64,000 nt of DNA from Cercozoa sp. M6MM (lineage: Eukaryota > Protista > Endomyxa: Ascetosporea): assembly GCA_040357565.1 (NCBI GenBank), contig JBDODJ010000002.1, one strand, 5' to 3'. This document shows positions 1 through 64,000 of this stretch, piece by piece. The position numbers and the translations under genes are program-made. How positions within the stretch are numbered: position 1 is the stretch's first letter; every line of letters begins with the position of its first letter. The notes beneath the pieces are model-generated. The model was not told the origin of the DNA, ran no database searches, and saw nothing but the letters and a program-made list of their open reading frames with translations.

Positions 1-1450
1 GAGACTCAGCGAAACGAAGGTTCAACATACAACTGCAAGAGCCAAGAAGTGGACAATACACAAACACTTAGTCATGCTATCAACAAATGTTGAATCCGTA
101 TTTACCACATCGACAACGAAATCGAGTGGAAGCAACTTGCGCTGCAGCTGCTGAGTTCTGCAGACACTGCCGGCTGCTTGCATTCGTGTTTCCACACGAA
201 AGCTACGTGAACTCACATAATTTTGTCATCGAAAACAAGTCATTTAGAGGTTACAACTCAGATTGTTGAAAATGACGCAACTCGTCGTCCTGGTTGATAG
301 TCTTATCCTCAAGGAGTTCCGATTCCTCCATCTGCTTGAACTCTTCATCAGAAGGCAAGACTGAAGTCACATTCCATTCTTCAAGTTTTGCTTCAACCTC
401 TGCTGTGCTTGGGTTGCACTAGCGAACAGCAAAGTTGTAAGAAGCAGATAAACTCTTTGAGATCAAGCAAAAAAATAACCTTGAAGTCGAAATTGACTTG
501 CGATGGCGACAGCAGCGCAAATTCACGCATCGGGAGTTGCTTTTGCAGACTTCGCACTTGTTGGTTCACGTATCGATCAAAGATACCGCGAGATCTGACG
601 ATATTGTTCCAAGGATAGATAGTTCGAAAGACATAAAAATGTAGAAAGCGATATACTGGTGTTGTTTCAATTGCGATGAAACTTCGTGTTGAAAGTCATC
701 CGAAGTCTCGGGAAGCTTGAATCGTTTCCTGTATGTGTAGCAACAAACAACATGCCCGATTTGCGGCCAGGTGTGTTTGCTTCAAGAGCGAGGCACCACA
801 AAAGCGGCCGGAGTTTAGCAGCGTGGAGATGTCGTTTGGAAGCGGTGAGTTGCAGGGTTAAGCGAGGGTACAGAAACGTGTCTCTACAAATGGAAATTAA
901 TTTGTTTTTTTTTTTTTGCCAAGGAAAACACAACTAAAGGTGAAGATACGCATCGCTAACCTCGCCCAGCGGTGCGGTCACCAGCAAGTCACCTGTAGTC
1001 ACTGAGAATGAGCTAGATTATGCCAAACACAGAGGGAAACGCACGGTCGATTGTCCACGCTTGCACCTCGTCTTTGTGAATCTGTTTGCGTAACATTGCG
1101 ACGTCTGATTCCGAGAGAAAGCTTCAAAACAAAAGACTTTCTGTTTTACGCAAAAAACCATGATGACCTTTTGATTATCCACTCACCGAGTGCAAAGCCG
1201 CACCGAGTCGCTGCCGCTGTAGAAGCGCAAGTCGAGATTGTCAACTGAAACAAGCAGTCCATTTTCTGGTCAAGAACTGGGTGAGATTTTGAGTCCAAAC
1301 AACGGTACGGTCGGAGCAGAGGTAGGGCGGAGGCGCATGTTGCAAGAAGGAATGTGAGGAATTGCCAATCCATGACAGTTGCGCGCTCACTCGTTCGCTC
1401 CGCTGCAGCGCTGCAGCAACGCCGCTTGACAGCATCGCGAGCCGCCACAT
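1..1450 (-). CDS. Multi-exon hypothetical protein, weakly resembling the lumenal domain of TM9SF/EMP70 (3' end runs off the window)
   Basis: Hand-spliced exons MWRLAMLSSGVAAALQ...LDLRFYSGSDSVRLCTR/FLSESDVAMLRKQIHKDEVQAWTID/...DTFLYPRLTLQL.../ELRHFQQSEFF, separated by ~50-65 nt GT-AG introns. The family call rests on loose motif spacing only. Confidence 0.35.
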
Positions 1451-1765
1451 TCTGAAGGCTTCGACGAACAATTTAGCGCGGAATACGGCCTTTCCGGAGC
1501 GTCAGCCTGGCCCTGAATTAACTGCAAGCAGACACGTGCGCAGCTCGGAGTTTCCCAATCCATAAAGACAGTTGTCGAAACGATCAAGCAGTGGCAAGAC
1601 CAAATAAGGACACATAATGGCTGCGTGTTCTGCTTGAAAGACTTTGAATCTGGCTGCGGGGGAGGAGTCTTTATTTCGCAATAGTTATTGGCGCTCAAAG
1701 TTCTGCTCATGGAAACCAACAGGCTAGAGTACCTGACGTGACCCGAGCCGTGTATCACCTGTAGC

Positions 1766-4649
1766 ATGTCAGATCCAATCGACCCAGGCGAGGAGAAGCA
1801 CGCTCTGGTGCATTCTGTCCGGTTTCATTTGTGTTTTGATTTATTGGTGCTCCATGTGTGCAGGTTGGCTTGAATGTCTTCCTTTTTGTCGTTTTCGTTG
1901 TCGTTTGTCTCGTGATCGGTGCGTCGGTCTTGGCTGAATCCAACGCATCCAAATCAATGGCGATTGCGATATGTTGGGCAGGTTATGTGCTGCGGGTGCG
2001 GCGCCTGATGTGGCTGCCCGAGAGTGGCGCGCACATGCTCTTCGGTCTGGTCATTGGTATTGTTTTAATCCTTGTCCATACGTTCCATTCATATGTTCGC
2101 TGGTGTCATCATGCTTGCTCAGGCGGTTTCTTGACACTGCTCGGTCCTGATGAGGTACCTCAGTCACTGTCACCTTCTTACTGTGTAGCCGCAGTTTTCT
2201 ACACTTCCTTTAGGTCGAGTACATCACGTTCGACCCAGAATTGTTCTTTTTCGTGCTGCTGCCGCCAATTATTTTTGAGGCCGGCTTCACGCTCAAGCAG
2301 AGAGAGTTCTTTGGCAATATTGGCGCCATTCTTTCCTTTGCTGTCTTGGGTACTGTGTTCGTTAATCTCCTTTACCTCTTTACTACTGCTGCCCTTTCGT
2401 TACACACAGGCACGTTGGTGTCGACACTGGTGATTGGATTGTGCATCTACGTGCTGGCACTGGCGTAGCGCTCCTGAACTCAACTCTGTTCTTACATACC
2501 GCTTTTCCCCCCCCCCCCCCGCAGCCATGTTGTGCCACTGGACCGCGAGTCTCCACTGGAATCGCTGTTGTTTGGCGCCTTGGTACGTTCTTGCAGAAGG
2601 ACGTGCCTTAGCACACTTAGACGATAAGCATGTACTCTGTGAACGAAGATCTCGGCCGTGGACCCGGTGGCTACACTGGCGATTCTCGGCAACGAACACG
2701 TCAACGCCGATCGCACACTCCGAGCACTTGTGTTTGGGTAGTTTTCTTTCTGTTGCATTGTTTGCTGTTTGTGTTTTGTAATTGATCGTTTTTGGTTTCA
2801 TCCAATGTGTGCTCAGTGAGAGCGTGTTGAACGACGCGGTGTCGATCGTGCTATTCAACTCGCTCAAGAAGTTTGGTGAGCAGCGCGAACGCGCTAAAGG
2901 CGACGATGACTACGGTTTGTAGATTTTGTATTTTCTCGGATACTCGCGTGGATGTGTTGTTTGTGTATGGCGATAGAGGCCGTGTCGATGGGCAACGCCG
3001 TGAGTATTATTTTCTGGGACTTTTGGGGCGTCTCACTCGGCTCACTTTTGGTATCATTTCTATTAGATGGACCACCATGCAAGTTGGACCGTGTGCTTTC
3101 GTGACACATACAACAGGTCGGTGTGGGTCTCGCCTTGTGCTGCTCGTTTTTGCTGCGACGCGCGAACCTGCACCATGATCCTGCGTAGCGGCCTTCCCTT
3201 TGAGCTCTTTCTACCTTCCCCTTCCCCTTCCCTCAATATTACCCCTTGGTATAGCTACGAGTTCGCCGTGTTTATCCTTTGTGTATTCGGCACCTACTCG
3301 CTGGCAGAGACCCTCGAGTTTAGCGGCGTCATTTCTGTACCTGATTCCCTTTCCCTCTTCCCAACCTTCTATGTTTGTTTCCTACGCGTGTGCAGTTGTT
3401 CTGCTGTGGCATTGTCATGTCGCACTATGCAGTATGTTTCGTTACCTTCTGTTGCCCTCTTGCCGCCCCCTCTACTCTCTTTTCCTTTCCTGCAGTTGCA
3501 CTCAATGTCGCGAATCGCTCGAAATGCAACCAAGTGTGTTATTTTGTGTTTTGTTTGTGCTTGGGCATTTTCTTCTATTGTGAAAACAGACACATTTTCA
3601 AGACGTTTGCGATGCTCGCGGAAACCTTTGTTTTCGTGTATCTCGGCATCACTGCGGGTAGACCTGTTCCTCCCTCTGTTTCTTCTCCTTCTCTGTCCTT
3701 TCAATCCTTTTACCCCACAGGCATCTCGTTCGCGCCGTCTCAGCATATGGTGTGGAGCGTCATGTTCATCCTGTTCACGATCCGTACTACTCCTGCTCCT
3801 TGCCCTTTCGTCTTTTTATCTCTAAATTTGGTACTGTGTGTAGTGCTGTGTTTCGCATCGCGCGCGTGCCACATCTTCCCGTTTTCGATGCTGCTTAATC
3901 TGCGTCGTCGCAAGCGCATCACGCGGCCCATGCAAGTGGCTTTACTCCTACCCCTGCCCCGTGTCGCCCTTGACCCCTCCGTGCGTAGGTCGCCATGTGG
4001 TTCAGCGGTCTGCGCGGCGCCGTTGCTTTTGCGTTGGCGCTCAACGTGCCGGCCTTCATGGTCGGTCGTGGCGCCATTGTGGTCAGTTTCTTTCGGGATC
4101 CGCGCGGGTGTGAAATATGGTTATGCTTGTAGACAACGACGCTGAGTGTGGTGTTCTTCACAACGCTCGTGCTGGGCGGTCTCACGGAGCGCATGCTGGA
4201 GAAACTGCAGTTGAAGAACACACCAGTTTCACTCGACGGCAACGCTGACAGCGACGACAGCGACGTCTTCTTCGACTCGTCGAATCGTTTTGTGCAGTGG
4301 TGGCTGCGACTGGACCGGTACGACACCTCTACCCGCCTTTACTTCTTCTACCCTACCCCTTCTTCCTACCCCTTCTCCCTTCCATCGCAGTGACGTGCTG
4401 AGACCGATGTTTGGCGGCGGTGACAACTCACGCAACGACGACGACGACGACATCGATGAGGACGACGGGAACGACACGGCGCTGCCTGTGTCACACCGAT
4501 CGTCGCCCGTATCGGCGCGTTTCTCCATCAACACTGACGATAGTGACAGCGAGGTTGCACTCGTCGATCGACGCTCGAGTCCCCGCAATATCCATGACGA
4601 CCACACCGAGATCGACATGAGCGAGATCTCAATTCCGCCGGCACCGTAA
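1766..4649 (+). CDS. Na+/H+ exchanger, CPA1 family (NHE8/SLC9A8-like), 20 exons
   Basis: Spliced motifs [82 protein letters not shown]; 19 GT-AG introns keep the frame; acidic C-tail ends at TAA 4647-4649. Confidence 0.93.
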
Positions 4650-5176
4650 AATGAACGCCGAGACGAAGTCGTTTCCGTTCACTCGACTTGCGCGCTTGCG
4701 TTGCGGGCTTCCTTTTGGAAGCTTGAGCTCATGCCACGACTGAACTATCCTTCGTTCGTTTATCCATCTAACCGGACACGACGTTGTTACTGACGGTTGT
4801 CAGTGAAAAGAACTAAATAAAAGAAGTAAGTCGTCAATTAGACGAAGCGAGGGAATCAATTGATTCAATTTGTAGAAGCGAAGTGGAGAATTTCCCCAAC
4901 TGGGTTCTTACGTCAAACTATGCGATCTAAGACCGCCACACTACTTGGCACGTTAGTGGGAGTGCTAACTAACCAAGCGATCACCCTAAAAGCGAGGAGT
5001 AATCTGCGTAAAACCTAGGCCTGTCGCTGAGGGTAATTTACGCAGATTACGTTTTCCGCTTTCTCGAGGATATACGATCCTGGAGAGCTGCTCGAGCAGC
5101 CAAATATTATAAACTGAACTACAGCAGTACGCATTCGGCTACCGTATTGGACAGTCAAATCCCAAGCGCAGATTCA

Positions 5177-7332
5177 CTACAAAGCAGCCATGTGCTCTTG
5201 CGTCGCTTGCGGCATCAATGCGGCCAGCACGACACGTGCCGCATCCGCCTGGGCCTGTGCATAGCATTTGAAGATACGATTCTGGCCAGCGCATAAAAAG
5301 TTCCACCTCGGACAGCTGCGGTAGAAGTTGCAGCACGTGTTGCGCGATCACGTTCGTCCACTATCAGAAGAAGGAGAAGGAATAAAGGAGGGAATCAGAC
5401 GAAGAAAAGTACGAAGGCGAACTACGCTGACTGAGGTGAGATCGAGCTCGGAAAACACTCGATCCAAGCCGAACAGAAAGGTCGAAACGTCCTCGTCCGT
5501 TACGCCTTGAAGCGTCGGCCTGAGAGGATGACACGAGCATAGTTTGAAACTATAGCAACAGGGGCAAAGGGAAAAGTACTGCGGCCAGTGCGGCGAACGG
5601 TCCTTGTCAACCAGCAGTGCGCGAACACCCTCGGCGAACATGCCGTTCTTTTGGGAGTGGATATCAGGTAAGAGGTTTAAAGAGATAACAAAGACATTGT
5701 TGTGTACCTTGTCGACGACGAAACAGAAGGCCAAGTAACGCTCCAGGGCGTACGCGTCTTCAATCGACGGCGCTTGGGCACCAGTCTAAAGGATAATGGG
5801 ATACAAGAACAAGGGGAAGGAAGAGGGTAAAAGGCGCACCTGCAGCTGCCAGTGCACGAGTCGCAGCGCCAACGGCGACATTTTCGACAGCGTCTTCAGT
5901 TGCTTCTGTGCCCTATTTGGTTCATTCATAAGGCGCGTACCTTCAGAAAAAAGAGAAACACAGGGGGTACCATTCCTTGTGCTCAGTTTCCAAAAGTTCC
6001 TCCAGTTCCACCACAATCTCACTGTGCACGGGGGGGGGGGGTAAAGGAGGTAAAGCGAGTTAGGGGACAAAGATACGCCACAGACGCCTTGCCGAATGCA
6101 CGGTGGATCAGTGGAAGGTGCGCGGCGAAACTCGGCGGCGGCAACTCCTCTCGAGGCACCGTCAGTCCGCCTGTGGGGCAAAGGGTACAGAAGGCAACGA
6201 GGGGGGTATAACTTAGGCTACACTCAGGCACGGCATCGGAGGAGCTGTCTTCGCATAGCATGCGATGCAGCTCGGTCAGTGCCTCGTCCGAAGCGACGAA
6301 GTGCGTCGCAATTCCCGCGTGCACCAGGTCGGCGCCCTTCAGTCGCGCACCTGGAGGGATAACGAAAATCACAGAAAGGGCAACAGGAGTAATGGGGATC
6401 GCATCACCAGTGAGAGCGAGGTAGGTGCCCAGCGCAGCGTCGTCACCGTCGATGCCTGCGGCAGAGGCAAAAAAATATGCAAGGGTAAAGTGCAGCAGTG
6501 TAAGGTCACACCAGCACGTGGCAGGTGCCAGGTGCCGCCGACGTCGCAGAAGAAACCAATTGCCTGTTCGTTTTGAACAGTGGCTAAACGAAAGGTCCAA
6601 AAATGTAAAGTTTAAGTGTACCGTTTCAGGCATGGCGTACAGCGACGACGGCGAGGCCACGCGCGTGTCGCCGTTCAACGAAACTCCAACGCCTGTTTAC
6701 GAGTGCAGAGGGTATGTAAGAGGCAAGACAGACACAGAGAGGGGTAAAGTACCGCCGCCCATGACGATGCCGTTCAGAACGGAAACAAACGGGACCGAGC
6801 AGCGCGCGATTTCAAGGTTCATGTCGTACTCCTGGAAGGGGTCAAACAGTAAGATGGGGCGAGTGCAATTGTGAGTAAAGAAGTAAAAGCACGAATTACC
6901 TCATTGAAGAACGAAGCAGCATGCGCGTACTGACTGCGGGGGAGGAGGGATAGAGGGCGAGAGGAATGGTAACAGTGACATGTACCCCTGCACGATGTCG
7001 TTGCGGATGGAAACAACGTCACCGCCTACACGTTCCTTAATTCAGACAACACTGCGTAAACTAAAGGTGCACTCACCGGCGCAGAAGGCCTTGTCGCCCT
7101 CACCGCGAACAACGACGCGATTAATGCCGCTGTGGCAACGTTTACGTCAAGCACCACCCACTTCCTTAATTTTACGTCAAAAATACCTCTGAGGCGTGAC
7201 TTGGGCCAGCGCTTGCGACAGGAGACGCACCATGTCGGCATCGATCGCGTTGAGTGCCTTCGGCTTTCGAAGCACCAGTTGCAGCGGACCTGCCGCACTC
7301 TTCATGACGCCAATCTTGCTTAACGAAGTCAT
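5177..7332 (-). CDS. HIBCH: 3-hydroxyisobutyryl-CoA hydrolase (crotonase family)
   Basis: LRKPKALNAIDADMV, GEGDKAFCAG, NGIVMGGG, YAMPET, GTYLALTG-ARLKGADLVHAGIATHFV, KMSPLALRL, FAEGVRALLVDKDRSPHW. The last intron and stop position are inferred. Confidence 0.88.
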
Positions 7333-7585
7333 CCTTTCTGTAAGTACACACCACTAAGCACACTCAATCGAAGTGCAACCACAGGCGTCGCTTTTGCTAT
7401 TTCAGTTAAGGAAGCGTCCAAAGCGCGCCTGTGTTGGCCTTTTAGTCCTGTACAGGAGCAGTTAGAGCTGCCGGCACTCTTCTTGCGCCCAAGGTGTATA
7501 GTGCGGTCTATTAAGCTGCCCCAGATCGGTGATCTGGAGGTGCGCACCAGGAATCGACTGCCCGGCCTTGTTGTTTTCTAAGACC

Positions 7586-10014
7586 ATGGCACGCGACAGT
7601 GGGTTGTTTTTTAGTTGGCTTCCCTCGAGCTCCTTTCCTCACTCGTTTTGTTTGAACAGCTGATGAGACGAAACCGCTGTTCGCCGCGTACAGCAAGAGC
7701 AAAGCTACAACGCAAGTTTCGACGAGTGGCGAAACGAAACCGCTCGAGTTCTTTGAAGCAGCCAAAATTGCGTTCAACGAACCGCATTCACAAGCTGGAT
7801 TTCTTGTCGTCTTTCTCGCTTTGCTGAAGTTTCTCTACGAAGCTTTCGCGATTTCGCAACCTTTCAACACGCCGCACGGCGAGTCCTCCGGTCTTGATGG
7901 TGTCAGGTGCAAGCGTCCATTGTTTTGGCTTTTTCGAGTTCAGTTTTATCAATCAAAAAGCGTGTTTGTAGTGACGAAGGCGCGTGGATTCCCGGTCGAA
8001 AGATCGATCTGGCGGATTCGCAATGGCGACATTTTCGCAACTCGATTCCACTTCTAGTGCTCGGCGTGCTCGTTTTCACCGTGCTGTCGCGCGCTTGCCG
8101 AGTTCTCGATGCACGTTCGTACTGTCCTCTTGATTTGAGAACCTTAAGCGAATAGCTTTTTTGTTTGACACCATGGCATGTTTTGACATTGTCAACATGA
8201 GTAACTTTTGCTTTGTGTACGAAGGAAACGAATGGCCGGCGAGTTGCCAAAGTGGCGCATGCGTTTCTACCTGCTGGTGTCGGCCGGAATGTGCAGCTAC
8301 GTGTTCGGAGCGCCGGTGATGTTTATGCTGACCATCGCGTGTGTCACTTTTGCGATCGGTGAGTGGTCCGCACGGGCGGAATCGACGCGATCGCCGCTGT
8401 TGACGTGGACGTTTGTGTCGGTGGTGATGTTTTGCAACGAGCGCTACAATGGCTACAGTTTTGGGTCACTGCTGGGCCAGTCGTTTGCGTGGTTGGACGA
8501 ATATCGCGGTGAGATTCCGTGGCACTGGCTCTTCAATCTTGTGGTGTTGCGGATGATCTCGTTCAACGTGGATCGACACTGGGTGCTGACACATCGCGAG
8601 GAAACCGATTCTTCGGGACGCTTGGTCACCTTTGCTCGGCACTGCGAGAAGTGTAAACACTGGTGTGTTTGCCTTACTATCCCTCGTCGCTTCTACTCTC
8701 TGTCTTTACTCTCGGTCTTTGTCGCTGACAGTGCAAATCTCGGCGACGAAACCGGCGCGTGTTTGAATTGGCGCACGCGCGCCAAACAGGACGCGTCGAT
8801 GTTCACGCTGCCGAACTTTCTGGCCTACTGCTTCTACGCGCCGCTGCTGTTGACCGGTCCGACCGTGTCCTTCTCAGCGTGGATCTCGCAGGTTAAGGTA
8901 CGACTGGAAATACAGTTTATAGATTTGTCAGTGTACGCGGACTGTACAAATTTATTGAACAGACTCCGCAACGGACAATGCCGAAACGCGCGATTTTCGC
9001 CTACTGCGTGCGCGTGGCAACGTTGTTGTTGGCAATCGAAGTGTTCACGCACTTTCTCTACATGTCGGCCATCTCGCATCGCGCGCAGCACGACCCGGCG
9101 CTGTACTACCCCCCCCCCCCCTCCCCGTTACCCGCTGTGTTGCCTTACTTCCGCCCTGCTTAGTCTGCAGAAGGTGGCAGGCGACTTCATCCGATTGCAA
9201 AGCGCGGGCTTCTTGGAACTCGCCTATCTGTGGCTGAAGTTCACCGTGATTTGGCGTTTTTCGCGCGCCTGGGCGCTGCTGGACGGCATCGAGGCTCCCG
9301 AGAACATGCTGCGTTGCTTTGCAGATCACTTGCGCGTGAGTGGATTCTGGCGCACGTGGCACACGAGTTTCAATCTTTGGCTCGTGCGCTACGTGTATGT
9401 TCCATTGGGTGGCAGTGGCAAGTACCTTAGATTCATACCTCATTCCTCTGTGCCTTGTTCCTGTACTCTCTCATTTGACCGTTTTTAGAGGCATCAAGTG
9501 GTGGCGCCGTGTTGTTAATGTTTTCGTCGTCTTTGTGTTCGTGGCCATGTGGCACGATATGACAATGCAGCTGTACATTTTCGTGTTTGTCTGGTCTGTT
9601 CATATGGATGTGGGACACTGTGTGTGCAGACTCACCTGGGGTCTCATGATGGCCGTCGCCATTGCTCCCGAGGTCTTGTTGGTCAATGCAGTCTACGGCA
9701 AGAAAGGCGCGCTGTCCAAGTGGAGAAACGCCTGGTTCATCGATCATCTGCGTGCAGTTGGCGCGTACGTTTTCCATTGTCTACCCCCCCCCCCGTACTC
9801 GTATCTATTGTATAGATGGTTTAACACGAACATGCTCTCGATGGCCAATCTCATCGGCTACGGCTATGGACTCAAGGGTCTTCAGGTTTCTCTCCAGAAT
9901 CTCAACGTGTGGCACGTACTCATGTGGAACATCTACCTCCTGGGCAATGCGTACGTCTGCATCGGCGTCCGACGTATGGAGAAACTCATGGGGCGCAAGA
10001 TGCCGGACCATTAG
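7586..10014 (+). CDS. MBOAT O-acyltransferase, GUP1/HHAT-like
   Basis: GAWIPGRKIDLADSQWRHFRN, FNLVVLRMISFNVD, YCFYAPLLLTGP, WLKFTVIWRFSRAWALLDGIEAPENM, FWRTWHTSFNLWLVRYVYVPLGG, FVAMWHD; TAG stop. Confidence 0.92.
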
Positions 10015-10316
10015 CTTAGTCCCAATTAAACCTATATACAGATGGACTCGTGACTTTTGTGCCTTCTAAAAAAAACAAAGGCCGTTTTAAGTGTCGGGCA
10101 CTTTGCAGGGACTAAGGTGACAGCAGTCAGGCTGCCAGAGTGAGTAGCCGTGATTTAAAGTGCTACGCTAGCGAACGCGACGTCAGATAAAGTAATGGTT
10201 TAATAGATAAAGATAAATACTAGGAACTCGCAATCAGGTCGATTCGATCCAATTTGCGCACGCACTGCGGTTGAAGACAACCGTGAACGCAAGCGAAGAC
10301 GAGGACGAGGATCCAA

Positions 10317-11110
10317 TCAAACAACATTGTCGACGCGTGTGCCGGATGGAATGGTGCCATCCCACTGCAGCGACGTCAGCGAAGGCAGCCAACTGCCGTT
10401 GCGCCGAGACAGCAGCATTGTGGCGTGGCCCCTGCAGGAGAAACACACATGCAGGAAGGAAAATGCGTCCGGATGTTCATAAACGATAAATACCATCCAA
10501 GCGAGAGAGAGAGCGCGCCCATGCTACGCGAGTCGCGGCTCACGGCAGCGTTGTCGCCTTCCACCCAAACGTGGTGTTTCGGCACATGCTGCGGCAGTAT
10601 CTCGTCTGCTCACAATGAATGATTCAAAAACCAAACTGAGTGAGCGAATCGTACCCTTGGGGTGCACTCGAGCACCGGGTGTTCCCACAACGCGCTTCAC
10701 GAGTGCATCGCGGCCAAACGGGTCCAGCATCACTAGAACTGAACCAAGTCGAATGTCTGGCTCCTACCGGCGGAAGGAACATACACACAAAAAACGAGAA
10801 ACAACAAAAGCAAACGCAGAGTTACAGCGAACTCGTTCCACTTTTTCACAACGAGAACGTCGCCGTGTCGCAATTGCGGCTCCATTGACGCACCGTCCAC
10901 AAAGAACAATTGGTACTGCACAGGCAGAGCAGCTCACATGGCACCTGAATGGGGGAGGAGACAGTCTACCTTGGACAGGAATCGCTTGTACAGCAGTCCA
11001 CCAGCGCCGAACGTGAGGAGAAATGCGCTGCCGCGAGTGACAAACCGCACAGGCAAATCGCTTGCCTCGGCTAACGCGTGCGTCATGTGCGCGAACGGAC
11101 GTCGAAGCAT
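10317..11110 (-). CDS. Mitochondrial inner membrane peptidase subunit (IMP1/IMP2, peptidase S26)
   Basis: VDGASMEPQL (catalytic Ser), LVKRVVGTPG (catalytic Lys), VPKHHVWVEGDNAAVSRDSRSMG. Confidence 0.88.
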
Positions 11111-11380
11111 TGAAGACACTATTTCTTTGAACTTTCAACAACTTGCTCTCGCGGAAGGGTTTTTCGTGCCAATAATCAGATTTTGATCGAGAGACTCGTC
11201 CGGCCGCGTTATTACCTTCGCTGACCACTAATAACCGCGGGTCAGCACGCTACACTAAGTGATAGAACACACTTGTGGGACCTTTGCACTTGGAGTGCCG
11301 ATCCCTAGACATAAAAATAAACATTTGTGAATGCGCGCGTTTTCAACATTGCCTAGGTCTCGTACGCGCTAAATTGGGCG

Positions 11381-12815
11381 ATGATTGTTTTTGTGTCGCC
11401 ACCCAAATGGCGTTTGCCGTGTAGTGATGCAGATTCTTTGGGCGCATTGGTATATGCAGGACCTGGCAATTTTGCGATGAGCGTTTTATCTCGTGTTTGG
11501 CTTCACAGATGGTGCTGAAAGCAGCAAATGCGCAGTTTGAGATTCGGCATGTCGCCAGGTATCGGTTTTCTGTGTCACTGAGACTGTTTGTTGTAGCCCG
11601 TCAATTAAATAGCGAGAACGCGAAACCTTTCGGCGAAGCTCTTCCGTCGGTCGTGGTGAATGGCACCCGTTTCTGTACACTGCGTGGCGTGTTGCGTTTT
11701 TTAAAAACGACAGTCTCTTTCAAAGGTACTGTATTGCTGATCGTGGTACTGTACTGTTATCACAATATACTTGATTAATTTGGTCTGCAGAGGAGCCAGA
11801 CGCGAGGGGTGTGCTCGAAGACCTCCGAAACCTGCGTCGCGGCACCTGCGACATCGTTGATGTCTCGGATTCGAAATACGCACATGATTCCGAAGATGCA
11901 GTGAGCGACCTCGACAAGTATGTCGACTCACTGCTGACTCGGGCCACTCAAGTGATCAAACGCTGTGGCAGGTATGTCATAAGTTACGGCCGCTTTCTAT
12001 GGTCTATGTTTTGTTGGTTTAACTTACTTTTTGCTCTTATCCCTGCAGTGTCTGGCGGCATTTTATTCTGGCAGAAATCTTGTTTTTGGTGGCGCGACCT
12101 GTCGAATGCAAAGTCACATGTGTGTTCCTTGGTTGTTTTGTACAACAAATCCCCGACTGTAAATTGTGTTTAATGGCGGTGCTGTGTTTGCTGCGTAGCG
12201 AAACTATACCGATACCCGGACTTGAGAGATGCGACAGAGGCCGAAATTTCTGTGGTCACTTTAGTTTTCTTTCGTTCTTGACCTTCCCCTACAAGTGTGT
12301 TCTTCTGCAGGCGCAGTGCATGGCCGACAGCACCCTGGTCGAGGGTACAGTGCTGCCCTTTCCCGAGAAGCAGCAACCGCAAGAGCTGCATCAAGACATA
12401 CAACACTTGATGCACCCTGCTCCAAGGTAGATCGTGCAGTTCCGTGATTTCAGTGTCTTTCACTGCCTAGGTGTTGTTGATGCAGCACATCGCTATCAAG
12501 TGTCGCCGCCATGTGTCTGTTCGGTGTTGCTCTTCTCAGTGTCGTTGCTACTACCGTATCTTTTCTTTTTCTGGATCGTTCTTTTTTCTAAGACGTGTGT
12601 TCCTACAGGTCGCGAGCGACGCGCGAATGGTGCGACGTGCGCGTGACATTGCCTCGAAGATTGTTGTAATTTTTTCCCACTGTTCCGCCTGCTTCTTTCG
12701 ATGTCGTTTGTGTTCAAACCTGCAGTCCCAAACCAAGCAGATGCAGGCAGATCAGCGTCGAATGCGACGCGGCCCTAGCACTAAAAGCGTCGTTCATGAA
12801 CGCGCCGTTCTATAG
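11381..12815 (+). CDS. Metaxin/Sam37-like protein with GST-N-like domain (C-terminal exon structure uncertain)
   Basis: Spliced N-terminus MIVFVSPPKWRLPCSDADSLGALMVLKAANAQFEIRHVASENAKPFGEALPSVVVNG...GVLRFL fits the metaxin pattern W-x-LP-x-x-D-x-x-(C/S)L...G-x-LP. Confidence 0.5.
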
Positions 12816-13492
12816 GTTGGTCGCGATCGCCATTCTACTTCGACTTCGCTTGGTACGGGCAACTCGCGTTGCGTCGATGATATTGATCGCGAACGTATAT
12901 GTGACCGACCGACAGTCTGCCATGGCGGGGCCAAATTACCACTTTTTGCCATAATTTGCCGCTTATTCTGAAACATTACACTTTTAACACGTTATTACAG
13001 CCAGTCAGAAGTATGGCGAGCATAAATGCATTTAAGTGGTCAAATAGAAACCTACTATGTCAATACATGCCAGCGGGCGTGCCAAGGATCAAAGAAACGC
13101 CAGCTTGGGTCGTCTTTTCCAGCTGGGGTCGTCCCACTTTTCGACTCGATCGTAAACGTCGTTACTGCCACATATTTCTCAACCCAATTTACGAGCTTGG
13201 CTCACGCGACCAGAAGGCAAGTCAGCTCATCTTTATACGAAATGAGTGGACATGGGTATGGTGTGTGCGTATGATCTTGTCGTGCAGGCCTCGCTTCTAC
13301 GTGCGACTTCGTGTCATTAACTTTACGCCTGACGAGGTGCTTGGCCTTGCTTTTTCGCCAATATCACAGTATTCTTGGTGAGTGAGAGGTCATATAAATT
13401 TACAGCGCACATAAGTTACATGTAATTTAAAGATGTACGGGTGGGCATCTATAAAGATGTACAGTGCACTGAAGCAGAAGAGAGTATGCAAA

Positions 13493-14179
13493 TTAGTAGA
13501 CCGAGAGTTGGCTCGGGCGGTAGACGTCGTACGAATACTGACTGTACTGCACTTGTGCTGGCTGAGCAGTGAGCTGGTACAGCGGCTGCGAGCTTGAGGG
13601 GCCCCAACCAGCGGCGCTGAGTCCGTTTCGGCCGTTGGAGTAAACGGCCACTGGAGACGCCGGCGTGTATTGATACTGGTATCGATAAGCCGACACAGGC
13701 ACTGGCGTAGAATTGCTCCAGGCTGCACCTGGAGCCCCAGGGTATTGGTATTGCAGCAGCTCACCACACGAGTAGCCAACGCCTCCGTATTGACTCGCGC
13801 GAGCCGAGCAGGGAGGTACTGCCGACGTCACCAAGGGTATCGGCATCTGCAGCGGAACCTAGCAGGCGAATGGAAATTTGCGTAACATTCGATCCGACGA
13901 ACACTTGCATATCGATCCTACAGTAGCTGCCGGTTTGTTGCTGTAGTTTTCGCGGCTCACCTGCTCGGCTCCCTCGGGAATGAGGGTGGCCACGGTGTCG
14001 TACGGTTGTGAGTTCGTAGCTCCTGTCCAACAATGCAGTCGCGGCAATATTAAATATACAGCGAGAGCTATACAGTAAAGTATTTTACCGACACCGACAC
14101 GCTGGTCGATTCGCGGAGACTGAGAGCTTGAAGCTGCTGCAGTCGCTGCGACAACTGCAATTGCCATCAAAACTGTCAT
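13493..14179 (-). CDS. Hypothetical secreted Tyr/Gln/Ser/Pro-rich protein
   Basis: Signal-peptide-like N-terminus MTVLMAIAVVAATAAASS; two short introns; low-complexity C-terminal exon (YRYQYQYTP, QVQYSQYSY); TAA stop. Confidence 0.6.
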
Positions 14180-14679
14180 TTATTCAGTCTCTATTCTCGA
14201 TATTGTCTCTTCTTGATGGTCACTACTAATGAATCAAAGGTAGCAAGCAAACCGGGCGCCTGACGGCGGGATCATCAAAAGATGCGAAAGCTGCGTGCCA
14301 CTTGACTATTTTTGCGTGGTTGCTGCGTGACTAGGAACTTTCGCCGAGTCAGTCGAGGTTTCCCTTCGGCTCTCGGAGTCTCGGTTCAACGAAAGACTGT
14401 AGAAACCTGCAGCTTGTGTGTGTCAGTGTACAGCTCTATACAAAACTGCCACGCCGCTGACCGGTTTCAGCGCAGTACATTTACGGCAGGCCTTATGCGT
14501 CAATTACTAGCGTAGTGGGGAGTTCAGACCACTGAAAACCCAACAACCATGTACAGGATCCTACAGGCAGTTCCCCTGTAAGTCTTGGGGGTCACAAGAG
14601 TACGGTAAGCAACGAAAGTATCTGACGCGAAGTGAACGTGAAGCCAATGCTAGCGCTGCCCTGCTTGCGTTTCATCTAA

Positions 14680-16920
14680 TTACTCATGATCATCGTGATC
14701 ACGTGGACGTGAGCCGCCGGCGCTGCTGTTTAGCTCATCGTGATCTGCGGGCCCGGTGCGTAGAGATTCGTGATGCGAGTGCTCGGCTTCATAGTCTGCA
14801 TTGGCGGGAGCGCCGTCCGGGGTATCACTCAGATCACCAAAAGCCAGCGCGTCCGCCTCAAAATCATCCCGATCATCTTCTGGGTCATCTTCGTCCTCGT
14901 CCGCATCGTCGGCAACCTCAGCGAGCAACGCGGCCTCGAGAATCGCGTTCAATCGCTCATCACCATCCTCGTCATCATCCCCATCGTTGTTGCTGCTGCT
15001 GATACTGCTGTTGTTGTTGTCGTCGTCATCGTCGTTGTTGTTGTTGCCATCGTCGTCATTGTTGCCGTTTTCGTTGTCATCATTAATTTCTGTGTGGTTG
15101 GCGTCAGAGCTTTCAAAGTGGTGGTGCACCACAGGCTGCATCACAATGTGTGCACTGCCTCCTTCCGATAGACCACTCAGATTGGACAACACGCTCTGCA
15201 GCACCGAGCCGAGGCCTGTGCAAGTACCTTCCAGCGGCTCACAACAAGGAAAGAAATAGAAGCCAACACACCAGGCAAAGCGGAGCGCGCAAGTTGTTGG
15301 AACATCTGTGGGGTGCTACTGCTTTCGCTGGTTTCGGTGTTAGTCGCCGTAGCACTGGATCGAGTTTCCGTACGAGGTTCCGCGCCGCTGTCGGTGGGAG
15401 GAGTGAAGTCCACCTGGTGCACCGTGTTGGACAAGGCAATGAGTGCGCCGCCGAGTTGCCGCATGTAGGACGCACTGTTACAAAGGGTATGCACCCACCA
15501 AAAAAAGCAACAGCTTATGGAGCAAGTACACGCGATCGGCTCGTCGTTTTGCAGCCACACGACGGTGCGAAAGTTGCGTTGGCGCCTCCTCTTCCTCCTA
15601 AGAAACGGTCCCATACAATCAGAAAGAAATAGAGTTAAACACAGGAAAACACCTCGTCAGAGTCAACTTCTTGCTGCGGCTCTTCCGACTCGTTCTAGAA
15701 ACAGCACAGATTTAACACAACATAGGAAAACACAAAGAGGAAGGAGATCCAGGCTTACATCAAGGTGGAGCAGCTCGTTGCGCAACTGGCGGAAGTCGCT
15801 GTCGTTGCCGACGCGACCAAGCACGCGAGAGACCTTCGAAACACAAACATACACTGTCTGTCTGTGTTAAAATATCAAAAATGGATTTGCACCTGGTCCA
15901 GGAGACCGGCGACACGCCGACGACGGCGTTTCACTTGCGCTGCCGTGTGACCCGAGGACTGAGCAAGAAAACTTGGGGTGGGGGGGGGGCAGGAAGGTAA
16001 AGTAGAGGAAGGAAGTGGCAGTACCTGATTGAGCAGGCGCACCTCGGCTGCCGTAGCTCGTGGACGACGCTGCCGGCGCACACCGGCGCGACGTCGGTAT
16101 GTCCTGCGTACACTGTTAGCAAACACGTTACAGCTGTTGAAAACCAAGCGTGTACCGCGCAATAGAGTCGTCCAACAAACTTGCCAGTGTGTTCCATGAT
16201 CGCCGTTGCGCCGTGTGACTCTACATTAAACAGGCAAGGAAAAAGGCAAAATCGTCAAAGGGTTGCCTGTCTTTATCAGGGTCCGCTTGCGTAGAATCTT
16301 ACGCTGACCAAACGTGGTGTCGAAAGCTGAAAACTGGGCGAAAGACCAGCCGGCAGCGGACGCGCGCTCTGTTGAAACGAGCGCATCAGGGGGCTGCGTC
16401 GGAGTGAGCTGTACAAAGAGAGAATATTCACAGAAAAGGCAGAGATCAGTAGCAGCGCCTTACCTACGAACTGCACCTCGCGGTGCCGAACTCGGTTCCG
16501 TCGATGCACGTGCCGAGGCACGAGCCTCTGCCGCTTGACGTGCTTCCTGCGATCGTGGGCGCGGCACGAGGTGCAATTTGTCACCACTTGAAATCCCAAC
16601 CTCACCGAGCGGCGTTTCAGCATGCAAACGACGGCCTTAAAAAAAAAAGTACCAACACTTGCCAAAACATGCTGTGCTGCGACACTGGTAGCTTTCGTGC
16701 ACCTCTGAAGATAAGAAGCTGCCGTTCTTTAGGCCAGTCGGGCAACTTGCCGGCGACAATATCCATTAGATCACCCACATTAGCGCTGACCGGAATGTCC
16801 TACAGAATTTTAACAATCCGAAACGACGATCAAAACATACATCATTCCAAACTGCAAACATACGACGTCCACCGGGTCTGCAGCCAAGCGTTTGACCGTA
16901 AGATGCAATGTTTCACTCAT
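14680..16920 (-). CDS. N-terminal ubiquitin-like domain protein (BAG6/Scythe-like architecture) with long Asp/Asn-rich tail
   Basis: Spliced MSETLHLTVKRLAADPVDVDIPVSANVGDLMDIVAGKLPDWPKERQLLIFRGRRLHAETPLGEVGISSGDKLHLVPR is a UBL fold pattern; last exon is very D/N/E-rich. Confidence 0.72.
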
Positions 16921-17173
16921 TTAACAAGCAGATTTTACTCTAGAGGTCTGTGCGCCGAGAATTCGAAAGTTCTGGTGTTGTGGCTCGCTGGGAGCCAAAA
17001 ATATGAGCCAAAAGACTGATCGAAGGTCCCGGTGCCGGCAGGAATGCGCAGGTGCAGGCGCAGTCACGTTTGATATGGAACTGAGGGCATTCAATCACTG
17101 GCCAAATCGAGTGTTTTAGTTGCAGCGATCAGAATCGACTCGGCGGGCCTCTGCCATGGGTGGCTCGTGCATC

Positions 17174-19195
17174 ATGGGCGACGTGCACACTGTATTCGCG
17201 ACCTGTACATGAGGTGTATGTGCCTTTGAATGCGACGTTTGGGCTTAGAAAATGCGACCGTCGCTGCTAAGCAGCGAGGCGAGTGCCACGCAGTCCGTAA
17301 ACATGCGAGGCCTCGTCAACCTGGTCCTTCCCTTTCCCACATTTACCCCTTACCCCCCCCCCCGCGCGCACTGGGCCATGGTACGGTCGATTTTCCAGGC
17401 CGTGATCGTGGCAGGCGCTGCGTCACTTCGTTTGATCTGCGAGAACTTTTTGAAATATGGTACCCCCTCCCCGCCCCGCCCCCCCCACTTTCCTGTTCAG
17501 GTGATCCCCGCTTCCCTTCCAGGATGGTTGCTACCGTCGTTTGAGGTGTCGAAACTGGAGGCCGACAGTGACAATACGGGCGTATTGACGGCGTTGTCAC
17601 TGCTGCCTTTGCTGTCGCTGGCACAGCTGCTGCTGGAAAAGGCTGTCAGCAGGGATACACCCAAGCTGCACCGGTTCGCCTCGATGTTGCACGGTTTTCT
17701 CGTGGCCGTACTATTGTGCTTCCCCCCTTCTACCAATTTACTCCCTTGTTACCCTATCTTACCCCTCCCGTCGCTAGGTCTGCGTGATCGGCACAAGTGC
17801 GATTGTTTGGCGTCGTCCGGCTCCTCTTTTGGTACTGCAACTTGTGGGAAGTGGGTAATACGGCAAGGGAGGTAAACGGGCCAGTAAGTGCGCAGAGTGG
17901 CGTGATGTGTATGATGACGGCGTTGGCACACGGCATGAAGATGGTGTCGTTCGCGCACGTGCACTGCGCCTCATCACACGCACTGCGACCGACGCTGCCC
18001 CAGTTGGCGGACTTCCTGTGCGCGCCGACGCTGTGCTACCAGCCCTCTGTACACCCTGCTGTTGTTGTTTCTTGTTGTATGTCTTGTTATGTATTTTGTG
18101 CAGTATCCACGTACGCAGCGCGTGCGGTGGCGCTTCGTAGCGCGTCGACTGGCCGAGCTGGTCGTGTGCTACACGCTGATGTTCTTCATCTGGTTCCAGT
18201 ACTACCTCTTTGTCCCACCCATCCTCTGCTGCCCTCTTATTCTGTTGCCCCGCTATTCTGTTGTCCCGATCTATCGTACCGTTGTGTTCAGGTACCTGCG
18301 ACCAGTGGTGATGAACTCAATGTCGCACATCGAGTGCGCTCTTAGTTGGCCGCCTCAAAAAGTAGCCTTTCCATTTTGACTTGCTGTGAGAGTAGCAGTA
18401 CCAGTACCTACAAGTGCCTGTTGAACAAGATTGTTTTTGTTGGTTGGGCAGTACGGCATTCCTGTGCCTGACTACGGCAAGTGCGTGCTGCGAACCTTCG
18501 AACGTCTGCTGAAAGTGGCGCTTCCGAATCTCTGTTTTTGGCTGCTGCTCTTTTTCTCCTTCTTCCACTCGTACACCGTGTCTTCTCCCTTGCCCCTTAA
18601 CACCTTGCTATTTCTCCCTTGTACCTCAGGTACCTAAACCTGGTAGCCGAGTTGATTCGGTTCGGCGACCGACAGTGGTACAAGGACTGGTGGAACTCTG
18701 CCGATCTCGGCGAGTACTGGCGCAAGTGGAATCTTCCAGTGCACAACTGGATGTATCGGCACTTGTACCGACCGGCCTTGCAGAGCGGCATGTCCTCCTT
18801 TGCAGCACAACTGTGTGCTTTTCTGTTAAGTGCTGTTGGTCATGAACTCGTCATCTCAATTCCGTTTCACGCCGTCCATGGTACCATTTCCCTTTTTTAA
18901 GGTAGATACCAGAGTGTTTTAACATGGACACTTGCAGCCTACGCTTTCGTGGCCATGCTTGCTCAGTTGCCTCTCATTCTGGTGCGTTTTCTTTTTCCTC
19001 TCTTTCACTGCTCTTTCACCGCTCTGTTGCTTTTAGCTCACGATGAAGCTGCGTGTGTTGATGCCGGGCCGGCGCGGCAAAATTTGGGGCAATGCCATCT
19101 TCTGGGTCAGCTTCGTGATCCTGGGACAACCGCTGGCCGTGCTGATCTACACCTACGAGCGACTGCAGGTCGACCCGTCCAGCCTTGCGGATTGA
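17174..19195 (+). CDS. DGAT1: Diacylglycerol O-acyltransferase 1 (MBOAT)
   Basis: H-x-K-MRPSLLSSE...NMRGLVNL, ICENFLKYG, MKMVSFAH, FLCAPTLCYQPSYPRT, FGDRQWYKDWWNS, YWRKWNLPVHNWMYRHLYRP, SAVGHEL, GNAIFWVSFVILGQPLAVLIY. Confidence 0.92.
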
Positions 19196-19478
19196 CCGGA
19201 CCTGTCAGACGTCATCCGTCGGTACGTACGGTCGGGTACGTATGACCAGAATTTCCGCCCGGGCAACGAAACGCTACCTAGCAGTACGGTTTATAACCAA
19301 CGTGAACAAAGCTGTTAAAACCCGTTGGACTGTCGGAAATTTTTCAGTTAGGTTTACTACTATTTAAACAGTGCGTGCGTATACGCATGCGTACGAGCGA
19401 GGAACGAGGTTGAGGATGGTCGCCGCGCGTCATGGGCACATGTGCCGCTGAGTCGAGTTCCCAGTTTGTTCCGCCAGT

Positions 19479-20492
19479 TTAGCTGTGGGCCGGGTAATCA
19501 CCACTCATGGCAATAATGTAGGAGATGCCAAGAGAAGGCTGGTGCTTGTTCACTGTGACATCTCCGGTTGCCGTCAGTTCCACGGGTACCTAAAGATTGC
19601 GGAGTGTAATTCCCTCAGTGTACATACAGTACTATACAGTACCTCCACTGTCGTAGGAGCACCGGCGCCAACCGGCGTGACACCGGGAAACGTGTTGAGG
19701 TCCATCGTTTGAATACCCACGGCGTCAGCACTGAGCCCGAGGACAACCATAACAAAATTCGATTGAGAGCAAAAGCAGCAAACTTACGGATCGGAGAAGC
19801 TTAGACCGGTATCGAGCAGAATACGACCAGGTGAGAAACTGCCTGCTCATCATCGGATGCAGAGCCATCTGCGAGGAACACAAGCTGAGCAGTCTGTACT
19901 TTGCGGGTTGGTGCTGGCGCTGGCAAACGCGACCTGCGGTGTGAACGCAGGAACTGCCGTAGCCGGGATATCAACGTCCAACGTCTGTTGGTTTGAGGAA
20001 ACTTGCACTTGCGAGATCGACTCATCGACTCCGAACTTAGCTCCAAGATACACGGCTACAGTAAACCAATATTGCCTTCGTCCACAGTAGGCCACATGGT
20101 TCATAAGCACAGTTTAACTAAACCTACGATCCAGTCCGGGTGCAATTCCAGCTCCAACAGGGACGCGAGCGCGAAGATCCGGCAGACCAAAGGTGGAGAC
20201 ACCGTTGCCACCATACGTGGTGCCAAGAATGCTGAAGAGTGCCTATTTTAGATACCTCGAATTGATCGAAATTTCGCAAGGATTGAATTCGAAGTGGTGT
20301 ACCGGGTTGTCGTTGATTGGCAGGATCTGGCCATCACAGAACGCGTAGCCGACAGGCGCATAGTTACCTGCGAACAGCTTGATCTCTCCCTGCAAGGGAA
20401 CATGCCAAGCACTTTATTTAAACAGTGCCTCCCCTCCGAAGTCACTGCAATGCGGCACATTGAAATTCAGTTCAACTCACAAGAATGGGCAT
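19479..20492 (-). CDS. Phage tail-collar domain / microcystin-dependent (MdpB-like) tail-fibre protein, 207 aa, 7 exons
   Basis: Exons 20492-20481, 20389-20303, 20242-20128, 20055-19900, 19842-19788, 19730-19643, 19589-19479 (624 nt, open frame). Translation MPILGEIKLFAGNYAPVGYAFCDGQILPINDNPALFSILGTTYGGNGVSTFGLPDLRARVPVGAG...NKHQPSLGISYIIAMSGDYPAHS*. Both the N-terminal collar motif and the C-terminal QPxLxxxYIIAxxGxxP motif of the bacterial family are present. Confidence 0.92.
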
Positions 20493-20602
20493 GTCTGGAC
20501 GGTTCTCAAGGGAGCTTTCCTGGCGTAAGTGTAGGTTTTGCAAAGGGAATCCGGGTGCTGCAAAAGACCAATTATGGCGGTTCACCAACTCCCGGAATTC
20601 CA

Positions 20603-20699
20603 CACGTGTTCCAATACACGAGAGTCGTCGATCGATCACCTGGGCCACTGATCGATCAGTTGGGTTATTGATCGATCACTTGCTACACGTGACTATTGG
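20603..20699. promoter_or_regulatory. Phased palindromic motif array upstream of the tail-collar gene
   Basis: GATCGATCA at 20630, 20650 and 20670 (exact 20-bp period), flanked by CACGTG at 20603 and 20686 and by CCAAT (20611)/ATTGG (20695). Confidence 0.55.
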
Positions 20700-20907
20700 T
20701 ACAGTTGACGGGAACACAGATGACATTGTTCGGTACAGTAAGTTTATTCATTCAACGGCTGCCTACTTTACCCCATAGTCAGGTCGATACAAGTACTGAC
20801 AAACAACTTCAGTTTCGTTTTCGCTGTCATGATGGATTGAAACAGTCCTAGCAGCACTGCGACTAAACAGAACAGAAATCTCCGAGGCTGCCGTCTGAGT
20901 GTTCCGT

Positions 20908-21736
20908 TCAATGTCGAAATAACTCAACTCGCTGACGCACAACCTCTCCGTTGGCCACAAAAGCCAAGTGCAGCTGTGTTGACGAAGGCAGCAAAGTCAG
21001 AGCACGCTGCAGCGCGTCACAGGACGGTATGTCTTCTTCCAACACAATTGCAGCCGCTCGTGGCACCGGAGGTTTCGATCGCTTGAACGACGCGCTTTCG
21101 TCGTACGTCAAAACAACATGCGACTCGGGGAAGATGTCTCGCAGTCTTGCGCACAACTCGTTCGTTTCGAACGGCGCTTCCTCCGAGTCAGGACGACTTC
21201 GTTTACATGGTAACACGCTCGCGCTGCTTTCGTTCGAAGCCTTCTGCTGTTCGAGTAACTTTGCTGGTTTTTTCGCCATTTTTTTACGTTTTTCGGTTTG
21301 CTTCGCGGCCATGCGCTCGCGATTTCGCTCGATTTCCGCATTCGCTTCGCAAAGCACCTCAGGCGGCATGTCTCGACCGTTCCACAAGTGCGTTTGAATC
21401 TCCCGAGCAATTGACGACTCTGAAGCGGCAAAACGGACATCCTCCAGCACGCACACACAGTTTTGCGAAACCTCTGCACAAGAAATCTTGCTGGATACAA
21501 GCTTGACGAACACAACAGATCGACTCACCTGAGCTGAGTTGAGATGCCGTGATACTGACCCCATTTAAACCGATAAGCGTCAACAACGACCGACGCAACA
21601 ATAACAAGGTTTCTGATGGCGTCAAACAGTGCTTGCCTCGCACGGTGCCGCCATAACTTCGCAGCACACTTCCACGCGGACGCGTGACTATCGTCAGTCG
21701 CTCACGAGCATACCACACACCTTCTGAGCACACCAT
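20908..21736 (-). CDS. tRNA-splicing endonuclease subunit Sen54-like
   Basis: N-terminal GVWYARERLTIVTRPRGSVLRSYGGTVRGKHCLTPSETLLLLRR and C-terminal IPSCDALQRAL...LHLAFVANGEV match the Sen54 N- and C-terminal patterns; one 55-nt intron. The start codon is uncertain. Confidence 0.62.
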
Positions 21737-21985
21737 GTGCCAAGACACACTGAACTAAACCCAAAAAAGTCGTCTGTTGCACTAAAAAAGCCAAACAAAA
21801 AGCCATACTGAGCCGACAGAGCTGATACGCAAGAGCGAGCATCCTCAGAGGCCCCAAGACGAGTCACGATCGGTAGGAAGTCGGGAAATTGCTGGGCTGA
21901 GGCGTGTGCGTCGTAGTGGCCGTGCTGAGCGACTTTTTACAGTTTGGAAAGTCGAGCCCAGTGACCGGCGAGTGCACCAGCTGCA

Positions 21986-24529
21986 ATGGAGACTCTCGGC
22001 AAGGCGTGGAACAGCGTCAAGAACTCGGTCGACCAGCACATCGTGCGTTAGCGCCCCGCGAGCGTTTCTGCGCATTATTTTCCTGTGTGTTTTGGGGGTT
22101 TTGCAAAGCTGTTGGGCGAGATAAAAGCGTTCCATGTGAAAAACAGGGCACTGATGTCGAGCTTCGCGTGAAAGAGGCTACAAGCAACGAAAACTGGGGC
22201 GCGCCAAACTCACTGAAAGCAGAAATCGCTCGCTACACGTTCAACTATGAGGAGATGCGCGAGGTGATGATCGTGATCTGGAAGCGTCTCGGCGAAAAGA
22301 AGCGCAACTGGCAGGTATCTACTTGCTTTCTCCCATTTGTTATCGACTCCATACGTCCCCCGTAGATGGTGTTCAAGTCGTTGTCGCTGCTAGAGTACCT
22401 CGTCAAGAACGGCAGCGAACGCGTCGTCGATGACGCTCGCGATCACATGTATGACCTTGACTCCTTTGCCTTTTTGCCTTTTCTCTCCTTTACAACTTTG
22501 CTCCCTCGGTGTAGTTACCAACTGCGCATGCTGAACACGTTCCGTCACGTTGATGAGGACGTACGGCTTTTATGCTTCCTCTCGTCAGCATGGTATATAT
22601 CGCTTGGGATATAGGGCCGCGACCGAGGCAACGGCATCCGCGAATTGTCCAAGCAACTTGTCGAACTGCTCGAGGTTCTTTCACACTGAGGGCAGAGGGA
22701 CAAAGGATGTACAGTTTCGGTGTATGCGTACAACAGGACCGCCGGCAGCTCGAGCAGGCGCGCGAAGAGGCGCGCAAGAACGCCGCCAAGTTCCAGCAAA
22801 TCCGCGGCTCCGCGCGAACAGGCGGTGGTAGCTACGGTGGCTATGGCGGTCGCAGCGGTGGCTACACTGGTCGTAGTGGTGGCTACGGCAACCAAAGCAG
22901 TGAGTACGGTGGTCAAAGTGGTGGCTACGGCGGCCCCAGTCGTCGTTACGAGGACCGACCGACGAGGGACGTGCCGAGGCGCGAGACATCGTCATCGTCG
23001 CCTTCGTGGGATGCTCCGCGCACGCCTGAGCGACGCCGTCCTGTACCCTTCTCCCATTTTGACCTCTTGCACTCTGCTTTTACCCACCCGTATGGCAGGA
23101 ACAAGACAGAAAAGCGCACCAGAAGCGCGCGCAGAAGCGACAGGGTGCTTAATATCTGGCACACGTTAGAGGAGCCTATTGCAAAACGAGGTGACCTTCG
23201 CATGTGTGCAGAGATGTTCGATCCGCGTGCCGCCAAACCGAAGCCAGTCAAAACTGAGCCGAAGCCCGAGCCGAAGCCAGCGGCGAACGATGATGACTGG
23301 AGCATGTTTGAAACGGCGACCCCTGTCACCACGGTACACTGTTATCCCTCTTCCTTCCTTCCCTCTTTGCGCCTTTGACCAACACCCTCGCAGGCTCCAA
23401 AGCAGGATGCCGAGAGCGCGTTCGCATTCATCCCGGTGGCGCCGTCGGCCAAGACAGCACCGACTGCGAGCACTGTTCCGAGCACTACGGCTGCGCCCAG
23501 CACTGGTTTTTGACCTTTGCCTTCTTTCCCTTTAGCTTGCTTTACCCCAGCTACCCTCCTTAGGCAATGACGACCTGACCGATATGTTCGCTGCCATGGC
23601 CGTGTCGACGACTACGGCGGCGTCTGTGCAAGCTATCCCTGCTCCTGCTGCCGATCCTGTGGTCAATGAGTTGTTCAGCGGCATGTCGCAGCCTGTGCAC
23701 TCTGGTAACCTCTCTTCGTCCGTATGAGCTTCATTAGCTGTATGTTGCCTGCAGGTGGCGTCACGATGGGCGGAACCAAGCTTTCGTCCAAACCTAATCC
23801 AGCGGAGCAGCCCAAGAAACAGTCTGCCGCTGCCGACTCGTACCCTTGCTCCTGGCTGTTTACCCTCTTTGTGCTTTTTCCCCATAAACTCCCACCCTAC
23901 ACTCGCTTTTGGGCCTGCAGTTGGGGCATCGACAGTGCGCTGGTCGACTTTACCGACCTCGCCGCGGCCAAACCCGACAAGAAGAAAAAGCCAGCGGTGG
24001 ATCTCGGCATGCGCGGTGCTCCGCGCGGAAGCGCTCCTCAGCGCGGAGGTGCCACCGGCAACTACGGCTTGGGTACGGCGACTTCGTCGGGTGCCACAGA
24101 CATTTTTGGTCTGCCTGCGGCGAGCAACGCGCCGACTCAAATGACTGCTCCCACTCAGATGAGTCGCATGAGTCACATGGGCCAAATGGGTCACATGGGC
24201 CAAATGGGTCACATGGGCCAGATGACGCCACAGCAGATGCAGCAGATGCAACAGATGCAGATGCAACAACAAATGCAGATGCAGCAGATGCGCATGATGC
24301 AACAGCAACAGCAACAACAGCAGTTTGGTATGATGGGCGGCACCATGGGCGGCGGTATCGACCCCTTCGCGCAGGTCGTGCAGAAGCGCTCGCAGCCTGC
24401 CACCACGACGACGCAGTCATCGGTAGACGTTTACCCCACAGCCTGCCCTTTCGTGTACAAATATAACCCTCATTGTAGAGCCAGAAAGCCAAACCGCAGA
24501 GCGACGCCTTCGCCGGTCTCGGATGGTAG
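21986..24529 (+). CDS. ENTH-domain protein (epsinR/CLINT1/Ent3-like)
   Basis: VKEATSNENWGAP...IWKRL...NWQMVFKSLSLLEYLVKNGSERVV; acidic-aromatic motifs (DDWSMF, DLTDMF, LVDFTDL); Met/Gln-rich tail; ends DAFAGLGW-TAG. Confidence 0.92.
24170..24322 (+). repeat. Coding tandem repeat (18-bp unit encoding GHMGQM) and Q/M-rich microsatellite-like tract in the ENTH gene
   Basis: CACATGGGCCAAATGGGT units repeated about 3 times, followed by CAG/CAA/ATG codon runs. Confidence 0.8.
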
Positions 24530-25027
24530 GCGCGTCGTGCGAAACTGTTGGTTGCTCCTCGGCTCCAGGTGAGTGTTCTCGTCGGGATCTCAGATCGTCG
24601 GCGTCGCGTCTACACGTACACGACGAACTTCAATCAAATTTAGGTGCGCTCTGTCAGGTTCAATACTAGTTTCGTTTATTACAGTAATTCGATATCGATC
24701 GAACTTGTCCGGTCTTGGGCCGCGCCGGGTTCAGTTTAATTTAATGTTAATCATGACCGGACGGGGCAACATTGCTTGTGCTGTGCGGCAGTATACTCAT
24801 GTTTTTTCGCCCCGAAACGCGATTTCCACTCCACGTGCCGATCGCTATGATGCTTCGCACGCGGCTAGTGTGTTTATAGAGCACTGGGGGGCCAGTGAAA
24901 CTTTCCTATCTCAGTTTTATCGGCTCACCATTCTTACCCGATGATGCGGAAAATTCCCATTTGTTGCAATGTTTGAGTAGGGGTCGAGTACTGGCGGCTT
25001 TGCGTCGACGAATATTTGGCGCGTCGT

Positions 25028-25826
25028 CTAAAGCATGGCGCGCATCATTTGTCGCTTTTCGTCCTCGGTCAGCGCCTTCTGGAAAGTCCAGGAGAACTTT
25101 GAACCACCGGCAGTCTCCACTTCGAGTGCATGCGTCCGAGAGCGCGTCAGGCCCCAATAGCCTGTACCTAAGCACAACCTTGCAGAAGCAGAGAAAGCAC
25201 AATGGAAAAAACGAAAGGTACCAGTGGCGCCAAGGAAACCCATTATCGGAACCAAAATGTCACGTCGACGAGGCTCGCCACCTGCCGCACGTACAGTATT
25301 CACTCTCAAGCAGGGAAAGAAATCACAATTATGCAACCAACAATACCGCCTAGAACTGCACCAAGCACTGCGCCAGCAAATACGCCGCCGGCACTGTACA
25401 GCGCCGCCTTCAAGTAGTTCGGACCGTCCATGAAACTGCAAAACAAGTCACCGCTCAAGACAATCAGCCCAGAGAAATTTAACAAACTTACTGAGCAGCA
25501 GCAACAGAGGAAATTTGCGTCTGATCATTGTACACTCAAAGCTCAAGCCAAACGCACCACGAGCAACAGAACATATATGGAGAGGAGAGACGGTCACCTC
25601 GACTTCATGTGAGATGCCAAGGCGTCGCGGCCAAGTCTTTTTGTCGCTATCGCGCGTCGAGAATCGCAAGCTTTGCTTGCCATTCAATCCATCATGAAAG
25701 AAGAGCTTTCCGCGCGGACCTAGCCAAGCAAGAAATGCGACCAGCGATCACCAACAGCAAAAAGTACAAAAATCTTGCACCTGCTGCGCCCTGACTGGCC
25801 TCAAACTGAAGACTTTCCTTAGGCAT
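25028..25826 (-). CDS. Hypothetical small membrane protein with Gly-rich (glycine-zipper-like) hydrophobic segments
   Basis: Spliced MPKESLQFEASQGAA/GPRGKLFFHDG.../FMDGPNYLKAALYSAGGVFAGAVLGAVLG/GGEPRRRDILVPIMGFLGAT/GTGYWGL...RAML*; five GT-AG introns keep the frame. Confidence 0.55.
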
Positions 25827-26068
25827 ACTTAGCACGTACAGCACAGTACACTACAGCACAACTTGATGTCTCTAATGAACGAGACGAAGATTCAGAGTGT
25901 CCCAGCGCTCCAGGTACCACAGAGGGCCTGCTCGCCAAAAACAGTATTCTTTAGGAAGATTCCGAGGGAACGGTTGAATCAAATTGCGTCTCTGTTGCTT
26001 CGAGCATTTGGAGGAAACAAAAACCGCGAAAACACATCACTTTTCTTTGACCGTAGCATCGACAGAAG

Positions 26069-28598
26069 ATGAAGATCTCGACACCGCTGGAATTCGGCGA
26101 AATTGGCGCGGTGTCACATCGCGTTGTCATGGTGTGTTGGCTTGAGGGCAGGCAGATGCGAGCGTTTTATAATAGTGTGCATGTAGGCACCACTGACGCG
26201 AATGCGATCGCCGCACGGGCATGCGAACAACCTAAACGCGCGCTACTACGAGCAGCGCAGTGCTACAGGTGGCCTCATTGTGGCCGAAGCATGCAACATC
26301 TCCGAGAGGTGTGTGATAGGATTTTGAGGTTGGAACCGATTGATTAAGCAAGTTTTATTTTATGGTTTCAGTGCGCGAGGACACCCGAACACGCCGTCCA
26401 TTCGCGACAAGGACGATATGCGAGCGTATTTTAACTCCCGGGCTGTTTACTCTTGCCTATTGCTACCTGTATTCAATCTGTAGATGGCGTCGAGTGACGT
26501 CTGCGGTGCACAAGCACCCGAACGCAAAGATCGTGCTTCAGCTGTGGCACGTGGGACGGTACACACTCTACTTAGACAGAGGAGGGCAGGAGGGGGGGGG
26601 GGGCAGCGCTCCATTTTTGTCTAACTTAGGACTTCGCTGCCTCAATACCAACCCAGTGGCGAGTTGCCGCCTGCTCCGTCTGCCATCAAATGTACTTTTA
26701 CTTTGCTTTCTTGTATTGCTGCTCCTGTGACCCCCTTGTTTCCAGGCGAGGGTCAGGCACAACTGCCTGACGGTAGTGCCATGGTGGTATCGCACTCTAC
26801 TCTGCTCTTCCCCATGACAGTACTCCATCTCCCTTCGTTTTGACAGGACCGAGTTACTCCGCGCGCAGTGTCACGACACGAGATTGCCGAAATTATCGAA
26901 GATTACGGCCGCGCTGCGGAGCTGTATGTTCAGCTTATACCTCTATTATTTTTGAATTAAACTGTGAAACAGTGCAATGGAAGCCGGTTTCGATGGTGTC
27001 GAATTGCACGCCGCCAATGGCTATCTCGTTGACCAGTTCCTTGTATTGTCTTTTTAACGCGCTTTCATACTCCTTCTCTGTGTGACCTATCGTTTTCGTG
27101 GATCCATTTTGATAGAATTCAAGCACCAACGTGCGAACTGACGAGTTTGGCAGCTCTGTTTCTGGGTACTCTTTTTCTGTATGTCTAAAAACTTATCTCT
27201 CTGGGTTGGTGGGAATGTGCTTAATGGAACAGACGATGCGAATTCCTGCGTCGTTGTTTGCTGCGTTTGAACAATGTGGCACCTGGCAGTATCACAGCAC
27301 TCCCCCATATGGACCCATCCGGAAGTGAAAAATGGCAGAGTGAATAAGGGTAATTTGAACAGGAGTGGGCGTGCGTTTCTCTCCGTGGGGCCGATTCAAC
27401 AGCATGTTCGACGAGAACCCCCTCGAAACCATGAAACATGCCATGCGTATTTCATTCTCATTTCCCTTCTCTCGCCACGTTGCCCTTTTTTATGACGTAG
27501 GCATCTGTGCCGAGATCGGGGTCGCCTACGTTCACATCATCAATCCTCGCATGTAGTTTTACTGCTCTTAGTTATCCTTTACCCATTTAAATTTATTCTA
27601 TCGCTTTGTTTAGTTTTGGCGTGCGTCGCTACTCGCACAGTGCCAAAAAGGTCGAATCTGCCACTCGGCAAGGTACCACTATCGGGAAAAAGGTAAGAGT
27701 ATGGTTTCAAGAATTCGCTTCTGTGGTGCGACAGTGCAACCGGACGACCCGACTCGAACTGACGAAAACGTGCGTCTGTTATACACGACTGTGCGCGAGA
27801 CACTCGATCAGTGCACGAGGTAAATAATTTAGGGTAATGTGGGGTCTAAAAGCAAGAGAGTAGAGGAATAAACGAGTTGTGTAGTGCTGGCTACATCCCG
27901 GTGATTGCTGCCGGCGGCTTTAGTTGTCGCGAGGTATCGCCGTTTAGTTGAATGTGTTTTATTCTTCAAGGAGATACCGCGCAGGCAACGAAATCAGTGG
28001 AGGCAGATGCGGTGGATGCCGTTGCTTTCGGACGCTTCTTCATCGCCAATCCCGATCTGCGTACCTACTTCTCGAGACCAATTTATGCCCTTTACCCTTA
28101 CCCCCCGATGTTTTTTGCTAACGTAGCGCTAAGAATCGCTCGCACGCAGAAGCTGAACCAGTATGACAGGTACTGTTTTTTTGTTTGTATCATAGGGAGC
28201 ACACACGCTTACCTCATTCCGTTCCGTTCTTGAAGGGGCACCTTCTATGGTGGCGATGAGACTGGTTACACGGACTATCCCTTTCACATCGACAACGAGG
28301 ACGCGTATTTTCGTTCTTTTAATACGCTTTCTTGTGTTATCGATTGCACGAGCAGGTTTGATCGACTTTCTGGTGAAACCAAGCAAGTGACCAATTTGGT
28401 ACGTCTTTTTCTGTCTGTGTCGGTGTGTCTGTGTGTGCTTGTGTGCGTGTGTGTCTGTTTTGTGTGTGTCTGTGTCTGTGTGTATGTGTCTGTCGCATCG
28501 TCATTGCTGCTTTCCAGGCTCCACCAGCTGACGATAGCAAATTCAACGTACACGATGACTTGTCTTCAACGAGCAGCAGTGCTTCTCGCGGTAACTGA
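26069..28598 (+). CDS. Old yellow enzyme / NADH:flavin oxidoreductase (OPR-like)
   Basis: HRVVMAPLTRMR, YYEQRSATGGLIVAEA, IVLQLWHVGR, GFDGVELHAANGYLVDQFL, RTDEFG, VGVRFSPW, VAFGRFFIANPDL, TFYGGDETGYTDYP. Confidence 0.93.
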
Positions 28599-29280
28599 CC
28601 GAACTTGCGCTAGCGCCGTTCATCGCTCCTGCTTCGCCTAACCTTGCTCGTTTGGTTTCGTTTGCCAGCGCAGTTGCGAACTGAACCGACACAGCCGAGC
28701 TCGACGGAATCCATAGTTTTAAATTTCAGTTCCCTTTGATTCGATTCAGTTTCATATCGCTGCTGTGTGCGCGACCCAACGCAATTTCTGCATCCGCGCC
28801 GAACTTGCAAAACGTCCTCTGTTGATGTGAGATTGTCAATTTTAGTGAAGGCAACGACTAAAGAAAAGTAAGAACTGAATGTAAGGTCGTTAAATTTAGC
28901 GTTCGTTCGACGTCTCAATAAACCGAAAGATATCAGAAGAGAGGAGGTTACCCCAAGGTAGGGCCGTCGTTACAGTTGAGAGTGTTAAGAGGTTTGTTCA
29001 AAGACAAACAAAAAGAAAACCCTCTTGCCTGCTCAAGATAGAGCAAGTCAGTTGCTTTGGTGTCAACAAGCACGGTATCCTTTGAGGTACCTGGTATCTG
29101 GAAAGAGGGCTGTTTCAATTCTTGTAGCAGTTTCAAGCTGCTCGCCACTCTAAATTACCAAACACAGGGTCTGCCAAGCAAGGCAACACTCAATTGTAAG
29201 TTACCAGCTCTCAACCTTAGCAAAACACATCAATTCTTATTTGGCATGACTGATAGGTGCTTCCACGCGGAGCAAGCAGT

Positions 29281-29310
29281 CAGCCGAGTAGGTTGTTTGA
29301 TGTTGGCAGT
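29281..29310. repeat. Short fragment of the dispersed repeat also present at 44352-44387
   Basis: CAGCCGAGTA-GGTTGTTTGATGTTGGCAGT matches 44352-44387 at 29/30 positions plus a 6-nt indel. Confidence 0.6.
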
Positions 29311-29461
29311 TAAACTGCTTCGTCGTGCATCTTCTTCGACTTGCTCATCGCGTCCGATCCATCGGGAGCAAATTCGATTATATTATGCAGCCCCCGTGAG
29401 CATTATCAACCGGACAATGCGGCCGGATTCCATTCCGCTCGCCGACTCACTTTTCCGGGAA

Positions 29462-29650
29462 GAGAAAACTCAAATTAACACAATGCACCGCTCTGAGGAT
29501 GTGCATGAGACTACCCACGAGCTCTCCTAAGGAGGCAGTGTACGTTATCGCCAACAATCGGAGAAATGGCAGAACGAGCAGAAGCGACAGAACTGATCAA
29601 TCACTACGCTAAAGAAAGCACACTGTGTCTATACTTTCAAACTGAAAACA
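29462..29650 (+). mobile_element. Degraded fragment of the same LINE family as 62073-64000
   Basis: 29462-29540 aligns with 63922-64000 at 70/79 positions (ALRxCMRLPTSSPxEAV). Downstream sequence continues VYVIAN and then degenerates; the end coordinate is approximate. Confidence 0.8.
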
Positions 29651-29985
29651 CACCAGTATCAGTTTAGCCACAAACCACACGATCACCGGCCCCGAACTGA
29701 GTTCATGATGCCAGGTTGGCACCGCTTGGTTATCGATGCTTCCCCTAAAATTCACCAGCAGCCGGTTCACACCACACGACAGGATTGTTTGGTGCCTGCA
29801 AAAAAAATCTGCTACAAAATCCTCCAGACTGAATACACTCGAGCAGCAGTTCAGCTTTGTCTGAGGGAGGTGGTTTGTCGTCACGTCAGTTTGTTTCGGT
29901 TTTGGCCAAAATTGTGTTTCCGTGGTTTGGGGTTTAAGTTTACATTTTCGCACGCACAGGGAACGGAAAAGGCGACAATCTAATC

Positions 29986-31050
29986 ATGTCAACGCAGCAA
30001 ATTGATGAGCGCGCGTTGTTTGAAGACGTTGGAGCGCGATTCAAGTACCTATGCGACTTTGTTGGATTCGGAAAAGAAGACATTAAGGTTCACTTTTTGT
30101 TTTGGCTTTTCAGATTTAATGAAAGCATGTGTTGCAGTTGATCCATGGGTGCGCCGAGTACTTGGGACCGCTAGTGCCGACCGTAGTAGATGCGGTCTAT
30201 GACAAGTTGTTTTCTTTTTCGGTGACGAAAGAGGTGTTCGCCAAGCGCAACGCTGGGTTTCAAGGCAAGCTCGACTCGGCACAAGCTCTTTCCGTTCGGT
30301 CAGAGCAAATCGTCTTTCGCAAAGGCATGTTGTCCAAGTACTTGGTCACTCTGGTCACACAACCCTACGACTCCAAAATGCTGGCCTATCTCGACTGGGT
30401 GGGCAAGATCCATACATCCAAGGCCGGTTCCAAAAGCATTGGTGTAACTTGTCCTTTTTGAGCTGCTCCAGGATGTCAATGAAATTGTTTGTAAACTTAA
30501 ATTTATGAATCGAGAAACTCGTTTTATTGTTTAGGTCGACATGATTCACTGCAACGCGCTCATGGGTTACGTGCAGCAAATCCTTACCAGTAAATTTAAA
30601 TCGTAGCACATACAAGTCTGTATTGAATTGATGTAACATAAGTACAACTGTGCCAGATGCTCTGTTTGAGGCGGAGACCTTCTCGCTCGAAAAGCGCCAG
30701 AAGGCAGCAGCCGCGTTCGGAAAGCTTCTGTGGATTCAAGTAAAACCACTTTCTTGCGGGACAAAAGCATACTATGGATCGCATTTCATACAGTGTACGT
30801 GTGTGTGCTACGATTTCCGCAGAACGACCTCTTTCTGCGTCACTATCTCGACGAAGGTCCGCAGGCGAAAGAGCGCGCGCAGAAACGCCGCCTGTTGCAA
30901 GCGCTTGCGACGGTAAATTACCAGTCACCATCCCAATAAAGTTGCATACAGTGCTGTATTGAAATACTGTAGGTTGGCGCGGCGGTCGCTGGTGCTTCTG
31001 TCGCCATTGCTGGCATGTGTCTCTTCAAAAAGAAAGACCCGAACAACTGA
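29986..31050 (+). CDS. Protoglobin/sensor-globin-type single-domain globin with C-terminal hydrophobic anchor
   Basis: RFKYLCDFVGFGKEDI, LVPTVVDAVYDKLFSF, IVFRKGMLSKYL, YLDWVGKIHT (proximal His), IHCNALMGY, AFGKLLWIQNDLFLRHY; tail VGAAVAGASVAIAGMCLFKKKDPNN*. Confidence 0.88.
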
Positions 31051-31257
31051 ACTAAAAATCAAGCTGGAAAGCCAAACCGAACTAAAGGGAGCTTCAAAAA
31101 CAGCGCAGTTTTTGGATCGGTGAGGGCGTTGTAAACTTACGGGTACTAAACTACCGATAGTCGGGCGCCGTCCCGCCAGATTTCCTGCTGATTGTTCAAT
31201 TCAGTCGTGCTGTATCTGTGTGTGCCTAGTTGCGCTAATTGTTGGACACAGCATTAA

Positions 31258-32575
31258 ATGGACGTACTTGGACTAATCTTGCATATCCTGGGGGTTTTTT
31301 GTCGTCTGGTACAGCTGCTTGGTACTGGGACTTTTTTTTTGCTTTTTGGCACCGAGCGTGATTCGGCTTTTTTGTTTTCTCAGATCGTCTGTTGCGTCGA
31401 GAGAACGAATTGCAACAGGTAGCTTTTACTGTGGAAAGATGCGGATAAATCTCGAACTGGCTTGTACAAGCAGATACTGCGACTGGACAATGGCGTGCGA
31501 ACTCTTGTGCTGCGCAGCTTTGTCATCAAGCACAATCTAGCGCACCTTCGCAGTGAACAGCAGAGCCATCGACTCAGCAAGCGTTTTATAGTGCCAGAAG
31601 AGTTGCTTTTGCTGTCGTTGCGGCGCGTGAAGCAACTCGACTCGATGCTCCAGTACACGCAAGGTGAGGTGCGAGCGTTCGACGCAACTCGTGATCTGCC
31701 AGTCATGCGGTCGATTTGGCAGACTTTGATGTATATTGCCCCTTCCCATTGGCCCTTTTCACTTACTCCCCTCCCCCCTCCCGTCAGTGGCGGCGACGAT
31801 TTCTCGCTCAAGAATCGCAAGTGGAAACAAATCGGTTTCCAACGCGATGAACCGCTCAGTGACCTGTATGTTAACCTTACCAACTTCTTCTTTAAAGTAC
31901 ACGTATCAACGCATGTTTTCTGAATTATCAATAGCCGTGGCATGGGCGTGCTAAGTTTGCACAACATAAGCTACGTCTGCCAGAGCAACGAATCGATGGC
32001 ACTCGAGCTGTGCGAACTTGCGAACCGCGATGAGCTGGTACGGCTTTACTTTCCTTCAGTTCAGACGATGGTGTGCCTGGCAGGATTGGTTCCCATTTGC
32101 GGTGACGTGCATCAATCTCACCGCTGACTGTACCGACCTTCACAGCCCTCCAGTAGTTGCTGTGTTTGTGATTGCATGTGCAGTGCTGCACCAGTTGGAT
32201 GACAGCACTGGAAGTGCACGCGTGCAACGAATCGCCTTTCTGTTTAACCTGCTTCGCTTTCCGTACTGACCGTTGTTCTTTCTGTTGTCTTCCCAGTTTT
32301 CGCCTAGCAATTCCGCGTGCACTGCAGAATGGAAGAAGCCTTTGGAGATAGTTTTGTCTCATTGCTCGCAGAGCTGCAACGCGAATGGCGCAAACAAGCA
32401 CCGGTGAACGTGATGGCGTTCGCTTCAATCCACCAGACAGCATTGCGGAACTGGAAGAAGCGGCTCCTGCGTCAAGTTGATCTCATCGCAGCTGTGCATC
32501 TCGTGCCAATCCTGTCGCTATAGGCTAACTTGAGTTAAGATGCAAAGTTTGTTGCAGGACAACAAGTTGTTGTGA
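31258..32575 (+). CDS. ELMO-domain protein (ELMOD-like Arf-family GAP)
   Basis: WKQIGFQRDEPLSDLRGMGVLSLHNISY, WFPFAVTCINLT. Stop is either TAG at 32523 or, via a 64-nt intron (32494-32557, branch GCTAAC), TGA at 32575. Confidence 0.85.
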
Positions 32576-32760
32576 AAGTACTGCGATTCCTGTGCATCCC
32601 GCGCGCTGCTGAATGATGTTGGACCTGAACGGAAGAACCGATCAACCCAAGAAGTATCACTTTACTGCCGGCGTATTCAGAAACAACTGAGAGCTGAGCC
32701 CAGCCTAGGCATCGTGTGTTGCAGCGTGAGGCTGTGTTCAGCTGAAGGGACTGGGTGTGC

Positions 32761-32980
32761 GGCAGCCAATTTCTTTTTGCTCTTGAGCTACAGTACGCTG
32801 AGGACTGGCACGCAAAGCCTGGTCCACTTGCGCACACTCGGCATACTCCTGATCAGCGCTGAATGATGGCAGCACTTCAGGCGGTGAGGAGTTTCTGCTG
32901 GTTGTGTGCGTTGGGCAAAAAATCGAGCCAGTGCAGTCCTCAGCGTACTGTAGCTCAAGAGCAATAAGAAATTGGCTGCC
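32761..32980. repeat. ~46-50 bp near-perfect inverted repeat (MITE-like) next to an assembly gap
   Basis: GGCAGCCAATTTCTTTTTGCTCTTGAGCTACAGTACGCTGAGGACTG at 32761 is the reverse complement of 32934-32980 with one mismatch. Confidence 0.8.
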
Positions 32981-35412
32981 CCTTCANNNNNNNNNNNNNN
33001 NNNNNNNNNNNNNNNNNNNNNNNNNNNNNNNNNNNNNNNNNNNNNNNNNNNNNNNNNNNNNNNNNNNNNNNNNNNNNNNNNNNNNNGGCGCGCTGAATGA
33101 TTTCTCGCAATTTGTGTCTGCATAGGCGTATACGAAGCGCGGCGCCAAGAGCACCAATGAGGATGCTTGCTGTGTGCTTTTTCCCGAATCCTCAGGTACA
33201 GATATACATGCATTGCTTGAGTAGTATACGGTATGCAGATCTTCCTGCTCGCAGGAGGCGGGAGAGAGGAGTGGCGCGTGTTTGGAGCTGCTGTTTTCGA
33301 CGGTGCCTGTTTCTTTCAGCCAGCGCTTTTTGTGTTTAGTGATAGTGTATTCTCACAGGGCACGGCGGCAACAACGGCGCCATTGCTGCTCAGGTAATCC
33401 AAGTGTGTGTCTGCTGTCGGGCCGTAAGTTGCTATCCACCTCCCTGCAGGAAGCATGCCAGGAGACGCGTCAGTGGTTTCGTGAGATCACATTGTAGCTT
33501 GTGTTTTACCCATCCGTTCAGTTTCACTCTTTACACTTCGACCCTTCCTCCGCGGCTCAGACCTGGTGCCAACAGGTGCGCCTGTCGTCAGTGGACGCTT
33601 CAGCAGTGGACGGCGTCGCTAGAAGTGCATTTATCCCTTTCTTTATCCTTTGACTGACTCCCTGTACTCCCAGACGCACTTTGTACGCACGCACGAGAGG
33701 ATTCGCGCGCGTTTCTACGAAAACGAACTCGAAGCAGCCGATGAGCGCGCACGCGCCGCTGGTCGCGCCGTCCCACCACACAGTGTACTCCTGCCTTCTT
33801 CTGTCTTTCTGCTTGCCTGTGCCTTTTTACCTTTCGTTTGTGGGCACCCTGTAGGACATCGAAGTTGACAGTGACGTCGACGAAAGCAGTCGCACATCAC
33901 CTGTATCCCCTAGCCTCTGTTTTTTCCTTGCCGTTTTTCTAAGAACACATGACAGGGTGGCACGTGTTACTCGAATTCCGGAGTGGCACCGAAATGTGAA
34001 CGTCCCACAATAGGTATCTTTACCCCCGCCCCGCGCGAACTTCCTTTTTACCCTTCTTTCACGCTGTGTTAACCGTAGATGACAAAGGCGTCGTACGCAA
34101 ATGTACAGGCTCTCCCGTGCACGGCGGCACCACCGTATACTTCCCCCTTCGACTTTTCTTACGCACGTCATTCCTTTGTATCCTTGTAGGCGACCATAGT
34201 AGTCGTCGTGCAAGATTTGCGCTCGCGGACGGCGCATGTGATCTGCGCCAACGTTGGCGATTCCAACGCCTTTCTGTTCGCGCGTAATGGCGCCGACGGT
34301 GCTGCTGCTGAACTGAGGTATTTACGTGTATCCCACCCGTTCGCCGATACGTTTCAATCTCTCCTTAGTGAGAGCGACAGTACCACTTCGTCAGTAAACC
34401 CGCAACAAGTGCGTGTCGAGCCTCGTGAACTGAGGTACCACCAGCTTAACCTTTGCTTTTGTTATCATATTAATCCTTGTTCTCTCCAGTGTCGACCACG
34501 GACCGGACAGTACCGAGGAGTACCGCCGCGTGTGTGCACTGTCTGAGGAGGAGTACCCGCACAAACTGCAGTTCGTTTACGACAGGCAGGACGTGATTCG
34601 CAAGGTAGACACCTTTGTCTGTCTATTTTATTCATTTCACACTTGGTGCTGTAGTACCTATGCCCACGTGTCTTTTTGCCTGACGATCGGTACATACCAC
34701 CAGGCTATTTGCCCTGCCCGCCTTGACCCTCTTTATCATCTTACATTTGTAGCGGTGTCAAAGACGACAAGTACCTGCAGCACCCGTGGCGACATGGTCT
34801 GCGACCCACCAACGCGCGTTACGATGTAGGCTTGTTTTACCCTTTTGGCCAGTGCTTGTTGTCAGTCACCCCTTTACCCTTCGCCTGAAATGAAAACAGC
34901 CAGCTGTGTACGCAGTGTCACCGGCTTGTGTCGGCAGTGACACGACGTGTATCGCCATGACGCGCGCATTGGGCGACTTCTACGCGCACCCGTTCGGCCT
35001 GACGTGCGTACCGTCAGTGACACTGCACACGCTGCGTGTCGTACGCGATGACCCCTTCGTTATCGCGCTTGGCACTGACGGTACCTTCCTGTCAGCCCAA
35101 ACTCTGTTAGTTGCACTGGTCCCCTTCTAGGCGTCTGGGATTGCTTCAAGTTTGACGATTTCGTGCGTCTCACGCGACAGCACCTCGACGAGGCTGGGCA
35201 GGTATTATTAAAAGTATTCCTTTGCCTACCGTCAAACCTGCACCCCTGCACCCCCCCCCCCCCGGTAGTGCATCGACAAAGCGACGACCTCGCTCGTGGA
35301 ACACACGCAGCGCACGGCAGTGTCGCTTTTTGGCGCCAGGCACTACGACGACGCGTCGCTAGCGCTGCTGTTTGTCACTGGTGGTGAACGGACAGACTCA
35401 GTGCGACCCTGA
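32863..35412 (+). CDS. PP2C/PPM-family protein phosphatase (first exon tentative; first intron spans the gap)
   Basis: TKRGAKSTNED, VFDGHGG, GGTT, ANVGDS, DH, IAMTRALGDF, IALGTDGVWD, YDDAS. Putative first exon MMAALQA|GTGAG joins in phase 0 to the exon starting at 33126. Confidence 0.85.
32987..33086. other. Assembly gap (100 N)
   Basis: Run of N. Confidence 1.
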
Positions 35413-35630
35413 CCGGAATTTGGATCTGACCGACTCGGCCATCGCATCTTTGGACGACCGCATCTTTGGACGCAGCTGTCGTGTTATACTGTACAACGCA
35501 AACCACCGGCAAGTTGCGTTGAAGTTCGGTTACTGTCACATTCAGTTCGTGATCAGTCGAGTTTCGTTTTAACTGAAGTGCCCCGCCCCGTATGAATGGC
35601 AAAACGAACGACTAGGAACGGGAAGTGCAG

Positions 35631-36591
35631 CTATAGTCCATCCACATCAAGATCCAGATCGTCGTCGAAGAGCTCGTCGAAGTCGTCGCCCGCATCGCCG
35701 GATTCCTTTTTGAGTTGGTCCTGCTCCGGCTCCTGCTTGTGCGGCGCAGTCTCCATGGCTTCGTCGTCCTCCTCGCCGAAAAGGTCGTCGTCGTCCGGCA
35801 CTTCACAGCGAGACACAGATGCAGAGAGGTCGTTGCTTGCGGTTTTGTATTTAAGCGGACCCTACCTTCCTCCTGCACTTCGTCCTTCGACTCTTCTTTG
35901 GGCCCCCGTGACCTGGCCTGTGGCCTGTCTTGCCGGAATACGTGCTTGCACTGTCTGCACATGAACACCAGCAGCATCGCGTCGTCGGCCGCGCTCGTCA
36001 CTGATCGCAGCATCCAGAAGCACTGAAGAACACACGCGTACACAAACTGATTCTGGGCGACGCAGGCGAGGCAAAAGCACGCCAAATCTTGAAAGATCAT
36101 TGAAAATGTCAAACAACAACAAATACGAAGCCCTCAAACAGAAACAAGCACCGTCGCGATCGAATACAAGGATCGTGAGCGACGACCACCAAGGATTTGA
36201 GGCAAAACGCACCACATCATTCTCGAAACACTGAGGACATTCGACATCTCGATCGACGGGAAGCGTCGGGTCGTCGACGAGATCGTCGCTATATTCCTGC
36301 TTGCGCGAGTCGCCGGTGGCTGACGGCTGCACGGCGTTGCCGTAAACTTCGTTGTTGTTCGCTCTCTTAGTGTGCCCGCAGGTACGGCACCGCTGCATCA
36401 ATTGCTGCAAGCAAAAAAAAACGAAACTCTCCAGCGTCCAAATTTTAATTGGGAGAAGAAAACTACCTTGCGCTGCCGATCTTCCTGCGGGTACATGAGG
36501 TTGTTGCTAAACAACACACAATATGTGAGTCTCGTCGTGGACACACGTGCCAGGATCAGAGAAATCACCACTGCTCGCAGAACTCCAACAT
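35631..36591 (-). CDS. RPB9: RNA polymerase II subunit RPB9 with acidic C-terminal extension
   Basis: MLEFCEQCNNLMYPQED...RCRTCGH, DLVDDPTLP, ECPQC, DAMLLVFMCRQCKHVF (two zinc ribbons), followed by a D/E-rich tail. Confidence 0.9.
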
Positions 36592-37517
36592 TTTGCGCCG
36601 CGAGAGATGCGTCTGACCCGTCCCTACAAGGTTTTCACGCCACTAGAGTACAACACGCCGCTTGGGAGATATTGTATGTGTTGGGCCATACAGTGGCTAC
36701 AGAATAGTTACTTTTTACTTTTCGATAAAACATTGAACAACCGCATGATCAGGACAGTGCTGCAGGTGCGCGCGCCTACCGTGGCAGTGTAATTTACAAC
36801 TGTACTGCGGCTGGATTCTATGCCGCTTTACAGCTCACAATTTTTTTAATTCGTTCGTGAAAATTGACCCTCGGCTTGCGTTTTGCCGGCTGCCAGTGAT
36901 TGCTCGTACTGTCGCTTGTTCCCGAAATAACAAAGAACGAAGCCAACGCACGTGACATCATCCAGACTGCGGTGGCACCGAATCCCCCCACTGGCACTTG
37001 GGCTCTAACCAGAAAGATCTTGCAGAAACAAAGGCTCGAAGTTTGCCCTTCCGTTATTTAATTGCCCAGTCTCCAACGCCTGTTGCAGGCACACGCGCAG
37101 CTCTCCTGATCGCTAGCTGAACCTGAAATCTCAGGTTGGTATCGCGTGCTTTGCAGGCAACTACTAGAGCCGGAGCGCGATATCTTGGAGAATGACTGCT
37201 GGCCGCTTCTGACTGACTGACTGACGTGACTCGCTGACTGGGAAAAATCACCGTCAACCGTGCTGATCGATCCATCACCACAAAAAACAAAGAAGCGGTG
37301 TGACGCGTGCATTGAGTGTCAAATTTGTGTGCCACGCGTTCGCCGCTCAACCTGGGTACCGTGACACTCAACATTACCGCCGATCGGGTAAGTGCACGCA
37401 CTTTTTGGCCCGACGAGTGCTTTTTTTGTTTTGCTCTCTGGCTGCGTGTGTTTTGCACATTCCTTGCAGCACACTGACTCCGCTCTTGCATAGTTTGCTG
37501 CAAGTACAGAGTGAACC

Positions 37518-39659
37518 ATGTCGTCAGAGGCCTTCCTGCGTGACCTGGTGCAAGACGAGCGCCGCTTGCGCAAGCTTGTGTGTTGAACCATTTTGATGTC
37601 CCTGCGGCTTGTGCCACTTTGCGTGAACTAATGTTTGCAGGTGCGTCGCTATTGGATAAGCATGCGCGATGGCACACTCTGTGACGTTCTTCCCGACATG
37701 TTGCCTCCGGGTCTGCCTGATGTAAGTTAAGTGTGTTGTGTGCCCAGCGCTGCGGCAGACCATTGCTTTTGCAGATTCTTCCGTGTCCGTATGGCGACCG
37801 TGCCGCGGAGCGTCCGTTGACGCTCATTCGACTGGACCCAAACAGCAAGGAGGTAAACTCGCAGTGTTGCTTTCTGGTGGTTTTACGGTGTCTTGAGTAG
37901 CACGAAGAGCAGTTCTGCGATGTCTTTGCGGCTGGTTATCAGGTGACACGACTCTAACTTGTTTCACTTTTGTTTGTTCTATTCTTGACTTTGCACAGAC
38001 GAACCCGCTCGTGGAAGCGATGAACATTCGCGACGAGTCGCTTCATGTACCACTACTGCCCTAAAGTAGTCACTAACCCAGATATAAACGCAAAAACGCA
38101 GGTGCTAGCTCGAAACTGGCTGGCCACCTGGCGTCTTGCGAACGTCGGTGGCTACGCTGTTGTGGATGCCAAGACCGGTACAATCTTGCTTAAGATGGTG
38201 AGATTGAGCACCTACATGCTTGCTGTTTTAGGCGAGTTTCTGGCTGTCTCTGCCTGCGAAGACTGGTACCAATGTCTGTGTTTTATTGTAAGTGCTTTTT
38301 ATCTTTCTTTATGCATACATTGCAGGGCGCTTGCAAACGGAACTGGTCGTGCCCCGACGTCGGGTAGCCCACTTTGAAGTGATCGTGAATCTTCGATCTC
38401 GTGAGCTTATGTTCAGGCAACGCTGAGCGTTTCGCTGCTCTGCCGGTCGAGCAGCAAAATGCCATCACGATTTGGTATCTGTTTGTCGACTCGATTTGAT
38501 AACAAATTGCGCTCTTATGCTTTTTGGTGCATCTCACAGGCGTCGACACTCGGCTATGACCAAGAAAGACTTGTACGAGAAATTTGCTTTCCTGCATCCC
38601 GACAAGTGCGAGGTACGTTGTTGTTGCGGTTAGCCGTCCCTTTGACTCTACATTTGTTGCGTAATATGGCAGCCCGGCGAGATCTGCACGGCGTTCGTTG
38701 TCATGAAGCGGTGCATTCAAGGTGTCTATGTCTCCTTGTTTCATTTCTTTGTTGCACCGAGCAAAACATTGGGATTTGCTCTATTGTGAAGGACGTGCTA
38801 TCGGAGCGATTTTGTCCTTCTTGGTACTCAGAAAAATGTTGTAAGAACGAAGGCACCAGGACAGCAAACAACATTTTTTGTCACACACATACACACACAG
38901 ATGGGTGCTGAAAGCACGCACCGTGGCTACAAGGTCGGATTCGCTCGACCATCTAACCCGGCCAGTACCGCTTGCTGTTTGTGATTTGTTTTCGAAGTAG
39001 TGATACGTGCGTGCCAGGTGTTGCATTCTCTCCTAACACGTGCAACGAGCGCACTTTGGTATCACCGTGCTCTTTTTGCCTGTTGCTCCTTTTTGATTCT
39101 CTGACAAAACCGAACTGCAGGTGTGCCACAACGAGAAAATGGGCGACTACCTCGATCCAATCCTGCAGGTGGCGCCGTTTGCCGAGTTCCCCAAATTACG
39201 CGATCTGCGACCGAAAGCATTTGCCTTCCTGATGGCACCGAGCCACAAGGTACATCATTTGCTAGACTTTGTGCTCTATCGCTAAGCTGAGATATCGATA
39301 CAGTTCGCCGAGGAGTTCGCACGTGCGTTTGCTTCGCTGCCCGAGATGCCGGCGCATGTGCAACAGCGCGATGGTACTGCTTCTCTTGGTTTTGTGTAAC
39401 TGCGAATATTTTTGTGTTTGTTGCATAGGAGTCAAGGGTATCTTCCGCGTTGCGAACAAATCGGCTCTGTAGAGGCACCCATCACCCATACGCCGACTCG
39501 ACTTGTCATTCGGTTCCAAGTTCGATTTCGTTTTACTTCGCTTTGAGGCAAGTTATGTTGAGGCAAGTTATGCGGCGAACCAGAAGCGCGCGAGCGAGTG
39601 CTATGCTGGCGAATCGTGGGATACTTAAGTTGCACCATCATCGGCCCCAGCTAACGTAA
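37518..39659 (+). CDS. GNAT-family acetyltransferase (AANAT-like layout); 3' end uncertain
   Basis: Spliced EQFCDVFAAGYQTNPLVEAMNI...YAVVDAKTGEFLAVSACED, motif A-like FVVMKRCIQGRAIGAIL, then HRGYKVGFARPSNPA. Confidence 0.55.
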
Positions 39660-39829
39660 CGGGAACTGAACACAACTAAAGCATCAAACTTCGCTCGAAG
39701 GTAGCTTTAACATCGCATTCGATCGGATTTGGTGGACGAAAACGCTTCCTGAAGTCGCTACATGATAACCGTCCACGCGGAACTGACTGAGCTGGTCAAA
39801 CAAAACTGACCGAAACCGACGTGTCTGCA

Positions 39830-41010
39830 CGATGCAGCAAGTCTAGATCTGTGCAATCCAGCACCTGATCTCGGCCGAGTCTAGTCGTGGTTGGAACGAG
39901 AATTCTGTCGACTGTAAACTGCAAGTCTTAAGTCTGGGCTCGTGGCAACCTACGGCTCAAGGTAACTTTCACTCTTGGAAAATAAGAACCTGAAGCAAGG
40001 CCCTTGGCATTTCGAACCGAGATGCTACGGATTGGTGTAAGCCAGTGCTTGCGTTCGTTTTTAGTACAGTTTCTTTTCAAACCTACGCGAATCAAATGTG
40101 CTCTCGAGTTTATCGATACACGCATGAAACCAGAACACGAGACCCATCACAAGCAGCGTGATTTTTGAGTGGGCCAAAGGAGAAACCGACAAACAAAACC
40201 CGCACCTGCCTCATACGTTTGTAAGACATCCAGATTTGAGTGCGTACCGTCGCGAGATGTCTTCCAGTCGAACCCAAAAGGAGGTGCTGCGTCAGATGCA
40301 CAGTTCATCGGAACACGAACTAGCCCACGGCAGGTACAGTAACATATCTGAGAGCAGCTTCTGTGGGGCTGCTATCCAAACTAGCCGAGCTATACGCGTA
40401 CCTTTGCAGTTCGCATTACAGCGTCCAGTCAGAAGCCGATTTGAAACTTCACGCGGTATGAATTCAATCAAGGCACCACACGCTCTTAACTCCGCTCTGA
40501 ATCTATCCTATCTATAGTGCGTCAACGCACTCATTGAAGTTCTCCACAAGTTTGAAAAACAACACGGCCAGACCAACGACGCTGTTGCGAGCTCCCACAA
40601 CTTCTTTATCCGTGAGCCGGATCACGAGGAAGTGCAAGGTTTCCTCAATGAGCATCGCTGCGTGCACGTCTTAATCACTGCGCCTCCTGACCAGCGCGAA
40701 GAAATCTGGAATGCGCTCAAGGAAAGTCCGAGTCTTCGCACTGCTCTGCTTGGAGAGCGCCCGCCCGATCTTGACAATGAGGTGTTTGAATTCTACGTCG
40801 CTTTAAAGGTGCATCAGTTCAGTTCAGCTTATATATCCTAAGTTTTAGAGCGTATCTGGTTTTTTTGTCACCTTCTTGGTACCGATGCTGCCGCATCCAT
40901 AGCACGTGGAGGAGCGTTCACCGGAAGAGTGCTTGAAAGGCGAGATGAATTGCCACTCAGAAGATTGTGGCGACCACGACATCATGCACCGCTAGTGCCT
41001 CAACGACCGT
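39830..41010 (+). CDS. Hypothetical multi-exon protein (boundaries approximate)
   Basis: Coding-like exons (e.g. VNALIEVLHKFEKQHGQ...EEIWNALKESPSLRTALLGERPPDLDNE) separated by ~60-nt GT-AG introns; no family recognised. Confidence 0.35.
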
Positions 41011-41293
41011 TGAATCTCTCGGACGGTTCTGTAAGAGTCCGCGCGTCTCGCGATTCATTTTATTGGGTGTTGAAGGAAAGAGCGGCCGCTTAAATCGCGT
41101 TGTGATAATAATGCTGACATGACGTGGTGCACTCTGTCATAGTTTAATGAACAAAACAGTTGAACAACTGAACATCGGGGAATAACCAGCAACAACAGTG
41201 AGAAACAGCCGTGAGCTTTAATTGGCCGGTCAGTTTATCTGCAGGCGTTGCTGCCACTGTTGCTGCTGCATCTACATCCGCATCTGGATCTGT

Positions 41294-41643
<350 letters not shown>

Positions 41644-41849
41644 AGTCATGATCAGTTAGAGTCAAACAACAACTACATGTATAACTGGAAACTAGCTAGT
41701 TACTCACTTAGTCACTTCGTTTAAGTTAATTTAGTCACTCCGTTTCAATTAGTCACTCCGTTTATCGCTGATTCATGATAGAGTGCTTTACGTAGCCGAT
41801 TGGTACTTGGTCTTAACGATTCTTTACTGATCTTTATTGTTTTGTCGCA

Positions 41850-42631
41850 TGCAGTTCAACTTCTCTGCAAGGACTCTGTCCGAGCAAGTGTGGTGCAGCC
41901 AAGGTGCGCGTTGGAAAGCATATCAGTAACCCAATCTCTGCTGCAGTCGGGTTTCGAATGCCAGTTTGATGAGTTTGATGCTTGCGCGTGTCTACACGAA
42001 ATATCAGAAACCGTGGCAATTTATCTCCCCTTGGACTAATATAGTTAGTCGATTTCAGGTCATATCTAGACACGATGCTCTTCAAAGACTCGGCCGGCTT
42101 GAGATGTTGTCGAAAGTTCTGAAACTCTGCGGGACCATGATGTGCATGCTTTTCCTCGCGAAATCGACACTGACTACGACTGCCTGTGCTACAGGAACAG
42201 ACAGTTCGGTACCTCATAAAGCACCCTCTGACTTTTTAAATCAAATAAACTTGTAAGTTGACCCTTAAATGTCTTTGTCAAAAGTCAACACTAAGTTTCA
42301 GATTCAGTTTGTATCAAATAGAAATACTATCAGCATCGATGTATGTAGGGCAATCGAAGCCATCACAAACAATGTCAGAGATATGCGGGAGCATATCAAG
42401 CAGCAACAAGCTAAAGTCGATTCACCTTCCCTCAGTGGCTCCGATTGTGTGGCAGTCGCGGCCGAAGAAGAGGAACTGAGCAAGTCGGAGCCGCCGGAAC
42501 CCACTCCATCACAAACTCAAGTTGTTGGACAGGCAGTGACCTGGGAGCAACAACGACGACTGGTCGCTGCAGGTCTGACGCGCTCGCTTGTGACTGGTCC
42601 TTCTGCCGAGGACGGAGCCGCAAATACATAG
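41850..42631 (+). CDS. Hypothetical protein (5' end unresolved)
   Basis: Terminal exon AIEAITNNVRDMREHIKQQQAKVD...AANT* preceded by intron-like segments; no family recognised. Confidence 0.3.
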
Positions 42632-42793
42632 CTAAAATCACGGGTACTACTCCTGTGAAACCATCGCAAATATAACGCTCAGCTTCGCTTACGTTAGTGA
42701 TTGAGATTGACTTCTGAGCCACCAATTAATACTGCCCCGTAACCAAACTGAAAGTCCGAAGACACCGTCGGAACGCACGTGTCACAAGCGAGA

Positions 42794-44020
42794 ATGCGGC
42801 GACTTGAAGAGAATTGGCGCCGACCGCACGCAAACAGCGGGCGCATGCACCATGCGAGATTCTCGCTTGGTAAACTATATCTCCTCTCTGCTCTAATTCG
42901 CAGACTGTGCAGTGCCACTCGCAGGTGTGAGTGCCAGTGAGCATGCGGTACTGGCGCGAGGAGTATCCCGACGAGTGGCGTCGCATCTCTCGTCTGCTGC
43001 TCTCCTTCCAGCTGAGGTATCGATACTTCAGCACCCAGACTTCGGTCACTCTGCGTTTGTCTACCCTGTGTTCGTGCCAGACCTAGAGACGTGGCGGCGG
43101 ACGGAAATTGTTTATTTCGTGCCGTGTCGCATCAACTTCATGGACACGAGGGTATGTTGAAAACACACCTAGGCGAAGACTCTTATTAGTGGCGGTTCCA
43201 CGGTTCACACTCTCGTTTGCTTGAAGATGAGCATATCAACCTGCGAAAGCAAGTGTGTCGCTTCATTCGAAAACACAAGCACGTGTTCGAGCCGCTCGTA
43301 GACAACGGTGACGTGCGCAACTATGTGCGACTCATGCGCAAGAACGGCGAGTGGGGCGGTAGCGTTGAATTACAGTAAGTTGCGGCCTTTCGGAGTAACC
43401 TTTACCGTACCCACTGGAGTGCAAATTTACTTTGTCAGGGCGCTTTCGGCTTGCATGGATGTCAACATCGTCGTGTACAAGGTGCCTCGCCGTGCAAAGT
43501 CCCCTGTCGTCATTCGTATGCGACGACCTCGTGGGGTACAAGGCTTCCCTGCAGCAGGCGAGCAACAACTCACTTAATGAGCATTTTATATAGCACCGCA
43601 AGAGGCGAACAGTTCGACTTGCGTACATTGCAGATGAACACTACAGCAGCGGTACCAAGACCCACCGTTTTTCTCCACGGATCGGCGGTACTGCTGTGAC
43701 TTGAGCACTTTGACTGACAGTGACACGGCCTCGCAACGATCCACGAAAAGCGAAAACAACAATGTCGGAACCACATCGTACCTTTGACTCAGTTCCACCC
43801 ACCGCAAAGTAAACACAAAACACCACACTTAGTGCCATTTTGATTTTCAGCCGAAGAAGTGTTATCGGATCTCCCACATGTGGATTGGAACTCCAAACGA
43901 CGCCTGCGACCGAGTGTGCCGCGCGAAGGTAGCAATAAGGAGAATCTAAACGAACTGCGACGAAAGAAGGAGAAACGACCCGCCTGGTGGCAGGAATTGG
44001 CCTCTGCGATACGCAGTTGA
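42794..44020 (+). CDS. OTU-domain deubiquitinase (OTUD3-like)
   Basis: RDVAADGNCLFRAVSHQL (catalytic Cys), YVRLMRKNGEWGGSVELQALS, VRLAYIADEHYSSV (catalytic His). Only visible after splicing. Confidence 0.9.
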
Positions 44021-44049
44021 AGTTTCAGTTAGTTTAAGTTGTTTTAGTT

Positions 44050-44760
44050 TATTCATCTCGGCCAGTGGTACGAAATGTACCATTCTGGAAGATGCGGAAG
44101 TCGGCGGCGGTCACAAGTCAGGTGGCTAGTACCTGATCAAGTGAGATACGCGATACACTTACACGTGCCAGTGGCGCACATGTCACGCACTCGTGCCGCC
44201 AGGACTACAGAGGCACAGGAAATACCGAAGAAAAATGAAGCTAAGTTTACATGGGGTAACACAAGTGGCACAGTGGTTTAACAGCGACGACGACGGCGTA
44301 ACAATAACAATGCAAACGGCGTCGATATTGACATCACCATTGTGCAGGTACCAGCCGAGTAAGTTTAGGTTGTTTGATGTTGACAGTAACAATTTTGTCA
44401 CGGTATGGAAACCAGTAACTAAGGTATTGAAGACGACTAAATAAAGGAAGTAACACGTCAGTTAGAATGGCGTCGATGCGGATGAATAGGAGACATACCC
44501 TTGTAGAAAAGGTCGTCGAAAGCTCGAAGGCTTGTTGATGGCAATTAAAAGAACAGCCCAGGCACTGCAGTCAAAGTGCGTGAGCTGTAGAAAGCTTGAC
44601 CCAAGCTCGGAAGTCAGGTCTGCACAACACTTGACAATGCAAGGTAGAAGCCTCAGGATGTAATGCAGGAGATACCTAGCAAAACAAATCCTTCACTATT
44701 AAACCATACTGGTTCAGATTTGATCGTCCGCGCTGACGAGTAGTCAGATGACAACTTGAC
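44050..44760 (-). mobile_element. Degenerate dispersed repeat, possibly a MULE/SWIM transposase remnant
   Basis: Stop-interrupted frames include TCKCIAY...LPHLPEWYISYHW (like the SWIM CxC and LPxxYIxxxW of Mutator transposases, but CxH is missing). Parts are repeated at 29281-29310 and 61967-62072. Confidence 0.4.
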
Positions 44761-44863
44761 TGGTTGAGAAACGCTATGCCGTAACAATTTGGTGGAGAAG
44801 TCCTACCGTAACATGTATTTCTGCAGTCGAGTTTCTACTAGATTTCTAGTGCATTTATACCAG

Positions 44864-44922
44864 ATTCTAGAGCGGCTCTAGAAAGTTCGTGTTTCTCGAT
44901 GCAGTTCTAGAACATTCTAGAC
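44864..44922. promoter_or_regulatory. Heat-shock-element-like nGAAn/nTTCn cluster
   Basis: TTCtaGAAcaTTCtaGAc at 44905-44922, CTCtaGAAagTTC at 44876-44888, TTCtaGAG at 44865. Confidence 0.4.
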
Positions 44923-44928
44923 CCCGTC

Positions 44929-47900
44929 TCACGGGGCTTTAGTCCGGAAACTCGTAGCCGCTTGAAATACTACCGCTAAGGCCTCCTGGGTAATGACGTT
45001 GGAGGCTACTCTGTGCATCTCCCTAATAACATTAAAAATATTTCGGGCGCTTCTTTCACTTGTTGGATCTAGCAGTGCAGAACATACCTGTCGAACACAC
45101 TCCAGAAACTCAGTGCTACGAAAGAAACGAGGAAGCACGTCCGTCTAAAAGATAAAGTATTGATAATTTACACTTGAAACAACACATTCAAAAGCGGTGA
45201 CGTACCTGCAACAATTGCCTGACGGCGTGTGCGGCTTCAACAAAACTACAGGAGCACATACGCAGAAGATACAATGTAGGTCACCGTTTAAGTGTTTGTG
45301 TGCATGTGTCGAACGCACATATCAGGCGCCATATGACCACGATCAAAGGCATTAAGGATGGATTCTGCCACTCTAGCAGGCAAGTTGACCTACACGCCAC
45401 AAGCGATACTCTTGGGCTATCAGTCAGAGAGTTGTGAGACCTTGAGCCGTGCGGACGGCAGAATGAACTTTTGGACAATCTTTCGTGCAGCCTGTCTCCA
45501 ACAGTCATGAACAGTACATTTTAACAATAAACACTCTTTTGAGGTACCGACTGTCGGTATCGACTCAGTTGCTACACATACACATACATATACGTACTCA
45601 CTAATACACACTTCAGTGCATGCGGACAAGTGTACCGGCATTTGCGCGTGTGCGTCGCACTCTTTCAAAAACAAGAGATTCTCCGCGCATAAAGAACGTC
45701 GGACGAAGCGCTGTAGCGCTCTCAAGACACTCTGAATACATGTACGCAAATAGAGACAATGTGGAACCTAAAAATCGACAGGCACAAATTACCCTGTTAT
45801 GGTACAGCACATCGTCGAGCGATAACTGCTGTGCAACCAACTCGACCGAACCCCTGAAAACAACGACACACACACACACATACACACACGTACACGCACA
45901 GGTGTACACCAACACACCGAGCGTTCGAATGGAACGAGGCAGTCGCTGGTGCCAACACGCCGGCATTGCTCGTGTCGAGCGCTTGTACTGTCCTCACAAT
46001 CGGAGAGGTCGGTTGCATGCTCCTGTTTTGCATTTCAAGGTAACACACATGGGTACTGAATCAGCGAATACAATACAATTACCGAGGCGTATGCGCGGCC
46101 ACATCAAAGATAAGATCGTTGAAATCGCCATCGTCACTTTGCACACTGCCTTCGGTCCACTACTAAATCCGTGCGTGCGTATGCACTGCATCACACTGAC
46201 AAGGAGCCAAAACACGCAAACGTACGCATTCACTGTCGGATGCAGCGGTCGTGTTGGAGCGAATTCGACGCAACACGCGTGTGCGCATGTTAATCTTTGA
46301 CACCTGAGGGGCAAGTGACTCGTACTAATAGCAGGGAATGTACGAGGCACTGGTACCCTGTATAGAAGGACGTGACCTTTGTTGGTGGTCACGCACAAGG
46401 TGTCACTGCTGGGCATGTGCACTGCCTGTTCCATTCAATCCAACATCATCAAGTTTATAATAGGAGTAGAAACCAACAACGTAGGAGTAGAAAAAAAAAA
46501 TAAAGGAGGAGGAGAAAACAATAGGAGAAAACAATAGGGTAGAGAAAACAAGAGGGTAGGAGGAGAAAACAAGAGGGTAGGAGGAGAAAACAATAATAAT
46601 TTTACACGCGGCAGCACGCGTTGTTGCGTGAGACTGTCTTTCTCGCGTTTTTCGCGCCATGCGGCAACTATAGCAACATAAATTGACAGTCAGAGTGTAC
46701 ACCACGGCATCAAATACCTTTGGCAGCACTGCCGCTGTTTCCACTGAGCGAAAGTAGCGCCACGCATCGGTCTGCAAACACAAAGATGGGCAGTGTGCAA
46801 GCCAGCTGTAATGCAAATACCTCCCTGTAGCGCAAGCATGGAGGTGTCTGCGGCCATGTGTGCCGCGTGAATAGTTCGCAGCACACGTACCTCTCGCAGC
46901 AACTGCTGCGTCTGCGGTGAGAACACCAGCACACTCCCCAGCGCAGTTGCCACGACCACCTAAAGACGCCAGATTGAACGTGCACTCACATAACGTGCGT
47001 CTGCGATAAAAGCAAGTACGACAACATCGCCACTGTCACCACCAACGCCAACCGATCGCGCTTCCGTTGTCTGCAAAAGCCTCATTCAACGACCGTCCAG
47101 CGGAAGGCAGAATCAAGGGTACCCAAGCACCCACGACAGCACCGTGTTTCGACGGCACACGCAAGCGATGGAAACTAGACGTAAGCGAACAAACGTACGC
47201 GAGGATACAACCAACAAAGACAAAGCTGCGCACAAACGCACCTATCGCGTCGGTAGTCATGCACAAGCAGTGCCAGAAAATCGTGTTTGCGCGGATCCAC
47301 GTGCATCGCGTCTGTACGCAGCAGCACTGTCCCCAATGACTCGTTGACCTACAAACATAGGTTCACTAATACCGATGATGGACACCATCGAAACAGAAGT
47401 ACCTTGATTGACTCGAGTGATCCACCGCCCCAGGCAGCAAGCGACAATCTGTATCACAAGTAATATTACAGATTGGCCGTTCTTGAGAGTGAGCAACACC
47501 TCAACTGGACAGTCACTTCTCGCTGCCTTTCATTTAGTGTCATATACAACAAGTGCGTCCGACTTCCCACCACCAACTACAATCATACGCATGCCCGCAA
47601 ACGTACACACATCTACACACGCACATACACGCGCACTATGATAAAATTCTACGGCATCGCCAATCCAGGCGGCAGCAGTCGCATTCGCAAGTCGCTCATC
47701 GCGCGAAAGCATGCCCCTGAGTACATAAATTCTCCTATAAAGCCAGTCAGTGTCAACGACGTGAGAATCTATGGGCCAAGATACTTCTTTGTCAGAGTGT
47801 CGACAATCCACAAGCCTTGTCGTGACAGGCACACCTACTTGATTTTTGTGAATAGACAGAGTAGACACGAAAGGTATCCGCAATATGAGCAGGGGTACAA

Positions 47901-49020
47901 CAGTGGGGTTGGGTGACGTGTCGTCGTTCCAAAGGAGCGCGCGTGCAGCCCAGCAGGTGTCGCACCGCTCGGGTTTCCTGCAAACAGAACAGTGCGGTTG
48001 GGCATTGGAACCCCAGTCGAACACACCGAGACCGACTACTGCCAGCGCGCACGAGAATTCGACGGAGAGGCTTAGTGCTCTACACACAGGGTGCGCCAAA
48101 TTCGCATTGTGTACTTTTACAAACACGATGAGTGAAAGTGTGTACCTGCACGCGCTGATCGCGTGCTTCACACAGCGCAGCCAACTGTCGCACTTTACCG
48201 ATAGTCTCCGACTTGTCGACAGGAGCGTTCTTTTTCTCATCGGCTTGATCATTTGGGGGAGTGATTTCTTCACCCTGACACACCCAAACACACGCGCATC
48301 TACACAAATTACGTTTTGGTCAAGAAAAGCATACGAGTTCGGGCGGCGCCACACGAACAAACTCGCCCGAAATAGCGTGCCAGACCTGTAATGCGTAAGT
48401 TTAAAAGTTGTAAACTTAAATTACACACATCACACAGCAATCAAGATACGAGTAAGCCCGCAGAGCTCGTTAGTGCGGCCGCCAACTGGCACCCTGAGGG
48501 TGACCTAAATGCAACTTTTCGTCAGACAAACTGAGACATGCAGGAAAGAAGGGAAATAAGAAACGCACCAAGCAAGCAACACGTCGCTGAGATTTCGAGA
48601 CGACTCTGGATACTCTGTGCACACGCAAAAAGATCCCACAATCACAACCAACAGCAAGTGGTGCGGTTTACTCTTGTCACAATGCGTGCAGACACGCGGC
48701 TTCCGCCGGCGCCACTCACCGGGCGTGCCGGCATGCAAGGAGAACTAGATATACGTTGTGATAGAGCATCAGACTGCTACAAAGGTGAGAATAATACCGT
48801 TGTGCGGATCGTTCCTCGTGCATCCAAAACGTGAACCTATCAACACAGTACGTGCCTATTACGCCAGACACAGCTAGAGGGATAAATATTACGATGCGAC
48901 GGGCATCAACAACTGCGACGAAACGACCATCGCGTGACCACTCAGCCCGAACGTTTTGGTGCTATTGAAACGCACGGTCACACACACACACACACACACG
49001 CACACGCAAACATACACACA

Positions 49021-49057
<37 letters not shown>

Positions 49058-51200
49058 ACACACAATACACAATCGCAGAAAGACAAACCTACATGCAATT
49101 GTCCAAAAGAAGCGTCGAGCAACCATAGACGACGATAGTGCAGTGTCTTGTGTGGCGACTGAATTAGCTTCTTGTCATCTAGTGTGCTATCAAGCACACA
49201 AAGCCAGTACAACAGGCACCCCTCTCGACAGCAAAGAGAAGTCTTACGTGAAATCTTCGTAGTGTTGATCACCATGCACAACTTTGTTTTGACCGTCACC
49301 AGTGGGGGCGCTGTTACGGGTGCTAACACGCTGTAATTGCACGTCGAACGACTTCGTCTGTGCAGAAATTTAAATAAGATGATAAATAATGCTGATATGA
49401 TATCAGTGTACAATGACAGAGGCGGCAGAAGGTAGAAGCTCCATCGACGGCACTCGCTGCCTGTGAGTTGGTGGCTCGCCTCGTCCGCTCTATGCACAGA
49501 CGCGTCGGTATTTTACTGAGCACGGAAGTGCACGGATGAATGAGTGTACAGCGGTCGGTGTCAACAAGGGCGAGCGCAGCAACGATCGATGCGACACGGG
49601 CGCCGTTTTTCCCGTACGACTCGGCGAACCACACAGGTTTACAGAGGATAGTTCGTCATCATCCAAAATCGGCGTATCGAACAGGTCTGCGTAGAAGCGT
49701 TTTAATGGATATTGCACACAAGACAATGATGTACCAAAGTCCTCGTGATTGATGTCGTCACGCTCGACAACTGTGTTGGCCTGCGCGCAAAATACAGCGA
49801 GCAGGATACAGATGATATGTCGGGTACCAGCGAAATCAACGAAGCAGACGGCGCCGTCAATGACAACGAAAGCGACGAAGGTGCACGTGACTGAGCAGGT
49901 GGCAAAGGCGGCGGCGGTGTCGTTGGGGCCTTTGGGAGCGTCGCTGATAGTTTCATTGGCACTTGTTGCGGTGTCTGCGGGCGCGACGGTGGCGTCGATT
50001 GCGGTCCTACAGCATGGCGGACGGCAGAGTCACTCTACTCTCATGGCACATCATTTCCTGCTGTAAGGTGTACCTAGAGAAAGCCGCGATGTGTGAGGCC
50101 GCAATTCTCGTGATATCGTCGGCGGAAACCTGGGCAGAGTGAGCACCAACTACGAAGAGGAGGTGGGGACCAACAATTTTGCGCAGGTGTACCGGTAGTC
50201 GGCAGATGCGCGGCAAGGCATGTCTTCGAGCACGTAGTCCTTCGGTGGTTGCGACATCTCCTCGCAATCAGAGCGCAACGCATGTAGCGTGTGCACAGCA
50301 TCACCCTGCAGATTTCTCAAATACACGAAATGGACACGCACTTAGGCACTACACAAAACTGAGACAATACCAGCAAACGGCGCACTTGAATGTCAGTTGT
50401 GTCTGTGTAGTAACGTCGGATTACACACCTCCGCAGGTAAAAAGACATACCAATCTGAGCGATATACTGCATCACCGCGTCCAATTGATTTCGCAGACGC
50501 TGGAATCGCTGCCTGCATGCCGACGATGTGAGTCATGCTCGTTTCAGGCTTACACAGAAAATAAGAACCGAAAAATGTCGTTCGCGGCGTCTTGCACACG
50601 CGAGGCAAAGCTGATCGGTATGTGCAAGTCTTCGTCCATACATGAGACTTGTTTCTATGCCAGGAGGCTACCATTACCAAAGCTGGCCACAACTGAGAGA
50701 AAGTGTACCTTTCGCAGATCGTCGCATTCATACTTGAGCGCAGTTTCGCGTGTCAGGGCTGACGTTAGTTCGCGTTGAAGTGCCTGCAATCAACGTCGCA
50801 TACGCTGAGCGCTAAAAATAGATCAAAATACCTCATTCTCCAAGACTAATGCCCCGATAGCTTCGGCGTCCGAATGCAGCTCACCTAAATTGACACAGAA
50901 ATTCCACGTTTCTACCAGCATGCCTACTTGGAGTACAATTGTTCTGAACGAACACAATAGTTGTACCTGGTATGCCTTCAGTTCGTGTAGAAACACGCAT
51001 AAAGCGAGAGAATGCGTTGCGGCATTGCTGCGCTGACAGTGCCAACGTGTCTGGCGCCTCCATCTGCATAGATGCTCTGCATAAAAACCAGAATCGAGGA
51101 AAAATGACACAGCGTGCACTATCTCATGCACAACCAGTATGCAGCGTACATAGAGAGTGCGAGACCGCACTGGCACAGCCTCGTAGAGTCTCTAAGCAAC
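44929..51200 (-). CDS. Large multi-exon protein with C-terminal RGS domain preceded by beta-propeller-like repeats (5' end approximate)
   Basis: LSLDDVL...LQRFVRRSLCAENLLFLKEC...AARKIVQKFILPSA...VNLP...DVLPRFFRSTEF is an RGS domain. Upstream strand-rich segments (VVVATALGSVLVFS, TLCVTTNKGHVLLYR, DALVVYD) look WD40-like. Confidence 0.65.
46460..46598. repeat. Intronic purine-rich minisatellite (GAAAACAAGAGGGTAGGAGGA-type units)
   Basis: Repeated GGAGAAAACAA cores with a 21-bp unit in tandem. Confidence 0.75.
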
Positions 51201-51439
51201 AGCTGTGGTTTGTTCAAGGATCAACTTTCAACGGTTGTAGCGACCGGGCTCAGCGTTTGGAACCACTGAGCGGGCAATCTTGATTTTTTTATTCCGTTCG
51301 TTCTGCTGACGTCAACATCGTGTAACCAGTATAAAGAACCGCATAGTACAAACGAAATGCGAATGTTTCATCTATTCGATGCAAGTATCAGTCTGGTTGG
51401 CTTCCATCAGTCAAGCCACTTTTCTCCGGCAAAAGCGGC

Positions 51440-51748
51440 TCATCTTTCAAGGCTGACGGCGTCAGCCAGCACGTCAAAGTGCAGGGCCGGGCGCTGGCGC
51501 TCCTGCACACACACGGTCCAGTTCAAAACAAAACAGCGGGCTAGGGAACTCGAAATACCAAGCGTCGTTCGAAAGCAGACGCCACACGAAGACACAGGTC
51601 CTCGCGCCAGTGGTCAGCCATGACCTGCTTGCAGAACACGTATTGATTTTCATGGGAAGCTATCAATGCTTGAGTGGTATACCTGTAGGGCAATGGGAAC
51701 ACCAGTACTTTCGTCATACGCGACGGGAAAGGTGATGCCTGGCACACC

Positions 51749-51801
<53 letters not shown>

Positions 51802-53205
51802 TCCACACATTTGATCACTTGAAACAGTGGGGTGCGCAAGATACAGTGAAGTTGGCCCACTGCGCGAATTTCATGACCTCGCCTGTTTTGGTCACGTCCG
51901 ATGCACTTCACGCCACAACGAAATACACCACGTATATGGACAATTCAGTCGACAAATCAGGGTGGTACAGGTTGTTGGGACAGTTAGGGTAGGCAGGAGG
52001 CATGACGCCAGAAGCAGGTGTCACAATGACGTCACATTCCTCAGCGAACAAACGCATCGCATCCTTCATGCACCGATCGCGAACACGCTGCGCCTGTCCG
52101 ACATATTTCGCATCGACGCTGCGCAAGGCACCTAAACAAGGAACGTACCTGAATGTAACTCACAGCATCGGCTTGTTCGGCAAGAGAGAGAATGATGCGC
52201 GACGTTGGGTTCATGCGCCACTTCTACTCCTCCAACAGCACAATCGGCACCCATCAGTGTTACAACAGGGCAGCACGAATGATACGTTGGCAGCAAACTC
52301 GGGCAAACCAGAAACAGCAGCGCGCATCTCGGTGATGATTGTCAGCGTGTGCGCGATCCGCGACTAATTTTGAAACGGTTGTAGCATATTATATTAGTAC
52401 GTAGTTAGAGGGACTACCAATGGGATATCACGCATACGAATAGGCACAATCGTGGCACCTAGGTCACGAAGCGACTCGATTGATTGCGCGAACGCCGTTT
52501 TTGTCGTCCTAAAGTCATTGAAAGAGTACACAGATCCACAAAAAGATCGTAAAACACACTCGCAAACGACGTCGTTGGTCCAATCCTCGAAAACGCCAAC
52601 ACGCAGACCTTCAAGTGACGTCTTCAAACAGGGTAATGCACGCATAAACGAAGCTGCACGGCCACAAAAAGATTCGTGTACTGTGAGGGTGTGAAACGGA
52701 GACGGCGCCACCAGTCCGTGTCGGTCGCCGTCAGTTTCATCGGGAGCACCTTTCGCCAGGAAGGCATACGCGATGGCAGCATCGCTTGCCGTGGCACACA
52801 GGGCGCATACCAGGGTAGCGTATAACATGCACTCTCGTACAAACCACAAACCAAGATACCAGCATGTCCGATCGTCCATGCGACGTGGAAGCTCGAGGTT
52901 CCGTCAATGCGACCGAAAGTTGCCTACCCAAAGCTGCCCTGCGTTTTATACAGAGTGGAAATAAATTCACCTTCAGCCCGACACCTCCACAGAACGCAGC
53001 AGGCAGACGAATGCTACCTCCGCCGTCACAGCCTGTGATAGTGTTTCTTATGGATACATCGTGGAATTACCCACGTCGTACCAATGGCAAGTGGAACGAG
53101 GCCGGCCGCCACCGCTGACGCACTGCCGCTGCTGCTACCCGCCGTGTCGTGATTCAAATTGTACGGATTCCGACAGGTGCCGTAACCTGTGCGTGGTGTG
53201 TGTAT

Positions 53206-53259
<54 letters not shown>

Positions 53260-54276
53260 GTACAGCCATTAGCGATACAGATAAACGAACGCACCTTCAT
53301 TCCAGTTGGCTCCGGTGACACCAACGCCAATCTCTACTCAAACAGCGTTTTGTGCGCGCTAAGTCAAACACACAGCGCGAGTCTTACCATGCATGTTGGA
53401 AACTCCGACGACGACAGCTCCAGCAGCCTTAAGTCGTGCAACAGCGTCGCAGTCAACGGTGGCAGCAACATTTTCGTTAATCCACGCAGTTCCTTGCTTT
53501 GTCGGGAAACCTTCAACGTCAAGTTCGTTCTTGCAGGCCACGGGCACACCATCAAGAATGGACAGCGGCTCCCCACGCTTCCATCGCTCTGCACTCTGTC
53601 GTGCCGCCTGCAGCGTCGCTTCTTCTCGCGTCATCACGATGGCACTACAGGGACACTCTGATAAAGATTCAAACCCAGTCAAAACGCGGTTACCGCAAAG
53701 CCGGTCTGTCTTCAGTCGCGTTATTGCTCGCACGGACGGCAGCAAGTACAGCCTGCGCCACCTGGAGAGGTGTCGTCTTGCCCTCACGGTATGCCGCGTG
53801 GAACTGTGCAATCGTAGTGAAGCGGAAGCCAACCTCATCAGAAGCCGCACCCTGCTCGTCGTTCACATAGGACTCGATCATGCTGTTCATGGCAAAAAAG
53901 ACTCAGCCGCACAGTAAACAGGTAACGTCATGAAGCGAGAACGGACTCATCACGCGACACGCCGTTGTTCAGCGCGGCGAAGTCTTGGTGCTTCTGCTCT
54001 TGCGGGTGACGCCACGGGTAGAACACGGGCTCTTCGCGCGATAATTGCACTCCTTTCAACACCGTGAAGCCGTTCTTGCTGTACAAAGAGCCTTGTACCT
54101 GCTCGATTCAATCAGGCAGATGAGATGATGAACTGGCATGTTTGTAGTTGTCTCAAGCTTACACCACCGCTTCGTTCAGCAACCGCAGCGAAAGAGCGCA
54201 GCATCCAACCACTTAGAACAGGCGCACTGAAGCGTTTTGGCTCATAGTCATAGCTTTTATCACCGTCACCGGTCAT
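51440..54276 (-). CDS. Amidase-signature enzyme, fatty acid amide hydrolase-like (plant/protist FAAH type)
   Basis: PLSILDGVPVACKNELDV (catalytic Lys), RNPYNLNHDTAGSSSGSASAVAAG, GCDGGGSIRLPAAFCG (nucleophile Ser), FMAHWREDLCLRVA-like C-terminal block; N-terminal APVLSGWML...EEPVFYP extension. Confidence 0.9.
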
Positions 54277-54638
54277 AGTTTTTCGTGGTCGCGACACTGC
54301 AATCAAAAAATGATCATATGTACTATAATGAGCAAACTTTGCCAATTTATCAAGCTTGTGCACCTAGATAGCACTTACAGTGCCAGTGTACTGTTGCAGT
54401 GTCGCGATAGTATGTGCCAGCGTACTGTATTGCAAAAATCCATGCACGGGTTCTTTGCATCGGCTCAGAGCCGGAACTGTGGAGCTGACAGATCCAGTCC
54501 GGAAAACAGCTCCAGCGGCTGCAGCTAACACGCCCGTTGTGTGTGTGTGGGAAGTAGTCTTTGTTTCTGCAGCTGTGGGCACTTGGAGAAAGAAGGGCAC
54601 CAAGCTGTTGATTCGACCGGCACTGGCAGCGAGGAGAG

Positions 54639-55876
54639 ATGCGATCACAGCGGCGCAAGCAGCAGCGTGCCGCCCTTGAGCGCATGCGAAAGGACCGCAA
54701 CGACGATGAAGAGGATGATGGGCTTGATTTCGAGGTATGTAGTGAAATTGCGAGCAACAGGCATGCGTGCAGGAATAATACACACTCGTGCAGGTTGAAG
54801 AGACCTCGTTGTTTGAGGATCGTGCTGTCGTAGATGATTCAAGTGGAGGCATGATCAATGGCGCGAATGATTTGGACGATTTTGTTGCCAATGATGGAGA
54901 TCGTGCTGGCTACGGCCGCGAGTGTGACGATGATGTCGTCACCGACATCAAGGCGCAACGCCGCGAGCTCAAGCGACGCGAGCAGGAGCAAAAGCGCATC
55001 AAGGCGCAGCAGCGTGCAGTTGAGCGCAAGAAGAAACAGCAGGCTGAGGCACTTGCTCGTCGTCGTGCTTTCCAGACCCGCTCCGATGCTCCTTCGGTCA
55101 AGGTGCATTGTACTTTTAGGTGCTTTTTTGCCGCTGCGTTTTGAGATGTATTGTTCAACAGCGGGTGTCAAGCAAGTCTGCAGCCACAACAGACGATTTG
55201 ATGGCGTCGCTGCTGAACTTTAGCAGTGCGAGCGAGTCGAAACCCAAGTACAAACGCCGCAAGAAAAAGACGTCGCGTGCTACTTCTCACGAGGTGGCCG
55301 CCGAAACGGACAGTGTCGATAGCGCCAAGCAGAAGGTAGAGGATAAGGAACGCGTTCGGTTCGTCGAAGATGGCGAAGAACGCATGCGCGAGGCGCAACA
55401 GCAACTCGAGGCTGAAAAAGATGCAACCGAGCTCACGTTTGGTCGATCCAGCGACACAGCGTCGCCTCAGGTGGAAGAAACGACGTTGGTTGATGACAAT
55501 TCCATGGACGACGATGCCGTTGAGTCGTCGGACGACGAGGAAGAACAGGAGTTCGTGGCTGATGAAAATGCGACACGATTCTTCTGGTTGGACGCGTACG
55601 AGGACCCTGCGTCGCGGCGCGGTATCATCTGGCTGTTCGGTAAGGTCCTGGCGCCAGGTGCCACTGAGGTGCAAAACGCCGTCGTGCAGGTGCACGGCCT
55701 TAACCGACAGATGTACTTCCTGCCACGCGACGGTTTTTCTGTACTCTCTCCTCCCCATTTGACTTCTGCACAGTGTAACCACTTGTGTTTATTGTATACG
55801 CAGACGGCAGATGTGCGTGCGGAAGTTGACATGCTGCGACGTCAGTGGGGCGCCACTAAGTTTGGTAAGCACATAC

Positions 55877-55970
<94 letters not shown>

Positions 55971-58900
55971 ACACGTATATCTCGCAGGAACCAAGACGGT
56001 GAAGTTGCGCTACAGTTTCGCCGAACACAGCGTCGAGGAGGGCGATAATGGTGTGCCTGAAGTGGCGACGTATCTCATGGCGCAGCTTCCGTTCACCGCA
56101 CGTGTGCCTCGTGGTACCAACCGACCTAGTATGCTGATAAACCAAGTATTTGAGGCGACATGAGACATGATATAGGCCCAACGGGTCGAAGTTTCCGTCG
56201 CTGCTTTGGCTCGCGTGCCTCGGCAACCGAGTCGCTGGTGCTGCAGCGAGACCTGCGCGGCCCTTGCTGGCTGCAGCTGCGCGCGCCCTGCCCACCGAAG
56301 AAACGCACATGCCCATCTGAAGTTGTCGAAATGCAGGTACTCACTCCGGCGCATTGACTTTTACCGTATCTGTCGTTTTCTGGTAGGTCGAGGCCAGAGA
56401 CATCCATCGCATTCCATTGAACGAGGCTCCCGAAGCTCCGACGTTGTCTGTACAAACACACAAACGCACGCACGAGCACCTAAATGACTTGAGACTGTAG
56501 GTGGTGTCGATCTCGATGCAAACCCTGAAGGGCGAAGTGGTGTTGGCCGCACTGACGGCGATGGATGACGTGCGCGCTGATGCACCAACAAACCCGAAGG
56601 GTACATTGTAGATTCGTGGTTGTGGGGCATGTGATCTGTGGTAAGTCCATTCGTAGGCGCAAGCTTGATTCGAGACTCGCTGGTGCTTGCACGCAAATTG
56701 TCGCATCCCAAGACCAAGGTATCAGCATCTCCCGTTGATACGTGCACTTATTTGTTTTTGTCGCCTTTATGCTTATTTGCTTTTGTAGGCGAGTTTGCCA
56801 TTCCCGAAGGGCTTTTTTGGTCGTCTGAAAGAGCAGCTCAAGGTACTCTGGATGTGTTACGCTGAACTCGTAGAAGAGGGGTGTAGGGCGGCAAGGCAGG
56901 TGCGGTCAAGTGTGTCGACACGGAGGCACAGCTTTTGCAAGGTAGGTGGCTCTTCCTAACGTTGCTATCGGTACCTGACTCCTGTTGGTGTAGCATTGGT
57001 GGACGCCATTGCGTCGCGTGATCCCGATGTCCTCATCGCACATGACTTGCACGGTACCACGCTGTCTCTGTGCTGTCTTTCTGTATGTGTCTGCAGAGTC
57101 AGTGATGCGCCGCTTGTTCGCGCGCCTAAGTGCATGTGCTAGAGGCACCTCACTCGCACAGAAATGGGTGCGTTTTTTTTTTTTGCACCGTTGTTCGTGT
57201 CTTTGACCGTGTTTGTACTTGCATCTGTATTGATGTCATCGATGGTTTTGTAGAGTCGTATTGGTCGCTTGAATCGCGCCAAGTTCCCTCAGGGTACATC
57301 TGCTGACTTGTTGCCATTCTTCATCTTTATTTTTCGTCTCTATTTTTCGTCTACTTCTAATGGATAGGTGCTGACCGTCCAGGTCGTCAGTTTTCGCGTC
57401 TACAGTGGATCGCTGGACGACTGCTTCTTGACACCGAGGTGCTTGTGTCCTCCCCTCCCGTTTCTAATGCCCATGTTGCGGTTGGTTGTCTTCAGGTTTC
57501 GTCACGCGAGTTACTGCCGTCGAAGAGAGAATACTCACTCGACTTTCTTGCCACTGATCAGAAGGTGTTCTTCGATTGAATTTGGTGGGATTGGTGGGTG
57601 AAGATTCCGTGCAACACGCTCAGGTGCTGGAGTACTTGCATCTGCCCAAATCTCAAGAGAAACAATTGCGTGACTTCAATCGTCACATTGCCACTGTATT
57701 TTTCGCATTAATCTTGTGTTTGTTTTGTCTCTGGGTCTTTGTCTGTCCGTTTGTGTCTGTGTGCATGTTGTTTGTACGCGTACACTTGTCTAGATCAACG
57801 ACGGTAAGCTGATCCGCGCGTACCACGAGAACAAGGGCGAAATGCTGGCCTTCTTGTGCGGCATTGTGCGGAGCAGCGCCGTTTCCTCGCTCGGTCTGGC
57901 TTTGCGGTTGCAGATTTTGCCGCTAACCAAGCAACTCACTTCCCTGTATTCCCTGTCTACTCAACTCTGCCTACGTCTCTGCGTTTACATCTACTCATCC
58001 TCTCCCTGTGTATGCTCCTTTTTGCTTTTTTGGCAGTTGCGGCAATGTATGGCAGCGCTCACTGGCATCACAACGTGCCGAACGAAACGAGTTTTTGTTG
58101 TTGCATGCACTGAAGTCGGATTGGGTAGCTAAATTTCGACTGTTTGCTCTCTCTTTTGCCAGAGACCGTTGCGCAGGCCAAAGAATTGGCGAAAACCAAC
58201 GACGATTCGGTGCAGGGCTTCCTACCTCCTGGTACACTGTGTGCATCTTCTGACGACGGACTACGCATGATATGGTCTGCACATGCAGAAAAATACAATA
58301 TGAAGGAACGAACCGAACGGTTACGCAAGCTGGGCAAGGTATCGTCATCTTAGTTTGTTGATGTTCATCTTTAGTGATGTATTTGTCCCAGGTTATGGAC
58401 GACAAGGAAGCCAAGGGACAACGGCGCCGACGTGCGCAGTACAAGGGTTATTTCTTTTTTGTGTTGTCTGATGATTGCTTGTGTGGGTTACTGACAATAC
58501 CGTGGCTTAGGTGGCTTCGTGCTTGAGCCTGAACGAGGTCACTACGACCGAGTCACCGTCTTGCTCGATTTCAATTCGCTCTACCCTTCGGTATCGTCAG
58601 TTCTTGCTTTTAACCCATGCCCTATATGCTTTGGCCGCAGGTCATTCGTGAGTTCAACATTGACTTCACTACTGTCGCCCACTGGGCACACAATCATTCG
58701 GAGGAAGGCGACGACAGCGATGCGCTGCCCGAGAAGCCAAAGACAGGACAGGCTGAGGTGGATTCTTGGATGCGCTAGATTGCGATGTGGTCGTGCTTTC
58801 GCGACTTTGACTTGTTTTGTTTGGTAGGGCATTTTGCCGCGCGTGCTGGCGAAACTATTACGCGAGCGTGCTGCCGTCAAGGACGCCATGAAGAAGGTGA

Positions 58901-59662
58901 TTTCCTGCCCTGTCTGGAAATGCTGTGTCTAGGGGATTTATCATATAGGAAAAGGATGAAACACGCAAGGGCATCCAAAACGTACGGCAGCTGGCGTTGA
59001 AACTGGTATGATTAGTCTGTTTCGCCGATGAACTCGCTTTTCGAAACTACTATCCTCCGCTTGAGTCCAGGTGTGCAACTCGATGTATGGTACACTGGGT
59101 TTCCCTGCGTCGCGTTTCTGCTGCAAGCCGCTTGCCGCGCTCATCACTGCGGAGGGTATCTGGCCTTGAGAACACACACACACATACACACACACACATA
59201 CACACACACATACACACGCACGGTGTGCGCAGGTCGTGAGGCCATTCAAACGGCGAAGCGTGTCGCTGAGGAGCTCGATCTGACGGACGTTGTGAAGCGA
59301 TACCAGTCGTCCAGCGGTATCATGTGTTTTGGAACCATTTCTCTTTCAACACGAGTTGGTGTGTTTAGCTGGGTCTGTGTCGAGTGGTCGGTGTCGGGTT
59401 ATCTATGGCGATACTGATTCGATCATGGTCCATATGGATACACACAGGTGCGCTTAGCTAGGATTTGTACCAGAACAGAGTTTATTTGTGCAGTGTGCCA
59501 CTCGCATTGGCGATGGCACGTCGCATCCAGCAACAAATCAACCGTCAATACAGCAAGATGTACCTGGACGTGGACTACATCTTCCGTCGTCTTCTCTTGT
59601 ACGCCAAGAAGAGGTACCGTCTGCTCAGTCAGGAGGCTTGCTTTTTGTGTTTGCGGCTTGCT

Positions 59663-59693
<31 letters not shown>

Positions 59694-60886
59694 GTGTGTG
59701 TGTGTGTGTGTGTATGTGTGTGTGTGTGTGTATGTGTATGTGTGTGTGTGTAGATACGCCGGCCTGAAGGTCAACGAGAAGGGCGAATTCGAGGCCCTCG
59801 ACATGAAGGGACTCGACATAGTGCGACGTGACTGGTGCGGACTCACAAAGCGACTCGGCATGCGCCTGCTTAACGAAGTCTTTGCATGCGATCCTAGCAA
59901 GAAGTACCTTTTTCGTGTACATGCTTGTTTTCCTTACCCTTCTTCCCCTCGTAGAACACTGAAGGAAGAGCCCGACTTGGAGAGTGCCGTGACATGTATC
60001 CACGCCATGCTGACAAAAGCGCGGGTATTAATGTTTGTGGGTGTCTTGGAACAACCTCGGGACGCTGTGCGCAGGAAGAGCTGGAGAAACGCGAAGTGCC
60101 ACCATCGCTGCTGGCAGTGCGCCGTGGTATCAACAAGCGGCCCGACGAGTACACGGACGCACACCGGCAGCCGCATGTGCAGGTACTTGCCATGTGTTGG
60201 AGTATCGGCGAATATTGTGTGTATGTGTACGCTCGAAGGTGGCAATGAGACTTATCAAGCAAGGCGACAGCGTGAAACGTGGCGATCCCATTCCGTACAT
60301 CATCTGCAAGGAGTACGCACACGAAGTCTACAAGACGCAAGCGCCGAAGAAACTCGATGAAAACAATGTCGCTCTCCGTGCCTTCCATCCAAAGGAGGTA
60401 TTTTGTCTTCTGTATTTCCGTCTGTGACTGTGTATATCTCATGGTTATCGCGCCGCAGGTGCTGGCCAAGTCACTGACGGTTGATATTGACTATTACGCC
60501 GAGCACCAGATCCTGCCGCCAATTGCTCGTCTCTTGCATGTATTTAATCACGCTTACTTCTTCCCCTGCGCTTCTTGGTCTAGTTTTTGTCTGCGTCGTG
60601 TAGCCGCTGATGCAACCACCGCTGCAGTACACGTCAATGGCACAAGTACTTCTGTTCTTTTCGGTTGTTTGTATAGTCTCTATCCCAGTTTTGTGTATCA
60701 GGTGGCTGAGTGTCTCAAGATTGCCGAGGACAAGTACGCTCAGATGGACGCTAACATGAGCTCGGCATCTTTCTTGTATACGTAGGTAGGCGTTTGTTTG
60801 TTTCTTTACACTCCGTGTTTCAGGGACAGGCAGGTGCACAAGAAACCACTAACAGCGTGTTCATGGTACACCATGATAAAAATACC

Positions 60887-60947
<61 letters not shown>

Positions 60948-61917
60948 ATACAGGAAGCAGCATTCGACGACATGGCGTTGCGACAGTCTACGGCTCCGTT
61001 CATGGTGACACTGCCGCAGTCAAAGAAAACGATGCGGTTCCCTGAGATCTACGTCATGTCTGGCGACGGCTTTGAGACGAAGTACGAGATCGGTCTGGAC
61101 AAGTGCCCCGAAATTGCGGCGTTGCCTGTCACCTCGCTGCGGCTACAACTGCGGGTACAAGTATATCACCAAGCTTTTTCGGTATGCACGGGTTTAACGT
61201 TTCGCAGAAAACCGTACGGGAACTGCTTCAGCGGTTCATGCGCGGCGAGACACGCTGCGGTCGCTGCAATGTTATTTTCCGCATGGTACATTGATCTTGG
61301 GCCTAAAGTTTGGAGTTGATGGTGCGTGATAATGCGCTGTGATCGTCTAGAGTTCTATGACCGGTTCGTGTGAGCGCTGTGGTGGTGCTCTTGAGCGACC
61401 CGGTTTGGTATGCCCTGTGTGTGTGGTGTGGTGGTGGTGTGGTGGTGGTGGTGGTGCTGTGTGTTGTGCTATATCCTACCTTGCAGAGTGATATGGACTT
61501 GCGTATGCAACTGGAGGCCTGGGTCTCGCTCTTTGACCGTAGAAGCAACACACAGCAGATCATGCGTGCCAACAGTGTACGCCCTCTCCCTGCACACGCC
61601 TGGGTGTGTGTGTGTGTGTGTTTAATTGCTTCCAATTTTTTGCTTAGGAACGGCAGCAGCGAGGACACAGTGTGTTGGATGTGCCGAAGTTGTCGCCCCA
61701 GCAGGAGGTATCATCCCCGTTGTGTGATGTACACAGACAAGCATACACGCGCGTACTTTGCTAGAACTTGCTTGATGCGCTGCGCACTGAGGTGCAGCAG
61801 TTCCTCGACACATCCTATGCGAATCATATCAACAGGGGGTACCGATTCCTATGCAGTATGTTGTTTCTTGTCATTATTTGGCTGTGTAGTGTTTTCGCAC
61901 GTTACCTCGGTTTCTGA
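54639..61917 (+). CDS. POLA1: DNA polymerase alpha catalytic subunit
   Basis: DDFVAND-GYG N-terminus, FFWLDAYED...LFGKV, RAERNEFLLLHA, YKGGFVLEPERGHYD-LLDFNSLYPS (motif A), QLALKLVCNSMYG (motif B), VIYGDTDS (motif C), KKRYAGL, MKGLDIVRRDWC, DIDYYAEHQILPPIARL. Confidence 0.96.
55880..55966. repeat. (CT)n microsatellite in a POLA1 intron
   Basis: Direct inspection. Other intronic (GT)n/(CA)n tracts lie at about 48980-49060, 51752-51797, 53207-53255, 59171-59220, 59663-59751 and 60889-60945. Confidence 0.95.
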
Positions 61918-61966
61918 ACTCGCCTGACGCCCTGTGAACCAGCCGTTAGTTAGTTAGTTCTGTGTA

Positions 61967-62072
61967 CGGTGTGGAAACCAGTAACTATGGTATTGAAGAC
62001 GACTAAAGAAAGGAAGTAAAATGTCAGTTAGAATGGCGTCGATCGATGCGGAGGATTAGAAGACATACCCTT
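61967..62072. repeat. Second copy of the 44401-44502 repeat, abutting the LINE 5' end
   Basis: CGGTRTGGAAACCAGTAACT...GTCAGTTAGAATGGCGTCGAT...AGACATACCCTT is shared between the two loci. Confidence 0.88.
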
Positions 62073-64000
62073 TCCTAAAATACAAAGAACATGAATCGAT
62101 TCGACTGCTATCACAAGAGAGAGACGTGGACAACATCGAGCAAATCAATGACACAGTCGAAGACATCACCAAAGCCACGCAGGAAGCCATAGAAGAGGCA
62201 ACACCCACCAAAATAATCACCCAACACTCATGCCTAGGCATATCGGTCGACTCGATAAAAATCAAGAGGAACACATATAGCACCATGAAACTTATTAAGG
62301 AACTGAAAAACAAAAATGAAGATGCGTCTGAACTCGAAGCACTCCTCAAAAACATGAGAAAACAACTCAGACAAAGCCTTCGCATTGATAGACAAGCACT
62401 ATGGCAGGAGAGAGTGGCCAGACTAAACGCACACACAACAATCGGGGAGACCACTCGACTACTGAGAAACATCAATGACAGAGAAACAAATGGCGCTACC
62501 AGAGCCTCAACAATTGAGGGTGCCTCAGAAGACAAAGCCATCGCAGAGATCTTCGCAGAACACTTACAAAAGAAAACCACACTAGACTGGTCCTAATTCG
62601 CAATGAACAATGAAGTACTCGGAGAGAACAGATTTGCACAACAACACCAAGAGGTGTTACAACAGGCAGCACAACTGCAACAAGCACCAAAACTATGGAC
62701 AATGGACGAACTGGAAGCTGCAATCAACACTCTTCCGCCTTTCAAGGCACCTGGCAGAGACAAAATCATGAACCACCACATCATACACCTACCAGATGAG
62801 GCCAAACAACTGCTACTGAAGGTCTACAATGCCTGTCTCACACATGGGTACTTCCCGAAGGCATGGAAACATGCAACTATAGTGATGCTACCCAAGCCTG
62901 GCAAGGACTGTACAAAGGCAGCTTCCTACCGACCCATCTCGCTGCTGCCGTGCCTCGGCAAGCTACTGGACAAACTCATGAACGAGAGAGCATCCCAACA
63001 AATGAACACACAGTAAATTTATGTATCCAAGTACCAATCTGGGTGGAAACAACACATGTCAACGCTAGACACGCTGGCTTACATACAACAGCAGGCAAAA
63101 ATGGCAAAGAAAGCAGGAGAGTACATGACAGTCATTAGTCTAGACATCAAAGGCTTCTTCGACAAGCTCCACAAAGAGGGCGCAATCATTGCCCTGTCTA
63201 AACATGTGAATGGCAAAGAACTGCTACTCATGGAGTCCTTCCTCTCAGACAGAACTATCTCGGTGAGAAGAAACGACACCGAATCAACAGACAAACGAGT
63301 CAACGGCAGTACTCCCCAAGGGGCCATCTGCAGCCCTCTACTCGCAAAGACCTTCCTCGATGACATGCACATACAACTGCAAAGAACAGGAGAACACATG
63401 AAACGACACCCCCGTAGTTATAAAATTAAAGGAGCAGTAACCACTGCACACAGTGTCGGATACGCCGATGACTCATACGTCATAGTAAGAACAACAAAGA
63501 GATCAGACATGCAGGAAGCTTGTAAGCGCCTCTTGGACACGGCCACCACCTGGGCAAAACGCAACGGCATGGAATTTGCACCCACAAAGACTCAGTTCAT
63601 CCAACTGGGAAAGAAGACAATCAGAGACCTAAAAATCAGAATGAAAACACTGTCCCACAACAACGAGAGAGAAGACATTGAGCAAGTAGACAAAATGAGA
63701 ATCTTAGGTCTCCTCATAGACAGAAACCTGTCGTACGAGGCGCACGCAGAGCAACTACACCACAAAATCACTCGGAGGATCAACACACTGAAAAGACTGA
63801 TTTACACGAGGTCTGGACTCACACAATACCTAGCGGTACAGATCTACAAAGCATGGATACTGTCATGCGCTCGATACGGCATCGCGCTCTGGTGGCACAA
63901 AATTGGCAGCTCAAAATGGAGGAGAAAACTCGAAAAAGCACAACGCACCGCCCTGAGGATCTGCATGAGACTACCCACGAGCTCTCCCAACGAGGCAGTG
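62073..64000 (+). mobile_element. 5'-truncated non-LTR retrotransposon (LINE) reverse transcriptase, intronless, two in-frame TAA stops (62594, 63014); continues past the window
   Basis: KAPGRDKI, FPKAWKHATIVMLPKPGK, SYRPISLLPCLGKLLDK, YQSG, ISLDIKGFFDKL, TPQGAICSPLL, YADD, RILGLLIDRNL; A-rich sense strand. Confidence 0.95.

Follow-up and report, generated by a model that had tools for sequence, protein, structure and literature searches.

Small bacterial collar proteins of the MdpB type (Pfam family PF07484) carry the Collar domain right after an N-terminus of the form M..PF(L/I), have an LPDLR motif and a glycine-rich linker, and end in QPxLGxxYIIAxxGxxPxR(S/N). We know of no cellular role established for the collar family, even in bacteria. 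In this work, we have analysed a gene of this kind in the genome of the amoeba Cercozoa sp. M6MM, where it is one of five paralogues. All the features just listed are common to the amoeba and the bacterial proteins, both are multi-copy, and the amoeba protein P0152 is collinear with the bacterial proteins over its whole length. In contrast to the bacterial genes, the amoeba genes have six introns and eukaryotic promoters, their copies are dispersed rather than in tandem, and a His-free insert of 12–15 residues replaces the bacterial PxHxH. The second system that can be compared is the receptor-binding domain of T4 gp12 (1OCY, 1PDI, 5IV5), which matches P0152 and forms an intertwined trimer of a type that is predicted for P0152 too. 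However, gp12 is a protein of 527 aa that includes a long shaft and an N-terminus for binding the baseplate, while the amoeba protein is a knob of 207 aa; gp12 binds zinc via HxH, and the amoeba proteins lack the His pair at the aligned site; and gp12 acts extracellularly on lipopolysaccharide, whereas the amoeba protein has no export signal. As in other transfers from bacteria to protists that were followed by intron gain, a prokaryotic gene is found in a bacterivore with host GC, intronised, duplicated and under purifying selection. It differs from those cases in that the collar family has no characterised eukaryotic role and in its unusually dense introns: a coding sequence of 624 nt has six, and all of them apparently predate four duplications.

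The amoeba genes represent a variant of a known bacterial family that is eukaryotic, rich in introns and devoid of the metal site. We propose that a small bacterial chromosomal gene, of the type annotated "MdpB / phage tail collar", was acquired in one ancient transfer, the source probably being marine prey bacteria. Six spliceosomal introns and promoter elements of the host type would then have been added to the gene, which later duplicated to five dispersed loci, each kept by purifying selection. In the proposed protein, three intertwined chains would form a compact knob similar to the end of T4 gp12 that binds the receptor, with a new lineage-specific middle part in place of the zinc-holding HxH site; either a homotrimer or a mixture of paralogues is possible. 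Given that the protein lacks both a signal peptide and a membrane segment, the trimer would most likely be a cytoplasmic binding or scaffold module. Taken as a whole, from single ancient bacterial transfer to retained cytoplasmic knob, we consider this explanation probable.

The window gene and its paralogues

M6MM, since described as Lemnamoeba sinaloensis (Apofilosa, Rhizaria) (PMC13746701), is a marine amoeba isolated from fish gills, with a draft genome of 23.67 Mb in 2244 scaffolds and an annotation pipeline trained on transcript reads (PMC11069148). Flammeovirga and Pseudorhodobacter, which share its culture, serve as its food, and its genes have 13 introns each, with a mean of 82 nt and GT/AG ends in 99.5%; the describers report no Introner signal and leave the mechanism of intron origin open (PMC13746701). 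Neither paper mentions the gene analysed here or a transfer into the collar family (PMC11069148, PMC13746701).

The window, a stretch of 64,000 nt from contig JBDODJ010000002.1, holds the gene on its minus strand at 19479–20492 (Table 1). An exhaustive GT..AG search, using the intron sizes proposed in the first-pass annotation and running from the ATG at 20492 to the TAA, recovered the seven exons and six introns that this annotation had claimed, as an open frame of 207 codons. Three further splice choices with those sizes also leave the frame open, as do shifts of 3–6 nt to GT or AG dinucleotides near the boundaries, so that the sequence by itself leaves some splice boundaries unfixed. The chosen model is fixed by two comparisons: the six larger exon pieces are conserved in the four paralogues, with counterparts at every locus (41–100%), and the contig-19 paralogue, when read by the same plan, is letter for letter the NCBI protein MES1908403.1 (hypothetical protein MHM6MM_001350), labelled P0152 here, which was modelled by the transcript-trained pipeline. 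One splice model with an exon 5 of 3 nt was discarded, as exon 5 is conserved in all paralogues (59–100%).

Table 1. Predicted features of the collar gene and its upstream region (window positions)
Feature	Position	Strand	Basis
Palindromes GATCGATC, three, 20 nt apart; candidate host cis-regulatory element	20630-20678	.	145-185 nt upstream of ATG
Exon 1 (MPIL: ATG and three codons; GTGAGT next)	20481-20492	-	splice search
Intron 1, 91 nt, phase 0, GT-AG	20390-20480	-	splice search and paralogue plan
Exon 2, first half of Collar (profile 1-29)	20303-20389	-	Pfam E 2.1e-10, 40.8 bits
Intron 2, 60 nt, phase 0, cuts Collar at 29/30	20243-20302	-	identical split at 5/5 loci
Exon 3, second half of Collar (30-57, LPDLR) and glycine-rich linker	20128-20242	-	E 8.2e-12, 45.3 bits
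Intron 3, 72 nt, phase 1	20056-20127	-	splice search and paralogue plan
Exon 4, lineage-specific middle; His-free insert at the place of bacterial PxHxH	19900-20055	-	alignment
Intron 4, 57 nt, phase 1	19843-19899	-	splice search and paralogue plan
Exon 5 (SFSPGRILLDTGLSFSD)	19788-19842	-	59-100% identity in four paralogues
Intron 5, 57 nt, phase 2	19731-19787	-	splice search and paralogue plan
Exon 6	19643-19730	-	conserved in paralogues
Intron 6, 53 nt, phase 0	19590-19642	-	splice search and paralogue plan
Exon 7, C-terminal strand motif HQPSLGISYIIAMSGDYP, stop TAA 19479-19481	19479-19589	-	motif common to bacterial family

The identification as a Collar protein of the MdpB type, made in the first reading from the letters alone, was borne out when the gene was run exon by exon against the 57-position profile of PF07484: exons 2 and 3 each score above the gathering mark of 24 bits, and exon 7 carries HQPSLGISYIIAMSGDYP, which corresponds to the bacterial C-terminal QPxLGxxYIIAxxGxxP. 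Along its length the protein is collinear with the bacterial ones, from the N-terminal GEI to the C-terminal QPSLG..YIIA..G.YP.

The same annotation had treated this as a single gene. An intact, intronised gene it is, but not a single one, since PF07484, when searched against all six frames of the genome, found five loci (contigs 2, 19, 625, 298 and 966), each with the domain split at 29/30. All five are readable as open frames of 205–208 codons with shared intron positions and phases (0, 0, 1, 1, 2, 0). Their first exons, of 12 or 18 nt, encode MPIL, MPDPFL, MSEPFL, MPFI and MPIL, matching the bacterial N-terminus M..(D/E)PF(L/I) ahead of GEI. Between paralogues, protein identity is 53–76%, dS is 0.5–2.0 and dN/dS is 0.13–0.35, values for which, as for the trees and the open-frame check, the joined window frame was used. 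Five open frames with such dN/dS values rule out a reading as pseudogenes. The introns, with a GC of 0.24–0.54 against 0.56–0.65 in exons, show no similarity to one another, and identity between introns of paralogues (0.49–0.58) is no higher than expected from shuffled introns (0.52).

As read from these sequences, the collar family is old and functional, was intronised before it duplicated and is under purifying selection; the five paralogues would have arisen after the transfer and after all six intron gains. The window copy is very probably a real and intact nuclear gene, its expression and exact junctions being predicted from paralogue conservation and one deposited model. Two full-length protein searches, which did return the contig-19 copy, did not return the window copy or the other three paralogues (contigs 2, 298, 625 and 966); in the public annotation, these four appear either to be missing or to be wrongly modelled.

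Flanks, assembly and promoters

On one side the window gene is flanked by an MBOAT/DGAT1 gene (E 6e-17), and on the other by a gene with a Sen54 N-terminal domain (E 1e-5) and then an ENTH gene, all by Pfam, in agreement with the DGAT1 and Sen54-like neighbours noted at first. The ENTH gene is itself split by an intron at window 22365/22366 (Pfam profile position 57/58), a further sign of very high intron density in this genome.

The draft assembly comes from a culture that contains bacteria, and bacterial contamination or a chimeric join had to be considered, all the more as Flammeovirga and Pseudorhodobacter were in the culture (PMC13746701), the authors marked 0.6% of the M6MM genes as suspected contaminants (PMC11069148) and three of the paralogues lie on contigs of 5–16 kb. 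A bacterial gene, however, would be uninterrupted, and at five loci the frame is broken by six spliceosomal introns. The contig that has the window copy among eukaryotic genes is at least 322 kb long, another paralogue is on a contig of 134 kb, and the GC content of the gene is host-like. Logan unitigs, an independent build from the same run (a DNA run, the one public run in which this region was found, with no RNA run among the matches, and probably the source of the assembly), tile 19435–20068, 20039–20676 and 20647–22900 with 30-nt overlaps across the gene, connecting it to the Sen54/ENTH side, and the depth over the gene (957–1194) is within the flank range. The chance of contamination is therefore negligible; contamination and chimerism, the latter at the flanks having been named as a point to check, are effectively excluded. 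Between the convergent 3΄ ends of the DGAT1 and collar genes, at window 19371–19400, there is a GC/AT-alternating palindromic stretch, GTGCGTGCGTATACGCATGCGTACG, and the Logan unitigs listed end on both sides of it (loose ends 19387 and 19393).

No neighbour gene is common to the paralogues, as the neighbours differ at every locus. A class-C GPCR gene adjoins the contig-966 paralogue. Upstream of the contig-625 paralogue and head to head with it is a long coiled-coil open frame (L012:1490-2320, minus strand) with many weak coiled-coil Pfam matches, which is absent beside the other copies.

The promoters have an element in common. Two copies of TGATCGATCA are found in the window against 0.04 expected, and the palindrome core is present at −130 to −185 in four of the five paralogue promoters; in three of these four it comes with TGATCGATCAA and then an ACCCA-rich stretch. 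Genome-wide, TGATCGATCAA has 104 sites, compared with 5 for a reversed control, and is often arrayed, which argues for a host element rather than one private to this family. We suggest that the palindrome is a candidate site for a dimeric host factor, which would define a regulon. Arrays of TGATCGATCA with a spacing of 10 or 20–22 nt are seen at many loci (L160–L168, for example L160:1807-2603 and L165:694-1968), often by GTGACCA-like words; ten long open frames beside such arrays gave no Pfam match and no functional clue.

Bacterial relatives and the probable donor

Full-length searches, as well as the structure and trimer models described below, were performed with the contig-19 paralogue P0152 and not with the window protein. 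P0152 covers positions 1–57 of PF07484 with 95.8 bits. Among the best 120 of its 8000 matches, the full-length relatives are bacterial, with 42–48% identity over 99% of the length; these are proteins of 170–215 aa that agree with P0152 at both termini and are annotated as "phage tail protein" or "microcystin-dependent protein", and their named hosts include Nonlabens, Polaribacter, Algibacter and Cellvibrio. In the ESM Atlas, the nearest clusters listed are all 98–100% bacterial. In two trees, which answer the call for a phylogeny with bacterial homologues, all five proteins of the amoeba group in a single clade (SH-aLRT 98–99) nested among bacterial sequences. The nearest branch consists of two Logan proteins (support 53 and 93), followed by P0339 and a Cytophagia MAG, and the nearest relatives of the clade include P0168, P0295 and P0339.

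The middle of the protein is a different matter, because its 115 residues in P0152 match, among 5.8 billion proteins, P0152 alone. Pattern scans for exon 4 in bacterial genomes and metagenomes gave no confirmed relative, and none of the NCBIfam models matches the amoeba protein or that of Nonlabens. A search of representatives with exon 3 gave 8,836 matches at E ≤ 0.001, and the 150 matches listed are all long proteins with several Collar stretches. Most of the best-scoring metagenome and genome proteins (P0006–P0150) hold exactly three Collar stretches, and many have 400–600 aa; such chains may be single-chain pseudo-trimers of the collar fold.

The first-pass annotation had left the donor as bacteria or phage. 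Our results favour bacteria and speak against a phage tail fibre. A viral donor would mean that a phage, a prophage or a giant virus provided the tip of a virion fibre, as could be expected from the original definition of the Collar domain in phage tail fibres and from the match of a paralogue to T4 gp12 (E 8.8e-5); moreover, IMG/VR contigs carry full-length homologues with 37–45% identity, near the bacterial values. The best of these IMG/VR matches, however, are on contigs of 2–5 kb and are possibly bacterial fragments, and no full-length match in 50,697 records of cultured phages exceeds 28% identity, the higher identities there (38–44%) being partial and covering only residues 8–86 or 2–115. 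Both the small size of ~200 aa and the precise ends of the protein suit the free-standing bacterial arrays, and searches of the amoeba genome for sheath and Baseplate_J brought up no other virion gene. For these reasons we consider a viral donor unlikely. In bacteria, collar genes occur in tandem arrays of 2–5 beside housekeeping genes, and among the neighbours checked no phage genes were found. Two loci (L020:4001-6825 and L037:2822-4546) have head-to-tail arrays of 3–5 similar genes of ~180 aa beside Nqr and formyltransferase genes. By sequence, the donor looks like a free-standing chromosomal array of this kind rather than a phage tail fibre.

Since the ancestor was bacterial, all six introns would have been gained after the transfer. 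The claim of an intronised and retained transfer agrees with the host-type introns, the eukaryotic genome around an intact gene and the dN/dS of 0.13–0.35; transfer, intron gain and retention are supported, and we hold a bacterial origin and the reality of the gene with high confidence.

Trimer model, location and possible function

By sequence, the only solved relatives of P0152 are those of T4 gp12, matched by residues 6–77 (1OCY, E 8.8e-5). As a monomer, P0152 was modelled poorly by AlphaFold2 (pLDDT 52.8). In three copies, the model reached an ipSAE of 0.89, compared with 0.25 for the best control, a mark attained by 21 of 30 proteins solved as one-chain pairs and by none of 23 solved as single chains. 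The pLDDT was ~76, and the runs agreed in at least 84% of contacts, which involve the LPDLR region as well as the C-terminal strand. The model fits an intertwined homotrimer; the trimer proposed at the outset is thus predicted for the paralogue, although the score may come from the memory that the model has of solved gp12 trimers.

In bacteria, the glycine-rich linker is followed by (Q/E)xPxHxH, a motif of which at least 90% of 75 aligned sequences keep the P and the first H. None of the five amoeba paralogues has PxHxH, and the His-free insert of 12–15 residues is found instead.

What would be the role of these proteins in the amoeba? The literature searched offers no eukaryotic role for the collar family, as had also been stated at first. 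A fibre or adhesin used in an extrusome, in attachment or in recognition of prey had been put forward in the first-pass annotation, either secreted or packed in an organelle. The idea has its attractions: phage relatives bind cell-surface receptors, some bacterial homologues have signal peptides, the amoeba is bacterivorous and forms adhesive uroidal filaments (PMC13746701), and one paralogue lies head to head with the coiled-coil gene. But in all five paralogues the Collar domain starts at residue 5, which leaves no room for a signal peptide, and neither a signal peptide nor a transmembrane segment was found (the top 19-residue hydropathy is at most 1.17), nor a C-terminal anchor. Export is unlikely because of this position of the Collar domain and the absence of a hydrophobic segment. 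The protein of 207 aa has no fibre shaft either, and neighbours vary from locus to locus. The search for other tail genes that had been suggested gave no match to sheath (PF04984) or baseplate (PF04865, Baseplate_J) in the assembly of 23.6 Mb, although both profiles matched in controls; Gp10_C (PF21939) was silent in the genome and in the controls too. With no sheath or baseplate genes in the assembly, the collar proteins are probably not part of a phage-tail-like machine, and we regard a secreted or organelle-packed adhesin as very unlikely.

The most likely location is the cytoplasm, as judged only from the lack of targeting signals. That the protein works there as a trimeric binding or scaffold module is our tentative proposal for its function. 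A more specific version, to which we give very little credence, is that five co-regulated collar trimers without signals build or cap a structure in the cytoplasm that is peculiar to this lineage. The ribbon of packed tubules behind the name Lemnamoeba could be taken as an example, with just as slight a likelihood. If true, a bacterial fibre-knob protein would have been recruited as an intracellular structural polymer of a eukaryote.

The amoeba proteins represent a eukaryotic, metal-site-free branch of the collar family, presumably cytosolic and under purifying selection, which suggests that the collar fold is useful outside the phage context and provides a new system for asking what this fold binds. 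The palindrome, ~20-fold over-represented genome-wide and present in four of the five promoters, points to recruitment into host regulation. The family also offers a dated set of intron gains, six in a coding sequence of 624 nt, which would have occurred after the transfer and before the five-fold duplication; the mutual dissimilarity of the six introns is consistent with a gain mechanism that does not involve transposons. In a genome that is unusually dense in introns, this dating of intron gain may be the most useful aspect of the finding.
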